Shown here in pieces: positions 1 through 64,000 of a stretch of 64,000 bases of DNA. A program made the position numbers and the translations under genes. This stretch comes from Octopus sinensis (taxonomy: Eukaryota), in assembly GCF_006345805.1 (NCBI RefSeq), contig NC_042999.1, positions 164,424,001 to 164,488,000 on the forward strand. Reading direction: 5' to 3'. Position 1 is the first letter of the stretch, and the number at the start of each line of letters is the position of its first letter. Below the pieces are notes generated by a model. It worked only from the letters and a program-made list of their open reading frames with translations. It did not search any database and had not been told where the DNA came from.

Positions 1-1390
1 ACATCCTTTCATATATATATATATACACATATATATACATATATATGCATACACACATATGTACATATGCATACATATATACACATATTTACATGCACAA
101 AGACACAGTTACTCATGCACACACACACAGATTCACATATACACATAACAGGCATAACACCATTTGGTTAATGATCTTTCATTCACAGAATGAGTCGCAC
201 TCACCAATATGTGCAAATGAGTCGGCTTGATAAATGAAGTAGAAAAAAATGGGGAATTGAATTTTGAGAGAAAGAAAAGGCATAAGAACACACAGCAAAC
301 TATGAATATATAAAAGTGAGCAGTGAGGCTCAGTTATAGTGGCAATATCTCCCCTCATCAGTGTAACTGTTACTCAATCTGCCATCTTTCTGATGCAGTC
401 CTTGGTGAATCTGTCTTTGTTCCATCTTAGTATCAAAGGCAGAAATTTGATGTGGCTAATATTCCTCTACTTATATATCAAAATATAGAGAAAAATTATC
501 CATGTTTTAATTTTTAGTTTTATGTTGACTAAAGAATTAAGATTAGTTGTGTGGGAAGATTTAATTTAATTTTTACTCAAGCATTCTAGTATCTATACAA
601 AACAGTGTTGATTCTCAAAAAAGAGAAGATTTGTAACTGTTCATCAGAGTTTGGCCAGAACCAATATTGGTGAATGCCACAAATACTTAAGGGATGGTTA
701 TAGCTGTTGGTGATCCTTTGAGTCTGAGAAAGATGATTCTGCAATTTCTTTTGAACAACCTGCACAGAGAGTTTGTATATAGCAATAAAATATTCATATG
801 GTACATTAATCCACACTTTCTATCAAATTGACAATGCCTGAACAGGTGTGACACACGTCAGCTGTTGAAGTGATCACAGAGCAACATGAAATGAAGTGTC
901 TTTGCTCAAGACATTGCCTGGTCCATGAGTTGAAACCATGATCATGAGATTGTGGTAAGGTACATGGGTGTAGCTAGGGTGGGGAAAGCAGGGAACATTC
1001 CTTGGGTGCCACTTTGAGGGGCACACAAATTTGACCAAGATCATTTTCAAATTAAGCCATTTTTATGCGAGTTTCCACTTTTTGGTTGGCAGGAGGCGCA
1101 ATTTTGATGCTATGCCCCTGATAAGGAATGGTTATCTTAAGTTGAATAGGTAAATGACAGGTGGTAAAAAAAAGAATTTAATCTCGACAACAGTAACCTA
1201 TGAAAACAAAATCTTTGACAAGGACAAAAGTAGTAAGTAAATGGTTTGTATATTTAAATAGTCCCTACAATCAAAGTGACAACAAAAGCAACAGTTAAAC
1301 CATTACTACCAGATGTCACTATAAATATGCAAAATACTACCACCTGATATCCTGTCTAAATACTTAACACCACCAAATGTCAACAAATAT

Positions 1391-1554
1391 ATTCTTTTCT
1401 ACTCTAGGCACAAGGCCTAAAATTTTGGGGGAGGGGGCCAGTCGATTAGATTGACCCAGTATGCAACTGGTACTTAATTTATCGACCCTGAAAGGATGAA
1501 AGGCAAAGTTGACTTTGGCAGAATTTGAACTCAGAACATAAAGACAGACAAAAT
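1391..1554 (-). mobile_element. tRNA-derived SINE, family A (Nin-like core), 5'-truncated
   Basis: Reverse complement has B-box-like GAGTTCAAATTC, core GCCTTTCATCCTTTC..GGTCGATAAATTAAGTACCAG and tail GTGCCTAGAGTAGAAAAG. Matches the copy at 31171-31390. Confidence 0.8.
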
Positions 1555-1590
1555 GTTTTATGTTTCGAGCATAGCTCTTCATCAGAAACA
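1554..1590 (-). ncRNA. Minimal type-I hammerhead ribozyme motif
   Basis: UGUUU CUGAUGA A GAGC-UAU-GCUC GAAAC AUA AAACA: both core boxes, 4-bp stem II and 5-bp stem I. Stem III has a C-A mismatch, probably from CpG decay of GAAACGUA. Confidence 0.7.
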
Positions 1591-2176
1591 GGAAAGTCCA
1601 AAGGGAAAGAAGGAAGAAGGAGGGAAAATCGCCAATAGTTTTTGCGGTTACATTTCTGAAGTGACCAGGAGTAGAAGGAGGAAGAGAAAGTGCTTTCTGG
1701 GACAGGAGAGTGTGAAGATGGCTGGTATGTGTGTGTGTGTGTGGTAGCATGTGTATATTATGGTAGCATATGTATGTGTGTATGTGGTAGTAACTGCTTG
1801 TGTGTGTGCATGTGGTGGTAATGTTGTGTGTAAGGTGTGTGTGTGTGTGCTTGCATTTGTGTGAGTAGTCTGTGTGTGTGTGGGAGGATTTGTGTGCATG
1901 TGTGTTTATGTTGCTTGCCTACAGACACACACACACATAACATTCATGTCACACTTTAGACAAACATGTAATAAAACTGGAAGATTCAGAGGTTTAATTA
2001 GCTAGTTTAATGAAGTAAGACCAGTAGAATGTTCAATTAATGGCTCACTTGATCATACATCTATTTTAATTAACAGTTCTCTCATAACATGGAATTCATA
2101 CAATGTTTATACCTGAAAGGAGCTTATTTCAATTAGTGGTTTACTCAGCAGAGTATATAAGGCTTAAATCTTTATA

Positions 2177-2221
<45 letters not shown>

Positions 2222-2446
2222 TGCACATATGTGAGAGAGAGAATGTGTGTATATGCATCTATGAAGAGGGACAAGCATGGCTAAGGAGTTTGTTTTGTAT
2301 CTAGGAAGGTTTGAGGTTTGAACCCTCAGTGAAGCACATTAGGCAATTATCATATACTACCACCACTACTACAACAATACTACATACACATACTTAAACA
2401 TCTATCTAGCTACACACACAATATATATACATGTATGTGTATATAT

Positions 2447-2488
<42 letters not shown>

Positions 2489-2491
2489 ATA

Positions 2492-2532
<41 letters not shown>

Positions 2533-3878
2533 TATATATAGTAATGCCTTTAAAATAATATATACATAACAGAAATATGTTTAAATATGGCTTGTAAGAA
2601 GTATGTGGCCATAGAGAAGAAATTTATAGATTACTGAGTCTAAAAGAATACTAGGTCCAACAAATAATAAAATAATGCCATTATAAATGTAGAATATTAT
2701 TACCAACGAATCTTGGTTTACATTTGAAGAGTGAGCGACACCATAGAGATGATAATCCATTTGAGAGATGAAGCTTTACACAATCTTACTCTGAGACATA
2801 ATTTGATTTTATTTCTTGTATTCTTCTGTTCTTTAAAAGATGACTTAATAGTGGTGGGTTATATTCTTAAATATTTGCTTTCAAGTGAAAGTTTTCCATT
2901 AGGATATGTTGTCTTAATACTTGTTTCTAAAAGATGAATCACTTAACAGTGAAGTGGCTAGGAGTGTTAATTCGAGGTAATGGTCTTTTGAGCTTTGCTT
3001 CCTGACACTAAACTCAGAATGTTTATTTTATCTGCCATTGAGTATGTGTACTTGGGTTCAGTAAAGGACCAAAACATATACAATCTGGCCAATATCAATC
3101 ATGTTTGCATGCGTGATGTGTGCGTGTGAGTGTTTGTGTGTGTGGTTCAAAAGTTGAAGTTGAGAAAAGAAAAAAAGAGGTCGTAGGGGATGTGAATTGC
3201 AGCTGAATGAAGGGGAAGAAACATAGCTAAAGGGCAATAGATGATAATTGACCCATACTGTGCAGCTGTAGCCAACTGACCGTGTGGAAAGAATAGACAA
3301 TATATCATGTAATCAAATCAAGGGGATCATCCAGCAGGACATGACGTGGCCCAATTTAAAGGGCAGCCAATACATCAGTGACCAAGCTCATTTTACAACT
3401 ACTAACCCCACCACCCATCACCACCACTCTAGTTGATTGCTTGGATGTCTTAAGCAGAGTCTATTCTGTCGCAAGCATCTCTAGGTAACACTAAATTGTT
3501 ATATCTTCTACCCTTTCTGTATGGAGTCATAGAGAATTTATAAAAGGAGAAAAGGAAATGGGTGTTGCTCTTCTTCTGCTGACTAAACAATAAACAGAGA
3601 TTAATCAAACCTCAGAATCACATGGTCAAATGTCAAGAGTAACTGGCATATCACTTGACCAACACTCCTATCATAGTTGTAGTATCATTATAATTATGAT
3701 ATTTAAATCATTTTTCACCAATGGAGTGCCTAATTCAGTGAAAGTGACTGGGCTTTGCTTAGTAAAAAAAGGGAAAACCTTACTAGTTCACATGAACTTC
3801 CTTGATAAAAAACATTTAAATGTTACTGAATATGTCCAGTTAATTTGGTGGATGAAAACATCAGGAATTGTTTCTCTT

Positions 3879-4106
3879 TGAAGCCTTTTGATACCCACCC
3901 CCCTGAGGCCACACCTAGTTCTATAATACAAACTTCCTGTTTAAAGTGATCTAAATTAAAAACCTTCCCTCAAAATTTCATGTTAATTTATGTTTCAAAC
4001 ACCAGCTTAATAACGATTAAGATATTTTACTAAGTTCTTCATTATTTTAAAAATCAGTTGAAATAATGGCAGTGCATTTCAAGAGAAATATGGAAACAAG
4101 AGTTAA
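3879..4106. mobile_element. TTAA-ended (piggyBac-like) MITE family, degenerate; second copy at about 7970-8403
   Basis: Internal sequence cctgtttaaa..atctaaattaaaa..agatattttact..agaaatatgg recurs at 8225-8403, and the element ends in a GGTTAA-like terminus. Confidence 0.5.
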
Positions 4107-4822
4107 AGTTCATTTTTCCTGTACACCTGTTGTTTATACATTAACTTTCAATTAAATTCACTAATACTATAAGTAATTGTCTAATGCCTAAAAGCCTTGC
4201 AATCACTTTGAATGAAATTCCCTGATGATAGACATTTGTTGTTGAATGTGTTCTGTTTGTTGGATGAAGGTATCATTATTTACTTCTTATTTTTAATTCA
4301 AGTTACCTGTGCACTTATTGTTTATACATAATTTTGAAAACAAAATCTTAACCCTGATTTAAATTTACTAATAATTTCAATTAATTGTCCATGGGCTGTA
4401 CCATTGAGATAGATAAGAATATCAAAACATGTGTCTACTGTTGATGAGGAAAAGAAACAACACCATAGAATACTTCATTTTGAACTGCATTTGAACCTTC
4501 ACTATGTTTTTCAGTGAAAAAAAAGAATATTCTTTTCATATACACAATAGAGAATAGTGCACCAGCTGGATTCAAACTTTCATGTTTTGTATTGAACGAT
4601 AAATAATAACTCCTCACTTCTAGAAAAAGAAGTGTTGAACTACTTTACTAGATGAAAATTAGTAGGTGATGGGGAATGGCATGACATGTGAACAATATGA
4701 AACACACTGTATTTATTGGTATATATTAGGAAAGTAAGAGAAAATAGCCTTGGTCATTGATATTAGAAGTAAATCTCCATAATCAAGTATAATAAACAGA
4801 CAATATAAATCTCTTGGTTTTT

Positions 4823-4878
<56 letters not shown>

Positions 4879-4944
4879 CAATGAGCCCAAAAAGAAGACA
4901 ACATGGGAAGGATAGGTTTCAGTAAATGCTGTAAAAAGAAGAGT

Positions 4945-4980
4945 TATGACATTTTGGATGATAGTCCTTCATCAGAAGAA
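4945..4980 (-). ncRNA. Decayed minimal hammerhead motif
   Basis: UUCUU CUGAUGA A GGA-CUAUCA-UCC AAAAUGUC. It differs from the canonical CCGAAACGUC by two CpG-type transitions, and stem I is poor. Confidence 0.35.
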
Positions 4981-6603
4981 AGATAGAAAAGAAGTGTGTG
5001 CATGTGTTTGTGCCTGTATGTGTGTGCGAGAGAATGAGAAAGAAAATTGTGCAAAAGAAAGGGAAAATAAAATATAAATGAATGAAAGAAAAAATAACAT
5101 GAACAAATAAAAATCATCATTATCAATAATAAAACAAGTTTTCCCCTTTGTTACTTTAAGATGCATTGCATTGAAAAGAATGACTTTCAAAATGGCAGCC
5201 TTTCTTTGCAGAAGGGAAGGAGATGGGTCTGAAATACAAGGTGAAGAACTGCTTTTGTGTTTGTTAAAAAACATGTCTATTTCTCATGTCTTTTTTTTTA
5301 CTTCCTATATTTTCTTTTATTTTTCTTTTGAAGTAATTATTATTATTATTATTCACCATTATTTTTTTTTCTCTCTTTCTGAAACTGAAATAAAAAAAAA
5401 AAAAAGTGAGGTCAACAAATAGGGAAAAATAAAAGCCTTGAAGAAATAGAAGTCAGTGTGTGTGTGTGGTAGATGGGTCTTTTTGGAGGGTAACAATAAT
5501 AAGGTGATGATAAGGTAGTGGGATAGAGTTATGCTGCAGTGGAAGAGGGAGCTGACAACAACAACAAGGGAAATTAGTCTACAATATTAACAAACAACCA
5601 TGACTTCTTCCCCTTTTTTTAAAAATTTTATTTTATAAAATTTATATAGGCATGAAGATTTTAATAGGAATCAGAGGAAGATAAGCTGGGATTGGGGAGG
5701 AGTAGAAGGAGGTATCTGAAGAGGAAAAATAGGGATTTGTGAAATTCATGCATTTCTTAAGGGTCTTACAGATGTAAGTTGATTTAATACCATTCTACAT
5801 CAGAATAGAAATCTACAAATCTTTATCAATTTCAGGTCTCAGTTCTTTCAGACAAAAATTGACACACCACATTACTACAATGTTTGTCATACTGTAGAAC
5901 CCTGATTAATAGCATTTAAATTTACACATCCTTGTATTATTTAGAATGAGAGAATGGTAAAAGGGAGGGTTGTGTGTGTGTGTGTGGGGGGGGAGTGTGA
6001 GATTATCTTGACATTCATACCTTTCCAACTGTACAGAGGAATAGTGTTGAAATGAGAAACAGTTCTAACTAGGAATTGAAACTAGTTTCAAATCGACATC
6101 AGTATATCTGGCATGCAGCAGCCTAAGCCATTGATCATCTTTGTGCTGTTAATTGCGTTTGTCAAGATGGACACTTCTCACACTCCGAGGAACCTAAAGT
6201 GGTGCAACAATTGCAGTTGAGAATTGAAACCATGAAATGACCATCACTATTATTACTAAAACCACAACAACAATATTATCAATGGGAGTCATGTCCAGTT
6301 TGAAGTGGAAGAGGAGCTGCCTGGATTTAGTTGATAGTCAACAGCTGGACAATTTGTCCCTTTCTCAACTGGGGACAGTGAACAGTGAGAATCATAAACA
6401 AAGAACACTATTCATTTAATTATTTTTGTGGATTTCTCTTAAAATTATGGTGTATATATATTCGTACACAACAGTAAATGTCAAGAGATACTAATATGCA
6501 CTTCTACATGCACTTAATGTGTGGACTCTCACATAGATATATACATACAAAAGCATGAATGCATACACTATATATATATATACAAGCATATATATATACA
6601 AGC

Positions 6604-6638
<35 letters not shown>

Positions 6639-7254
6639 GATATGTATATGTTCGTATGTATTAGGTAATTTACTAAGTGATGTATCTGTGCAATGTGGGA
6701 TTAAAGATTTGGTGAAAATCCAAAGAAAAGAGTCAAAGAAACATTGTCATCAGCATGACACAAACAGCCATAAAAATACTTTAAAATTTTTATACATACA
6801 AACAAATGCACACATATATATGTATATGTGTGTGCGTGCAAACATAAATACACACACGTATATACATACATATATATATAAATATATATATATATGATCT
6901 GTTTACCATGCTAGCATGGGTGGGATGTTTTTTGCAAATTTATATATTTGCATATAAAGTATTCAAATAAGGCATTTTGCAATTGGATGCCTTAACCTGT
7001 TGCTATATAGTCAACTTTGAGAAACGATTTAGCACCTATTTACAATTAAGCCTGCAAAATCTCCTCTTGCCTCTCTCTCACACATGCATACATACACACA
7101 GTCTCTCTCTCACATACATGCATATGCATTAAGTTGTAAAAATGAGAGCACTCAATACATAGAGTAGAATATAGATTTCTTTTTCATTTCATACATACAT
7201 ATATATATAGTCTAAATATTACATGTATACATATTTTTTTAATTCTTTTATTTG

Positions 7255-7480
7255 TTTCAGAAAATGCACACACATATATATATATAAATCATATACATGC
7301 ACACAGATATGCATACATATGTCAGGATTCTTCATTGCTTCTGTCTTTAAAATTCTCTGAAAAGATATTAGTCAGCCAGGGACTTTAGAAGAAACTTGCC
7401 CAATATGCCATACACTGAACTGGATCTGAAGCTACTTGGTTGTAATGCAAACTTCTAAACCATGTAACCATGCCTGTGCC
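7255..7480 (-). mobile_element. tRNA-derived SINE, family B, degraded
   Basis: Reverse complement resembles 9458-9610 (head GG..GTTTAGAAGTTTGC, then TTGGGCAAGT..CTTCTA). Confidence 0.55.
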
Positions 7481-7654
7481 TTTATATAAACACACACACA
7501 CACACACATTGCTCTTCCTTCTTTTACAGATCTCTGTTACTGCCCAGCAGTTGTGTGCCAAGGGTATCACATGTTTCAATCTTATTTAATTCTATGACTT
7601 ATTCTAGAATCTCTGTTTGTTGAACAATCAAATTAACTCTTTCAATACTAATTG

Positions 7655-7966
7655 ACATTTTGTCAGTTACATTGATGAGGGTTACAGTTGATGAATCCAA
7701 TCAAGGGACCAGCCTGCTTGTGAAATTAAAGTGCAAATGGCTGATCACTCCACAAATGTAGTTCTCAGGGAGAATCAGCATGTCACACAGTACAACAAAA
7801 CTAGCCCTTTGAATTACAGGTACTACTAATTTTTGCTAGCTGAGTGGACTGGAGCAATAAAGTGAAATAAAGTGTCTTGCTCAAGGACAATGCACCACCA
7901 GAAATAAGATTCATGCCCTAATGATCATGAACTGAATCTGCTAACCACTGAGCCACACACCTTCAC
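7655..7966 (-). mobile_element. tRNA-derived SINE, family C
   Basis: Head GTGAAGG..TGGCTCAGTGGTTAG and core TTGAGCAAGACACTTTATTTCAC..TGCTCCAGTCCACTCAGCT. Body shared with 59450-59753. Confidence 0.7.
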
Positions 7967-7993
7967 ATATTGATACAAACCTTCCTGGGACCA

Positions 7994-8217
7994 CTCTTTA
8001 GCATTTAAACTAACAATATCTAGCCTAAGTATTCTACCCGTTTTATGATCAAACTGGCCAGATCTGAAATGTCACACCTACCATACAATTACATTCTAAG
8101 AATAAACAATCACTTCACCAAAATCTTAATACTACAAGATAATGCATAATTTATTCAAAATAATGTGAATGAATGAGTGCAACATTTGGCAGAGTAATTC
8201 AGGTGTTAAAGGGTTAA
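7994..8217. mobile_element. TTAA-ended (piggyBac-like) MITE, CCCTTTAGCATT...AATGCTAAAGGG family
   Basis: Termini CTCTTTAGCATT and GTGTTAAAGGGTTAA. Homologous copies at 53112-53330 (inverted) and 59309-59844. Confidence 0.6.
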
Positions 8218-8519
8218 TTGTATCCCAAACATCCTGTTTAAAATTCATCTAAATTAAAACTTTCTTTCAAAATGTGGTGTTAATTTAAATTTTAAAACAT
8301 CAACTTAATGACAAAGATATTTTACTGAATTCTTCCTTATTTTCAAAATGAATCCCAGTGAAAGAAGTTTATATCAACAGAAATATGGTCATGGAAAGGT
8401 TGAGGATTGTGAAGTGACACTAACATAAACTGCCCTAGTTTCCACACCATAAACACATGAGTGAAAACTTAGATATATTCTTTCTTTTAAATGATTTTTA
8501 ACTGATTAATCATTTCCCA

Positions 8520-8940
8520 TGAATGTACCAAAAAACAATGGAAGTGATACAGACTAAGAATGTATACAAAAATAAGGGTCAGTGTTGCAATGGTTGGATT
8601 GGTGTTGTATGGAGCAGTGTCTTGGCATAATGATAAAGCAATAGCCAGAGGCTTTTGCAGTTTTGAGAATGAAACAGTATAGAGAATTTTAGGCATCAGG
8701 AGATGGGTTAGAACACATTCCATGAATTCAGCCAGGTGGAGTGTGATGGGAAACAAAGCAATGAAAGCTGGAAGAAACACGGGGGAAAAAAAGGAAGACC
8801 AAACCTTAGAGGGCTGATGACAATATAGAGAGAAATTGAGAGGAAAAATGAGTGTGTGGTCAAAGTTAACAATCTGGACAGTAACAGCAGGAAAACCTGG
8901 AAACAACTTGTACTGCATATCATTGGGATTAGCAGGAGTA
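8520..8940 (+). pseudogene. Degraded RTE-clade LINE ORF C-terminus (a different family from the main RTE)
   Basis: Translates with stops to TKIRV..VLYGAVSW..FENE..RILGIR and GRPNLR..TWKQLV, typical of the RTE post-RT region. Confidence 0.6.
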
Positions 8941-8969
8941 GCAAGCCAAACAATCATTTCCATGTAAAT

Positions 8970-8992
8970 GTTTAATATATACACACACATAC

Positions 8993-9035
<43 letters not shown>

Positions 9036-9385
9036 GCATATACATATACATTCATATTATATATATATATATATACATATTATATATATATATATATACA
9101 TATTAAATATATATATATACATACATGCATATATACACATACATATTTTACATATATATACATATATATTATATATATTTACATGCACAAACATTACATA
9201 TATATATATATATATGCATACATATCAAATATATATATATAAACACACACATATATATGCATATACACATACATACTATATATATATATATACACATATA
9301 TATATATACAAACATATATACACATACATATACATACGTATATGTTCATATATATATACATATATATATACATACATACACATAT

Positions 9386-9428
<43 letters not shown>

Positions 9429-9457
9429 CATATATATATATACATACATACATATAT
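8970..9457. repeat. Compound (TA)n/(CA)n microsatellite
   Basis: Direct inspection. The I/Y/H/T-rich ORFs here are artefacts of the repeat. Confidence 0.95.
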
Positions 9458-9830
9458 GTGTGGCTGTGTGGTAAGAAGCTTGCTTCCCAATCACATGGTT
9501 CTGGGTTCAGTCCCACTGTGTGGCACTTTGGGCAAGTGTCTTCTACTATAGCCCTAGGCCAATCAAAAACCTTGTGAGTGGATTTGGTCGACGGAAACCA
9601 AAAGAAGCCCGTTGTGTGTGTGTGTATATATGTTTATGTGTTTGTCCTCCCACCATCACATGATAACTGATGTTGGTGTGTTTACATCCCCGTGACTTAG
9701 CAGTTTAGCAAAAGACATTCGTAAAATAAGTACTAGGCTTACAAAGAATAAGTTCTTGGATTGATTTGTTCAACCAAAGGTGGTTCTCGAGCATGGCTGC
9801 TGTCAACTGACTGAAACAAGTAAAAGAATA
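9458..9830 (+). mobile_element. tRNA-derived SINE, family B, near full length
   Basis: A-box-like GTGGCTGTGTGGTAAG, B-box-like GGTTCAGTCCC, core TTGGGCAAGTGTCTTCTACTATAGCC and tail CTGAAACAAGTAAAAGA. Other copies at 11710-11845(-), 51770-51930(-) and 61480-62490(+). Confidence 0.8.
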
Positions 9831-9866
9831 TATATATACATATTATTTATGTATTTATATATACAT

Positions 9867-9903
<37 letters not shown>

Positions 9904-9921
9904 ACAGCACAAATAAAATCC

Positions 9922-10071
9922 AAAATTTGCAACAGCTGTTTCAGTAGAATTCTGTTGATCTACTTACAAATTAGCAGTTTGAAATTTTACCCGAAGCTGG
10001 TGAATTATATGTTATGATGTAATCTATGAATAAGTCAATAAAATTCTACTGATAAAGCTGTTGTAAATTTT
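9922..10071. repeat. Inverted repeat (~50-bp arms) containing a decayed hammerhead
   Basis: aaaatttgcaacagctgtttcagtagaattctgttga pairs with tcaataaaattctactgataaagctgttgtaaatttt. Confidence 0.8.
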
Positions 10072-10295
10072 AAACACCATGTGTATTCTATTTTATGCCT
10101 GCACCACAACTGGAACCAACCCCACAGTTGGATCTACAATTTAAATTAAATTTGGTACTTACATATCTACAGTATCCAACAAACACTTGATACCTTCCTT
10201 GTTGTTTTCCTTACTGTAAACTCAATGTAATCATACTTAGTCAGTCTAAGTGTTGATATTATTTGATTCTATTCCATGCTTATAAATAATTCATT

Positions 10296-10326
<31 letters not shown>

Positions 10327-10329
<3 letters not shown>

Positions 10330-10639
10330 GTTAAACTAATAATTATATAAATATATATAATTATTTTAAGTGAGAAAGTCAAAACAAGACTCATCTTCTC
10401 TATACGGAATTAATGTCCAACCATTATGAAGCTACTGAAAAATCTCCATAAATGCATGAGATTGAAAGCAGGCTAGTGAGAGGATATTTAAAAAAGATTC
10501 TGCATGTATTTATGGAGTTTTTTTCGGTATAATCGTAATGTCTGAAAGTTAATTCAGTATGGAGGAGATGAATCTTGTTTTGACCTTCTCCCTTAAGATA
10601 AGTACATATATATACATATAATTATGAATTTAATACATA
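10327..10639. repeat. Imperfect palindrome or fold-back element (~135-bp arms)
   Basis: ttaagtgagaaagtcaaaacaagactcatcttctc..ccataaatgcatg pairs with catgtatttatgg..ggagatgaatcttgttttgaccttctcccttaa. Confidence 0.85.
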
Positions 10640-10714
10640 AATTGCTATAAATTGATTTTTTTCCATGTGGACAATCTGATCATTACCATTCACAGGATTT
10701 TCATCCATATTTTA

Positions 10715-11618
10715 TGAATATATATACATATACACAAATATAAACATATTTATACATATATACAAATATACCTACATATTTATACATATAACAATATACA
10801 TAAATATCTAAATAAATATACATATTTATGTATAAATATATGTATACATATAAATATATATATATATACATATATAAATATATATATATGTAAATATATA
10901 CATATAAATATATAGATATACAAATATATATATAAATGTATATATATAGATATATATACATATATAGATATATACATACATATGCATAACTATATATATA
11001 TGCATATATATACATATAAATATATATATATAAATACATATATATATATAAATATATACACATATATATATATATATAAATACATATATATATATAAATA
11101 TATACACATGTATATATATATATTTATACATATATATACATATATAAATATATACTTACATGTATATATATATACATATAAAAATATATATATGTATATG
11201 TAAATATATATATACATATGAATATATATATACATGTATATATTCATATATATATATATGCATATATATATATGCATATATATTTATATATATGTATATA
11301 TACATGCATGTATAGATATGCATATATACATATAATATATATGTGTATATATACATTGATATATATATAAACACACATATATATATAATTATACAGATAT
11401 ATTTATACGTATGAATATATATATGTATGTATATATAAATATTTATACATAAATTTACATATAAATATATATATATATATGTATTTATGTAAATATATAT
11501 ACATATAAAAATATATATAAATATGCAAATATATATATATATATAGATATATATATACATATAAATATACATATAATATATATATATACATGTATATATA
11601 TTTATATGTATATATATG

Positions 11619-11671
<53 letters not shown>

Positions 11672-11695
11672 GCATATATGTGTACATATATATGT
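10715..11695. repeat. Degenerate (TA)n microsatellite of about 1 kb
   Basis: Direct inspection. Confidence 0.95.
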
Positions 11696-12332
11696 AACGA
11701 ATAATTTTTGTTCACCAAATTCTGTTTATAAGGAATTTATCAGGTGAAATCTATAGTAGAAGATACTTGCTTAATTTACCATGTCATGGGATTGTACCAA
11801 GAATGACATTGTTAGACATAGTTCTTAACCATACAGCTGTGCTTGTCTAAATTATGCAAATATTATATACATACATATATGTATTTGTATACACACACAC
11901 ACATAATTTTCATGTTCTACATGTGTATCCTATCAGCAATATTTATGTTACTTGATTCAGTGCATGTTTTGAAATTCTGGGGACCAGATAGCATGAATCA
12001 TCACCGGCCTCTTAATAAATAAAAATTTTACTTCATGCACTGAGTACTCTTTCTCTCATTTCTAAAGAAAAATGAACATAAAAGGATAGCCATATGCATA
12101 TATCTATGTAATAAAACACACACACATATATATATTTGCATGTGTATATATATATATATATATACATAAATTAGAGAAGAACCACCTTTTATCAATTCAA
12201 AATGAACAATTAAATTACACCATCTAGAAAATTACATATAATAGGAATATTAAAATTAAAATAACAATAAAATATCGATGATTAAGTAAATTGCAAAAAA
12301 AATAATAATAAAAACGTATATAATTGGTAGAA

Positions 12333-12436
12333 TAACGGCACATGTTTCGTGGCTATATTTAAGAAATGATTATAGTAAAAAAATTAATAGTAGTTGTAAA
12401 ATTACTTCGATATAAATATAGCCACTCATCAGGTTA
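12333..12436 (-). ncRNA. Hammerhead ribozyme-like motif (long stem II, non-canonical cleavage triplet)
   Basis: UAAC CUGAUGA GUGGCUAUAUUUA..UAAAUAUAGCCAC GAAAC AUGU GCC GUUA. Stem II is 13 bp, stem I is UAAC/GUUA, and GCC stands in place of GUC. Confidence 0.6.
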
Positions 12437-13835
12437 AAAATAAACTAGAATAACAAAATAATTAATTAATAGATATACTTTAAAATATATATATAAGATA
12501 CTAAATATGCATTAATTGAACATTAAAAACAATACTTAAATTATTCAATACTTTAAAATTAATTAATATACACAATGCTAGTACAAGTCATTAATATTGG
12601 AATCAAAATAAGAAATGGTTCAAATATAGACAAACTCATTAAATAAGCTAACTATATAATTAATATATATGTGTAGTATCTATAGATTTAATATATCACT
12701 CTATAATATAGTTGACTAAATATCAATTAATATCAATTATATACATGCATGTATAGATATGCATATATACATATAAAATATGTGTATATATACATTGATA
12801 TATATATAAACACACATATATATATAATTATACAGATATATTTATACGTATGATATATTTATACGTATAAATAAGCTAACTATATAATTAATATATATGT
12901 GTAGTATCTATAGATTTAATATATCACTCTATAATATAGTCGACTAAATATCAAATAAATATCAATTATATACATGCATGTATAGATATGCATATATACA
13001 TATAAAATATATGTGTATATATACATTGATATATATATAAACACACATATATATATAATTATACAGATATATTTATACACATATATATATAATTATACAG
13101 ATATATTTATATATTGAGCCAAAAAATTAACTTAACTAATTTAACTTACCTAATTATCTTAAATTTAATACTACTTAATAAATATACCACCTAATAAATA
13201 AATAATATATTGTCTAAGAAAATTAATTCTCAAATTAAATTAAATGTAATGTTAAATCCCTTTATATATATTAAAACAATCTAAATAAATAGATATAAGA
13301 ATTAATATCTATCATAATTTATAACTATCAATATATATAAAAATGATATAATGGCGAGAATTATTTGCTAATGGAAAGTAAGAAACGTTTAAGCCCCATA
13401 AATTAAAGAAAAGAGATCTAATGTATTACATTTAATTTAATTTGAGAATTAATTTTGTTAGACAATATATTATTTATTTATTAGGTGGTATATTTATTAA
13501 GTAGTATTAAATTTAAGATAATTAGGTATTATATTAATTGATATTTAGTCAACTATATTATAGAGTGATATATTAAATCTATAGATACTACACATATATA
13601 TTAATTATATAGTTAGATTATTTAATGAGTTTGTCTATATTTGAACCATTTCTTATTTTGATTACAATATTAATGACTTGTACTAGCATTGTGTATATTA
13701 ATTAATTTTAAAGTATTGAATAATTTAAGTATTGTTTTTAATGTTCACTTAATGCATATTTAGTATCTTATATATGTATATATATATTTTAAAGTATATC
13801 TATTAATTAATTATTTTGTTATTCTAGTTTATTTT

Positions 13836-13939
13836 TAACCTGATGAGTGGCTATATTTATATCGAAGTGATTTTACAACTACTATTAATTTTTTTACTAT
13901 AATCATTTCTTAAATATAGCCACGAAACATGTGCCATTA
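13836..13939 (+). ncRNA. Hammerhead ribozyme-like motif (mirror copy)
   Basis: CTGATGA at 13840-13846, stem II 13847-13859/13911-13923, GAAAC at 13924-13928. Confidence 0.6.
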
Positions 13940-14504
13940 TTCTACCAATTATATACGTTTTTATTATTATTTTTTTTTTGCAATTTACTCAATCATCGAT
14001 ATTTTATTTTTATTTTAATATTTCTATTATATGTAATTTTCTAGATGGTGTAATTTAATTGTTCATTTTGAATTGATAAAAGGTGTTTTTCTCTAATTTT
14101 CATATATATATATATATTATATTGTTGAAATTTGATTTTGTATTTCTAAATTGAATTTTTTCCCTGTAAGTTAGGATTAATATTCCCTCAAATAATCATT
14201 ATATATATATATATATATATAATATGTATAAATGAATAAATTCACACACACATACAGATACATACAAACTTGCAATATAGTCTTTCGCTGATGAGAAAAT
14301 ATTTTTAATTCAATACTTACATATGTGTCTATGTATTAAGCTAGATTGCATATACAAAGAAATAAAAGCCATAAGCAAAAGATTAAAATTTGATGCTGAC
14401 CACTGCCACTTGAAATGGTTATCTTTAAATGTTTATCAATATACTTAAATGCGTTAAAAATAAAAATAATACTATGTAACAACATATTCCTTAATAAATA
14501 TATA

Positions 14505-14552
<48 letters not shown>

Positions 14553-16059
14553 AATTATATATGCATGTGTATACATTTATTTACATATAAAACTACTGCT
14601 CTGTGTGTGTGTATAAGAACATAATTGAAGTAAAATTTATAACAATGTTCCCAGGTTACAGTATCTATTTTGTTGTGTATTTTGGTGTGACAAAGGAAAC
14701 AATTTATTTTTTTCCTTTTATTCCCTTCTCTGTCTCCTGATTTGTATTGCTACATAAAGAATAGCGAATATATTGAATTTTTCAACTGATTTGTTATTGA
14801 ACTGTACCAATGCTTGGTCATTATCTTCAAAAAATTTAGCTTCGTTTTATGTGTACTCTCCACCTCTACAGGTGTTTAAGACATTTGAAAAATATTTGCA
14901 CGTATGCCATGTATGGTATGGTCAATTAAATATGTCTATACATATGTTTTTCTGACCTTAATACTTAGTTATCATTGCAGGAGGGACGAAAGGCGAATTT
15001 GACATGGATGGGATTTGAATTCAGAAAGTAAAGGGGTTGTAATTAATATCACAAAATATTTTGTCATTGACTATGTCACTTACATATATAGATAGATAGA
15101 TTGAAATTTGAGATACATACATACACATATATAGGTACATGTATATATATATATATATCGCACATACACACATATATATATAGTTAGATAGACATACACA
15201 TATACAGATATATATATGTATGTATAAGACTATTTTTTATTGTGTGCCAGTAATTGCTTTGTTAAAACAAAAAAGTTTTAAAAAAAATTAAAAATTCAAA
15301 AAGTCTTTTCATTTATTTATTTTATTTATGACACAATAAAATGAAAATAAAAATATAAAATAAAAAATGAAATCGATGCATATTTATTTATTTAATTTTC
15401 GTAGGAAGGGATTTATTTTTCAAGATGTCATGATTTTAGGGAAGAAAAAAAAAAAGAAAAAAACAAAAATTATACCAATGAAAGGAAGGCAGAGCTTGAG
15501 ACATGATTTATTCCTTTACAATGATACTTGATGGGATGAGTAACTTATACAATTGACTCGTAGTGCAAAGTGCAGGGAATAATGACAGAAGGGAGCCAGC
15601 ACAAGACTATACAAGTGAAGTATTATTATTATTGTTATTATTAGCGTTAATTTTTCATTTTTTTCCCTTTTTTTTAAAAAAAAAATAACAGTATATTTTT
15701 AGTATTTTTGTATGTTTTGTTCAAGAATATGTATTATGAAATAACATATTTATGAAATCTTGAAGAGTTAAGAATACCAGGACAAAAAAAAAAGAAAGAA
15801 AAAGGTAAATTATGTATAAAAATAACAAACAAAAAATAAACAAATTATACATATGCAGAATGTATAAAAAAATGTTAATGACAAGGGGCAGAAAAATGTT
15901 AAGAAAAATAACCCACACAATTTAACCAACTTCAGCATATATATATATTTTTTTTTTTTGTATTTTTTAAACCATTTTCAACGCAGTTTGGCCATCAAAC
16001 ACTGGGAATTCATAGTAAAATGTAAGTAAAAATTTCTTATGAAATAATAACAATAATAA

Positions 16060-16475
16060 TAATGGTTTCAAATTTTGTCACAAGGGCAACAATTTTGGGG
16101 AAGGGGCAAGTCGATTACATCGACCCTAGTATTCAACTGGTACTTATTTTATCAACCCCAAAAGGATGAAAGGCAAAGTTGACCTCAGCAAAATTTGAAC
16201 TCAGAATGTAAAGATATCGCTGGGCATGTTGCCTGGTGTGCTAATGATTTTGCCAGCTTGCCAATAATAATAATAAATTGTTTCAAACTTTGGCACAAGA
16301 CCAGCGATTTTCTTGAGGGGTGGTGGCAAGTCGATTACATCAACCCCAGTATTTGACTGGTACTTTTTTTTATCGACCTTGGAGGGACGAAAGGCAAAGT
16401 TGACCTTTGTGGTATTTGAACTCAGATCTTAAAGCAGGAAGAAATGCTGCTAAGCAGTTTGCCCAGCTCACCGCC
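16060..16475 (-). mobile_element. Two tandem family-A SINEs separated by (TAA)n
   Basis: Two copies of the GTCGATTACATC..ACTGGTACTT..GAAAGGCAAAGTTGACCT..TTTGAACTCAGA body, flanked by TAA repeats. Confidence 0.8.
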
Positions 16476-16481
16476 TTAATG

Positions 16482-16512
<31 letters not shown>

Positions 16513-16620
16513 CAATAACAATAACAACAACAATGATGATAATAATAATAATAATGATAATAATAATTATAAATGCACAATATTCTTGTCAATAAAAATG
16601 TTTTTAATGTACACAAAATA

Positions 16621-16670
<50 letters not shown>

Positions 16671-16935
16671 AGAGGGGAAAGGGGAAGATAACCTCAATGA
16701 AATGACCTCAACTACAGCAAGGAAATGTATGCATGGAGTTTTGAAAATCAGTAAAACCTGCATGGAAGCCAAACACATAATGGGGGATCACTTGGTTGAT
16801 ATGTGGATGTGTGTGGATGTATTTATTCATAAATATGTACATTTATGTGTGTTTGAACGATGGAGCATATACATATATATATATTTGTATGTATGCATGT
16901 ATCTTATGTATGTGTGAATGTGTGTGTGTGTATAT

Positions 16936-16977
<42 letters not shown>

Positions 16978-18317
16978 CATCATCATGTGTCATTTAATGT
17001 CCGCTCTCCATGGGTTGGATGGTTTGACAGGAGCTGACCAGGCAGAAGATTGCACCAGACTTCTGTGTCTGTTTTATATATATATATCATAAGCTGAAAT
17101 GTTTTCTTTACTGTAACTATTAGTTTTGCAGTTAGGGTGGTTATATGAAGAAAGTTTATTGACAAGATACATTTGAATCAATATATTCTAGACTTGCATT
17201 TGTATGTACATAATTTGAAATGATTTACTCTAGGAAAAAAATTGGGTAAAATGTTGATAACTGAAGCAAGGATGAGACTGATTGAGAGAAAGAATATAGG
17301 TGTGTTTCAGTATGTAAGCTCCACTGCAAAGAAAGCACAGCCTTTGCTCATAGCAGCAGTGCTATATAGGAATTTGTTGAGGTTGTGAAAGTGGAATCTC
17401 ATATATGCAGAGGAAAGACATTAGTTGTGTGACTCTTAGACTCTTGTAACAGCAGGTGAAACTCTCTGATGCAAACATATCAAAAGACATAAGATGCTGC
17501 AAAACTACTGCCATTATTTAATCATGAAGTTAAATATTTTGTTTTTGGGAAATTAAGAAAACTGAAATTTTAATTTCATGTAATTTCAATAAAAACACGA
17601 CTAGTTATAGTTATCAATATGTTATTTGAATGTATCCTGCAGAATTTTTTCATTTTTGTTTTACTTGAAATGTATATTCTAAGTTGATAACTAAATACTG
17701 TATCAGATTTCTTTACTTCAGTTTTGTACACCTGAACAAGAGAACAACCAGAAAAGTCACTGAGACTGGATGTCTATACATAACACTATACTGCATTACT
17801 TTATTTTATAGTTATTCATGTTATTTGTGTTATTAATTATATTTTCCGTATTTAACGTATGATCTCTAACAAGGCACACATCAAAGTGCATGCCACTAAC
17901 ACATATACAGGAGTTCTGTTCTATTGTACATAGTTTCCATTTTAATGGTAACTATCTGCAGAAAATTTGCTTGCTATATTAAGAATTTGAAGCACTTTTC
18001 ACTGGCATTGAGAGACTGGAAAATATTTGAAGAAATGGAGTGTTATACTAAAACAAAGATTAAAATTGGAATGACACTGTTTACTTAAGAGATTGAAGAA
18101 GATAGAAATATTGATAATAGAAGGAAGACAGCAACGCAAAATTTGAAAATCATATATTTCTATATCTATGGGATTATTAAGGTGAACTTTTGTTAAATTA
18201 AAAACATTAAAGATCTGTGTGATGATAAATTAGAGGAGTCTACTGCCCTCAGCTACATATATATATATATATATGCATGTGTATGTATATATATAAATGC
18301 AGATATATGTATGTATA

Positions 18318-18355
<38 letters not shown>

Positions 18356-18416
18356 CTGCATTTGTTACTAAGTGTGTTTAAGCTCATATGTATTGTAATA
18401 GAGTTGTATTTCATAA

Positions 18417-18460
<44 letters not shown>

Positions 18461-18583
18461 CATGGATAAGAAAAAGTGCAATATTCCACAAGATCCATCT
18501 TTCAAAATTAAAAATATATACACAAATGGTGCAGTTCTAAGTATAAGTGTGTGTATGAGTATACACACACACGCACACACACG

Positions 18584-18636
<53 letters not shown>

Positions 18637-19293
18637 ATATATATAAATATATAAATATATATATATATATTACTGTGTTTCATATATAGTGTGTGAGAAA
18701 GAGAGTGATAAAAAAAAAGGAAACAATCTATGAATTATATATAGAGTGCTGTATGTAAGAAATGAACCTGTTGTAGGGAGATCTTAGTCATTGAGGGGAC
18801 ATCCCAAAAGCACCACAGACTGCCTGAGGCAATTAAGAAAATAATGTGATTCTACCACTGGGTGTGTTCAAACACGGCACAGTTGTAAAGTGTTAGTTGA
18901 GAGATTAGAAGGGTGTGAAGAGAATAGTCATTGAGAAGGTAGTTTAGCGAAAGAGTGGGTTATGTATGTATGTGTGTGTATGTGTATGTATGTGTATCTG
19001 TGTATACGTGTGTATATATATATATATATGTACACATGTACACACATTCACGTACATACATGTTTTTGTGTCTATATATATAATATCTATGTATTTATAC
19101 CCCTCTTTGAGAAATGTTTGGAAAACTGTGATGATGTCAGCAGTAATTAAATGTGTGCATTTGCCTGTTTCTATATAAATATAGGTATATAAATTAGAAA
19201 CAGACGATATATCTATATCTATCTCTATGTATGTATGTATGTGTATATACATATATATTTAATGTATACATACACAAAAACACATATGCACAC

Positions 19294-19328
<35 letters not shown>

Positions 19329-19649
19329 CACACATACATCTTTATATACATATGCACATACATTTATTATATGTGTGTGAGTGGTTGTGCCTATATGTTT
19401 TGTGTATGTGTTTATTTACATACATATACATGTATATATATATATATACATATATACACCACACACACACACACACACACACAGAAACATAGTTAAAAAG
19501 ACATTCTGGTTGACCAACTTTAGCCAAAAATGAGAGTGGAGAGAATTTCAGCCTATGCAGCCATGGTGCCAGATTTAGCAACACAAGCTGATCCAAATAA
19601 AGATTGGCACCTCATTGGCCATGGTCTGGGGGTACAACAGCTAATATCT

Positions 19650-19802
19650 TCAAACAGAGATAACAAATTCAGGATTGATGTAGGAGAATCCAGCAAATTC
19701 AGTCTGGTCTAAATTCATAATGAACAGTTTGTCTGTTGGTGTCAACTTTGGAGCTTCACTGGTGAATTCGCGGTCGAAATTGCTGACATCTTTTTTGCTT
19801 TT
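19650..19802 (-). CDS. PKC: Conventional protein kinase C, distal terminal exon (PKC-betaI-like AGC C-terminal tail)
   Basis: Minus strand: pyrimidine tract and acceptor cacttttcttttaacAG, then in phase 0 KSKKDVSNFDREFTSEAPKLTPTDKLFIMNLDQTEFAGFSYINPEFVISV* (153 nt). It has the NFD motif, turn motif LTPTD and hydrophobic motif FAGFSY, and closely resembles the vertebrate PKC-betaI tail. Confidence 0.95.
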   Translation of the reverse strand, partial: KSKKDVSNFDREFTSEAPKLTPTDKLFIMNLDQTEFAGFSYINPEFVISV

Positions 19803-21057
19803 CTGTTAAAAGAAAAGTGAATAAAATTGAGAATGAAAACAATAATAAGGCTTAAGGTTGGAGCTATATGTATAAAAACAAAAGAGTAGCTGAGCAACAA
19901 TAGGAATTTAAACTTAGAATTTGTAGGAGAGCTGTGATTTATTGATTCAAACCTGTGTATCATTGATATTTATTTTATCAGCTTCACAAGGATAGGTAAA
20001 AAGAAAAAAGTAAAGCTTTAATGTGGCAAGATTTGGGTTGATGATGTGATATAACTAAATGGCATAAAGAGGGATTGAAGACAGACAATCAAAGCTATCA
20101 GCAGTGAGGGAAGAATAGGAAATGCCAACATCTGCAAAGAAGTGTATGGGACTTTATATAGTGAGTTGTTGACGTGAAGAGCCTTGGGTTTTTCTCAACA
20201 ATCAGCAAGCTATAACACTGTGCAAGAAAAATTTTTTTTGTTTTTTTGTCTGTGTTATTTCCCACTTGCTTTTATTTAGAAATTAAAGGAAATGATAACT
20301 ATTCCCTTGAAACATTGCTTTTGTGACACGGACATCAATGCTTTGAAACTGACCTATTTTTCATAACACTTCAGACAGATTCAGTGCTGAATTGCTGAAG
20401 CAGAAATATTGTTATAGCAAATATTCTGCTCAATACCACAGATTTGCTTGTTAGTTGCTTGACCTTAAACTATTTGAGCATGTCCCTTAGTGGCTGACAA
20501 TATGTGCATCTCTGATCATGAACAAGAGTAGTGGAGGAGCATCATAGCCATGTGTTGAGAGGGATTCTTTGGCATTTGAATGAAGGTAAGAAAAGCAAAA
20601 TTTAAAGGAAATAGCCATTTTCCATACTTTCTAGGGCGAAGTAAATAGGAGATAACAATTGTTACCAAGGACAAAAATTGTGTTACACAGTGTAATTCAT
20701 AAATATGGATGGGGAAAACTGGCTGAGTTTAAAGTATTGGACAATTGATTATATGGCATTTTATTAGTTTAGATTGTACAACTAAGCAAGGTATATAACT
20801 CTGCTTAACCTAGTTTAGTTAATTGAATAATAAACCAGGTTCCACTTCTATTTCAAAATTGAGTGGTTAGTGGTAAAAAATGGTATTGCCAAGTTATCAA
20901 CAACAACTATTTCTCACATAGATAGGAATCCTGAGATTTGTAAAACATTCATGGAAAGTTGAGGCAATAATCCTTCTCCCAAGTAGAAGCCAAGAATTCG
21001 TAAGATGAGAACATACATTTTGAGAAGAACTCTGGCTTTGCCAATTTAATAATAATA

Positions 21058-23523
21058 TGGATGGTGCAAAATCCCTTCTCGACCGAAGGTAATGTGGCGG
21101 TGGAACAATGTTGTTGACAGGGCTATTAGGGAAAAGAAACAGGCTTCGAAGGACTGGAAGAACGGTGGTAGCAGGGAATCATATCTGACTGCCGAAAGGG
21201 ATGCGAGGAGACAGGTTTATTTAGCCAGGGGAAAAGCAGATAAGAAAAAAAATTTGCCAATATTCTGCACCGTGCGGACCAAAGACTTGAGGTATTTTGT
21301 ACTGCGAGACAGTGTGTGAGAGAGAATTGTGATGTCATAGGAGAGATGTGTCCGCATGGATGATGGTTCACTTGCATTAAATGAGGCTGCAAAAAGAGAA
21401 GTATGGAGACACCACTATGAAGGGTTGCTAAATAAAGAGAAGGAATGGGAGAAAGAGAGCCTGCCAAATGCTGACCCAACAGAAGGACCAGCTATCCGAA
21501 TTGACAGTGCCTTGGTAGATAAAGCAATTAAGGGTATGAAGACAGGGAACGCTCCCAGCCCATCAAGAATCACTGCAGAGATGCTCAAAATATCTGGCAG
21601 TGTTGGCTATAGCCTAGTCACCCATATAGTCAACCAGGTGATACACAAAGGAGTCATACCCAATGACTGGTGTAGCAGCATAATAGTCAACTGTTACAAA
21701 GGTAAAGGTGATGCCCTAGATACAAATAATTACAGAGGTATCAAGCTATTGGATAAAGTAATGAATGTCTCAGAGAGGGTTGAAGCCCACCTAATTAGGG
21801 AGAGGGTCAGTCTAGATGAGATGCAGTTTGGGTTTGTGCCAGGGAAAAGCACTATTGATGCTATATTTCTAGTAAGACAGCTGCAGTAGAAATACCTAGC
21901 TACAGATAACCCCTCTACCTAGCTTTCGCTGACATAGAGAAAGCCTTTGACAGATAAGCTGATCCCTTATCTGGTGGTCAATGAGGAAACTAGGGATAGA
22001 TGAATGGTTAGTGAGAGCTGTTCAAGCCATGTACAGGGATGCTGTTAGTAAGGTGAGGGTTGGCAACGAGTACAGTGAAGAATTCAGGGTAGAGGTAGGG
22101 GTCCACCAAGGCTCAGTCCTCAGCCCCCTCCTATTTATCACAGTCCTCCAGGCAATAACAGAGGAATTCAAGACAGGATGCCCCTGGGAGCTCCTCTATG
22201 CTGATGACCTTACTCTTATTGCTGAGTCACTATCAGAACTAGAGGAGAAGCTTCAGGTGAGGAAGCAAGGATTAGAATCAACCTAGCTAAAACCAAAGTC
22301 TTAATAAGTAGGAAGGCAGACAAACCACAAATCCCTTCAGGTAGATGGCCCTGCTCGATCTGTAGAAAGGACATAGGTAGAAACTCTATAAGATGTACCC
22401 AGTGTAAGCTATGGACACATAGGAGGTGCAGCAATATCAAAGGAAGGCTAACTGGGAAGATAGTTTTTGTATGTGGCAGATGCTCGGGAGCAATAAACAT
22501 TGGAAATGTGCAGAGAACGACTTCTGTCATATTCTAGGGAGAAAAACTACAAGTAGTTGACAGCTTCCATTACCTAGGTGACCAAGTCAGTAGCAGGAGT
22601 GGATGCTCTGAATGGGTAGCTGCTAGAATAAGAATAACCTGGGCAAAGTTCAGAGAGCTCCTACCTCTGCTGGTGACAAAGGGCCTCTCACTCAGAGCAA
22701 AAGGTAGACTGTATGATGCATGTGTACTAACAGCCATGCTACATGGCAGTGAAACATGGGCCGTGACTGCTGAGGACATGCGTAAGCTTGCAAAGAATGA
22801 AGCCAGTATGCTCCAATGGATGTGTAATGTCAGTGCTCATACTCGACAGAGTGTAAGTACCTTGAGAGAAAAGCTGGACCTAAGAAGCATCAGATGTGGT
22901 GTGCAAGAGAGACGACTGTGCTGGTATGGACATGTGGTGCGAATGGATGAGGACAGGTGTGTGAAAAAGTGTCATACTCTAGCAGTTGAGAGAATCTGTG
23001 GAAGAGGCAGACCTAGGAAGACCTTTGATGAGGTGGTGCAGCACAACCTTCGAACATTGGACCTTACTGAAGCAATGACTAGTGACTGAGACCTTTGGAG
23101 ATATGCTGTGCTTGAGAAGACCTGGCAAGCCAAGTTAGACCATAACCCATGGCCTATGCCAGCAGTGTAACCAGCCTACTTATGCATTGCTAGCGAAGAC
23201 CAGTTGAGGCAAGTGAAATCACAATCAAAATCAAATTCGCTGACATGGCCAATGACAGCATCGCCTAACTGGCACCCGTGACAGTGGAATGTTAAAAGCA
23301 GCATCTGAGCATGATCGTTGCCGGGGCCACTGACTGCCTCCCATGCCGGTAGCACATAAAAAGCACCATTCGAGCATGATCATTACCAGCGTCGCCTTAC
23401 TGGCACATGAAAAACCACATTCAAGCAAGGTCATTGCCAGCGCCGCTTGACTGGCTCCTGTGCAGGTGGCACATAAAAAACACCATTTAAGTGTGGCCAT
23501 CGCCAGTACCACCTGACTGGCCC
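21058..23523 (+). mobile_element. RTE-clade LINE, 5'-truncated, with stops and frameshifts
   Basis: ORF fragments 21356-21889, 21981-22286 and 22673-23089 are homologous to the 505-aa ORF at 54206 (NYRGIKLL, QFGF, HQGSVLSP, YADD). Several ~61-bp 3' repeat units follow. Confidence 0.95.
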
Positions 23524-23524
23524 T

Positions 23525-23718
23525 CAAATTGTTTGGATGCATCGTCACCCATTTTATGCCATGTAGATCGATCTAGGCAATGACTTCCTTAAGATGTCAG
23601 ATTAAGCTGTAGAGGTTTAGTGTTTGCTTCGACTTATCCTCATCCCTAAGGAGAGTTCTTCCTTTGTCACGATATCCCTCCACTTGTTGGCCATACAGAA
23701 GAATTTTCAGAATTCGTC
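23525..23718 (-). pseudogene. RTE-BovB-like LINE C-terminal fragment
   Basis: Minus translation RILKILLYGQQVEGYRDKGRTLLR..DRSTW..FE resembles the K.LLYG.L..G.R..GR....DR..W motif of BovB-type RTEs. Confidence 0.55.
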
Positions 23719-23967
23719 ATCATCAATATAATAATAATAATAAGAATAATAATAACAATAATAATCCTTTCTGTTATAGGCACAAGACTTGAAATTTTGT
23801 GGGGAAAGGGTTAGTTGATTACATTGACCCCTGAGATCAACAGGAAATTATTTTATCATTGTCAAAAAGAAAAAAAAGAAAAACCAATTTGAAATGAGAA
23901 TGAAAAAAATGAGGACTAATGCCACAAAGTGTTTATTCTGATGATTCTGTCAGCTCACTGCTCTCCA

Positions 23968-25032
23968 CTCTAAGGCGATTGTCCATAGGCTCTACATGAA
24001 GAAGGTAAAGGTGGACATGGGCTGATTAGCATACGGGAGTGCATCAACAGTAAAAGAAGAAATATGGCAGAATATTTGGTGAACAACAAACAAAACCTGC
24101 TACAGTATGCTGCTAATGCAGAATAATTTACCAAAAATGGACTTGAGAATGCTAATGAATTCCGATCATGAACAACCAATGAGAAAGAAGAAACCTTATT
24201 CCGCATGGAATTACATGGTCAGTTCCACCGTGAAATTAACAGCTTAAAAGACCAGGAAGCATCATAGAGGTGGCTCAGCAAGGTAGACCTAAAAGAAGAA
24301 GACTGAAAGCCTAATCATTGCTGCCCAGGACCAGGCATTGAATACCAACTCAGTGAGAAGGGATACATATCACACAAGTGCAACGAACCGTTGCAGAATG
24401 TGTAGGAAGAGGGTCGAAAGCGTGACTCACTTTGTTAGTGCTTGTGAGAGTCTTGTGCAGAAAGAATACAAGTGCAGACATGACAAGGTAGCCCAAAACC
24501 TTCACTGGCTACCATGCTGGAGGTATGGATACGAGGTAATAGGTGCTTGGTACCGACATACACTGGAAAAGGTAATGGACGTAAAGGGGAAGGCAAAAAT
24601 CCTCAGGGACTTTGACTTCCAGACAAAGAGCACTGAAGACCAGATACAATAACCTTTAGAAGGGACAAACAAGAGTGAGTGCCTAATCTGGCAGTGCCAG
24701 GAGATCAACATATCATCGTGAAAGAAAGAGAAAAGATTGATAAATATGGAGACCAGAGAATTGAGATCGCTAAGATGAGGCAGCTACAATAGTCAAATGT
24801 AAAGGTTGTCCCTATTGTCATTGGAGCATTGGGTTCAATACTACTCAACCTGAAAAAACATCTGAAAGCTTTAGAAATAGCCTACAATCTGGGTGTATTG
24901 CAAAAATCATCATTACTTGAAAGCGCATACTGTCTGAAGTCCTCGTGGTGACTTGACAGACAGTACAAATCCCCATTAGACACAATATCTTCAATCAACA
25001 ACATCCCGATATTGGATGTTGTGAAACATCTT
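23968..25032 (+). mobile_element. R4/Dong-like non-LTR retrotransposon 3' relic (restriction-like endonuclease class)
   Basis: HRLY..GG.GLISI, TESLIIAAQDQALNTN, CCHC knuckle CRMC..ESVTHFVSAC, RHDKVA, DFDFQT, KIDKY, VVPIVIGALG. The 3' end runs into (TAA)n. Confidence 0.85.
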
Positions 25033-25249
25033 TAATAATAATAATGATAATATCCATTTAAACGTGTGTGTTGTATTACATGAATCAATTTTGCTACTGC
25101 CCCTGCCACTTCCCCTCTCCAAGCTTTCAGTCATACTGCAACATTTCTTATCCTTCACTCGCCCTAGGATGCTGGGTGTGTCTTGGCAAGTGATTTTAAC
25201 AAACAAGCAGATTATTATTATTAATAATAATAATAATTATTATTATTAT

Positions 25250-26723
25250 TTCTACTAAAGGCACAAGGCCTGAAATTTTGGGGTGGGGACTAGTTGATTA
25301 CATTGACCCCAGTGTTTCACTGGTACTTAGTTTATTGACTTCGAAAGGATGTAAGGCAAAGTTGACCTCGGCAGAATTTTAACTCAGAACATAATGATGG
25401 ATGAAACAGTAGCAGGCCAGGCAAAATGCCACTAAGCCTTTTGCCTGGCCTGCTAATGGTTCTGAAAGCTTGCCGTCCTAATAATAATAATAAATCTTTT
25501 CCCTATAGGCACAAGGCCTAAATAATAATAACAATGGTTTAAAAAAAATGGCATAAGATTAGCAATTTCTGGGTAGTGGGAAAGTTTTATTGACCCCCTA
25601 AAGGATGAAAGGCAAAGTCAACCTCAGCAGAATTTGAACTCAGAATGTAAAGAGGGGTGAAATGCTGCTGAGCGCTTTGTCTAGTTTGCTAACAATTCTG
25701 CCAGCTTGCTGAGTTTTTAATAATAATAACAAGAAGAAGAAGAATCCTTCCTACTATAGGAATATAGGGAAAGGGAGGGGGATAATTGCTAAATTGACCC
25801 TGGTACTCAACTGGAACTTATTTCATTGACCCTGATAGGATGAAAGGTGAAGTTGACCTCAGCGGAATTTGAGCTCAGAACATAAAAATGGACAAAATTT
25901 CTGCAAAGCATAAGCATAATAATAATAACGATGATAATAATTCTAATTTTGGCACAAAGCCAGCAATTTTGAGGGGAGGGGTTAACCAATACCTTTGGTC
26001 CTAGTACTTGATTACTATTTATTTCACTGAGCCTGAAAGGCTGAAGGGCAAAGCTGACGTTGGTGAAATTTGAACTTGGAGCTTAATGAGTTGGAAGAAA
26101 TATCACAGACATTTTGTCCATTAATGATTCTGCTGGCTCTCCTAATAATAATAATAAGTCTTTCTACTATAGACACAAGGCCTGAAATTTTTATTATGGT
26201 TTTGGGGTGCTGGTCAATTACATTGACTCTAGTTCTCAACTGGTATGTATCTCTTTGACCCCGAAAGGATGAAAGGCAAAGTTGCCCTCAGTGGAACTTG
26301 AATTCAGAGTGTAAAGATGGACAAGATGCTGCTAAGCATTATGCCTGTTGTGTTATTGTCTCTGCCAGCTTGCCTTATTATTCTTTCATCATTTTTGGGT
26401 TTGGGGGTCGATGAAATAAGGACCATTTGAGGTCATTGTAATCAGGCCCTCCCACCAAACTTTTAGACCTTGTGCCTATAGTAAGTAGGATTATTATTAT
26501 CATTATTAAGGTGGTGAGATGGCACAATTGTTAGCACGCCAGGCAAAATGCTTAGCAGCATTTCATGTGTCTTTATTTTCTGAGTTCAAATTCCACTAAG
26601 GTTGGCTTTGCCTTTTATCCTTTCGGGATTGATTAATTAAGTACCAGTGAAATACTGGGGGTTGTTGTAATCCACTAGTCCCCCTTCCCTAAAATTTCAA
26701 GTCTAGTGCCTTAAGAAGAAAGG

Positions 26724-26726
<3 letters not shown>
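25250..26726. mobile_element. Cluster of about 7 family-A SINE copies separated by (TAA)/(ATT) repeats
   Basis: Minus copies at about 25250-25480, 25535-25712, 25745-25910, 25940-26140 and 26158-26375; plus copies at about 26380-26490 and 26510-26726. Confidence 0.85.
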
Positions 26727-26764
<38 letters not shown>

Positions 26765-27164
26765 AAGAATTAAAAAAAAGCTTGTTTTGTTACATGAAAG
26801 TAAGAATTTTAATGAATTGAAGCTAGCTATTAGTGAAAAATGCAGAAGAACAATGGAAAATATTACAAATAAAATTGCAGTCTTAGAATATCAGCCAGTG
26901 GATGGTATAGTCTGAAATAAATGGGGTATAGGTAGATCAACTGAAAATATCAATAAAACATTGATTGAAGATGAACTATTGCTTCCAATTCATAGATATA
27001 TCAGGCAAAAAAAAAAAAGAAAGAAAAAGAAAGAAGAAATGTATACTGAAGACAATAGTAAACAGAATTGGTGGTGGAAGAGATCAGAAGCAACATGGAA
27101 TAACAACAAACAAGCCTTGTAATCAGATGAGATGTTTCTGATACTGTTAATAGCAGCTGCCATT

Positions 27165-27685
27165 TCATATAATGACTGTGTTCATTTTGCTTTGATATAT
27201 ATATATGCATTACATTTTTAACATAAGTTATCTATGAAGAGATTTTTCACTCAGACAAAATCCACAGCAAAATGCCTTTCTATCGGGCATATACATTTAG
27301 TGTGATACACAGATGCCTATTTAATCTTAATTCTATTTCAGTTGCATTGACTGAATATTTTTACTGCCCAGGAAGCATTCTGCAACATCAGTGAATATGT
27401 TATTCACTGTTTCTTATATATCAAAGCACAAATTTCATTCAAAGAAGTAACAAACGGGTACAAGCCTCATGAAGGGTGAAATGTATCTAATGTTTATATG
27501 AGTCACTGCTGTGGCAATGTTCATTTTGCTTCACTAGACACTGAGTTTTTAGCATGACATGTCTATGAAGATGTTTTCTCTTAAACAAAAAAGCACAGTA
27601 GTATGCCTTTCTATGGTGTATATACATTTATTATAATACACAGATGTCTATTTTAACTTAATACTGTTTCAGTTGCTTCCACGGA
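27165..27685. repeat. Diverged direct duplication (~190-bp units about 330 bp apart)
   Basis: tgttcattttgctt..tctatgaaga..tgcctttctat..atacattta..atacacagatg.ctattt..tttcagttgc is present twice. Confidence 0.7.
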
Positions 27686-30199
27686 AAACAATTCATGATC
27701 ACACTTGGTAGAGAACTAAGAGATTACTACTGTTTATTTCATCCTTACTGTTTTAATGTCAATGTTTCTAAGCAGGGATGGGTCGGATGGCTCTGCTGTA
27801 CAACAAATCACAAGTTTTATTCTTATATCATCTTGTATGTAAGCCATGTCATTCTGTGATCTGAACTCACCACTTTCTCCTATGTCTTCTTCTACTTGGA
27901 ATTCACTGTATATCCCTCTGTCAACATACCGTTGCACTTTTGTTCTAAATCAACCTCCATTCACAGCCAATGTCCATGTCAGTGCAATTATCTCTTTGCA
28001 CATACATTGACTGATGCTATTGTAACCAACCACTCGTAAGTTCACTAAAATATAATCTATGAAAACATCAATGGAAGCTAAAATGTAGAACATTATAAAA
28101 CACCTTTCAATCAAATCAGTGAAGCTTTCAGCTTATGAATTCTAGAGAATTTTGAAGAAAAAGTGGTTTGATGAAAAAAAAAAAAAAAAATTCAGAAATA
28201 TGATTTATTCAAAGAGGGAAGGAAACAAAGAAATGGAAAAGAAGACAATTCCGACAGTTGACTCTTTGACTGCTTCTATAAAGAATGGAGGTGAATAGCC
28301 AACACAAGGGATGCAGTGAGCAGCAAGATTGACAGCATTGCTGCGACAGGAAGTTATAGACATGGATCTCAGTTACATGAAATCAGTCAGTTAACAGAAT
28401 TTGTGGGTTTTTTTTTCTCATAAATAAAACTGCAGCTGCTTTTGGTGGTCATTGCAACAGTAGAGTTTATGTCTTAACCATATAAACCGAATTATGATTG
28501 GAAATAGAAACTAAGAAGGCTGATGCTGTCATTGGTATTAATAATTCAACTTACATTACAAGGATGGTAATAATTTACTATATAGTGCACTGGTATTACC
28601 AATTAAAAATACATAGGTATCAACAATTAGATATACATTACAACATACATTACAGGCATGTTAATGTTTTCATAATTGCTACACATACCCATAACATAGA
28701 CAACACATTTGTACAGTGGACGTGACTGCAACACATAATACACACATAAACAATACACAATATATATAACAATAACAAACACTATACATAATTATTGGTA
28801 CCCCTTGAATTGCGGAAGCATTGTAATCCTGAAAATCTTGCCTTAACATGGAATTTAACAATTGATTTCTATGTTACAAGGAAGTCACTGTAGATCGGAC
28901 TCACTGGGAAACCATGTTTCCTTTTACAGAATTCCATGCTATAGCAACATTTTCATGACCATAATAATTCTATAGCATGGAGGTGATGCATGCATAATAC
29001 ATGCTGCACATAAGTAAGACCCCTGGAAATATACATGAAAATATTACAGTATCATTAAATATCACAAAAATAACTAAATGCAGAAGACTATTGCCATTGA
29101 TACACACACACATACATATATGTCTGCGTGTGTATTGGACAATTAACTGTTACTTACATAAACAACTCTACCTATCACTTAGAATACAAAATTGTGTTAT
29201 TTTTAATGGCAACAATCCTCCTAGTAAATACCAAGTTTGCTATTCTCTCTAATTGGTGTTGTACATAAAAATAACACCCACTACACATAATTATAAGATA
29301 CATGCTAGATATACTTATACTAAACATCATAACCACATACATACAAATATAAATACATTATGCATAATCATAATATACACTATACAAATATAACACATAC
29401 TACGAACAAATACAATACACTTAAGTATAACACTTGTGACAGACTTTATCTTAATAAGAAAGTCGATTGGAATGATTGATTGAGATAATTTTTTTTTAGG
29501 AAAATAAAATAACTACAAAATGAAATTACTGATTATCTTTTTACATTAATGTGAATAGTAAACTAAATGAATTACACAATCTGTCTGTGTGTCAACAAGT
29601 ACAACAAAGAAATTACTTTCAGTTATCAGACAGACATTAGTGAGAGGTGAGAAGTGAGAAGATACAAATGGTAGTCACAAAGGTAGTCACGCTAAAGAGG
29701 AGAAAAAATTAGAACATTTATTAATTGTTTAAAAAGCATTTCTGGAATAGGTGTTAGGATTTTCATTAACAGTTTGTTTAAACAAGTCCTGGTTCATCAT
29801 TTAGGTGAGTGAATCCTATTCAATCCCATGTCTGTCAGAAGTGCATCAACCATCTCTTATACATCTTTATTGTCATCTTTGCTTCCATCTTAACAACTAC
29901 TCTACTGTTCTTATTTCACTACACATACTACATTACATTCTTTAATTAACATCACTCTTATACTTCAGAAACCTACTCAACCCACTGTTTCCCTTGACAA
30001 CTAAATAATCTTGATAGCTTCTCAACCATCAAACACAACATCCCTGTCCGTTATAATTCTCCTTTTCACTGAGGAAGTCCACAACTACATACTTCTGGTA
30101 AATATAAATTTCTTTGATTATCTGTCTACATACTGTTTGACATTTTAAAATATACTAACTACTGGGTCCTCCTGTATGTAAAATATCCCTTATAATATG

Positions 30200-30555
30200 A
30201 TCACCATGCTATGGTCGTTCTACCAGGGTCACTATATACTCTGTGATAGTTCTATAATAGTCACTACACTATACATATGTGTTAGATCTACTATGGTCTT
30301 CACACAATAGGGTAGTTTTATCATAGACTTCACACTATGACAATTCTATCATTGTCCTCATTAATTCATGGTAATTCTCTCATAATCTCCACACCATGAT
30401 ACACTATGGCATTTTTATCTTAGTCATCAAACAATATGACAGTTCAGTGACAGTCACCACACTATATGGCAGTTGTATTATAGTCAATAAGTTATATGGT
30501 AGTTCTATCTTTGGCTCTCCACACTATATGGTAGTTACCTCATGTTCTCTACATA
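30200..30555. repeat. Degenerate ~30-bp minisatellite
   Basis: Recurring consensus approximately cacactatatggtagttctatcatagtc. Confidence 0.7.
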
Positions 30556-31170
30556 GAAACAACTGATAAACTTCTGGGTTACGTCTTACATAAGGTTTCT
30601 GTCACAGAACACTTATGGCAAAAATTTCATTAATTATGATTAATTTTGATATTATCACTGCTTATGATTGAGTAGCTTAAATGTCTGTCTAATTAGGTCT
30701 AATGAACTAATCACTTAGAATGAGAGCCTTCTTTCATTCACAATCAACTGATTCACCCTTCTTCATGAAATGAGGTGTATTTAATTAGATAAACGCTTCT
30801 ACACTATTTCTATTTATTTAATATTTTCTGAACTAAGTGAGTCAAGTAGATACTGGGCGATCACTTGAAAGGTCAATGTATCAAATTCAGACCACAGTTG
30901 TGGATGGTAAATTCTATGTTTCACCATTGATGTGAAATTCTGTTTCAGCATGGTAAAACTGTTGAGTGTTTCATTGTTGCGTAGTATTCAGGTCAATTCT
31001 ACTTATGGCTAATGCAAGAAAATATGTTGGTTCTCATTGAGCTTCTCTTTATATGATCAAATGAGCCACGACATTGAGCTGAGATTTTCACACTCTGATA
31101 GCAAGACCAATTAGTATCCAGTTGTTAATATTGAACTGAAACTATTTCAATATATGACATTTCTTTTATA

Positions 31171-31390
31171 AGGCAGAGAGAGGCTGGCAGAAATGTCAGC
31201 ATGTCAGGCGAAATGCTTAGCAATATTTCGTCTGTCTTTACGTTCTGAGTTCAAATCCTGCCGAGGTTGACTTTGCCTTTCATCCTTTCGAGGTTGATAA
31301 ATTAAGTACCAGCTGTGTACTGAGGTCGATCTAATTGACTGGGCCCCCTCCCCCCAAATTTCAGGCCTTGTGCCTAGAGTAGAAGAGATT
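31171..31390 (+). mobile_element. tRNA-derived SINE, family A, full length
   Basis: GGCTGGCAGAA head, GAGTTCAAATCC B-box, Nin-like core and GTGCCTAGAGTAGAAG tail. Confidence 0.85.
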
Positions 31391-34300
31391 AGAGGTAAAT
31401 AAGGGATAAAAAATAAAAAGAAAGTATCAGTATAGAGTTCTGCCTAGGTGGTCATACATAGATCTGTAAATGAATGTCAAGTGATAAAAGAAAAGAGTTT
31501 GTCAGCTTGTTTAGTTGTTATGGAGCCCTAGGTCAGAGGATAGAACAATCCATTTAGTACAAAGTAACTTATGTATGATGTTAAAATAGAATTATTGCAT
31601 AAGTACATGGCTTCAGAGCACATGCACAAATAGAGGAAACTAACTAGAAACAGATATTAAATATTTCCTAACTGTTTCCTATAACACATAGTGCTTCTAA
31701 CGGAAGATGGTCACTGTCAATTGGTTATCAAAATATCAAGCCATGTCCACAGAAAAGTCATTTATTAATTACCAAGTCTCCCTAAACACGATAATTTTTC
31801 TTCTGAAGCATGGCTTTTTTTGTCGTTTTATTGTATTAGCTACGTTGTCCATATGACCTGAACAGTTCACCCTAAACTTATATCACCTCACCTCTTCAAA
31901 ACAAAATTTTTCTAGGACATGTGTTAACCTGTGTTTTTAATAGCTACCTTACCCTATTCTCAGTATATTACAAATGCTAAGGGCATTCTGAAATGGTTTT
32001 GCTTCCAGTTCTTATGTCTTGAAACAGGGTAAAATTCTTTAGAAAGTACACAGTGAGCATTAAACATTGCATTTCAAATCTTTGGATTAGCCCTGTGAAC
32101 TACTGAAACCCTTACGACTATCACGACTGTCTTTCTTCACTTATTGATGCTCTCAGTCGTCTCTTTTCCTCTTTTTCATTGAGTTGTACTGCACCTAACA
32201 GTGTATACAATAAGCTCATGAATATCAACATTAGTATTATAGAAAAAGTACTTCCTCAGCATACAGAAGAACACCAGTATCTATTTATACTTAAGTGAAG
32301 TGACTCACTCAGTGTCAAGTGTGCATATATACATAGCATTAGCTGGATATTCCATTGTAACATTACAGCCATACGTTTGCTTTAATGATGTCTATCTACC
32401 CCCTCTGTTCATATGCCTGTACATATATAAATCTTTATATCCAACTGAACCTGGATGTCGTGTTAGAATGCCAAATACTGCATTATTAGCTTTGAGAGAC
32501 CCTCTCATATAGGTGCATGGTATATAAAAGCACTGACATAAATCATAGCAGATGGGCATCCCTAATGAATGATTCTCATCTGCTACAATCTAGGTATGTG
32601 TGCTTTTATGCTCTAAGCACCTACATGAGATTCTTTCAAGGCTAATAACACATTATTTGGTCTTCAAACATGACATCCACATTAAGTTGGATATAAAGAT
32701 TGCATTTTGGTACTAATACTTCTATCACTAATAATTAATATATCAAAACCAACTGAAACTAAATCACTATCATTCATGAGAGAGCTATTGAGAATTTCTT
32801 CTAAAGATGAGTTGCAAGATGAGAAAAGATTAAGTGGTTGAAATTGGTGAAGACACTCATGTTTGGTGTAATGCATTCAGGTTGAGAGAATTAAAGGTGG
32901 GTGGATGTAAATAGTTTTGTGGGGAAAAACTGAAAAAAGTGAGGAAATTTGGAAACAAGGTGAGTAGAATGGGAAGTATAAGAAGTAGTGAAACGAGAGA
33001 GAAATAAAAGAGAAAAAAAGAAACCCAGAAATTAAAATGAAGAAATCAGAAAGAAAATAAAAGCAACAATTTGAATTTCAGAAAGAAATGCAAATAAAGT
33101 GTAAAATAGGGTGAAAAAAATGGATAAATCAAAATACATGGTTTAAATAAAAGAAAAAGAAAGAAAAAAAAACAAAGAGTAAGAACATGCAAGAATAAAA
33201 TGTTTAATAAACAAAAATTGGTGGAGAGGATGAGTTAGAAGCTGCCATTACTGTGACATAACCATAAAGTGTAAAGAAGCCTCTAAACATAATGTTGCTG
33301 TATCCTATTTAAACATTGCCACAAAAATAACTATAAAATGTAGCAAAGCTTGCAAAGATAGATTTGTATTTCAGAGTCAGCTAGAATGTATAGCAGAGTT
33401 GTAAATTTGTAGTGTGTTGACATTGAAATATTTTAGCATATTATGTAATTTTTCTCTTTCTACATACCCAGAGATCATAACTGATACATCATGACTAATA
33501 TATATATAGAGAGAGAGGAAAGTGTGCAACTGTATATGATTTATCAGGAAAATCTATTACTGGAGACAAGGTACAACACCATAGTAACTCATGGAATGAA
33601 GACAGGTAAAAAAAAAAAAATGGAATTGACTTTTAAGAGGCTGGTTTGCAGGGTGGGGGGGGAACTGAAGGTCAGCACTGTAAACGTATTAAACAATAGT
33701 GTGTTATAAAGTTCTGTTTCTACTTACAGAAGAAAACACCCAAACACAGTACTTATTTATAGTAAGTTAGCATTATGAGAAGGTGTGCCATCTAGTGGCT
33801 AGGGTGTGGATTCATGATCATGAAGTTGTAGTTTTGGTTTTCTCACAAGTGGTATGTTGTGTTTTTTGAGCAAAATACTTCTTTTCCTGTTCCTCTAGTC
33901 AACATAGCTGAGACTAAATCTTTCGGTAGATGGCATTTCAATTTAGGAGAGAGTCAGCCTGAATCTTAAACCTAAGACTAAGATGGCATTAGCCATTGAG
34001 GGTTAATGCTATCCATCAACACAGTGTCAACAACACTCTATGAAATATACACTCTGTTGCATCCAGACTATGTCGATTAGGTAAACAACATGAGTTTCTT
34101 TGTGCAATTAGAAAAAGATTGGTCTGAACTAGTCTCAGCAATTTTTACTGGTTTAAAGAGGTTGGTGACACATTTTACTGATTCATCAGGGAGAAAATAG
34201 CATTTATAGTATAAAACTTAAATTGGTCTGCCGTACGTACACAGACTTAAACATAGGTATGTAAACTTATTGAATGTACGCTTCTTAAACACAGGTAAGT

Positions 34301-34806
34301 AACCTTATTCAAACTTTAACCACACACTACTGTCTCAGTACTTTAGCCATTAAACAACTTTGTCAGGAAATGTACTAATGTGTAAATGAGCAAAATTGAT
34401 GCTTCTAACTCACTGCATTTTTTCAAAGTAAGCTGTGAGTCACTTTGAACGTGAGTAGATACTCTAAATGAGAAGGCAGTAACTAGTTGAAACTGCACAA
34501 GCAATAACTATTTGAAACTATACAAGCTATTCACAGTTTTATATAGAAATAGCAGCCCTGTGTTTTGACCACAGGGTTTATCTACATAGTGACACAGTCA
34601 CAAACATATTTTAACTAACATGAAGTTCACTTATGCCTAAACATGGCTGAATTTCTTCTGACCTGATGCTCTAATAATGTAACTCAGTCAATGTTGCTGA
34701 CTGTTTTAGCTAAAGCTATCAGTTTAAACCTGCTCAGAATTACCTCTCTTTGATATTTTTCATTGATGATGGCTGAAGAGTTACAAACACTGCATCTGGA
34801 AATCTG

Positions 34807-36573
34807 ACACTGGCAACGACCACACTCAAATGTTGTTTTTCACTTGCCACCAGCACAGGTGCCAGTTAGGCGATGCTGGCAACGATCATGCTTGACTGGT
34901 GCTTTTTACGTGCCACCAGCACGGGAGCCAATCAGCGACCCTGGCATGCTTGGATGGTGCTTTTAACATTCCACTGGCACCAATCAGGTGGTACTGTCAT
35001 TGGCCATGTCAGTGATTTTGATTTCACTTCCCTCAACAGGTCTTTGCAAACAAAGCTTATTGTCCAATGAATGAAGGGTACTCATAAGTGGGCTGGTTAT
35101 ATACCACTGGCATAGGCCATGGGTTAGGGTCTCACTTAGTTTGCTGGGTCTTCTCAAGCACAGTATACCTCCAAAGGTCTCAGTCACTAGTCATTGCCTC
35201 GGTGAGGCCCAATGTTTGAAGATCGTGCTTCCCCACCTCATCCCGGGTCTTCCTCTTCCACAGGTTCCCTCAACTGCTAGGGTGTGACACTTTTTCACAC
35301 AGCTATCTTCATCCATTCTTACCACATGACCATACCAGTGCAGTCATCTCTCTTCCACACCAAATCTGATGCTTCTTAGGTCCAGCTTTTCTCTCAAGGC
35401 ACTTACACTCTGTTGTGTATGCACACTGACATTACACATCCAGCGGAGTATACTGGCTTCATTCCTCATGAGCTTACACATGTCCTCAGCAGCCATGACC
35501 CATGTTTCACTGCCATGTAGCATGGCTGTTCATACACATGCGTCATACAATCTGCCTTTTACTCTGAGAGGCCCTTTGTCACCAGCAGAGGTAGGAGCTC
35601 TCTGAACTTTGCCCAGGCTATTCTTATTCTAGCAGCTACAGAGCATCCACTCCTGCTACTGACTTGGTCACCTAGATAATGGAAGCTATCAACTACTTGT
35701 AGTTTTTCTCCCTGGAATGAGACGGAAGCTGTTCTCTGCACATTTTCAGTTTTATTGCTCCTGAGCATTTGCCACATACAAAAGCTATCTTCACAGTTAG
35801 CCTTCCTTTGGTATTGCTGTACCTTTTATGTGTCCATAGCTTACACTGGGTATATCTTATGGAGTTTCTACCTACGCCTTTTCTACAGATTGAGCATAGA
35901 GGAGCTCCCAGGGGCATCCTGTCTTGAATTCCTCTGTTATTGCCTGGAGGATTATGATGAATAAGAGGGGGCTGAGCACTGATCCTTGGTGGACCCCTAA
36001 CCCTACCCGAAATTCTTCCCTGTACTCATTGCCAACCCTCACCTTACTGACAGCATCCCTGTACATGGCTTGCACAGCTCTCTCTAGTTTCCTCATTGGC
36101 CACCAGATAAGGGATCGGCTTATCTGTCAAAGTCTTTCTCCATGTCAACGAAAGCCAGGTAGAGGGACTTATCTTTGGCTAGGTATTTCTCCTGCAGCTA
36201 TCTTGCCAGAAATATAGCATCAGTGGTACTTTTCCCTGGCATGAACCCAAACTGCATCTGGCTAACTCTCACCCTAATTAGTTGGGCTATAACCCTCTCC
36301 ATGACTTCCATTACCTGATCCAACAACTTAATACCTCTGTAATTGTCACCTTTACCTTTGTAGCAGTTGACTATTATGCTGCTACACCAGTCATTGGGTA
36401 TAACTTCTTCATGTATCACCTGGTTGACTATACGGGTGACTAAGCTATAGCCGACACTGCCAGATATTTTGAGCATCTCTGCGGTGATTCCTGATTGGCA
36501 GCGAGCATTTGCTGTCTTCATACCCTTAATTGTTTTATCTACCAAGGTACTGTTAATTCGGATAGCTGGTCCC
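34807..36573 (-). mobile_element. RTE-clade LINE, truncated and degraded
   Basis: ORF fragments 36198-36545, 35872-36096, 35693-35917 and 35559-35777 match the 505-aa ORF. 3' repeat units lie at 34807-35010. Confidence 0.95.
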
Positions 36574-38926
36574 TATATATATATATATGAAAGATGTTGG
36601 TGTGTATGTATGAGTATGGATATCAATACAAGAGTTGAGAACATTCATTGCTAAATAACAAATAGGTGAATGAATTAATTACTGCAATCTGATTAAGCAT
36701 TTAATTAGTTCCTACTTGTTAATGTATTTTCATTCTGTTGTTGTATTTGAGAAGAAAATCCACAATCCATGTCTTACAGATACCTTTTCAAGAATATAAA
36801 GGGTTCAGTTTCAATCAAATGTTGGATTTAATGATTTTGTCTGTTAACTTTGTTCATTATGGTAATGGTTGTGGTTCTGTTCTTGCTTTGATTGCTTTTG
36901 ATATTGTGGTTATTGTTGTTATTCCTACTGTTATTGGGTAGCTTTGATCAGTTCTATTCAAGAAGACCTTTGAAAGCAATTGGTCCAATACTTAGCAACG
37001 TCTTAAAGGTCTGGACATAGTCTAGTTAACATTATCTGGTTCTGCAAGTGGAAAGGTTTATATTTGCATGGAAAAACTGGGTTCATATGATTGATATGCA
37101 ATTAAAGATTTCAGTGAGTGGCAGTCACACAACTGTGAGGACTGGCAGAGATATACTAGGGAAAAATCAAAATTCACAATTGAGGGAAAGCTATATAAAG
37201 CAACAGGCCAACATATTTAAGCACCCAGCCTATATGAGGCTTCAGAACTATTTTGCATCAATTCATTCCATGTTAACATGAGTAGAAATGGTGTCTATAG
37301 ACTTAAATGTTTGTGTATTGTTGGGAGAAAATAATTTTATGGCTAACCTGGAAAGAAAGAAGCAGTATAAGGTCTAAATGGATAATGGTGAGACGCACTC
37401 ACATGTGAGAAAGATACTCATGTGGTGGTGGTTGTCTCTATATGATAAATTTCATGTGGAATAGACTGTTAAATATATCAGATGCATAAACAAAAATATG
37501 AATTCTGGATCAAGTTGCGAGGCAGACAAGAACTGGACCAGACTAATCTGGTATTAACCTTTTGCTAACAATTAGCTAGGCGAACCAATTGAGAGACTTT
37601 TGTTTGTAGCTAAACCATATTAAATCTGATACTTATTGTTGACAGTTAGACAGACTGAGTCAACAAAGAATAAATATTCCAGCAGAACAAAATGAAATGT
37701 CACTGATGGATCTGAACTAATAATTCATGAACAGAAAAATCAAATAATTTATCTCTTCAGCCTTCTTGTTCTGATTGATAACAAATAATTAGAAAACGAA
37801 GATTAAATAAAGTAACATCACCTTACTATATAATGGATATAAATAATTAATAAGAGAAAAGATAAAATATAATTGCTCCAGAAATCAATATGTGAAAGAG
37901 TATGTGTTAACTACAATGCATTAAGTACAGTGTGTGAAGCCTGGAGTTAAATACCTTGTCAGCCACAATATGGAAACTATTAAATTGATTATAGTGTGTG
38001 AACTAAGGTGATTTAAGAAACAACACCAATGAAATTTGCAACATTAAACTCAGCTTCTTTATCTCCTGCATCCCTACAGTATTGACATATCCCTCTTTCA
38101 ACAAGAGTGTCATCTGTCAGCTGGTGTATTCTGAAAGAGCTGAGGTGTTTTCAGTGAATTGTAAACAATTGTTGCCAGATGTCAGTCAACCACGACCACA
38201 GAAAGGAAATGGCACCCACCACCATCATTATCATATAATCATGAGTACTGATGAGTTATTTGCCATTAAGATTTTCCATCAGACGTGTGAGCAGGAGATG
38301 ATACTATGGGTCTCTATCTCCTCCTTTATCATCAAAATCTGCAGTAGCATTACCATAACACCCTCAACCAATGGACAAGTTATAATGAAATAGATAATAT
38401 TTTAACTTGTCTTCATGATTTTAATAAGGGTGCACATTACGTTAAAATTCATTATTTTAATAAAATGGAGGAATAGGAATATTTAAGAAAAGAAATGAAA
38501 CTGATTTACAAATTGTATTGAACAAAATATGATTCCTTGATTGGACAGAATAAGAGACTTTTGTTGTTACATTTTAGCTTGGCGAGAAAAGCCAATATCC
38601 AAAACCTTTATAGGCATTTCTGGAATAGTTAGGATAAGGCTGATGTTAATGGAAGCCTACTGATAAATAATGAAGCGAACATAGATTGTTAATAGGTCTT
38701 GTTAATTTACTGCATATTGAGTTAACTGAATTTTTGTCTAATCAAATGATGACACTTTAGAAAGCATTCAAACCCTAGCAGTCTTAATTATGAGTTCGTA
38801 GGCATTTATGATGAGGCTGGTTGTTAAGTGGAACCAGTCTTTACAAAATATGGTCATCACAGTTACAAGCAGCATTCTTGTGGAAGGGAAGGAAATGAAA
38901 AAAAGCAAAAGTATACATACTACCGC

Positions 38927-39088
38927 TCAAGAGTCTGATTGTATTTGACTGAAAAAGGGATTGACAAAAGAGAAGTTCCTGAATGCACTATCATCAATAT
39001 TCATGATGATTAGACTGTCTGTTGGGGTCATTTTGACATCCTTAGAGGTGAACATCTTGTCAAAGTTTTCAGCTTTCCTCGAGTCATG
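38927..39088 (-). CDS. PKC: Conventional protein kinase C, proximal alternative terminal exon (AENFD-type AGC C-terminal tail)
   Basis: Minus strand: acceptor ttattttctgcccttacAG, then in phase 0 HDSRKAENFDKMFTSKDVKMTPTDSLIIMNIDDSAFRNFSFVNPFFSQIQSDS* (162 nt). NFD, turn motif MTPTD and hydrophobic motif FRNFSF sit at the spacing expected for a PKC tail. Confidence 0.9.
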   Translation of the reverse strand, partial: HDSRKAENFDKMFTSKDVKMTPTDSLIIMNIDDSAFRNFSFVNPFFSQIQSDS

Positions 39089-39311
39089 CTGTAAGGGCAG
39101 AAAATAACAAATTAGTACAGTAGGTGTCTCAGGTAGAACCTATTTTGGTGAGTACCTCTCTGAGGTGAGACAGTATTACACTTGCAAGTCACCAGTGTAG
39201 GCTGATAACATACTGCTTAGGCTTTACATCACCTACTTCTCCTCTCAACAGCTGAAACCACTCACTTGAACTGATCTCTAGAAAACAAATGTCTGTCTGA
39301 CAACAACACCA

Positions 39312-39418
39312 ACAATAATGATGATGATGATGATGATAATGATGATGATGATGAAGAAGATGATGATGATGATCATAATGATAATAATAATAATAACAAC
39401 AACAACAACAACAACAAT
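39312..39418. repeat. Compound (GAT)n/(AAT)n/(AAC)n microsatellite
   Basis: Direct inspection. Confidence 0.9.
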
Positions 39419-40562
39419 AGTGTTAGTATTTTAAAACTATAAGAAGTATCCAGAGCTGTTTCAGATAAATTTCATCAATTTTTAATAACTTCATATTTTT
39501 TCTGTCTTTTCTGTCATTTTGTTGTAATTGAGTATGAATTGGATGGCTTTACAAACATTTATATGTTGTTGGATGTCCTTCTTACTGTTAACCACTTAAT
39601 TATGGATTAGGGATGACAATTGTTCCAAGCCATGCAGACTGAAGTCAGCACAGTTTAATGCCTTCTTCAGAGACATAATCACAATGACTGTTGTGAGATT
39701 TGAACTCATGATTATTTAGTCTGTAGATTGGCCTAGCATGTTAACCTCACAGCCACTGCACTTCAACAGATTGAGAAGGAACAATACTGTTTGATAAACT
39801 TGATGTCAACAGAACAAACATTACTTGGAAGAATAACATTTTAATATTTTAATTCACAAGGGAACTGAACTAAGTTTCAGTTTTGTTTAATTTTCTCATT
39901 TGGTAATTTTCTTCTCGGGCATAGATAAGCTATGAATACAATTAAGATAAGGCTAAGAAAGAAGAGAAAATCAATGCCATAAATGGTGAGTAATACAATA
40001 ATCAAAGAACAACTGCAAATAAAAATATAATAAGCAAACATGACTAAACTCTACTTGAAAATTACAGAAAGTATTCATTAAATTGAACAGTTATATACAT
40101 CAAGGCTTAATAATTTTCTGATTCTTGTTGTATTTCATATATTTTATGCAGAAACTCTGAGCACATTAATTTTAATTGAGCTAATATCTCACTAATATAA
40201 TTGGAATTTATCATTAATAAATTCAAGATTTAATATGGAATACAAATATGTTTTTCTTTTTATCTCTAAAATTATTATTATAATTATCACTTTCAGTTAA
40301 CTTAATTATTAAAATGGAATTGTGCAAATTGTGCACATATAATGCATTATTGCATATTGAATGTATAATGCAGACAAGGTAGTTAACAGCTGTGGGTTCA
40401 AAAACTATACAACACTCACTTTATGTAGTCTTTAGTTTTAATTCATATTCTACCAACTGAATTGTTTCAACACTCAATATATATATACACACACACACTC
40501 TCAATATATATGTGTCTGTGTGTGTGTGTATATATATATGTATATATATATATATTATATAT

Positions 40563-40616
<54 letters not shown>

Positions 40617-41629
40617 GAAAAAATGATTATTAGTTTTCTTAACTCATTTCAAAAACTGAGCAGGGGAAAGAGGTACAAAAAAACTTATAAAAAAAAAGGT
40701 GGGTGGCGAGAAACATTGATCAAGTGAAAATTAATTGGGTAATTGGTGCGACAGGTTCTCTTGATCCAGAGATCTCAACTCAGAGAGGTTGACTCTAACG
40801 TTAGCCTAACCATTAGTTAGTGTTGCCTTCCACAGATATTTACCATATTAGGTTAGCATAAGTTAATGTTAGTAGTACTGCAACTGCCACAGACAGAGGC
40901 AGGCATTTCACGACACAGTAGTAGACTAAATTGTTGCTGTTAGTAACAGTTGTAGTGGTAGTGGCAGAAATGACGACAATGGTGTCTGTGATCATACTGG
41001 AAGTAGTATAGCAATGATATAGAGTTAGTAGTGCTAGTAGTAATAGTAGTGGTGGTGGGTGGTGGTTGTAGGAACACCAGTATAAAACACCATGCAGTTA
41101 ATAACAAAAGAAATGTAGTATAAGTACTGTGTATATCAAATGAAGAGAAAGAGAGGAAAAGGGGGAGAGAGAGAGAGAGAGGGAGGGAGGGGTAAAGGAA
41201 GCTGCTTAATTATAATGGCATGCACATAATTAAAAAAAAAGTAGCTCTATTATAAATTCTGGGAGTGAATTAGAAAACTAATGTGATACAGTTTCCAATG
41301 GATATATACACATGCATATGCAAACACACACACACACGACATAGTGTTGTTGTTGTACATATATTTAATTATTTTCTAATATTATACATCTTTTATAGAC
41401 TTTGTAGCATCCTGATAATAAATTGCACTGACTCGTGCCTCCCCTCTAACCCCAACATACAAACTAAGCCAACTTGTATTCAACTGATTATGTTTGTTTT
41501 AATAATATAATAGAGTTAGCAATATATCATTCAGTGCTCCATTTGTACAGTTGCCGATGTCACTGTAGCATGACTGTCAATATCATGTGTGTGTGTGCGT
41601 GTCAATATATAATATATATAAGACACCCA

Positions 41630-42000
41630 TGCTTGTGACACATAAAAAGCATCTGCGCCAGTGACCCGTAAAATGCACCCAGTACACTCTGTGGAGTGGC
41701 AGGAATTTGGAAGAGCAGCCATCCATAGAAACCAAGCCAAAGCAGACTGGAACCTGGAGCAGCTTTCCAGCAGTCCTAGTCACATCGCCTTACCCATGCC
41801 AGCATGGAGAACAGATGTTAAATGATGATGATGATGATGATGATATATATATATATAAAATCATCGTCATCATTTAACGTCTGCTTTCCATGCTAGCATG
41901 GGTTGGATGGTTTGACAGGAACTGGCTAGGCAGAAGACTGCACTAGGCTTCAGTGTTTGTTTTTGTATGGCTTTCATGGCTAGATGCCCTTCTTAACGCC
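41630..42000. mobile_element. Tail-to-tail pair of RTE 3'-end fragments
   Basis: Plus copy ends CCCATGCCAGCATGGA..TTAAATGATGATG at about 41843. Minus copy begins CATCATTTAACGTC..CCATGCTAGCATGGGTTGGA at about 41865. Confidence 0.75.
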
Positions 42001-42039
42001 ACACACACACGTTAAAATATATAGGGAGCAATTTTTCTT

Positions 42040-42745
42040 TCAAATGTTATAATGAAGACACTACCATTCAAGTTTCATAACTTTTATCTATTTTATTAAT
42101 GATTTTTGATGCTTCCTTCTGAGATGAGCTTTTAAATTTTTAACTCTAATGAATCCATTTTAACCTAGAAAAATCAACAAGAATTAAGCAATCACTAGTA
42201 ATACGAAATACTCAAATGTAGCAGGAGATTAAAAATAGAAAAATAGACCCACCTCTTCCCATCACAGATACAACACTAAAAAACACAGTGCATATAAAAT
42301 GAACCAAAAGTACCCCAGTTATTATGGAGGAATAATAATATCATTTCAGACTCATAAGCATGAATTAAACTTAACCCAAAGATAATAGAATACTTTTTAA
42401 AACACTATAAAAAATAAAAACAAAATATCTTTCTCATCTACATGAAACCACAAACTTGCAAATCATAGCACATACCTCAGACAACAAATTTTAATATAAA
42501 TATCTAAGTTGTAACAATTGAAACTCAAACTGTTACATGGTACACCCAACTACAACACTTTCACCTTGGTTGACCATGCATTTACAATAAAAGCCATTAC
42601 AATACAGTACATAAAACAAAATTATACATAAAAACATTAGTTGATAACACCACCATACTAGATAATTCTACAGTTATGTAGTAAAAGTAGATTAGCTCTG
42701 AAAGCTTTATGAATAGCAAAATGCAAACCATGACTGATGATGTAC
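42040..42745 (+). pseudogene. Highly degraded Penelope-like ORF (RT C-terminus and GIY-YIG remnant)
   Basis: Fragments RIKQSLV, CY..HPTTTLS.WLTMHLQ (compare PLE YIG.TTTTLSRRLTMHL) and KAL*IAKCKP*L (compare EALWI...KP.LN). Many stops. Confidence 0.5.
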
Positions 42746-42776
42746 AAATCTAATTAGTCAAAATTCAAATACATAC

Positions 42777-43046
42777 GAATTGTTGTATACTGTCAATCTA
42801 ACACGAACGTGACAGTACACCACCGCTGTTTAGCCCTAGGAAGCATCAACGCCTCCTGATGGCTTTGACACATTTTTCCTGTGGCCTTATTTACATTCCT
42901 AGGGCTAAACAGCGGTAAATGTATATAAGGACACAGGAAAAATGTGTCAAAGCCATCAGGAGGCGTCGATGCTTCCTAGGGCTAAACAGTGGTGGTGTAA
43001 CCCCCTACTGTCACGTTCACGTTAGATTGACAGTATACAACCATTC
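42777..43046. repeat. Near-perfect palindrome (~120-bp arms)
   Basis: 42777-42897 pairs with 42918-43046. The loop is itself a copy of arm sequence. Confidence 0.95.
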
Positions 43047-43943
43047 TATCGCCCCACCACCGTACATGTCTCTACGAGAGATTTAGAAATTTAGTATTTC
43101 CAAATACATACGGTAATACCAATACCATTTAAAGTGACTCTGCCTACTATAAAGCAGCACACCATCCTCACCTCATCCTGAAGATGAGATTACAAAGGTC
43201 AAGAAATGATGACGATGGATTTAAAATTCAGTAGCAATGGAATAAAGTATGAAAGTAATCTAGAGTTAACAGCTGAACAAATGTCTATCAATTATATCAT
43301 CATTCCCACTCTTGTTGCTTGAAACAAAAATGTAGGAATATCACCTCACCACTTCATCCAGATGGCAACACAGAGGTGGTTTCGAAAAGCTAATAGACTT
43401 AGAAACATTATAGTTACGTAATGGACTAATAAGGAAATATGAAAAAAAAAAAAAGAACCCATTAAAAAAGCATCAGATTTGAAAATATTCATATATTCAA
43501 TATGTATATACGTAGATATTATATTTGTGTGTGTGTTGGTTTATGGTTTTGCATGCTGCAATTAATAAAGCTTTCACAGCTAATCTAGTTTTGTTTTTTT
43601 AACAAAGTATTATCAACTACTTTTCTATCTGGTTTCATCTTGTATTTTACATTGTAACGTGATATAATGACTCCTAGTGAATACATGATTTTGGTACCAT
43701 GATAAAAAATGCACTCACAACACTCTGTTATGTAGTTGGCAGAGTAGACAGTATTGGGCAGAAAGGACTATTTAGTTTGCTGGGGATATGACAACCTGGT
43801 ACCATAAAATACATCTAGTATGCTCCGTAAAGAGATTGGCATTAAACATGGCATCCAGCCATAGAAATCTAGCCAAAACTAGAAAATGGAGTAAGAATAA
43901 TAGAAGGACTACTCATAGAAAAGTTTGTCTCTAAAATAAACAG

Positions 43944-44250
43944 GCTGGTGGCACGTAAAAAGCACCATACGATCGTGGCCGTTGCCAGCCTCACCTGGCA
44001 CCCCCCGTGCCGGTGGCACATAAAAAGCACCATCCGACGTGGGCATTTGCCAGCCCCGTCTGGCACCTGTGCGGTGGCACGTAAAAGCACCCACTACACT
44101 CATGGAGTGGTTGGTGTGAGGAAGAGCATCCAGCCGTAGAAATATTGCCAGATCAGACTGGGCCTGGTTCAGCCTTCTGGCTTCCCAGACCCCAGTTGAA
44201 CCGTCCAACCCATGCTAGCATGGAAAGCGGACACTAAATGATGATGATGA
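43944..44250 (+). mobile_element. RTE 3'-end fragment (2 repeat units, terminal domain and (GAT)n tail)
   Basis: Matches 56320-56615. Confidence 0.9.
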
Positions 44251-44265
44251 TATATATATACGTAT

Positions 44266-44321
<56 letters not shown>

Positions 44322-44611
44322 ATTGTATATATATATACTATATAGTATATATATATTATGTATATATATATATGTATATTATAATGTATAACATATATAT
44401 GTATATATATATGTATATATATATATATATATATATAGGTATTTATATATGTATATATATATATGTATATATATATGTATATATATATGTTATATATATG
44501 TATATATATATATATATATGTATATATCTATATATATATATATCTATATGTATATTATATATGTATATATATATATGTATATATATATGTATATATATAT
44601 GTATATATATG

Positions 44612-44662
<51 letters not shown>

Positions 44663-44675
44663 TATATATATATAT
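44251..44675. repeat. (TA)n-rich microsatellite
   Basis: Direct inspection. Confidence 0.95.
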
Positions 44676-45036
44676 CTGCTGTAATATTTACAGCTTTAAT
44701 AAAATGTTATAGTATGAAACAATTGTACTAAATTACCGGCTCCATTCTTGTTGCTTATTTTTGATTATAATCACCCAGCATATTTTTATGGGTAATACCA
44801 TAAAAAATTCTGGTGCATCTAAATTAAGTACCATATTCATTTGAATCTATATTGTTTGCTGAACTTATATATATAGATATATATATATACATATATATAT
44901 ATATTAATAAAAGGAATTCCAACCGTGTCTGATTTTCACGTTTTATTTACAATCTTATAATGATATATTATAAGATAATATATTATAATAGAATAAAATA
45001 AAATAAAATAGTAGAATGTTAAATGTTCATTCTGAT

Positions 45037-45081
45037 TGAACTAGTACTTTCATGCATTAAATTCTGCAATCTTCGGGTTCA
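45037..45081 (-). ncRNA. Penelope-associated minimal hammerhead ribozyme
   Basis: UGAAC CCGAAGA U UGCA-GAAUUUAA-UGCA U GAA AGUACU A GUUCA: 5-bp stem I, palindromic stem III AGUACU and CUA triplet. Sense to the PLE and in its 3' UTR. Confidence 0.75.
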
Positions 45082-45568
45082 TGTAGTAGTGGTGACAGTC
45101 ATGCTTCACAATTTTTGACTGTAGCGAGATGATTGATTCTGTGCTATAAATACAGCTGGGTAGGCTCCAGAGTGCTAGGTTTTGCAAACTGTATTCTGAC
45201 CAATCAGTGTGTAGTATCACTCAATTACTTAAGCTGATTGGTTGGTTGAGCTGATTGGTTTAGGCGTCATGCTTTGTTGGACATGTCAAGAGTCCTGTAT
45301 CTTGACCCTGGCCGAAGCAGCAATTATTGGGTTATTTTTAGAAATGTTGTAAATAGCCTTTGTCAGAGATTTTTATATTTTTATATTTCAATTGTCATCA
45401 TCATCATCATTGTCAGCACCTTAATTATTGTTGCTAGTGGTGATGGTGGTGACAATAGAGCTTTTAAGCCTAAATAAGATAATTTTCCTGCTATCTTCAT
45501 CTTGATCACCTTTAGTATTGTTGTTGTCATGGTCGTAGCAGTAGAAGTAGTACCTCTAAGTATTATTA

Positions 45569-46279
45569 TTATTGCTTATTTAGCTTGGATTCGAATTTAT
45601 CAATAAAATTCTTTTCTCTGATTTTCCTCTCGATTTCACTTGGGCTGTGTAATTTGTAGAACGGAAATATTATATACATTTTCCGGCCACACGTTGCTAG
45701 GTGGTTACTCAAAGGTATCTGACGGACCTCTGGGTCTCTAATCTGTTGCCGGTGTACATGTGAGCGTTCTGATAGTGCGTTTCCCGTCTGACCTACATAT
45801 ATTTCTTCACAATTTGGGCATTTGATGCAGTAAATTAAATTTCTGCTTTTGCAGTTCATATTCGCGTTTGTGAATATTTTCCCGGTTTTTGTGTTTATAT
45901 ATTGGCCGGTATGTATGAATTGGCATGAGCCACATCGGCTATCATTGCATTTAGATACAGTGAATGTTTGGTCTTTGTTGCTAAGGTCAAATTTTGCCTT
46001 TGTTAGTAATGTTTTCAAGTTTTTAGGCTGTCTTTTACTAAGCACCATAGCTCGATCCGTGATTATGTCTTTTAATTCATTACTTTGGGCAATGATTGGT
46101 AGGTTTGCTTTGGCAATGTTGAAGATATTCTGGTGACATGGGTTGTGTGTCACTATGAATGGTATGACTTGTTCTTGTTTTCCTCTTCCTTGGGTTGTCC
46201 TAAGTTGTTGTATGGGTATTTTTATAGCCCGCTGTATGCCATTTTCTATAAGTAGAGATGGGTATTTTTGTTTGAGCAA
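45569..46279 (-). pseudogene. Penelope ORF C-terminal part: GIY-YIG endonuclease
   Basis: LIY..YVGQT motifs and terminal RE..FI..F...LN. The N-terminal RT is truncated and frameshifted. Confidence 0.85.
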
Positions 46280-46648
46280 AAATTCTCTTAGTTCTGTTAG
46301 GCGTTTGTTACTGATATTTGCATCTTCTACAATGGTACAAATTCTTCTGGCTAGGCAGTATGGGATGTTACGTTTTGTATGTGGTGGATGGCACGACTTA
46401 AAATTTAGGTATCGATGTGTGTTTATAGTATATATCTGTGGTGATGGTGGTGTCTTTTTTAATTACCATTATATCTAGGAATGGTAATTTGGTACTACTC
46501 ATCTCCTTTGTAAATTGGAGAGATGGGTGTAGGTTGTTCAGGAGGATATTGAACTCTTCCAGAGTATTTAGAGACTCTGTCCAGATTATGAAGCAGTCGT
46601 CTAGGTATCTCTTCCATGCCTTTTCAATATACTTTCTAAATATATATA

Positions 46649-46691
<43 letters not shown>

Positions 46692-46713
46692 ATACACACA
46701 CACACATACATAT

Positions 46714-46752
<39 letters not shown>

Positions 46753-46862
46753 CATATATATATACATACATATATATACACACACATACATATATTTATT
46801 TATATATATATATATATAATATATATATATATTATATATATACATATATATATACATACATA

Positions 46863-47242
46863 CACTACCGTCAGAAATTAATTAGCACCCTTGATTTGCT
46901 CTTCACTCAAGGTATGTGCTGTCACCTAGTGGCCATATCTCGAACTATTGCTTTGTTGCGAGTTCACTGTTGCGCAGAACGATGACGTAACTTTGTTTGC
47001 AGAGCAGTTTGAGAGTCTACAGCCTTATGATGTTGACATAGCAGTGCAACAACAACTTGGAGTGCGGATGCAGACAAATCTTCCTTTGTTTAATAGATAT
47101 AGGTAGCGCCTCGCAAGGACCGAAATCACACCATACTAAGTTTTCTCATCGCGTAAGACGTTTTGAACAGCTCATAGGTTAATTGATTTAACCTATTTAA
47201 TGTAGAAATTTGAGAAGTGCTAATTAATTTCTGACGCAAGTG
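46863..47242. mobile_element. Tc1/mariner-type MITE
   Basis: TIRs CACTACCGTCAGAAATTAATTAGCAC / GTGCTAATTAATTTCTGACGCAAGTG, flanked by TA on both sides. Confidence 0.85.
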
Positions 47243-47333
47243 TATATATACACACACATACATATATTTATTTATATATATATATATATTATATACATAT
47301 ATATATATACATAATATATTATATACATATAGC

Positions 47334-48092
47334 CGAACGGCCACGATCGGATGGTGTTTGTTACGTGCCCACAGCACGGAGGCCAGTCGGTGCGGTACTG
47401 GAAAACCATCCGAACGTGGCCGTAGCCAGTACCGCACCGACTGGCCTCCGTGCTGTGGGCACGTAACAAACACCATCCGATCGTGGCCGTTCGCCAGCCT
47501 CATCTGGCACCTGTGTCGGTGGCACAAAAAAACACCATCTGAAGACCCGGCAAGACTAGTCAGGCCATAACCTGTGGCCCCTACCTGGGACGTAGTCAGT
47601 CCACCTGTGCATACCTTCCTTCTTGTGACACTTGTGAAGACCTGTTGAGGCAAGTGAAAATCAAAACAAATCAAAATAGATGAACATCAATGGAATTTGT
47701 ATCTTTGTGGTACCAGTGCCGGTGGCACGTGGCACACAAGAAAACCATCCGAACGTGGCTGTAGCCAGTACCGCATCGACTGGCCTCCGTGCTGTGGGCA
47801 CGTAACAAACACCATCCGATCGTGGCCGTTTGCCAGCCTCATCTGGCACCTGTGTCGGTGGCACATAAAAACACCATCCGAGCGTGGCCGTTTGCCAGTC
47901 TCGTCTGGCACCTGTGTCGGTGGCACATAAAATCACCCACTACACTCTCGGAGTGGTTGGCGTTAGGAAGGGCATCCAGCTGTAGAAACACTGCCAGATC
48001 TGACTGGACTGGTGCAGCTTTCGGGCTCCCCAGACCCCAGTTGAACCGTCCAACCCATGCTAGCATGGAAAGCGGACGTTAAATGATGATGA
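47334..48092 (+). mobile_element. Rearranged RTE 3'-end insertion with 5' fold-back
   Basis: 68-bp perfect inverted arms, repeat units, restart at the ORF-end sequence GAAGACCCGGCAAGAC (about 47541), more units, terminal domain and (GAT)n. Confidence 0.9.
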
Positions 48093-48110
48093 TATATAGA
48101 TACATACATA

Positions 48111-48160
<50 letters not shown>

Positions 48161-48188
48161 ATATATTATATATATATATATATATATA

Positions 48189-48263
<75 letters not shown>

Positions 48264-48349
48264 CATACATATATTTATATATATATATATATATATATAG
48301 ATACATACATATATTATATATATATATTATATATATATATACATACATA

Positions 48350-48388
<39 letters not shown>

Positions 48389-48409
48389 ATATCACATATA
48401 TATTATATA

Positions 48410-48447
<38 letters not shown>

Positions 48448-48457
48448 CACATACATA

Positions 48458-48491
<34 letters not shown>
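48093..48491. repeat. (TA)n microsatellite
   Basis: Direct inspection. Confidence 0.95.
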
Positions 48492-48493
<2 letters not shown>

Positions 48494-49134
48494 CTGAAAT
48501 TATATATTCAAATTATTTATTAAGTAAAAGATACAGATAAAGAAGCAAGCTGGACAAGGAAGGAAGAGCCAATGGTTGTACAGTACTATGTTAAAGTATG
48601 GTCAAATATGCTTGACTATATTAAATGAATGCTTTATGCAGAATACTAAGCTAACTTACAACAATCCAAAAGCAAGCATTTAGTATTACTGCATTAATGG
48701 AGATACTGCTGCAGCTGCACTCAACAAAATGCACTGAGATCACAAACTATCATAATAACCTCTCTGATGTTGGATAAACAGTGAATTGGTTGGTATTGGG
48801 AAGAGTGCCCAGTTGTAAAAAAAAATCTACATTAAAATGTAATGTATGAAGCGGTGGCCCTCCAGCCTAAGAGCAATAATGTTAAATGAGATTTGACGTA
48901 TTTGATTGTGACCATAAAGAACCTGACCAACTCATGCCAAAATGGGAAGTAGATGTAAAACAAAGATGACCAATGATAATGATGACATACATACAGTTTT
49001 GCATAGTATACATAATAGATTATCAACTTGAAACTCAGTGCAGAGACAGAGAACAGAGCCAAGCTTGCTTACACACCTATTGTATTGATTTAATGAATAT
49101 AATAATACAAAAGAGTAAAGACACCCTTTAGGCA

Positions 49135-49445
49135 AGAGTGACAATGGAATTGCACAAAGAAAGTTACCATGTGAGGCACAAGTCTGGGCAAGGCTGTTTA
49201 TAGAAGACCAGCAGTCGCCCATGCATACCAGCCTCCTCTCTCCACACTATCAATGTTATCCAAGGGAAGGCAAAGGCCAATACAGCTTGGCACCAGTGAC
49301 ATCGCAACTCATTTCTACAGCTGAGTGAACTGGAGCAATGTGAAATAAAGTGTCTTGCTCAAGAACACAACACACAGCCCCGTCTGGGAATCAAACTCAC
49401 AACCTCATGATTGTGAGCCCAACATTCTGACCACTGAGCCTTCAC
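49135..49445 (-). mobile_element. tRNA-derived SINE with family-C head and core and a different 3' tail
   Basis: Head GGCTCAGTGGTCAGAA and core TTGAGCAAGACACTTTATTTCACATTGCTCCAGTTCACTCAGCT. Tail GCCTTTGCCTTCCCTTGGATAAC is unlike that of the 7655 and 59450 copies. Confidence 0.7.
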
Positions 49446-51271
49446 TATAATAGTGTAATACAGTAACAAAAGAAAGGATTACTGAAGCTCTACCAGATTC
49501 TGCAATTAGTAATTGTTTCTGCAGTTATAAATGACTTTGTGATAGTCCTACCAGTGGATATTAGCAGAACTTTTGATAAATCAAAGCCTATTTCAAATGA
49601 TTTATTATTTTGGATTAATTATACACACATGTTCAAATGACCCTAGTACTTGATTTCCAACTTTACTTACATTTATAAGATGATGAGCTTCTGATAATGT
49701 CTCTTTCAAAGACCTTGAGGTACAGACGGACATGACACATGGGAACAGAAATAACTAAATTGATGGGCAATCAAGGTTGGGTTATCAAATCAACTAAATA
49801 CTGCTCTGATTAACTTGGCTTCTCTACTGAGCCATTGGGTCAAGTTTTCTCTTTGCACTTCATTATTCAATAAGCCTACCACTACCACCATGAACATCAC
49901 CCATACACGAAGTTTGAGTCAATGATAGGTGCTCTGTGCAGATATTCTATTAACAAAGAAAAGCAGCCAAATACCAGTCAACTTCAAATCAACTTATTTT
50001 CATCGACTGCTCATAACCCCACCATGACTGCCATCACCCACTGTCATATATATAAAAACCAACAAGGGAGCCTCTATACAATAGAAATAGCAGCCAAATT
50101 TCCCAGATATCATGCCTTATCTTAAATTAAAAAGACAACAATACATAAGATAATATAGTCCTGAAACTTTTAAAACTCAAAGTTAGAATGACTTTGATGA
50201 TAGGGTAACCCAATCAGGACCAACAACAACAAAACTGATAAGCAGCAAGTGTCCTCTGTCTCATAGATAAGTATAACCACTACAGAATAGAGGAGCTGCT
50301 CAGAAAAGGGGAAAATATTGAGAAAGGAATGGCAACATGTGTACAGTACATGGCAATGTCTTACTTAGGTCTGTGACATGGAATAAAGCTGAGAGAAAAA
50401 CTTCAGTTGGAGACAGAGAAAATACGCCCACAATATATAATGGAAGCTGTCAAAAAATCCACACAAGCACATATACACATATGTACGCATGCTCGCATGC
50501 ACACACACACACAAAGTAAGCTATTGGATATTATGTTTTGTACTTTTTATCTGAACCCATTCCACATCTCCAAGATTTCATAAACAAAATCCATTTATTT
50601 TACATCCATCTATATGTGTGGATGTTTGTGTATGTGTGAGCACAGACACACACACACACATATAAGTGTAACGTGGTAAATACTTTATATTTCATAATTT
50701 TATATATGAACAGAAGATTTAAGAATTGTTGAAATCTTATAACAGCCACATAATATATTTGTGTGCAAGATCTGTTTGTGGGTATTGCTGGGAAAAATGT
50801 GTGTGCACAAAAATTGAAAGGATGTGATATATGGTTCGGTGTGTCATGATATGTGCATATGTGCAATGCTAAAATTATATGTACATACATGTGTGAGTGT
50901 ATGTACACACACACACACACATATATATAAAGTCATGTATACATATGCATACATATGTACACATATAAATATTTAGTGGTTGTTTCCCATGCTAGCATGG
51001 GTAAGACGGTTTGACTAGGAGCTGGTAAGCCAGAGAGCTCATTGGGCTCCAGTCTGTTTTGGCTTAGCTTCTATGGCTGGATGCCCTTTCCAACATCAAC
51101 CACTCCGCATCATGTACTGGATGCTCTTATGTGTCACTGGCACACACACACAGATATATATGTATAATCAGGCAAGCTACAAGGAATCTTGTGTAGCTTT
51201 GCATCGGCAAGACTTGAAAAAATATAGAAAAAGGTGAAAGTGGTCGAGGGAACTTGCCATGAGGAGTGAAA

Positions 51272-51309
51272 TACCCAATGTTTCAGACGCAATCTTTCAT
51301 CAGTGGGTA
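51272..51309 (-). ncRNA. Minimal hammerhead motif
   Basis: UACCCA CUGAUGA A AGAU-UGC-GUCU GAAAC AUU GGGUA. Confidence 0.65.
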
Positions 51310-51426
51310 AAGAAAAAGAGTAGTTGAAGAAGAACAAGCAGAGTTTATATCCTCTCAGTTGCAGCCAGTTTTTCAAGCTGAGAGGATGTAAACTCTGCTT
51401 GTCCTTCTTCAATTTCTCTTTTTCTT

Positions 51427-51464
51427 TACCCACTGATGAACGATTGCGTCTGAAATATTGGGTA
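51427..51464 (+). ncRNA. Minimal hammerhead motif (more decayed mirror copy)
   Basis: UACCCA CUGAUGA A CGAU-UGC-GUCU GAAAU AUU GGGUA. Confidence 0.55.
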
Positions 51465-52211
51465 TTTCACTCCTCATGGCAAGTTCACTCGACCACTTTC
51501 ACCTTTTTCCACAGATATATATATACATATCATCATCATCATCATTGTTTTAACATCCACTTCTTTATACTTGCAGGAGTTGGAAAGAGATTGTCAAGGC
51601 ATATATTTTACAGCTGGATTCCCTCCCTGATGCCAACCATTTTACGATATGTCCTGAGTGCTTTTTTCATGTTACTAGCACTACTGAGGTTGCTATACAG
51701 CTTGCAAACCTATGAAACCTGAGGGAATGGGCTTTCTCTCTCCTAGTCTGTCTGCATGCATGTATGTCTATATATGTGAGGTTTCTTTCAGTTTTTATTT
51801 ATGAAATCCACTTACAAGGCTTTGGTTGGCCTGAGTCTGTAGTAGAAGGCAAGTACAAAAGGTGCCACACGGTGAAACTGAAGTTGAAACCAAGTGGTTT
51901 GGAAGCAAACTTCATAATAACAGCAATGCCTCTGTCCATATATAAATACATGTGTGTAATATTTTATACACACACACAGTGAGAGAAGGAGGGAGATATA
52001 TTTCAACCAGGTGACCATAGTATTTCATAAAATGAATGAATTGTGTTACAAAGAAAACAAACATATTTAGTGCTTATCTTCTTACAATAGGGGCCAGGTG
52101 TCTCTTGAGAGCTCTTCTATGAGGAGAAAAGAATTATAACATCTGGACATGTGTGTGTGTGCTTGCATATATATATATATATATATGTATGTGTTTGTGT
52201 ATGTATACACA

Positions 52212-52349
52212 TCATCATCATCATCATCATTTAGCGTCCGTTTTCCATGCTAGCATGGGTTGGACGGTTTAACTGGGGTCTGTGAAGCCGGAAGGCTTCA
52301 TCAGGCCCAGTCAGATTTGGCAGGGTTTCTACGTCTGGATGCCCTTCCT
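52212..52349 (-). mobile_element. RTE 3'-terminal fragment; similar stubs at about 16978, 50985, 53820 and 63215 (-) and 48770 (+)
   Basis: (CAT)n followed by TTAGCGTCCGTTTTCCATGCTAGCATGGGTTGGACGG, the reverse complement of 56475-56615. Confidence 0.85.
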
Positions 52350-53111
52350 TGTGTATATATATGTGTGTGTGCATATACACACATGGAAGCAACAGAGAAC
52401 TATATTAAGTAATATTAGCTATATTTCCCTTTATCATTTGCCATAGTCACCCCTATCCTGCCCACTAACCTAATCCAGACCTCTGCATCAGCTATTCTAC
52501 CCCCCCCCCAAGTTCCCCGATGGCATGTCATGGCACATCTTCATCCTCATCTCTCACTGTTGCTTCCCCTTCATTTTGCTCTTTAGCTCACCTGTTCTTT
52601 CCATCCTACTATCTAACTCACCTTCCTTTCTTTTCCAACTGGGATATCCATGTATCTACTCTACAGCAAGACACTTATCCTTACCCTCTATAATTTTAAT
52701 CTCTCATCAACTGGTACAAAGCCACTCCATCCCCCCAATACTACCATTCCTTCCCAGCTGAGGGATTTTTGTCTTACAAGATATTTGGCAACCCACTCAG
52801 TGCTGGTGCCACATACAGAGCACTGCTGTTGCTGCTACATTAAAAACACTGGTGCCAGTGCCATGTATAAAGCATGCTATACAGACAATGGAGCCTGTTA
52901 AACTCTCTTTGTCTACCACCCCTAACCTTTATTGTGACATCTAATAAATTTAAACTACTTGGCTGAGATGTTGGTTCACAATATCTCAATGAATTAATGG
53001 AAATTCATCTCTTTATCAAGTCCACTGCAGAAACTCACTGCACTTTGAAATATTATATAGGTTCTACAGCTGGCCTTGTTAATAATGGAATCTCTATGCA
53101 TCATCACTTGT

Positions 53112-53330
53112 TTAACAATGTAACATTCAGATTACTCTGTCAAATACTTATCATTCATGTTGTTTTGAATTAATCATACGTTATCTTATAGCCTTGAGAT
53201 TTTGATGATCTGATTGTTCATTTTTAGAGTGACATTGTAGGGTAGGTGAGAGAGCCAAGATCTGAATAGTTTGAACATAAAACAGAATTTTTGGGTCAGA
53301 TATGGCCAGTTTAAAATGCTAAAGAGTTGA
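53112..53330. mobile_element. TTAA-ended MITE, inverted copy of the 7994-8217 family
   Basis: Reverse-complement similarity; ends AATGCTAAAGAGTTGA. Confidence 0.6.
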
Positions 53331-54205
53331 CAATGAGCGACTCCGTTTTTCTACTTTGTTTGCTCCATAAATCCTTAGATTAAACTCAATAGGGGTATAA
53401 TTTAAACTCAAGCAGTCTATTATCAATCCCATTCTTCCTATCTTGCAGATGGATACAACTGTAGATTATGTTTACAATAGCATACCCATGTCGTCAAAAA
53501 TGCCAATTGTTCTTTTAATGATAGAAAAGGGTGGGTTAAAACAATCAAAGAAAGAGTTAATAAATCTGATTCCAACTTGTCATAGCCTTAACTTGTGCTG
53601 ATGCTGTAGGATTTTAATTTAGCTTGAATTCTGTGCTTCAACGATATTTAATAATTTATTGTACATATAGTACATCTGTTTTTATATATATATACACATA
53701 CATACACTTTTCCATACTTGCATGGGTTTTTATTGAGTCAGATTTTTCTACAGCTGGATGCTCTTCCTGTCACCACCACTAACCTCTTTAAACACACAAC
53801 ACATCTGCTTATATATATATCATCATCATCATCATCGTTTAATGTCCGTTTTCCGCGCTAGCACAGGTTGGACGGTTCGACCGGGGTCTGGGGAGCCAGG
53901 GGCTGCCCCAGGCTCCATATATATATATATATATAAATTTACATGCTAGTATTTATAGCTTTATGTGATGTGCTTTAAGATCCACTATTCTCTAGAAAAA
54001 GTTTATAAAATGCTTACGATGTCAACAACACAATTCTCATTGGCATGAAATAAAGTTTCTAATATTGATAATGAAATTTAAAGGATCGCTTTGAATTTGT
54101 GTCTCATGAGCAGCCTTTGACATTTTGTATCTCAAAGAGGTTTTTGACCCAAAATTTACATACTATTATTTATAGCTTAGCCTAGTCACCTGTATAGTTA
54201 ATCAG

Positions 54206-55723
54206 GTGATACATGAAGGAGTCATACCCAATGACTGGTGTAGCAGCATAATAGTCAACTGCTACAAAGGTAAAGGTGATGCCCTAGATACAAATAATTA
54301 CAGAGGTATCAAGCTGTTGGATCAGGTGATGAAGGTTACAGAGAGGGTCATAAGCCAACTAATTAGAGAGAGAGTTAGTTTAGATGAGATGCAGTTTGGT
54401 TTCGTGCCAGGGAAAAGTACCACTGATGCTATATTCCTGGTAAGGCAGCTGCAGGAGAAATACCTAGCCAAAGATAAGCCCCTGTACCTGGCTTTTGTTG
54501 ACATGGAGAAAGCCTTCGACAGGGTCCCCCGATCCCTCATATGGTGGTCAATGAGGAAACTAGGAATAGATGAATGGTTAGTGAGAGCTGTGCAAGCCAT
54601 GTACAGGGACACTGCTAGTAAGGTGAGGGTTGGAAATGAGTACAATGAAGAATTCCGGGTAGAGGTAGGGGTCCACCAAGGCTCAGTCCTCAGCCCCCTC
54701 CTATTTATCATAGTCCTCCAGGCAATAACGGAGGAATTCAAGACAGGATGCCCCTGGGAGCTCCTCTATGCTGATGACCTTGCTCTAATTGCTGAGTCAT
54801 TATCAGAACTGGAGAAGAAGTTTCAGGTGTGGAAGCATGGTTTAGAATCGAAGGGCCTTAGAGTCAACCTAGCTAAAACCAAAGTCCTAATAAGTAGGAA
54901 GGTAGACAAATCACAAACGCCTTCAGGTAGATGGCCCTGCTCGATCTGTAGAAAAGGTGTAGGTAGAAACTCTATAAGATGCACCAAGTGTAAGCTATGG
55001 ACACATAAGAGGTGCAGCAATGTCATAGGAAGGCTAACTAGGAAGATGGTTTTTGTATGTGGCAGATGCTCGGGAGCATTAACCTCTGAAAATCTGCAGA
55101 AAACAACTTCCGTCACTTTCCAGGGGGAAAAACTAGAAGAAGTTGATAGCTTCCGTTATCTTTGTGACCAAGTCAGTAGTGGGGGTGGGTGTGCTGAAAG
55201 TGTAACGGCTAGAGTAAGAATAGCCTGGGCAAAGTTTAGGGAGCTCTTACCTCTGTTGGTGACTAAAGGCCTCTCGCTCAGAGTAAAAGGCAGACTGTAT
55301 GATGCATGTGTACGAACAGCCATGCTACATGGCAGTGAAACATGGGCCGTGACTGCTGAGGACATGCGTAAGCTCGCGAGAAACGAAGCCAGTATGCTCC
55401 GTTGGATGTGTAATGTCAGTGTTCATAGTCGACAGAGTGTAAGTACCTTGAGAGAAAAGTTGGACCTAAGAGGAATCAGATGTTGTGTGCAAGAGAGACG
55501 ATTGCGCTGGTATGGTCATGTGGTGAGAATGGATGAAGATAGGTGTGTGAAAAAGTGCCACACCCTGGCAGTTGAGGGGACCTGTGGAAGAGGTAGACCC
55601 AGGAAAACCTGGATCGAGGTGGTAAAGCACGACCTTCGAACTCTAGGTCTCACCAAGGAAATGACCAGAGACCGAGACCTATGGAAGTATGCTGTGCGTG
55701 AGAAGACCCGGCAAGACCAGTGA
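54206..55723 (+). CDS. RTE reverse transcriptase ORF (N-terminally truncated, no APE domain) with internal PHD finger
   Basis: NYRGIKLL, QFGFVPGKSTTDAIF, FVDMEKAFD, GVHQGSVLSP, YADD (54767-54778), C4HC3 insert, RRLRWYGHV, RGRPRKTW. The GTG start is an artefact of truncation. Confidence 0.9.
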   Translation: MIHEGVIPNDWCSSIIVNCYKGKGDALDTNNYRGIKLLDQVMKVTERVISQLIRERVSLDEMQFGFVPGKSTTDAIFLVRQLQEKYLAKDKPLYLAFVDMEKAFDRVPRSLIWWSMRKLGIDEWLVRAVQAMYRDTASKVRVGNEYNEEFRVEVGVHQGSVLSPLLFIIVLQAITEEFKTGCPWELLYADDLALIAESLSELEKKFQVWKHGLESKGLRVNLAKTKVLISRKVDKSQTPSGRWPCSICRKGVGRNSIRCTKCKLWTHKRCSNVIGRLTRKMVFVCGRCSGALTSENLQKTTSVTFQGEKLEEVDSFRYLCDQVSSGGGCAESVTARVRIAWAKFRELLPLLVTKGLSLRVKGRLYDACVRTAMLHGSETWAVTAEDMRKLARNEASMLRWMCNVSVHSRQSVSTLREKLDLRGIRCCVQERRLRWYGHVVRMDEDRCVKKCHTLAVEGTCGRGRPRKTWIEVVKHDLRTLGLTKEMTRDRDLWKYAVREKTRQDQ

Positions 55724-55767
55724 GAACAATCAAAATCAAATCATATATCAGAAAGCAGGGGTTAAGT

Positions 55768-56440
55768 GACCCATCCGTTCGTGTCCGCTGTCAGCCTCAT
55801 CTGGCACCCGTGCCGGTGATACGTAAAAAGCACCATTCGCTCATGGCCGTTTGCCAGCTCTGCCTGACCCCGTGTCAGTGGCACATAAAAGCACCATCCG
55901 TTCGTGTTCGTTGCCAGCCTCGCCTGGCCCCGTGCCGGTGACATGTAAAAGCACCGTCCGTTCGTGGCCGTTTGCCAGCTCTGTCTGGCCCCGTGTCGGT
56001 GGCACGTAAAAGCACCATCCGTTCGTGGCCGTTTGCCAGCTCTGTCTGGCCCCATGTCGGTGGCACGTAAAAGCACCATCCGTTCATGTCCGTTGCCAGC
56101 CTCGGCTGGCCCCCGTGCCGGTGACACGTAAAAGCACCGTCCGCTCGCGGCCGTTTGCCAGCTCTGTCTGGCAACCGTGTCGGTGGCACATAAAAGCACC
56201 ATCCGTTCACGTCCGTTGCCAGCCTCGGCTGGCCCCCGTGCCGGTGACACGTAAAAGCACCGTCTGTTCGTGGCCGTTTGCCAGCTCTGTCTGGCCCCGT
56301 GTCGGTGGCACGTAAAAGCACCATCCGTTCGTGTCCGTTGCCAGCATCGCCTGGCCCCGTGCCGGTGACACATAAAAGCACCATCCGTTCATGGCCGTTC
56401 GCCAGCTCTGTCTGGCACCTGTGCAGGTGGCACGTAAAAA
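55768..56440 (+). repeat. Tandem array of 11 GC-rich ~61-bp units in the RTE 3' UTR
   Basis: Units begin GCACC(A/G)TCCG and end (C/T)(G/A)TAAAA. There are two alternating subtypes. Confidence 0.95.
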
Positions 56441-58715
56441 ACACCCACTACACTCGCGGAGTGGTTGGCGTTAGGAAGGGCATCCAGCCGTAGAAACACT
56501 GCCAGATCTGACTGGGCCTGACGAAGCCTTCCAGCTTCACAGACCCCAGTTGACCCATCCAACCCATGCTAGCATGGAAAGCGGACGCTAAACGATGATG
56601 ATGATGATGATGATGTGATATGCTTCAAGTTCCACTATTTCAAAAAAAGAATATATATATCATCATTTTATTGTTCACTTTACGGCTGGATGCCCTTCCT
56701 CTCACTAACCATCATGTATTTGCACACACACACACAAAACACATATGATGATATATATTTTATTCAATATGAACTTTTGTTGTCAGCAATTACTTAATGG
56801 AATTTATTAGTACATGCTAATCCTGCAATTTTCATATAGAATATAGAGGTTTGGAACAATTTATAATAATTTGTCATTCTTTTTTGTTGATGACATGGAA
56901 TGTGATAAGTAGTCTTACATAACTCATGATTTTAATTAAATCATTAATTACTAGGTGGAATGGATATATCTTATCTATGATATATATTAATTTGGGATGT
57001 CATATGAAACAAGTGTATATTTTTAACTGATGTAATTATTAAGTTTCAGGGACTTTCCTTACTGAATCAGTACAAGTTCTTCTGTTTAATTAGTCCTTAC
57101 GGAAGTAATTTAGTGTGTGTGTATGTGTGTGTGTGTGATATTGTCAATATGCACGCATGCTAGAATATATGTATGAATGCAAGCATGTTTGTATGTATCT
57201 TTTATTATTTAAATCTAATATTATTTTTTTCAATATGTATGAAAACTCAGGTAATTAATTTTCATTGTTATTAAATGTATTCACACACACATGCACAAAT
57301 AGATTCTGATCTTGTGATTTTAGTATCACACAACCAAACTATATAACATGACCATAAAAGTGCACCCAGGAATACGCTTTCATGAGCGGATGAATATAGC
57401 AAAGACTGCATATCAAAGAAGGCTTTCCTGTTCAAGATTAGAAAATACCACAGCTCCCAATTTCTATTAACTCTCTGTAAAACCTGAGAACCCCAGGGCA
57501 GCATACTACCACATCTGAGATGGTGATACTATTATCTGCATAGACATCTTAAACAGTAACTAAAAATTTGCCAGCTGCTTAACAAACTCTAACCTTATAT
57601 GCTACCTCTCGCATGTTTGCTTTCACAGCTATTACATGGACTGGATGGCTTTGTGTAATGCTATGAATGGTGATAATTTCTTGGTGTTAATATGAAAGAA
57701 ATAACATTTCAAGAACAATACTTTGAGCAGCTGCATTTGTTCTTCAGTAATTTATGATGTACAAGTCTTTCTCAATCATTCAGATTTTCCAATAATTACA
57801 AAAAAGACAGTTTATGGCTTATGAAGTGCCAGAAATTTACATTGAATATCCATGCTTACACATTTTACTGTCACTCAGACCAAACAGAAATTCAAATTGA
57901 GAAGCAAAATTCAACGAGGCAGCAGCCTGGTGTCGATAGATTATACACAATTCTCATTTAATTGCTTTATCAGCTTTGGTTAATGGTTGAATTTGATGAC
58001 AAAGTATTTAAGGAAATCTATTTATTGGATTGAATACATTTTTTTTCTAAATGGCAGCCAATTATTTGAAATTCTATTGTGCAGTCTGCTTCATCTGGTT
58101 TCTGAAATCTTTAAATTGTTTTCTACTTGCAGAATACTAGTATCAGTGTTTTTTTTTAAATACTTTATTCAGCTGATTCACAGTTTCTGGAAATCTACCT
58201 CCTCTCTCTCTCTCTCTCTCTCTTCCCTATATTTCACACACTGAAGTTCTGAAGTCAAGTCCTTCATTGCTAGTTGTTTTTACTAACTCAAGCAGGAGTA
58301 CTACTTTCTGGTCTGTTAGACAGAGATGAAGGGTTCTATTGTTGAAGATCAGCTATTCCCAACAGGGTAAGATCAGTATAAAACAGCTTCCAACAGCAAC
58401 CACTACTGCCACTACTTTCACCACTGCCTCTACTTAGTGCATAAGCTGAAACTCCAGCTTGGCCAGAATTTCCAGAGGTTTGAATGCACTAAAGAAAGTG
58501 CAATATTCTAGATATCTAAAAGAATCTAATTTGTTGTCTCAGTAATTTTAGGATAGTTTTGTCTGCCATGTGTAGAAGAGCTAATGAAAAAAATACCAGT
58601 AACATACTTGGCATTACTGTGTGGTTAAGAAGTTTCCTTACAAATGTGCAATTATAGGATTGATTCTACACAGCAGCAAGTGTCTTTCACCATAGCAAAA
58701 CATTGTTTGACCATA

Positions 58716-58763
<48 letters not shown>

Positions 58764-59308
58764 ACATGTAAACAGCACAACGTATGTAACAGAAGGACTA
58801 ACTATGTAATACATATATTGAACTATATCATACATTATTTAATAAGCTTGACTCAGCTCCATTCAACTGAAAACTTTGTAGGACAAACCATTCTCATCAG
58901 GTATCTAGAGAAGTGTAATAGAATTTGAAGTGAATTCAAGATAGCTTTTTGAATTCACTTGTTGATGCCGAAGCAACATTAATTCCTTTCTTTATTCTTG
59001 GGGCCATTCCTGCTTGGACAGGATACAACTGTCACCACAAGGTCTGCAAGCTGGGCAATGGTTTATTTAGTAACATCAGTTCATTGCATATGATATCACA
59101 CATGATAGAGTGGGATGTTGTCATGGGTTAGTCACTCAGAATTAACAGATTAGACTGCTGCCGCTAATGTGCTCATCCCTTACATCATTCCCCAGTTCCT
59201 TCAAATTTTAGGCACTTCAATGTTTGTGTGTGTGTGTGTGTGTTATGAAGTTTGCTTCACAATCACAAGGTCCTAGTAGTAACATGACAAAGGCCACTTG
59301 TATGTAAC

Positions 59309-59844
59309 TTAAACTTTTAGCATTTAAACCAACTACATCCAGCTCAAATACTGATGTTCAAGCCAGCCAGATGCAGCCTTTCACACCTACTCTGCAATGT
59401 CATTCTAAAAATACACAAAAACGGCATTGAAATCTCGAAGCTACGATAAAATTGGTCCCCTGTCAGTTACAATGACAAGGGTTCCAGTTGATCCAATCAA
59501 CGGAACAGCCTGTTTGTGAAATTAACGTGCAAGTGGTTGAGAACTCCACAGACATGTATACTCTTAATGTAGTTCTCAGGAAGATTCAGTGTGACACAGA
59601 ATGTGCCAAGGCTGGCCCTTTGGAATACAGGTACAACTCATTTTTGCCAGCCAAGTAGAATGGAGCACTGTGAAATAAAGCATCTTGCTTTAACATATTA
59701 CTGGGAATTGAATTCACAACCGAATGCTTTAACCACTAAGTCATGTGCCTTCACTCGAAGCTACAATAATGTGTAATTAATTCAAAACAATCTGAATAAA
59801 TAAGCATTAAATTTACGAGAGTAATCTGAATGCTACAGGGTTAA
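59309..59844. mobile_element. TTAA-ended MITE interrupted by a family-C SINE (59450-59753, minus)
   Basis: Termini TTAAACTTTTAGCATT and AATGCTACAGGGTTAA. The SINE is flanked by a 16-bp TSD CTCGAAGCTAC(G/A)ATAA at 59434-59449 and 59754-59769. Confidence 0.8.
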
Positions 59845-60977
59845 AATATGGCTGAAAACAGAAAACTTACATAAGATATCATAACTCAAATCTGAACTCT
59901 CGGCTTTTAAATTTGCAGCAAGAAAAAGAAAAAAAAAAAATGGATATACTCAGAATTGTTTTTATCAATTTCTAAAACATTGAGGTAGCATCTTTTTTCT
60001 TTCTTTCTTTTCCTTCTCCCCTCCTCCTATCTTTCTGGTGTAAAATGAAGACATTTAGTTGGATAATATAATTCCTTCATTGATTACCTAACAATGCATT
60101 AGTTCATGCTGAAGTGACGCAGCATAAACAGGATTGTCCATAGATATGGAGTTAAAAAAAAGTATTAAACATGCAAAGAATATAATATCTTGAGTCACAT
60201 ACTTAATGATATTTTAGAGAGAAAGAAGAGAAAACAATATTTTCTTTATTCCATTGTGTAAAAAATTGATGAACCAGTAAATATACTGCTCATATAGAAC
60301 ACTTATTTCTAAATAAATTTTACTTTTCTTCTTATGGTTAAAACTGAACATTAATTAATTTCTATTCCATGGTGAGAAAGACAAAAAAAACAAAAACAAA
60401 CCTGCTCTCAGAAAGAGGCTAAAGGCAAATGAATGGTACAGCTATGTGTGGGTGTGTGTATGTATATATATATTTATGATATATACATGAATGCACGCGT
60501 GTGTGTGTACATCACACATGATAATAGGTGAATTTGTACAAGTGGAATGTTTAACAGTTGCTATTGAAATAATACACGAAAACTGTTTTTTAACCTGATT
60601 GCTTCTCAACATCATTTTCTGGGTGGTGTCTCTTCATTTGTGATATCCATGAGATTGACAGAGAATTGTTACTGGATTATTTGATTAAACATTCATATAC
60701 ACATTTAAATAATTCTTAAAGAAATATTTATATTTGAAGCAAATTAGCATAATTATCAAAGTGCCAGTTATTATTGAAAAGTTCCAACCAGTCCTAAATC
60801 AGCTGCAAAACATTAAATCAACTGAATAAGTAGCACCAGAGATTTTTGTTACAGATCAGTCAGGGAAGGAGAGGCATTACCCATGGCATTAGCAAACCTT
60901 CCAAGACTGATGAGACTAAGCCCAACCTGAATATTTGCAGGAAAAGCTTTTTTCATCACTATATAAAATCTTCTTAA

Positions 60978-61447
60978 GTGAGGCTGGCAACGGCCATGGT
61001 CGGATGGTGCTTTTTACGTGCCACTGGCATGGAGGCCAGTTGGGGCAGCGCTGGCAATGGCCACGTTCAGATGGTTCTCTTACGTACCACCGGCACTGGT
61101 ACCACAGCTACAATTTCCATTGATGTTGATCGATTTCGATTCTCACTTGCCTCAACAGGTCTTCACAAGTAGATTTTTGTGTCCCAAGAAGGAAAGGTAT
61201 CCATAAGTGGACTGGCTACATCCCATGTAGAGCCCACAGGTTATGGTCTCACATGTCCTGCCGGGTCTTCTCACGCACAGCATACTTCCAAAGGTCTCGG
61301 TCTCTAGTCATTTCCTCGGTGAGACTTAAAGTTCGAAGGTCGTGCTTCACCACCTCGTCCCAGGTTTTCCTGGGTCAGCCTCTTCCACAGGTTCCCTCAA
61401 CCGCTAGGGTGTGGCACTTTTTCACACAACTATCTTCATCCATTCTT
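60978..61447 (-). mobile_element. RTE fragment (ORF end and start of 3' array)
   Basis: Reverse complement reads RMDEDSCVKKCHTLAVEGTCGRG..KTWDEVVKHDLRT, then repeat units. Confidence 0.9.
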
Positions 61448-61578
61448 GCCCTCCATAAATAAACATCATACGTGCAAGAGTGGCTGTGTGCTAAGAAGTT
61501 TGCTTCCCAGTCACATGGTTTTGGGTTCAGTTCCATTGCAAAGCACCTTGGGCAAGTGTCTTCTGAAAGAAGCCTGTC

Positions 61579-61625
<47 letters not shown>

Positions 61626-61627
<2 letters not shown>

Positions 61628-62257
61628 AGGGGAAGTCAAAAATTATTCACACTTTTGCCAAAACATATCTTTATAATTGTCACACTGCCTTCTGAGCATA
61701 CGTGCTTATAGGTGATACTATTGTGGTCACATGATCGAAGTTTGACCCTGATCATGCCATTTTTCTTTCTGGCTTTACAGTGTACGCATGGCCATTCCAC
61801 CAGCAATGGGCACCAAAGAAGAACAGAGAGCAATGATCCAAGAGATAGTAATGGTAAACCAGTCCCCCATTCCAATCTTTCAAGCTTGCTGAATCGTCAG
61901 TGGTGGAGGTTAATGGGTGTCCTGCTCCCTCTTTTGCATCATGCTTGTCTGGCCACACTTCTGCATGGTAGTGCACTGTCCTCTATTGTGATAAAAGCCT
62001 CCAATGAATTTCAGGACCTGACACACCTTTCGACCAGAGAAATCAGATCATTGTCCTTTGTTCTTCTTTGGTGCACATTACTAGTGGAGTGGCAATGCTT
62101 AGACTGTAAAACCAGAAAGAAATATGGTGTGACCGGGCTCAAACTTCGATCACATGACCACAATAGTACCAACTATAATAAATAACGCATATATAGAAGA
62201 CAGTGTTACAATAATAAAGATATGTTATGAATGCAGATAATTTTCGACTTCCTCTCG
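61626..62257. mobile_element. Mariner-derived MITE (~210-bp inverted arms) inserted in a family-B SINE
   Basis: TA|CAAGGGGAAGTCAAAAATTAT ... ATAATTTTCGACTTCCTCTCG|TA. The minus strand encodes CTKEEQRTMI*FLWSKGVSGPEIHWRL, a mariner transposase N-terminus. Confidence 0.85.
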
Positions 62258-63844
62258 TACATATGTGTGTGTGTGTTTGTGCCTGTACCCCAGCACTGCT
62301 TGATAACTGGTATTATGGTGTTTACGTCCCTGTAGCTTAGCAGCTTGGTAAAAGAGACTGATAGAATAAGTACTAGGCTTGAAAAATTAATAAAAAAAAG
62401 TACTGGGGTTCATTCATTCAACTAAAATTCTTCAAGGCCATGCTCCAGCATGGCCACAGTCTAATAACTGAACAAATAAAAGATAAAAGATCATACACTC
62501 TACAATGTACATCATAAATTTCAAGACCTATCTCTGAGAATATTAATCTGGTCTTGGTTAGGAAAGCAATAAGTCACTGAATGATGAGAAAATAAAGAGA
62601 TAGGGAGATGGACCAACGTAGTATTGAAACTTCATTTGACAGGAAAGCTAGAGAAAAAATAGAATATCAGATGACACATTGGTAGAAAAATTGATAAGAA
62701 AATTGCAAAACTGATGAAAAAAAAAAGAATCATTTTTGTTCAGTGGAAGTTATTGCATTTAAAGTGTATAAAAAGTGTATCACATTTGTGATGAGGAGAG
62801 ATGAGAGGGATGATGTAAAAAGTTGAAAGACATCTTTGACATACAGTTTCTTATTACTGAAGAATCAATAAACTTCACTTTCCAATATTAGTTTTTGTAT
62901 CTTGTATGAGAAATAATTAAAAATATAATTTTAAAAATACAACAATTACATGTAACTTTATTTTATCTAGGGAGATGTACATTGTTCATAGCCTTCTTTT
63001 ACTTCTCCCACAGATAGGATATGTGTATACAAGCAGAGAGAGTGTGGTTAATTTATGCTTGCAGTTCTTTGGTTGGTCAATGGTGATACAAGAGAAAAGA
63101 GAGAAAGGTTAAAAATTTCTAAGGGAAGTGGGTTTCGGAGAAGAAAGATTGAAGGAATGGAAGGTGTGAGGCCAGTATACCAAGTGAATTTTGGTGGGGA
63201 CAATTCAGTATTATAATTTTAATGTCTGCTTTCCAACTGGTATGGGTTGGGTGGTTTGACAGGATCTAATAGGCCAGAAGACTATGTCTTGATCAGCAGG
63301 AAAAGCCAGGGTTGTGAGAATATAGCTGGCAAGTGAGATGATATAAACATGAAGAGGTTGTCAGCTTATATATGTAGTAAATGGTGAACAAGAGTGGGTG
63401 TAGTTGATAGTAAATATAAATGGATTGATGAGGATAAGAATGATGGATGGATGTCAACTAGGAGTAGATTGGAGGAGAGGGAGCAGAATTCAGCAGTACA
63501 TAAATGGTGATACTTGTAACAAATTCTGATTTAATTACTTACAGCAGCAGAATGATACAGGAGATAGGAGAATGAAAGAAGGATGAGTGGTAGGGAGATA
63601 AGAGAAGGGATTAAAAGCTACAAGAGAGTGGGGGGAAGAGTAAAAGATTGACAAAATACAGGAAAGACTGGATATTGGTGGCAAATATAGATTGATGGAG
63701 GTGACAATGGTAAGAATGAAAAATGGATGTCAAATGGAATTGATTTGGGAGAGGGGACCCAATAATGTGCATAGTGTGCATGCACACTAGGCCTCCATAA
63801 CATCAGCTATATGCATACAAACTATGTATGTATGTATGTATGTA

Positions 63845-63920
<76 letters not shown>

Positions 63921-64000
63921 TTTTAGAACTAGGTGAGAATACAAACTGTTAGAGTTGGTGATGGGTGGCCTTTCCTTGGATGGGAGTCTAGAAAAAGTGT

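Follow-up and report, generated by a model that had tools for sequence, protein, structure and literature searches.

The window analysed here, the whole stretch of 64,000 nucleotides of Octopus sinensis DNA, contains two short exons which each encode a C-terminal V5 tail of a conventional protein kinase C (PKC). They are called exon A (upstream) and exon B (downstream). Three questions arise: whether the two exons belong to one gene, how they are joined in RNA, and whether their likeness to the betaII and betaI tails of vertebrate PRKCB reflects common descent. The explanation favoured here, with a probability of roughly 85%, is that one gene makes two enzymes. Inclusion of exon A as a cassette gives a betaII-type enzyme, skipping of exon A gives a betaI-type enzyme, and the pair is likely shared with human PRKCB. 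A preliminary description, made from the letters alone, took the host to be a probable mollusc; it is an octopus.

One gene with two tail exons

The features of the locus are listed in Table 1. Both tail exons were described beforehand as minus-strand, phase-0 exons with a pyrimidine tract and AG; the sequence and Pfam confirm that they are real, at the positions given. Exon A starts at 39,088, is preceded by ...ttattttctgcccttacag and translates as HDSRKAENFDKMFTSKDVKMTPTDSLIIMNIDDSAFRNFSFVNPFFSQIQSDS followed by a stop. This tail carries AENFD, the turn-motif Thr, an Ile at the position equivalent to betaI F648 and the hydrophobic motif FSF; it matches the tails of proteins P0001-P0003 with no mismatch. 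Exon B starts at 19,802, is preceded by ...tcacttttcttttaacag and translates as KSKKDVSNFDREFTSEAPKLTPTDKLFIMNLDQTEFAGFSYINPEFVISV followed by a stop. It carries VSNFD, TPTDKLF with the F648 equivalent, FAGFSY and a C-terminal ISV. The NFD motif, the turn-motif Thr and the hydrophobic-motif Ser/Thr are present in both tails. Pfam Pkinase_C scores are 38.0 bits for exon A and 58.6 bits for exon B; both exceed the cut-off of 20.9, so neither is a chance match.

Table 1. Coordinates of the two tail exons and adjoining features in the window
Feature	Position	Strand	Description and basis
Exon A, coding part	38,927-39,088	minus	53-aa betaII/alpha/gamma-type V5 tail (putative type) and TGA at 38,929-38,927; phase 0
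Exon A as spliced	38,921-39,088	minus	168 nt, ending 6 nt past the stop; X7 record 9 letters 344-511, 0 differences
Exon A 3' splice site	39,089-39,110	minus	Pyrimidine tract and CAG; contig edge at 39,088
5' splice site, A-to-B donor	38,915-38,920	minus	GTA/GTATGT; spliced contig
A-to-B intron	19,803-38,920	minus	19,118 nt, GT..AG; free of kinase exons, with fragments of retrotransposons and other repeats
Exon B 3' splice site	19,803-19,830	minus	Pyrimidine tract and CAG; junction in contig
Exon B, coding part	19,650-19,802	minus	50-aa betaI-type V5 tail and TGA at 19,652-19,650; phase 0
3' UTR common to both isoforms	19,500-19,649, continuing below 19,500	minus	X7 record 9 and X21 depth
Candidate AATAAA poly(A) signals	19,416-19,411 and 19,368-19,363 (within 19,363-19,416)	minus	Motif match only
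Intron between last common exon and exon A (31.6 kb in all), portion inside the window	39,089-64,000	minus	DNA mapping

Pfam finds tandem C1, C2 and kinase domains and the PKC C-terminal domain in the octopus proteins P0003 and P0022, which derive from one gene. The P0022 exons that could be located run in order along the minus strand of the contig (G000:C3) from 164,829,157 down to 164,443,653, a span of about 385 kb. A single exon set in the octopus's own genome matched, at 89-100% identity; octopus showed one close-matching conventional PKC gene and not alpha, beta and gamma genes as in vertebrates. When the window is extended by 50 kb of adjoining DNA, the kinase exons run down to the last common exon. 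This exon lies at about 164,494,650-164,494,790, 6.6 kb outside the window, and is 31.6 kb upstream of exon A and 50.8 kb upstream of exon B. It ends in CCTAAAATA/GTGAGT (VQPPYKPKI) at extended coordinate 70,650, so that its motif is PPYKP rather than the PPFKP first proposed. The two homologous tail exons follow the PPxKP exon at the same phase-0 site, with the common-exon junctions taken from database models.

The isoforms P0003 and P0022 are identical over their first 608 residues, and P0002 and P0020 over their first 605; each pair differs only in the tail. One gene body and 605-608 shared residues agree with the earlier suggestion of a single conventional PKC gene with two isoforms. Tails 100% identical to the A and B exons occur in RefSeq "calcium-dependent protein kinase C" isoforms of O. 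sinensis (XP_029634365.1 and XP_029634366.1) and of O. bimaculoides (X1/X2). These are automatic models, and the protein records are silent on whether A is a terminal exon or a cassette. Both tails had been thought easily missed by annotation, which is incorrect since RefSeq holds them for two species.

Given the gap of 19 kb, each exon might instead close a PKC gene of its own, the two genes being tandem paralogues, or A might be a dead copy of a tail exon. Reads joining either tail to the common exon were not seen, and this exon lies outside the aligned stretch. However, tblastn of the full-length isoforms found no further PKC exon in the window, and in the extended DNA it found no PKC-like exon either in the interval from the common exon to A or in that from A to B; the first reading of the locus had likewise seen no kinase exons between the tails. 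One gene body with nothing PKC-like between the tails excludes tandem paralogues, and the RefSeq isoforms share that body. A dead exon is opposed by the transcription and splicing of A and by its conservation (98% identity in Argonauta, 76% in a chiton). The chance that either version is right is negligible. Several weaker candidates were also discarded. Matches of tblastn between A and B have E values of at least 0.06 and are in the wrong orientation or inside repeats. Three tail matches elsewhere in the genome (L003-L005, 46-50% identity) belong to different genes. A search between the common exon and A for micro-exons like those of Haliotis and chitons gave one chance-looking CPC match.

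Splicing of exon A onto exon B

Four sequencing runs (X3, X7, X21 and X23) were aligned to 19,500-39,250 at 90% likeness. X21 and X23 are raw RNA runs labelled as a related octopus, of which about 6% each was read; the status of X7 as RNA is a guess in its record. X3, in which depth stays evenly at 7-11 throughout the intron, probably represents DNA or pre-mRNA and is uninformative. A search for runs containing the sequence listed none that is recorded as RNA, a result given no weight here.

Record 9 of X7 (2,397 letters, depth 48.4) joins exon A directly to exon B across a GT..AG intron, in one contig of one run. Letters 41-343 align to 19,500-19,802 and letters 344-511 to 38,921-39,088, with no differences; 40 letters extend beyond 19,500. 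The remaining 1,886 letters fall outside the stretch and fit the upstream coding region of 1,824 nt by length only. Computed depth over the 168 nt of exon A is about 33 in X21 and 12 in X23, and over 303 bases of exon B about 27 and 10; X21 has a depth of 23-33 at 19,551-19,598. Just inside the A-B intron (37,952-38,610) depth in these runs is 0.03, which indicates that in those samples little 3' UTR belongs to A alone. Nearly all transcripts in X21 and X23 seem to include A and then continue into B, and the A-included form appears dominant in the three informative octopus runs. The tables of junction reads and loose-end reads were swamped by repeats, and the A-to-B junction is not among the rows listed (there are 1,320 and 5,445 further rows). 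The junction thus rests on one contig and on depth arithmetic. The B-only isoform is known from database models and from B-tail transcripts of other molluscs. The junctions from the common exon to A and to B are likewise those of database models, the common exon being outside the aligned stretch.

Because the A-to-B junction uses a donor 6 nt past the A stop, A acts as a stop-bearing cassette; exon B is untranslated whenever exon A is included. The simple choice between alternative last exons that was first proposed is not supported, since the sole junction seen joins A to B (one contig, with which depth in the two raw runs agrees). A version of it can still be framed, in which most A mRNA terminates at a separate poly(A) site within the A-B intron, with splicing from A to B as a minor or tissue-limited route. 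ATTAAA hexamers are present at 38,461 and 38,425. An X7 contig of depth 2.5 (38,705-38,928) runs from A over the donor into the intron, so that unspliced or A-terminal RNA exists. In an annelid-like transcript (L026) A is followed by about 585 nt of UTR, and B is absent within that length. Such 3' events are also generally classed as alternative poly(A) use in the available text of PMC8373072. However, in X7 the spliced contig has about 20 times the depth of the read-through contig, the depth of 0.03 at 37,952-38,610 in X21 and X23 leaves little room for such a UTR, and the depth of the bins over A is explained by the 168-nt exon. Termination within the intron as the main mode is therefore unlikely, and the cassette reading is kept.

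Under the cassette reading, the octopus gene would swap its last 50-53 residues by including or skipping exon A. With A included, the message would stop in A, carry B as untranslated sequence and encode the betaII-type enzyme; with A skipped, it would encode the annotated betaI-type enzyme. Nonsense-mediated decay follows a 50-55 nt rule. The A-included mRNA would presumably escape it, as its stop lies 6 nt before the last junction. The level of A inclusion may be regulated by tissue or signal. In mammals, the regulators of betaII inclusion are insulin, Akt and SRp40/SRSF5. Control by insulin/IGF, PI3K and SRSF5 is confirmed in the available text of PMC5793162. In mouse PKCbeta, the last exon becomes untranslated when the betaII V5 exon is included, and betaI results when that V5 exon is excluded (PMC3537621, legend to Fig. 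2B). Octopus resembles vertebrate PRKCB in that a stop-bearing first exon is spliced onto the second as UTR (one contig and depth in two raw runs). In octopus the donor lies 6 nt past the stop and the intron is 19.1 kb long.

The cassette mode need not be universal among animals. None of 17 A-type loci examined has a donor at the octopus position just past the A stop (21 loci were found; four fish alpha/gamma-like loci were left out), and one transcript (L015) is an unspliced read-through from A into B. A cephalopod-like record, P0005, reads VVCI past the stop position, as in the window; this is a weak hint.

Relationship to the tails of vertebrate PRKCB

Two 3' exons were reportedly described in C. 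elegans pkc-2 in 1997. PRKCB is among the tandem exon substitutions which have been traced to Bilateria (PMC8373072, 2021); in the available text of that paper the example, and the only species named, is the crown-of-thorns starfish. The residues specific to each PRKCB exon were mapped there to a helix. The Bilateria date is repeated in PMC9741552, of which the available text lists pkc-2 among genes with such events, location unstated, and places the Drosophila Pkc53E event in a different region. The exon pair is already known: it is annotated in RefSeq, its age has been published, and the feature is a case of a published kind.

As in vertebrate PRKCB, two homologous tail exons follow the PPxKP exon in octopus, with the betaII type first. 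Exon B is 73-78% identical to vertebrate betaI tails and, like them, encodes 50 residues. Exon A differs from PRKCB betaII: identity is only 41-47%, and the CG start and TPPDQ are missing. It is 47-49% identical to betaI, and thus no closer to betaII. Among solved structures, exon B matches a 672-residue PKC beta chain (E 5e-20), and alpha and betaII chains score far lower; the tail of that chain fits the betaI numbering given in the available text of PMC13385876. Exon A matches the three types about equally (betaI 41.8, alpha 40.9, betaII 36.2 bits). Its putative assignment to the betaII type rests on tree, position and diagnostic residues, not on raw identity.

Trees were built from 49 columns with one row per species or locus, hand-picked from about 300 proteins; they do not include conventional PKC tails of nematodes, amphioxus, tunicates or cnidarians. 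In the free trees, all 37 A-type tails fall on one branch (100/97), as do 48 of 48 in a larger set (100/96). This branch holds octopus A together with vertebrate betaII, gamma and alpha-like tails. Vertebrate PKC alpha and gamma are taken to be single-tail genes. Their place on the branch suggests that these paralogues kept A. Mean identity is 73% among B tails and about 50% among A tails. With novel PKCs as outgroups, B tails are not recovered as a clade; being slow as well, B looks ancestral-like and A derived.

Whether the resemblance to PRKCB is ancestral or convergent was at first left open. Convergence would mean independent duplications of a slow betaI-like tail in vertebrates, molluscs and other phyla, with similar drift of the upstream copies. 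AU tests on the 49 columns do not reject separate duplications in vertebrates (p=0.072), molluscs (p=0.050) or deuterostomes (p=0.18). The low identity of A tails to one another, compared with that among B tails, is also compatible with drift, and for other genes, such as ACOX1, recurrent origins were found by the authors of PMC8373072, according to its available text. However, the constrained trees are worse by 22.7, 24.0 and 16.1 log-likelihood units for vertebrates, molluscs and deuterostomes respectively. The A branch is supported at 100/96, and no lineage seen departs from the others in intron position, order or diagnostic residues; the published date for the PRKCB event is Bilateria (PMC8373072). 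Convergence is accordingly judged very unlikely. For descent of each exon with its vertebrate counterpart, the free trees and the identity of B speak in favour and the identity of A against, with AU p values of 0.050-0.18. It is highly probable that the A and B pair has a single ancestry, likely in the same bilaterian duplication as that of human PRKCB.

The distribution of the tails was scored by genus in cluster look-ups for one body with both tails. Sixteen genera have both: Octopus, Liolophura, Mytilus, Haliotis, Patella, Babylonia, Biomphalaria, Lineus, Lingula, Owenia, Nymphon, Centruroides, Parasteatoda, Araneus, Glandiceps and Ptychodera. These span cephalopods, chitons, bivalves, gastropods, nemerteans, brachiopods, annelids, a sea spider, arachnids and hemichordates. 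At the level of larger groups, the two tails are present in molluscs, annelids, nemerteans, brachiopods, chelicerates, hemichordates and vertebrates, and A is the upstream exon in every case where the order can be read. Only B is found in clusters of Hermetia, spider mites, schistosomes and Aplysia, and only A in those of sea urchins, which is not proof of loss.

Exon order could be read from fused gene models and from metagenome loci. Models with A then B are found in ten genera (Paralvinella, Dimorphilus, Nucella, Owenia, Nymphon, Hypsibius, Anneissia, Acipenser, Ophiophagus and Chiloscyllium); no model with B then A was found among the fused predictions seen. Both exons are carried by 11 of 21 metagenome loci, with A first in all 11. 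An A profile was used to find these loci, some of which are near-duplicates. They amount to about two lineages: an annelid-like one, and a compact, AT-rich genome type, at a guess possibly rotifers. The upstream position of the betaII-type exon, pointed out in the preliminary description, therefore holds in the window, in these loci and in the fused models.

Diagnostic residues and the contrast at position 648

All 48 A tails have E as the residue before NFD, and none of the 42 B tails does. This count is partly circular because many A tails were found with a profile built from A; in 15 genera reached through B searches, all read E-N/H-FD. The equivalent of betaI F648 (NFD+19) is F in none of the 48 A tails, which have V, I, L or M instead, and in 35 of the 42 B tails; the other seven B tails lack F. 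The residue tallies exclude Hypsibius B because it has a 2-residue insertion. Octopus shows the PRKCB contrast of F against a small aliphatic residue at 648/647, with I in A and F in B.

In the available text of PMC13385876, the stronger lipid response of betaI is attributed to F648, which shifts helix alphaB and displaces or frees C1b, while V647 of betaII lets C1b dock. F648A lowered the effect, and F648V was intermediate or near wild type. Given F in octopus B and I in A, the B isoform is predicted to be easier to activate by lipid; by analogy it would open more readily on membranes. The two tails may thus tune autoinhibition as in human betaI and betaII.

A broader proposal is offered tentatively, at somewhat less than even odds. 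The pair and its working logic may both predate the protostome-deuterostome split: a stop-bearing cassette would turn the betaI exon into UTR and toggle Phe against Val/Ile at betaI 648, setting membrane opening. Under this proposal, an Apl I with an A tail would provide molluscan neurons with a second classical PKC, and vertebrate alpha and gamma would represent paralogues fixed in the A state.

A literature search, which did not cover most subscription journals, found no paper on a tail switch in octopus or Aplysia, on the octopus cassette splice or its conservation, or on a conserved F against V/I contrast at 648. The modest additions made here are the A-to-B cassette junction in a protostome, the breadth of protostomes sampled and the conservation of the contrast at 648, which links to the 2026 structural explanation of betaI and betaII. 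If true, invertebrates with one conventional PKC gene would obtain two activation thresholds by splicing. Plasticity work in Aplysia and cephalopods that uses the B-tail clone alone would overlook an isoform, and C-terminal antibodies against the B tail would also be blind to it.

Aplysia PKC Apl I (NP_001191415.1), the presumed orthologue, has a B-type tail which is 84% identical to octopus exon B. An alternative Apl I tail is not mentioned in the available text of three Aplysia PKC/PKM papers (10.1101/620633, PMC13282866 and PMC5159657). Both members of the Apl I cluster are of the B form. Unlike this cluster, the other heterobranchs Biomphalaria, Lymnaea and Elysia have the A tail.

Tail arrangement and junction peptides in other animals

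Exon A and exon B encode the betaII-type and betaI-type tails of the octopus PKC. In a spliced transcript from an animal with a compact genome (L015:2,820-3,256), the stop codon of A is followed by about 430 unspliced bases and then by exon B; this read-through is a third way of making the A isoform. Differently numbered gene models appear to carry the two tails in Dinothrombium (P0217/P0105) and in Bradybaena (P0202/P0039); these models may be paralogues, each of which has retained one tail. Vertebrate alpha and gamma, which seemingly retain A, resemble these possible one-tail paralogues.

Some isoforms from chiton, abalone, sea spider and spider (P0008/P0134, P0182, P0162, P0279) carry 4-14 extra amino acids between the PPxKPKI end of the last common exon and the tail exon. 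This suggests that micro-exons are spliced in, or acceptors shifted, at this same junction. No such micro-exons or inserts were found at the octopus junction.

Variation and retroelements at the octopus locus

In the kinase C-lobe, the octopus isoforms P0003 (A tail) and P0022 (B tail) have three more residues than P0001 and P0021; the difference lies at residue 523 and is presumably due to alternative acceptor use.

Features at the octopus PKC locus. Positions are those of the window; "extended" continues the numbering into 50 kb of neighbouring DNA.
Feature	Position	Strand	Location or basis
Exon near residue 523, 3-residue variant	G000:C3 (Octopus sinensis), extended about 71,660		Protein comparison
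Decayed retrotransposon copy 1	21,056-23,100	+	Inside A-B intron
Decayed retrotransposon copy 2	35,080-36,570	-	Inside A-B intron
515-aa open frame, reverse transcriptase domain and weak PHD finger	54,176-55,720	+	Pfam
Retroelement-protein-like fragment	46,401-46,679	-	
Retroelement-protein-like fragment	24,293-24,649	+	

The two intronic copies belong to one element, are 85-87% alike and are inverted relative to each other; in principle they could pair in the pre-mRNA. The 515-aa frame is of the same family and lies antisense to PKC. The two fragments look like proteins of other retroelements, with a YLDD-type motif and an apparent resemblance to Penelope-like and R2/R4-like elements; a Pfam search of both gave no matches.

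Divergent and probably misfiled PKC records

The database assigns P0011, a B-tail PKC of arthropod type, to the plant Castilleja foliolosa; the record probably reflects contamination of that assembly. L003 (G000:C9512:76,177-79,323), in the octopus assembly, is a divergent conventional PKC (identity 30-50%, GC 30%) broken up by apparent GT..AG introns of 27-33 nt. Many kinase matches with internal stops on unplaced octopus contigs look similar, which suggests foreign DNA within the assembly. The source is possibly a dicyemid parasite, a group with tiny introns.
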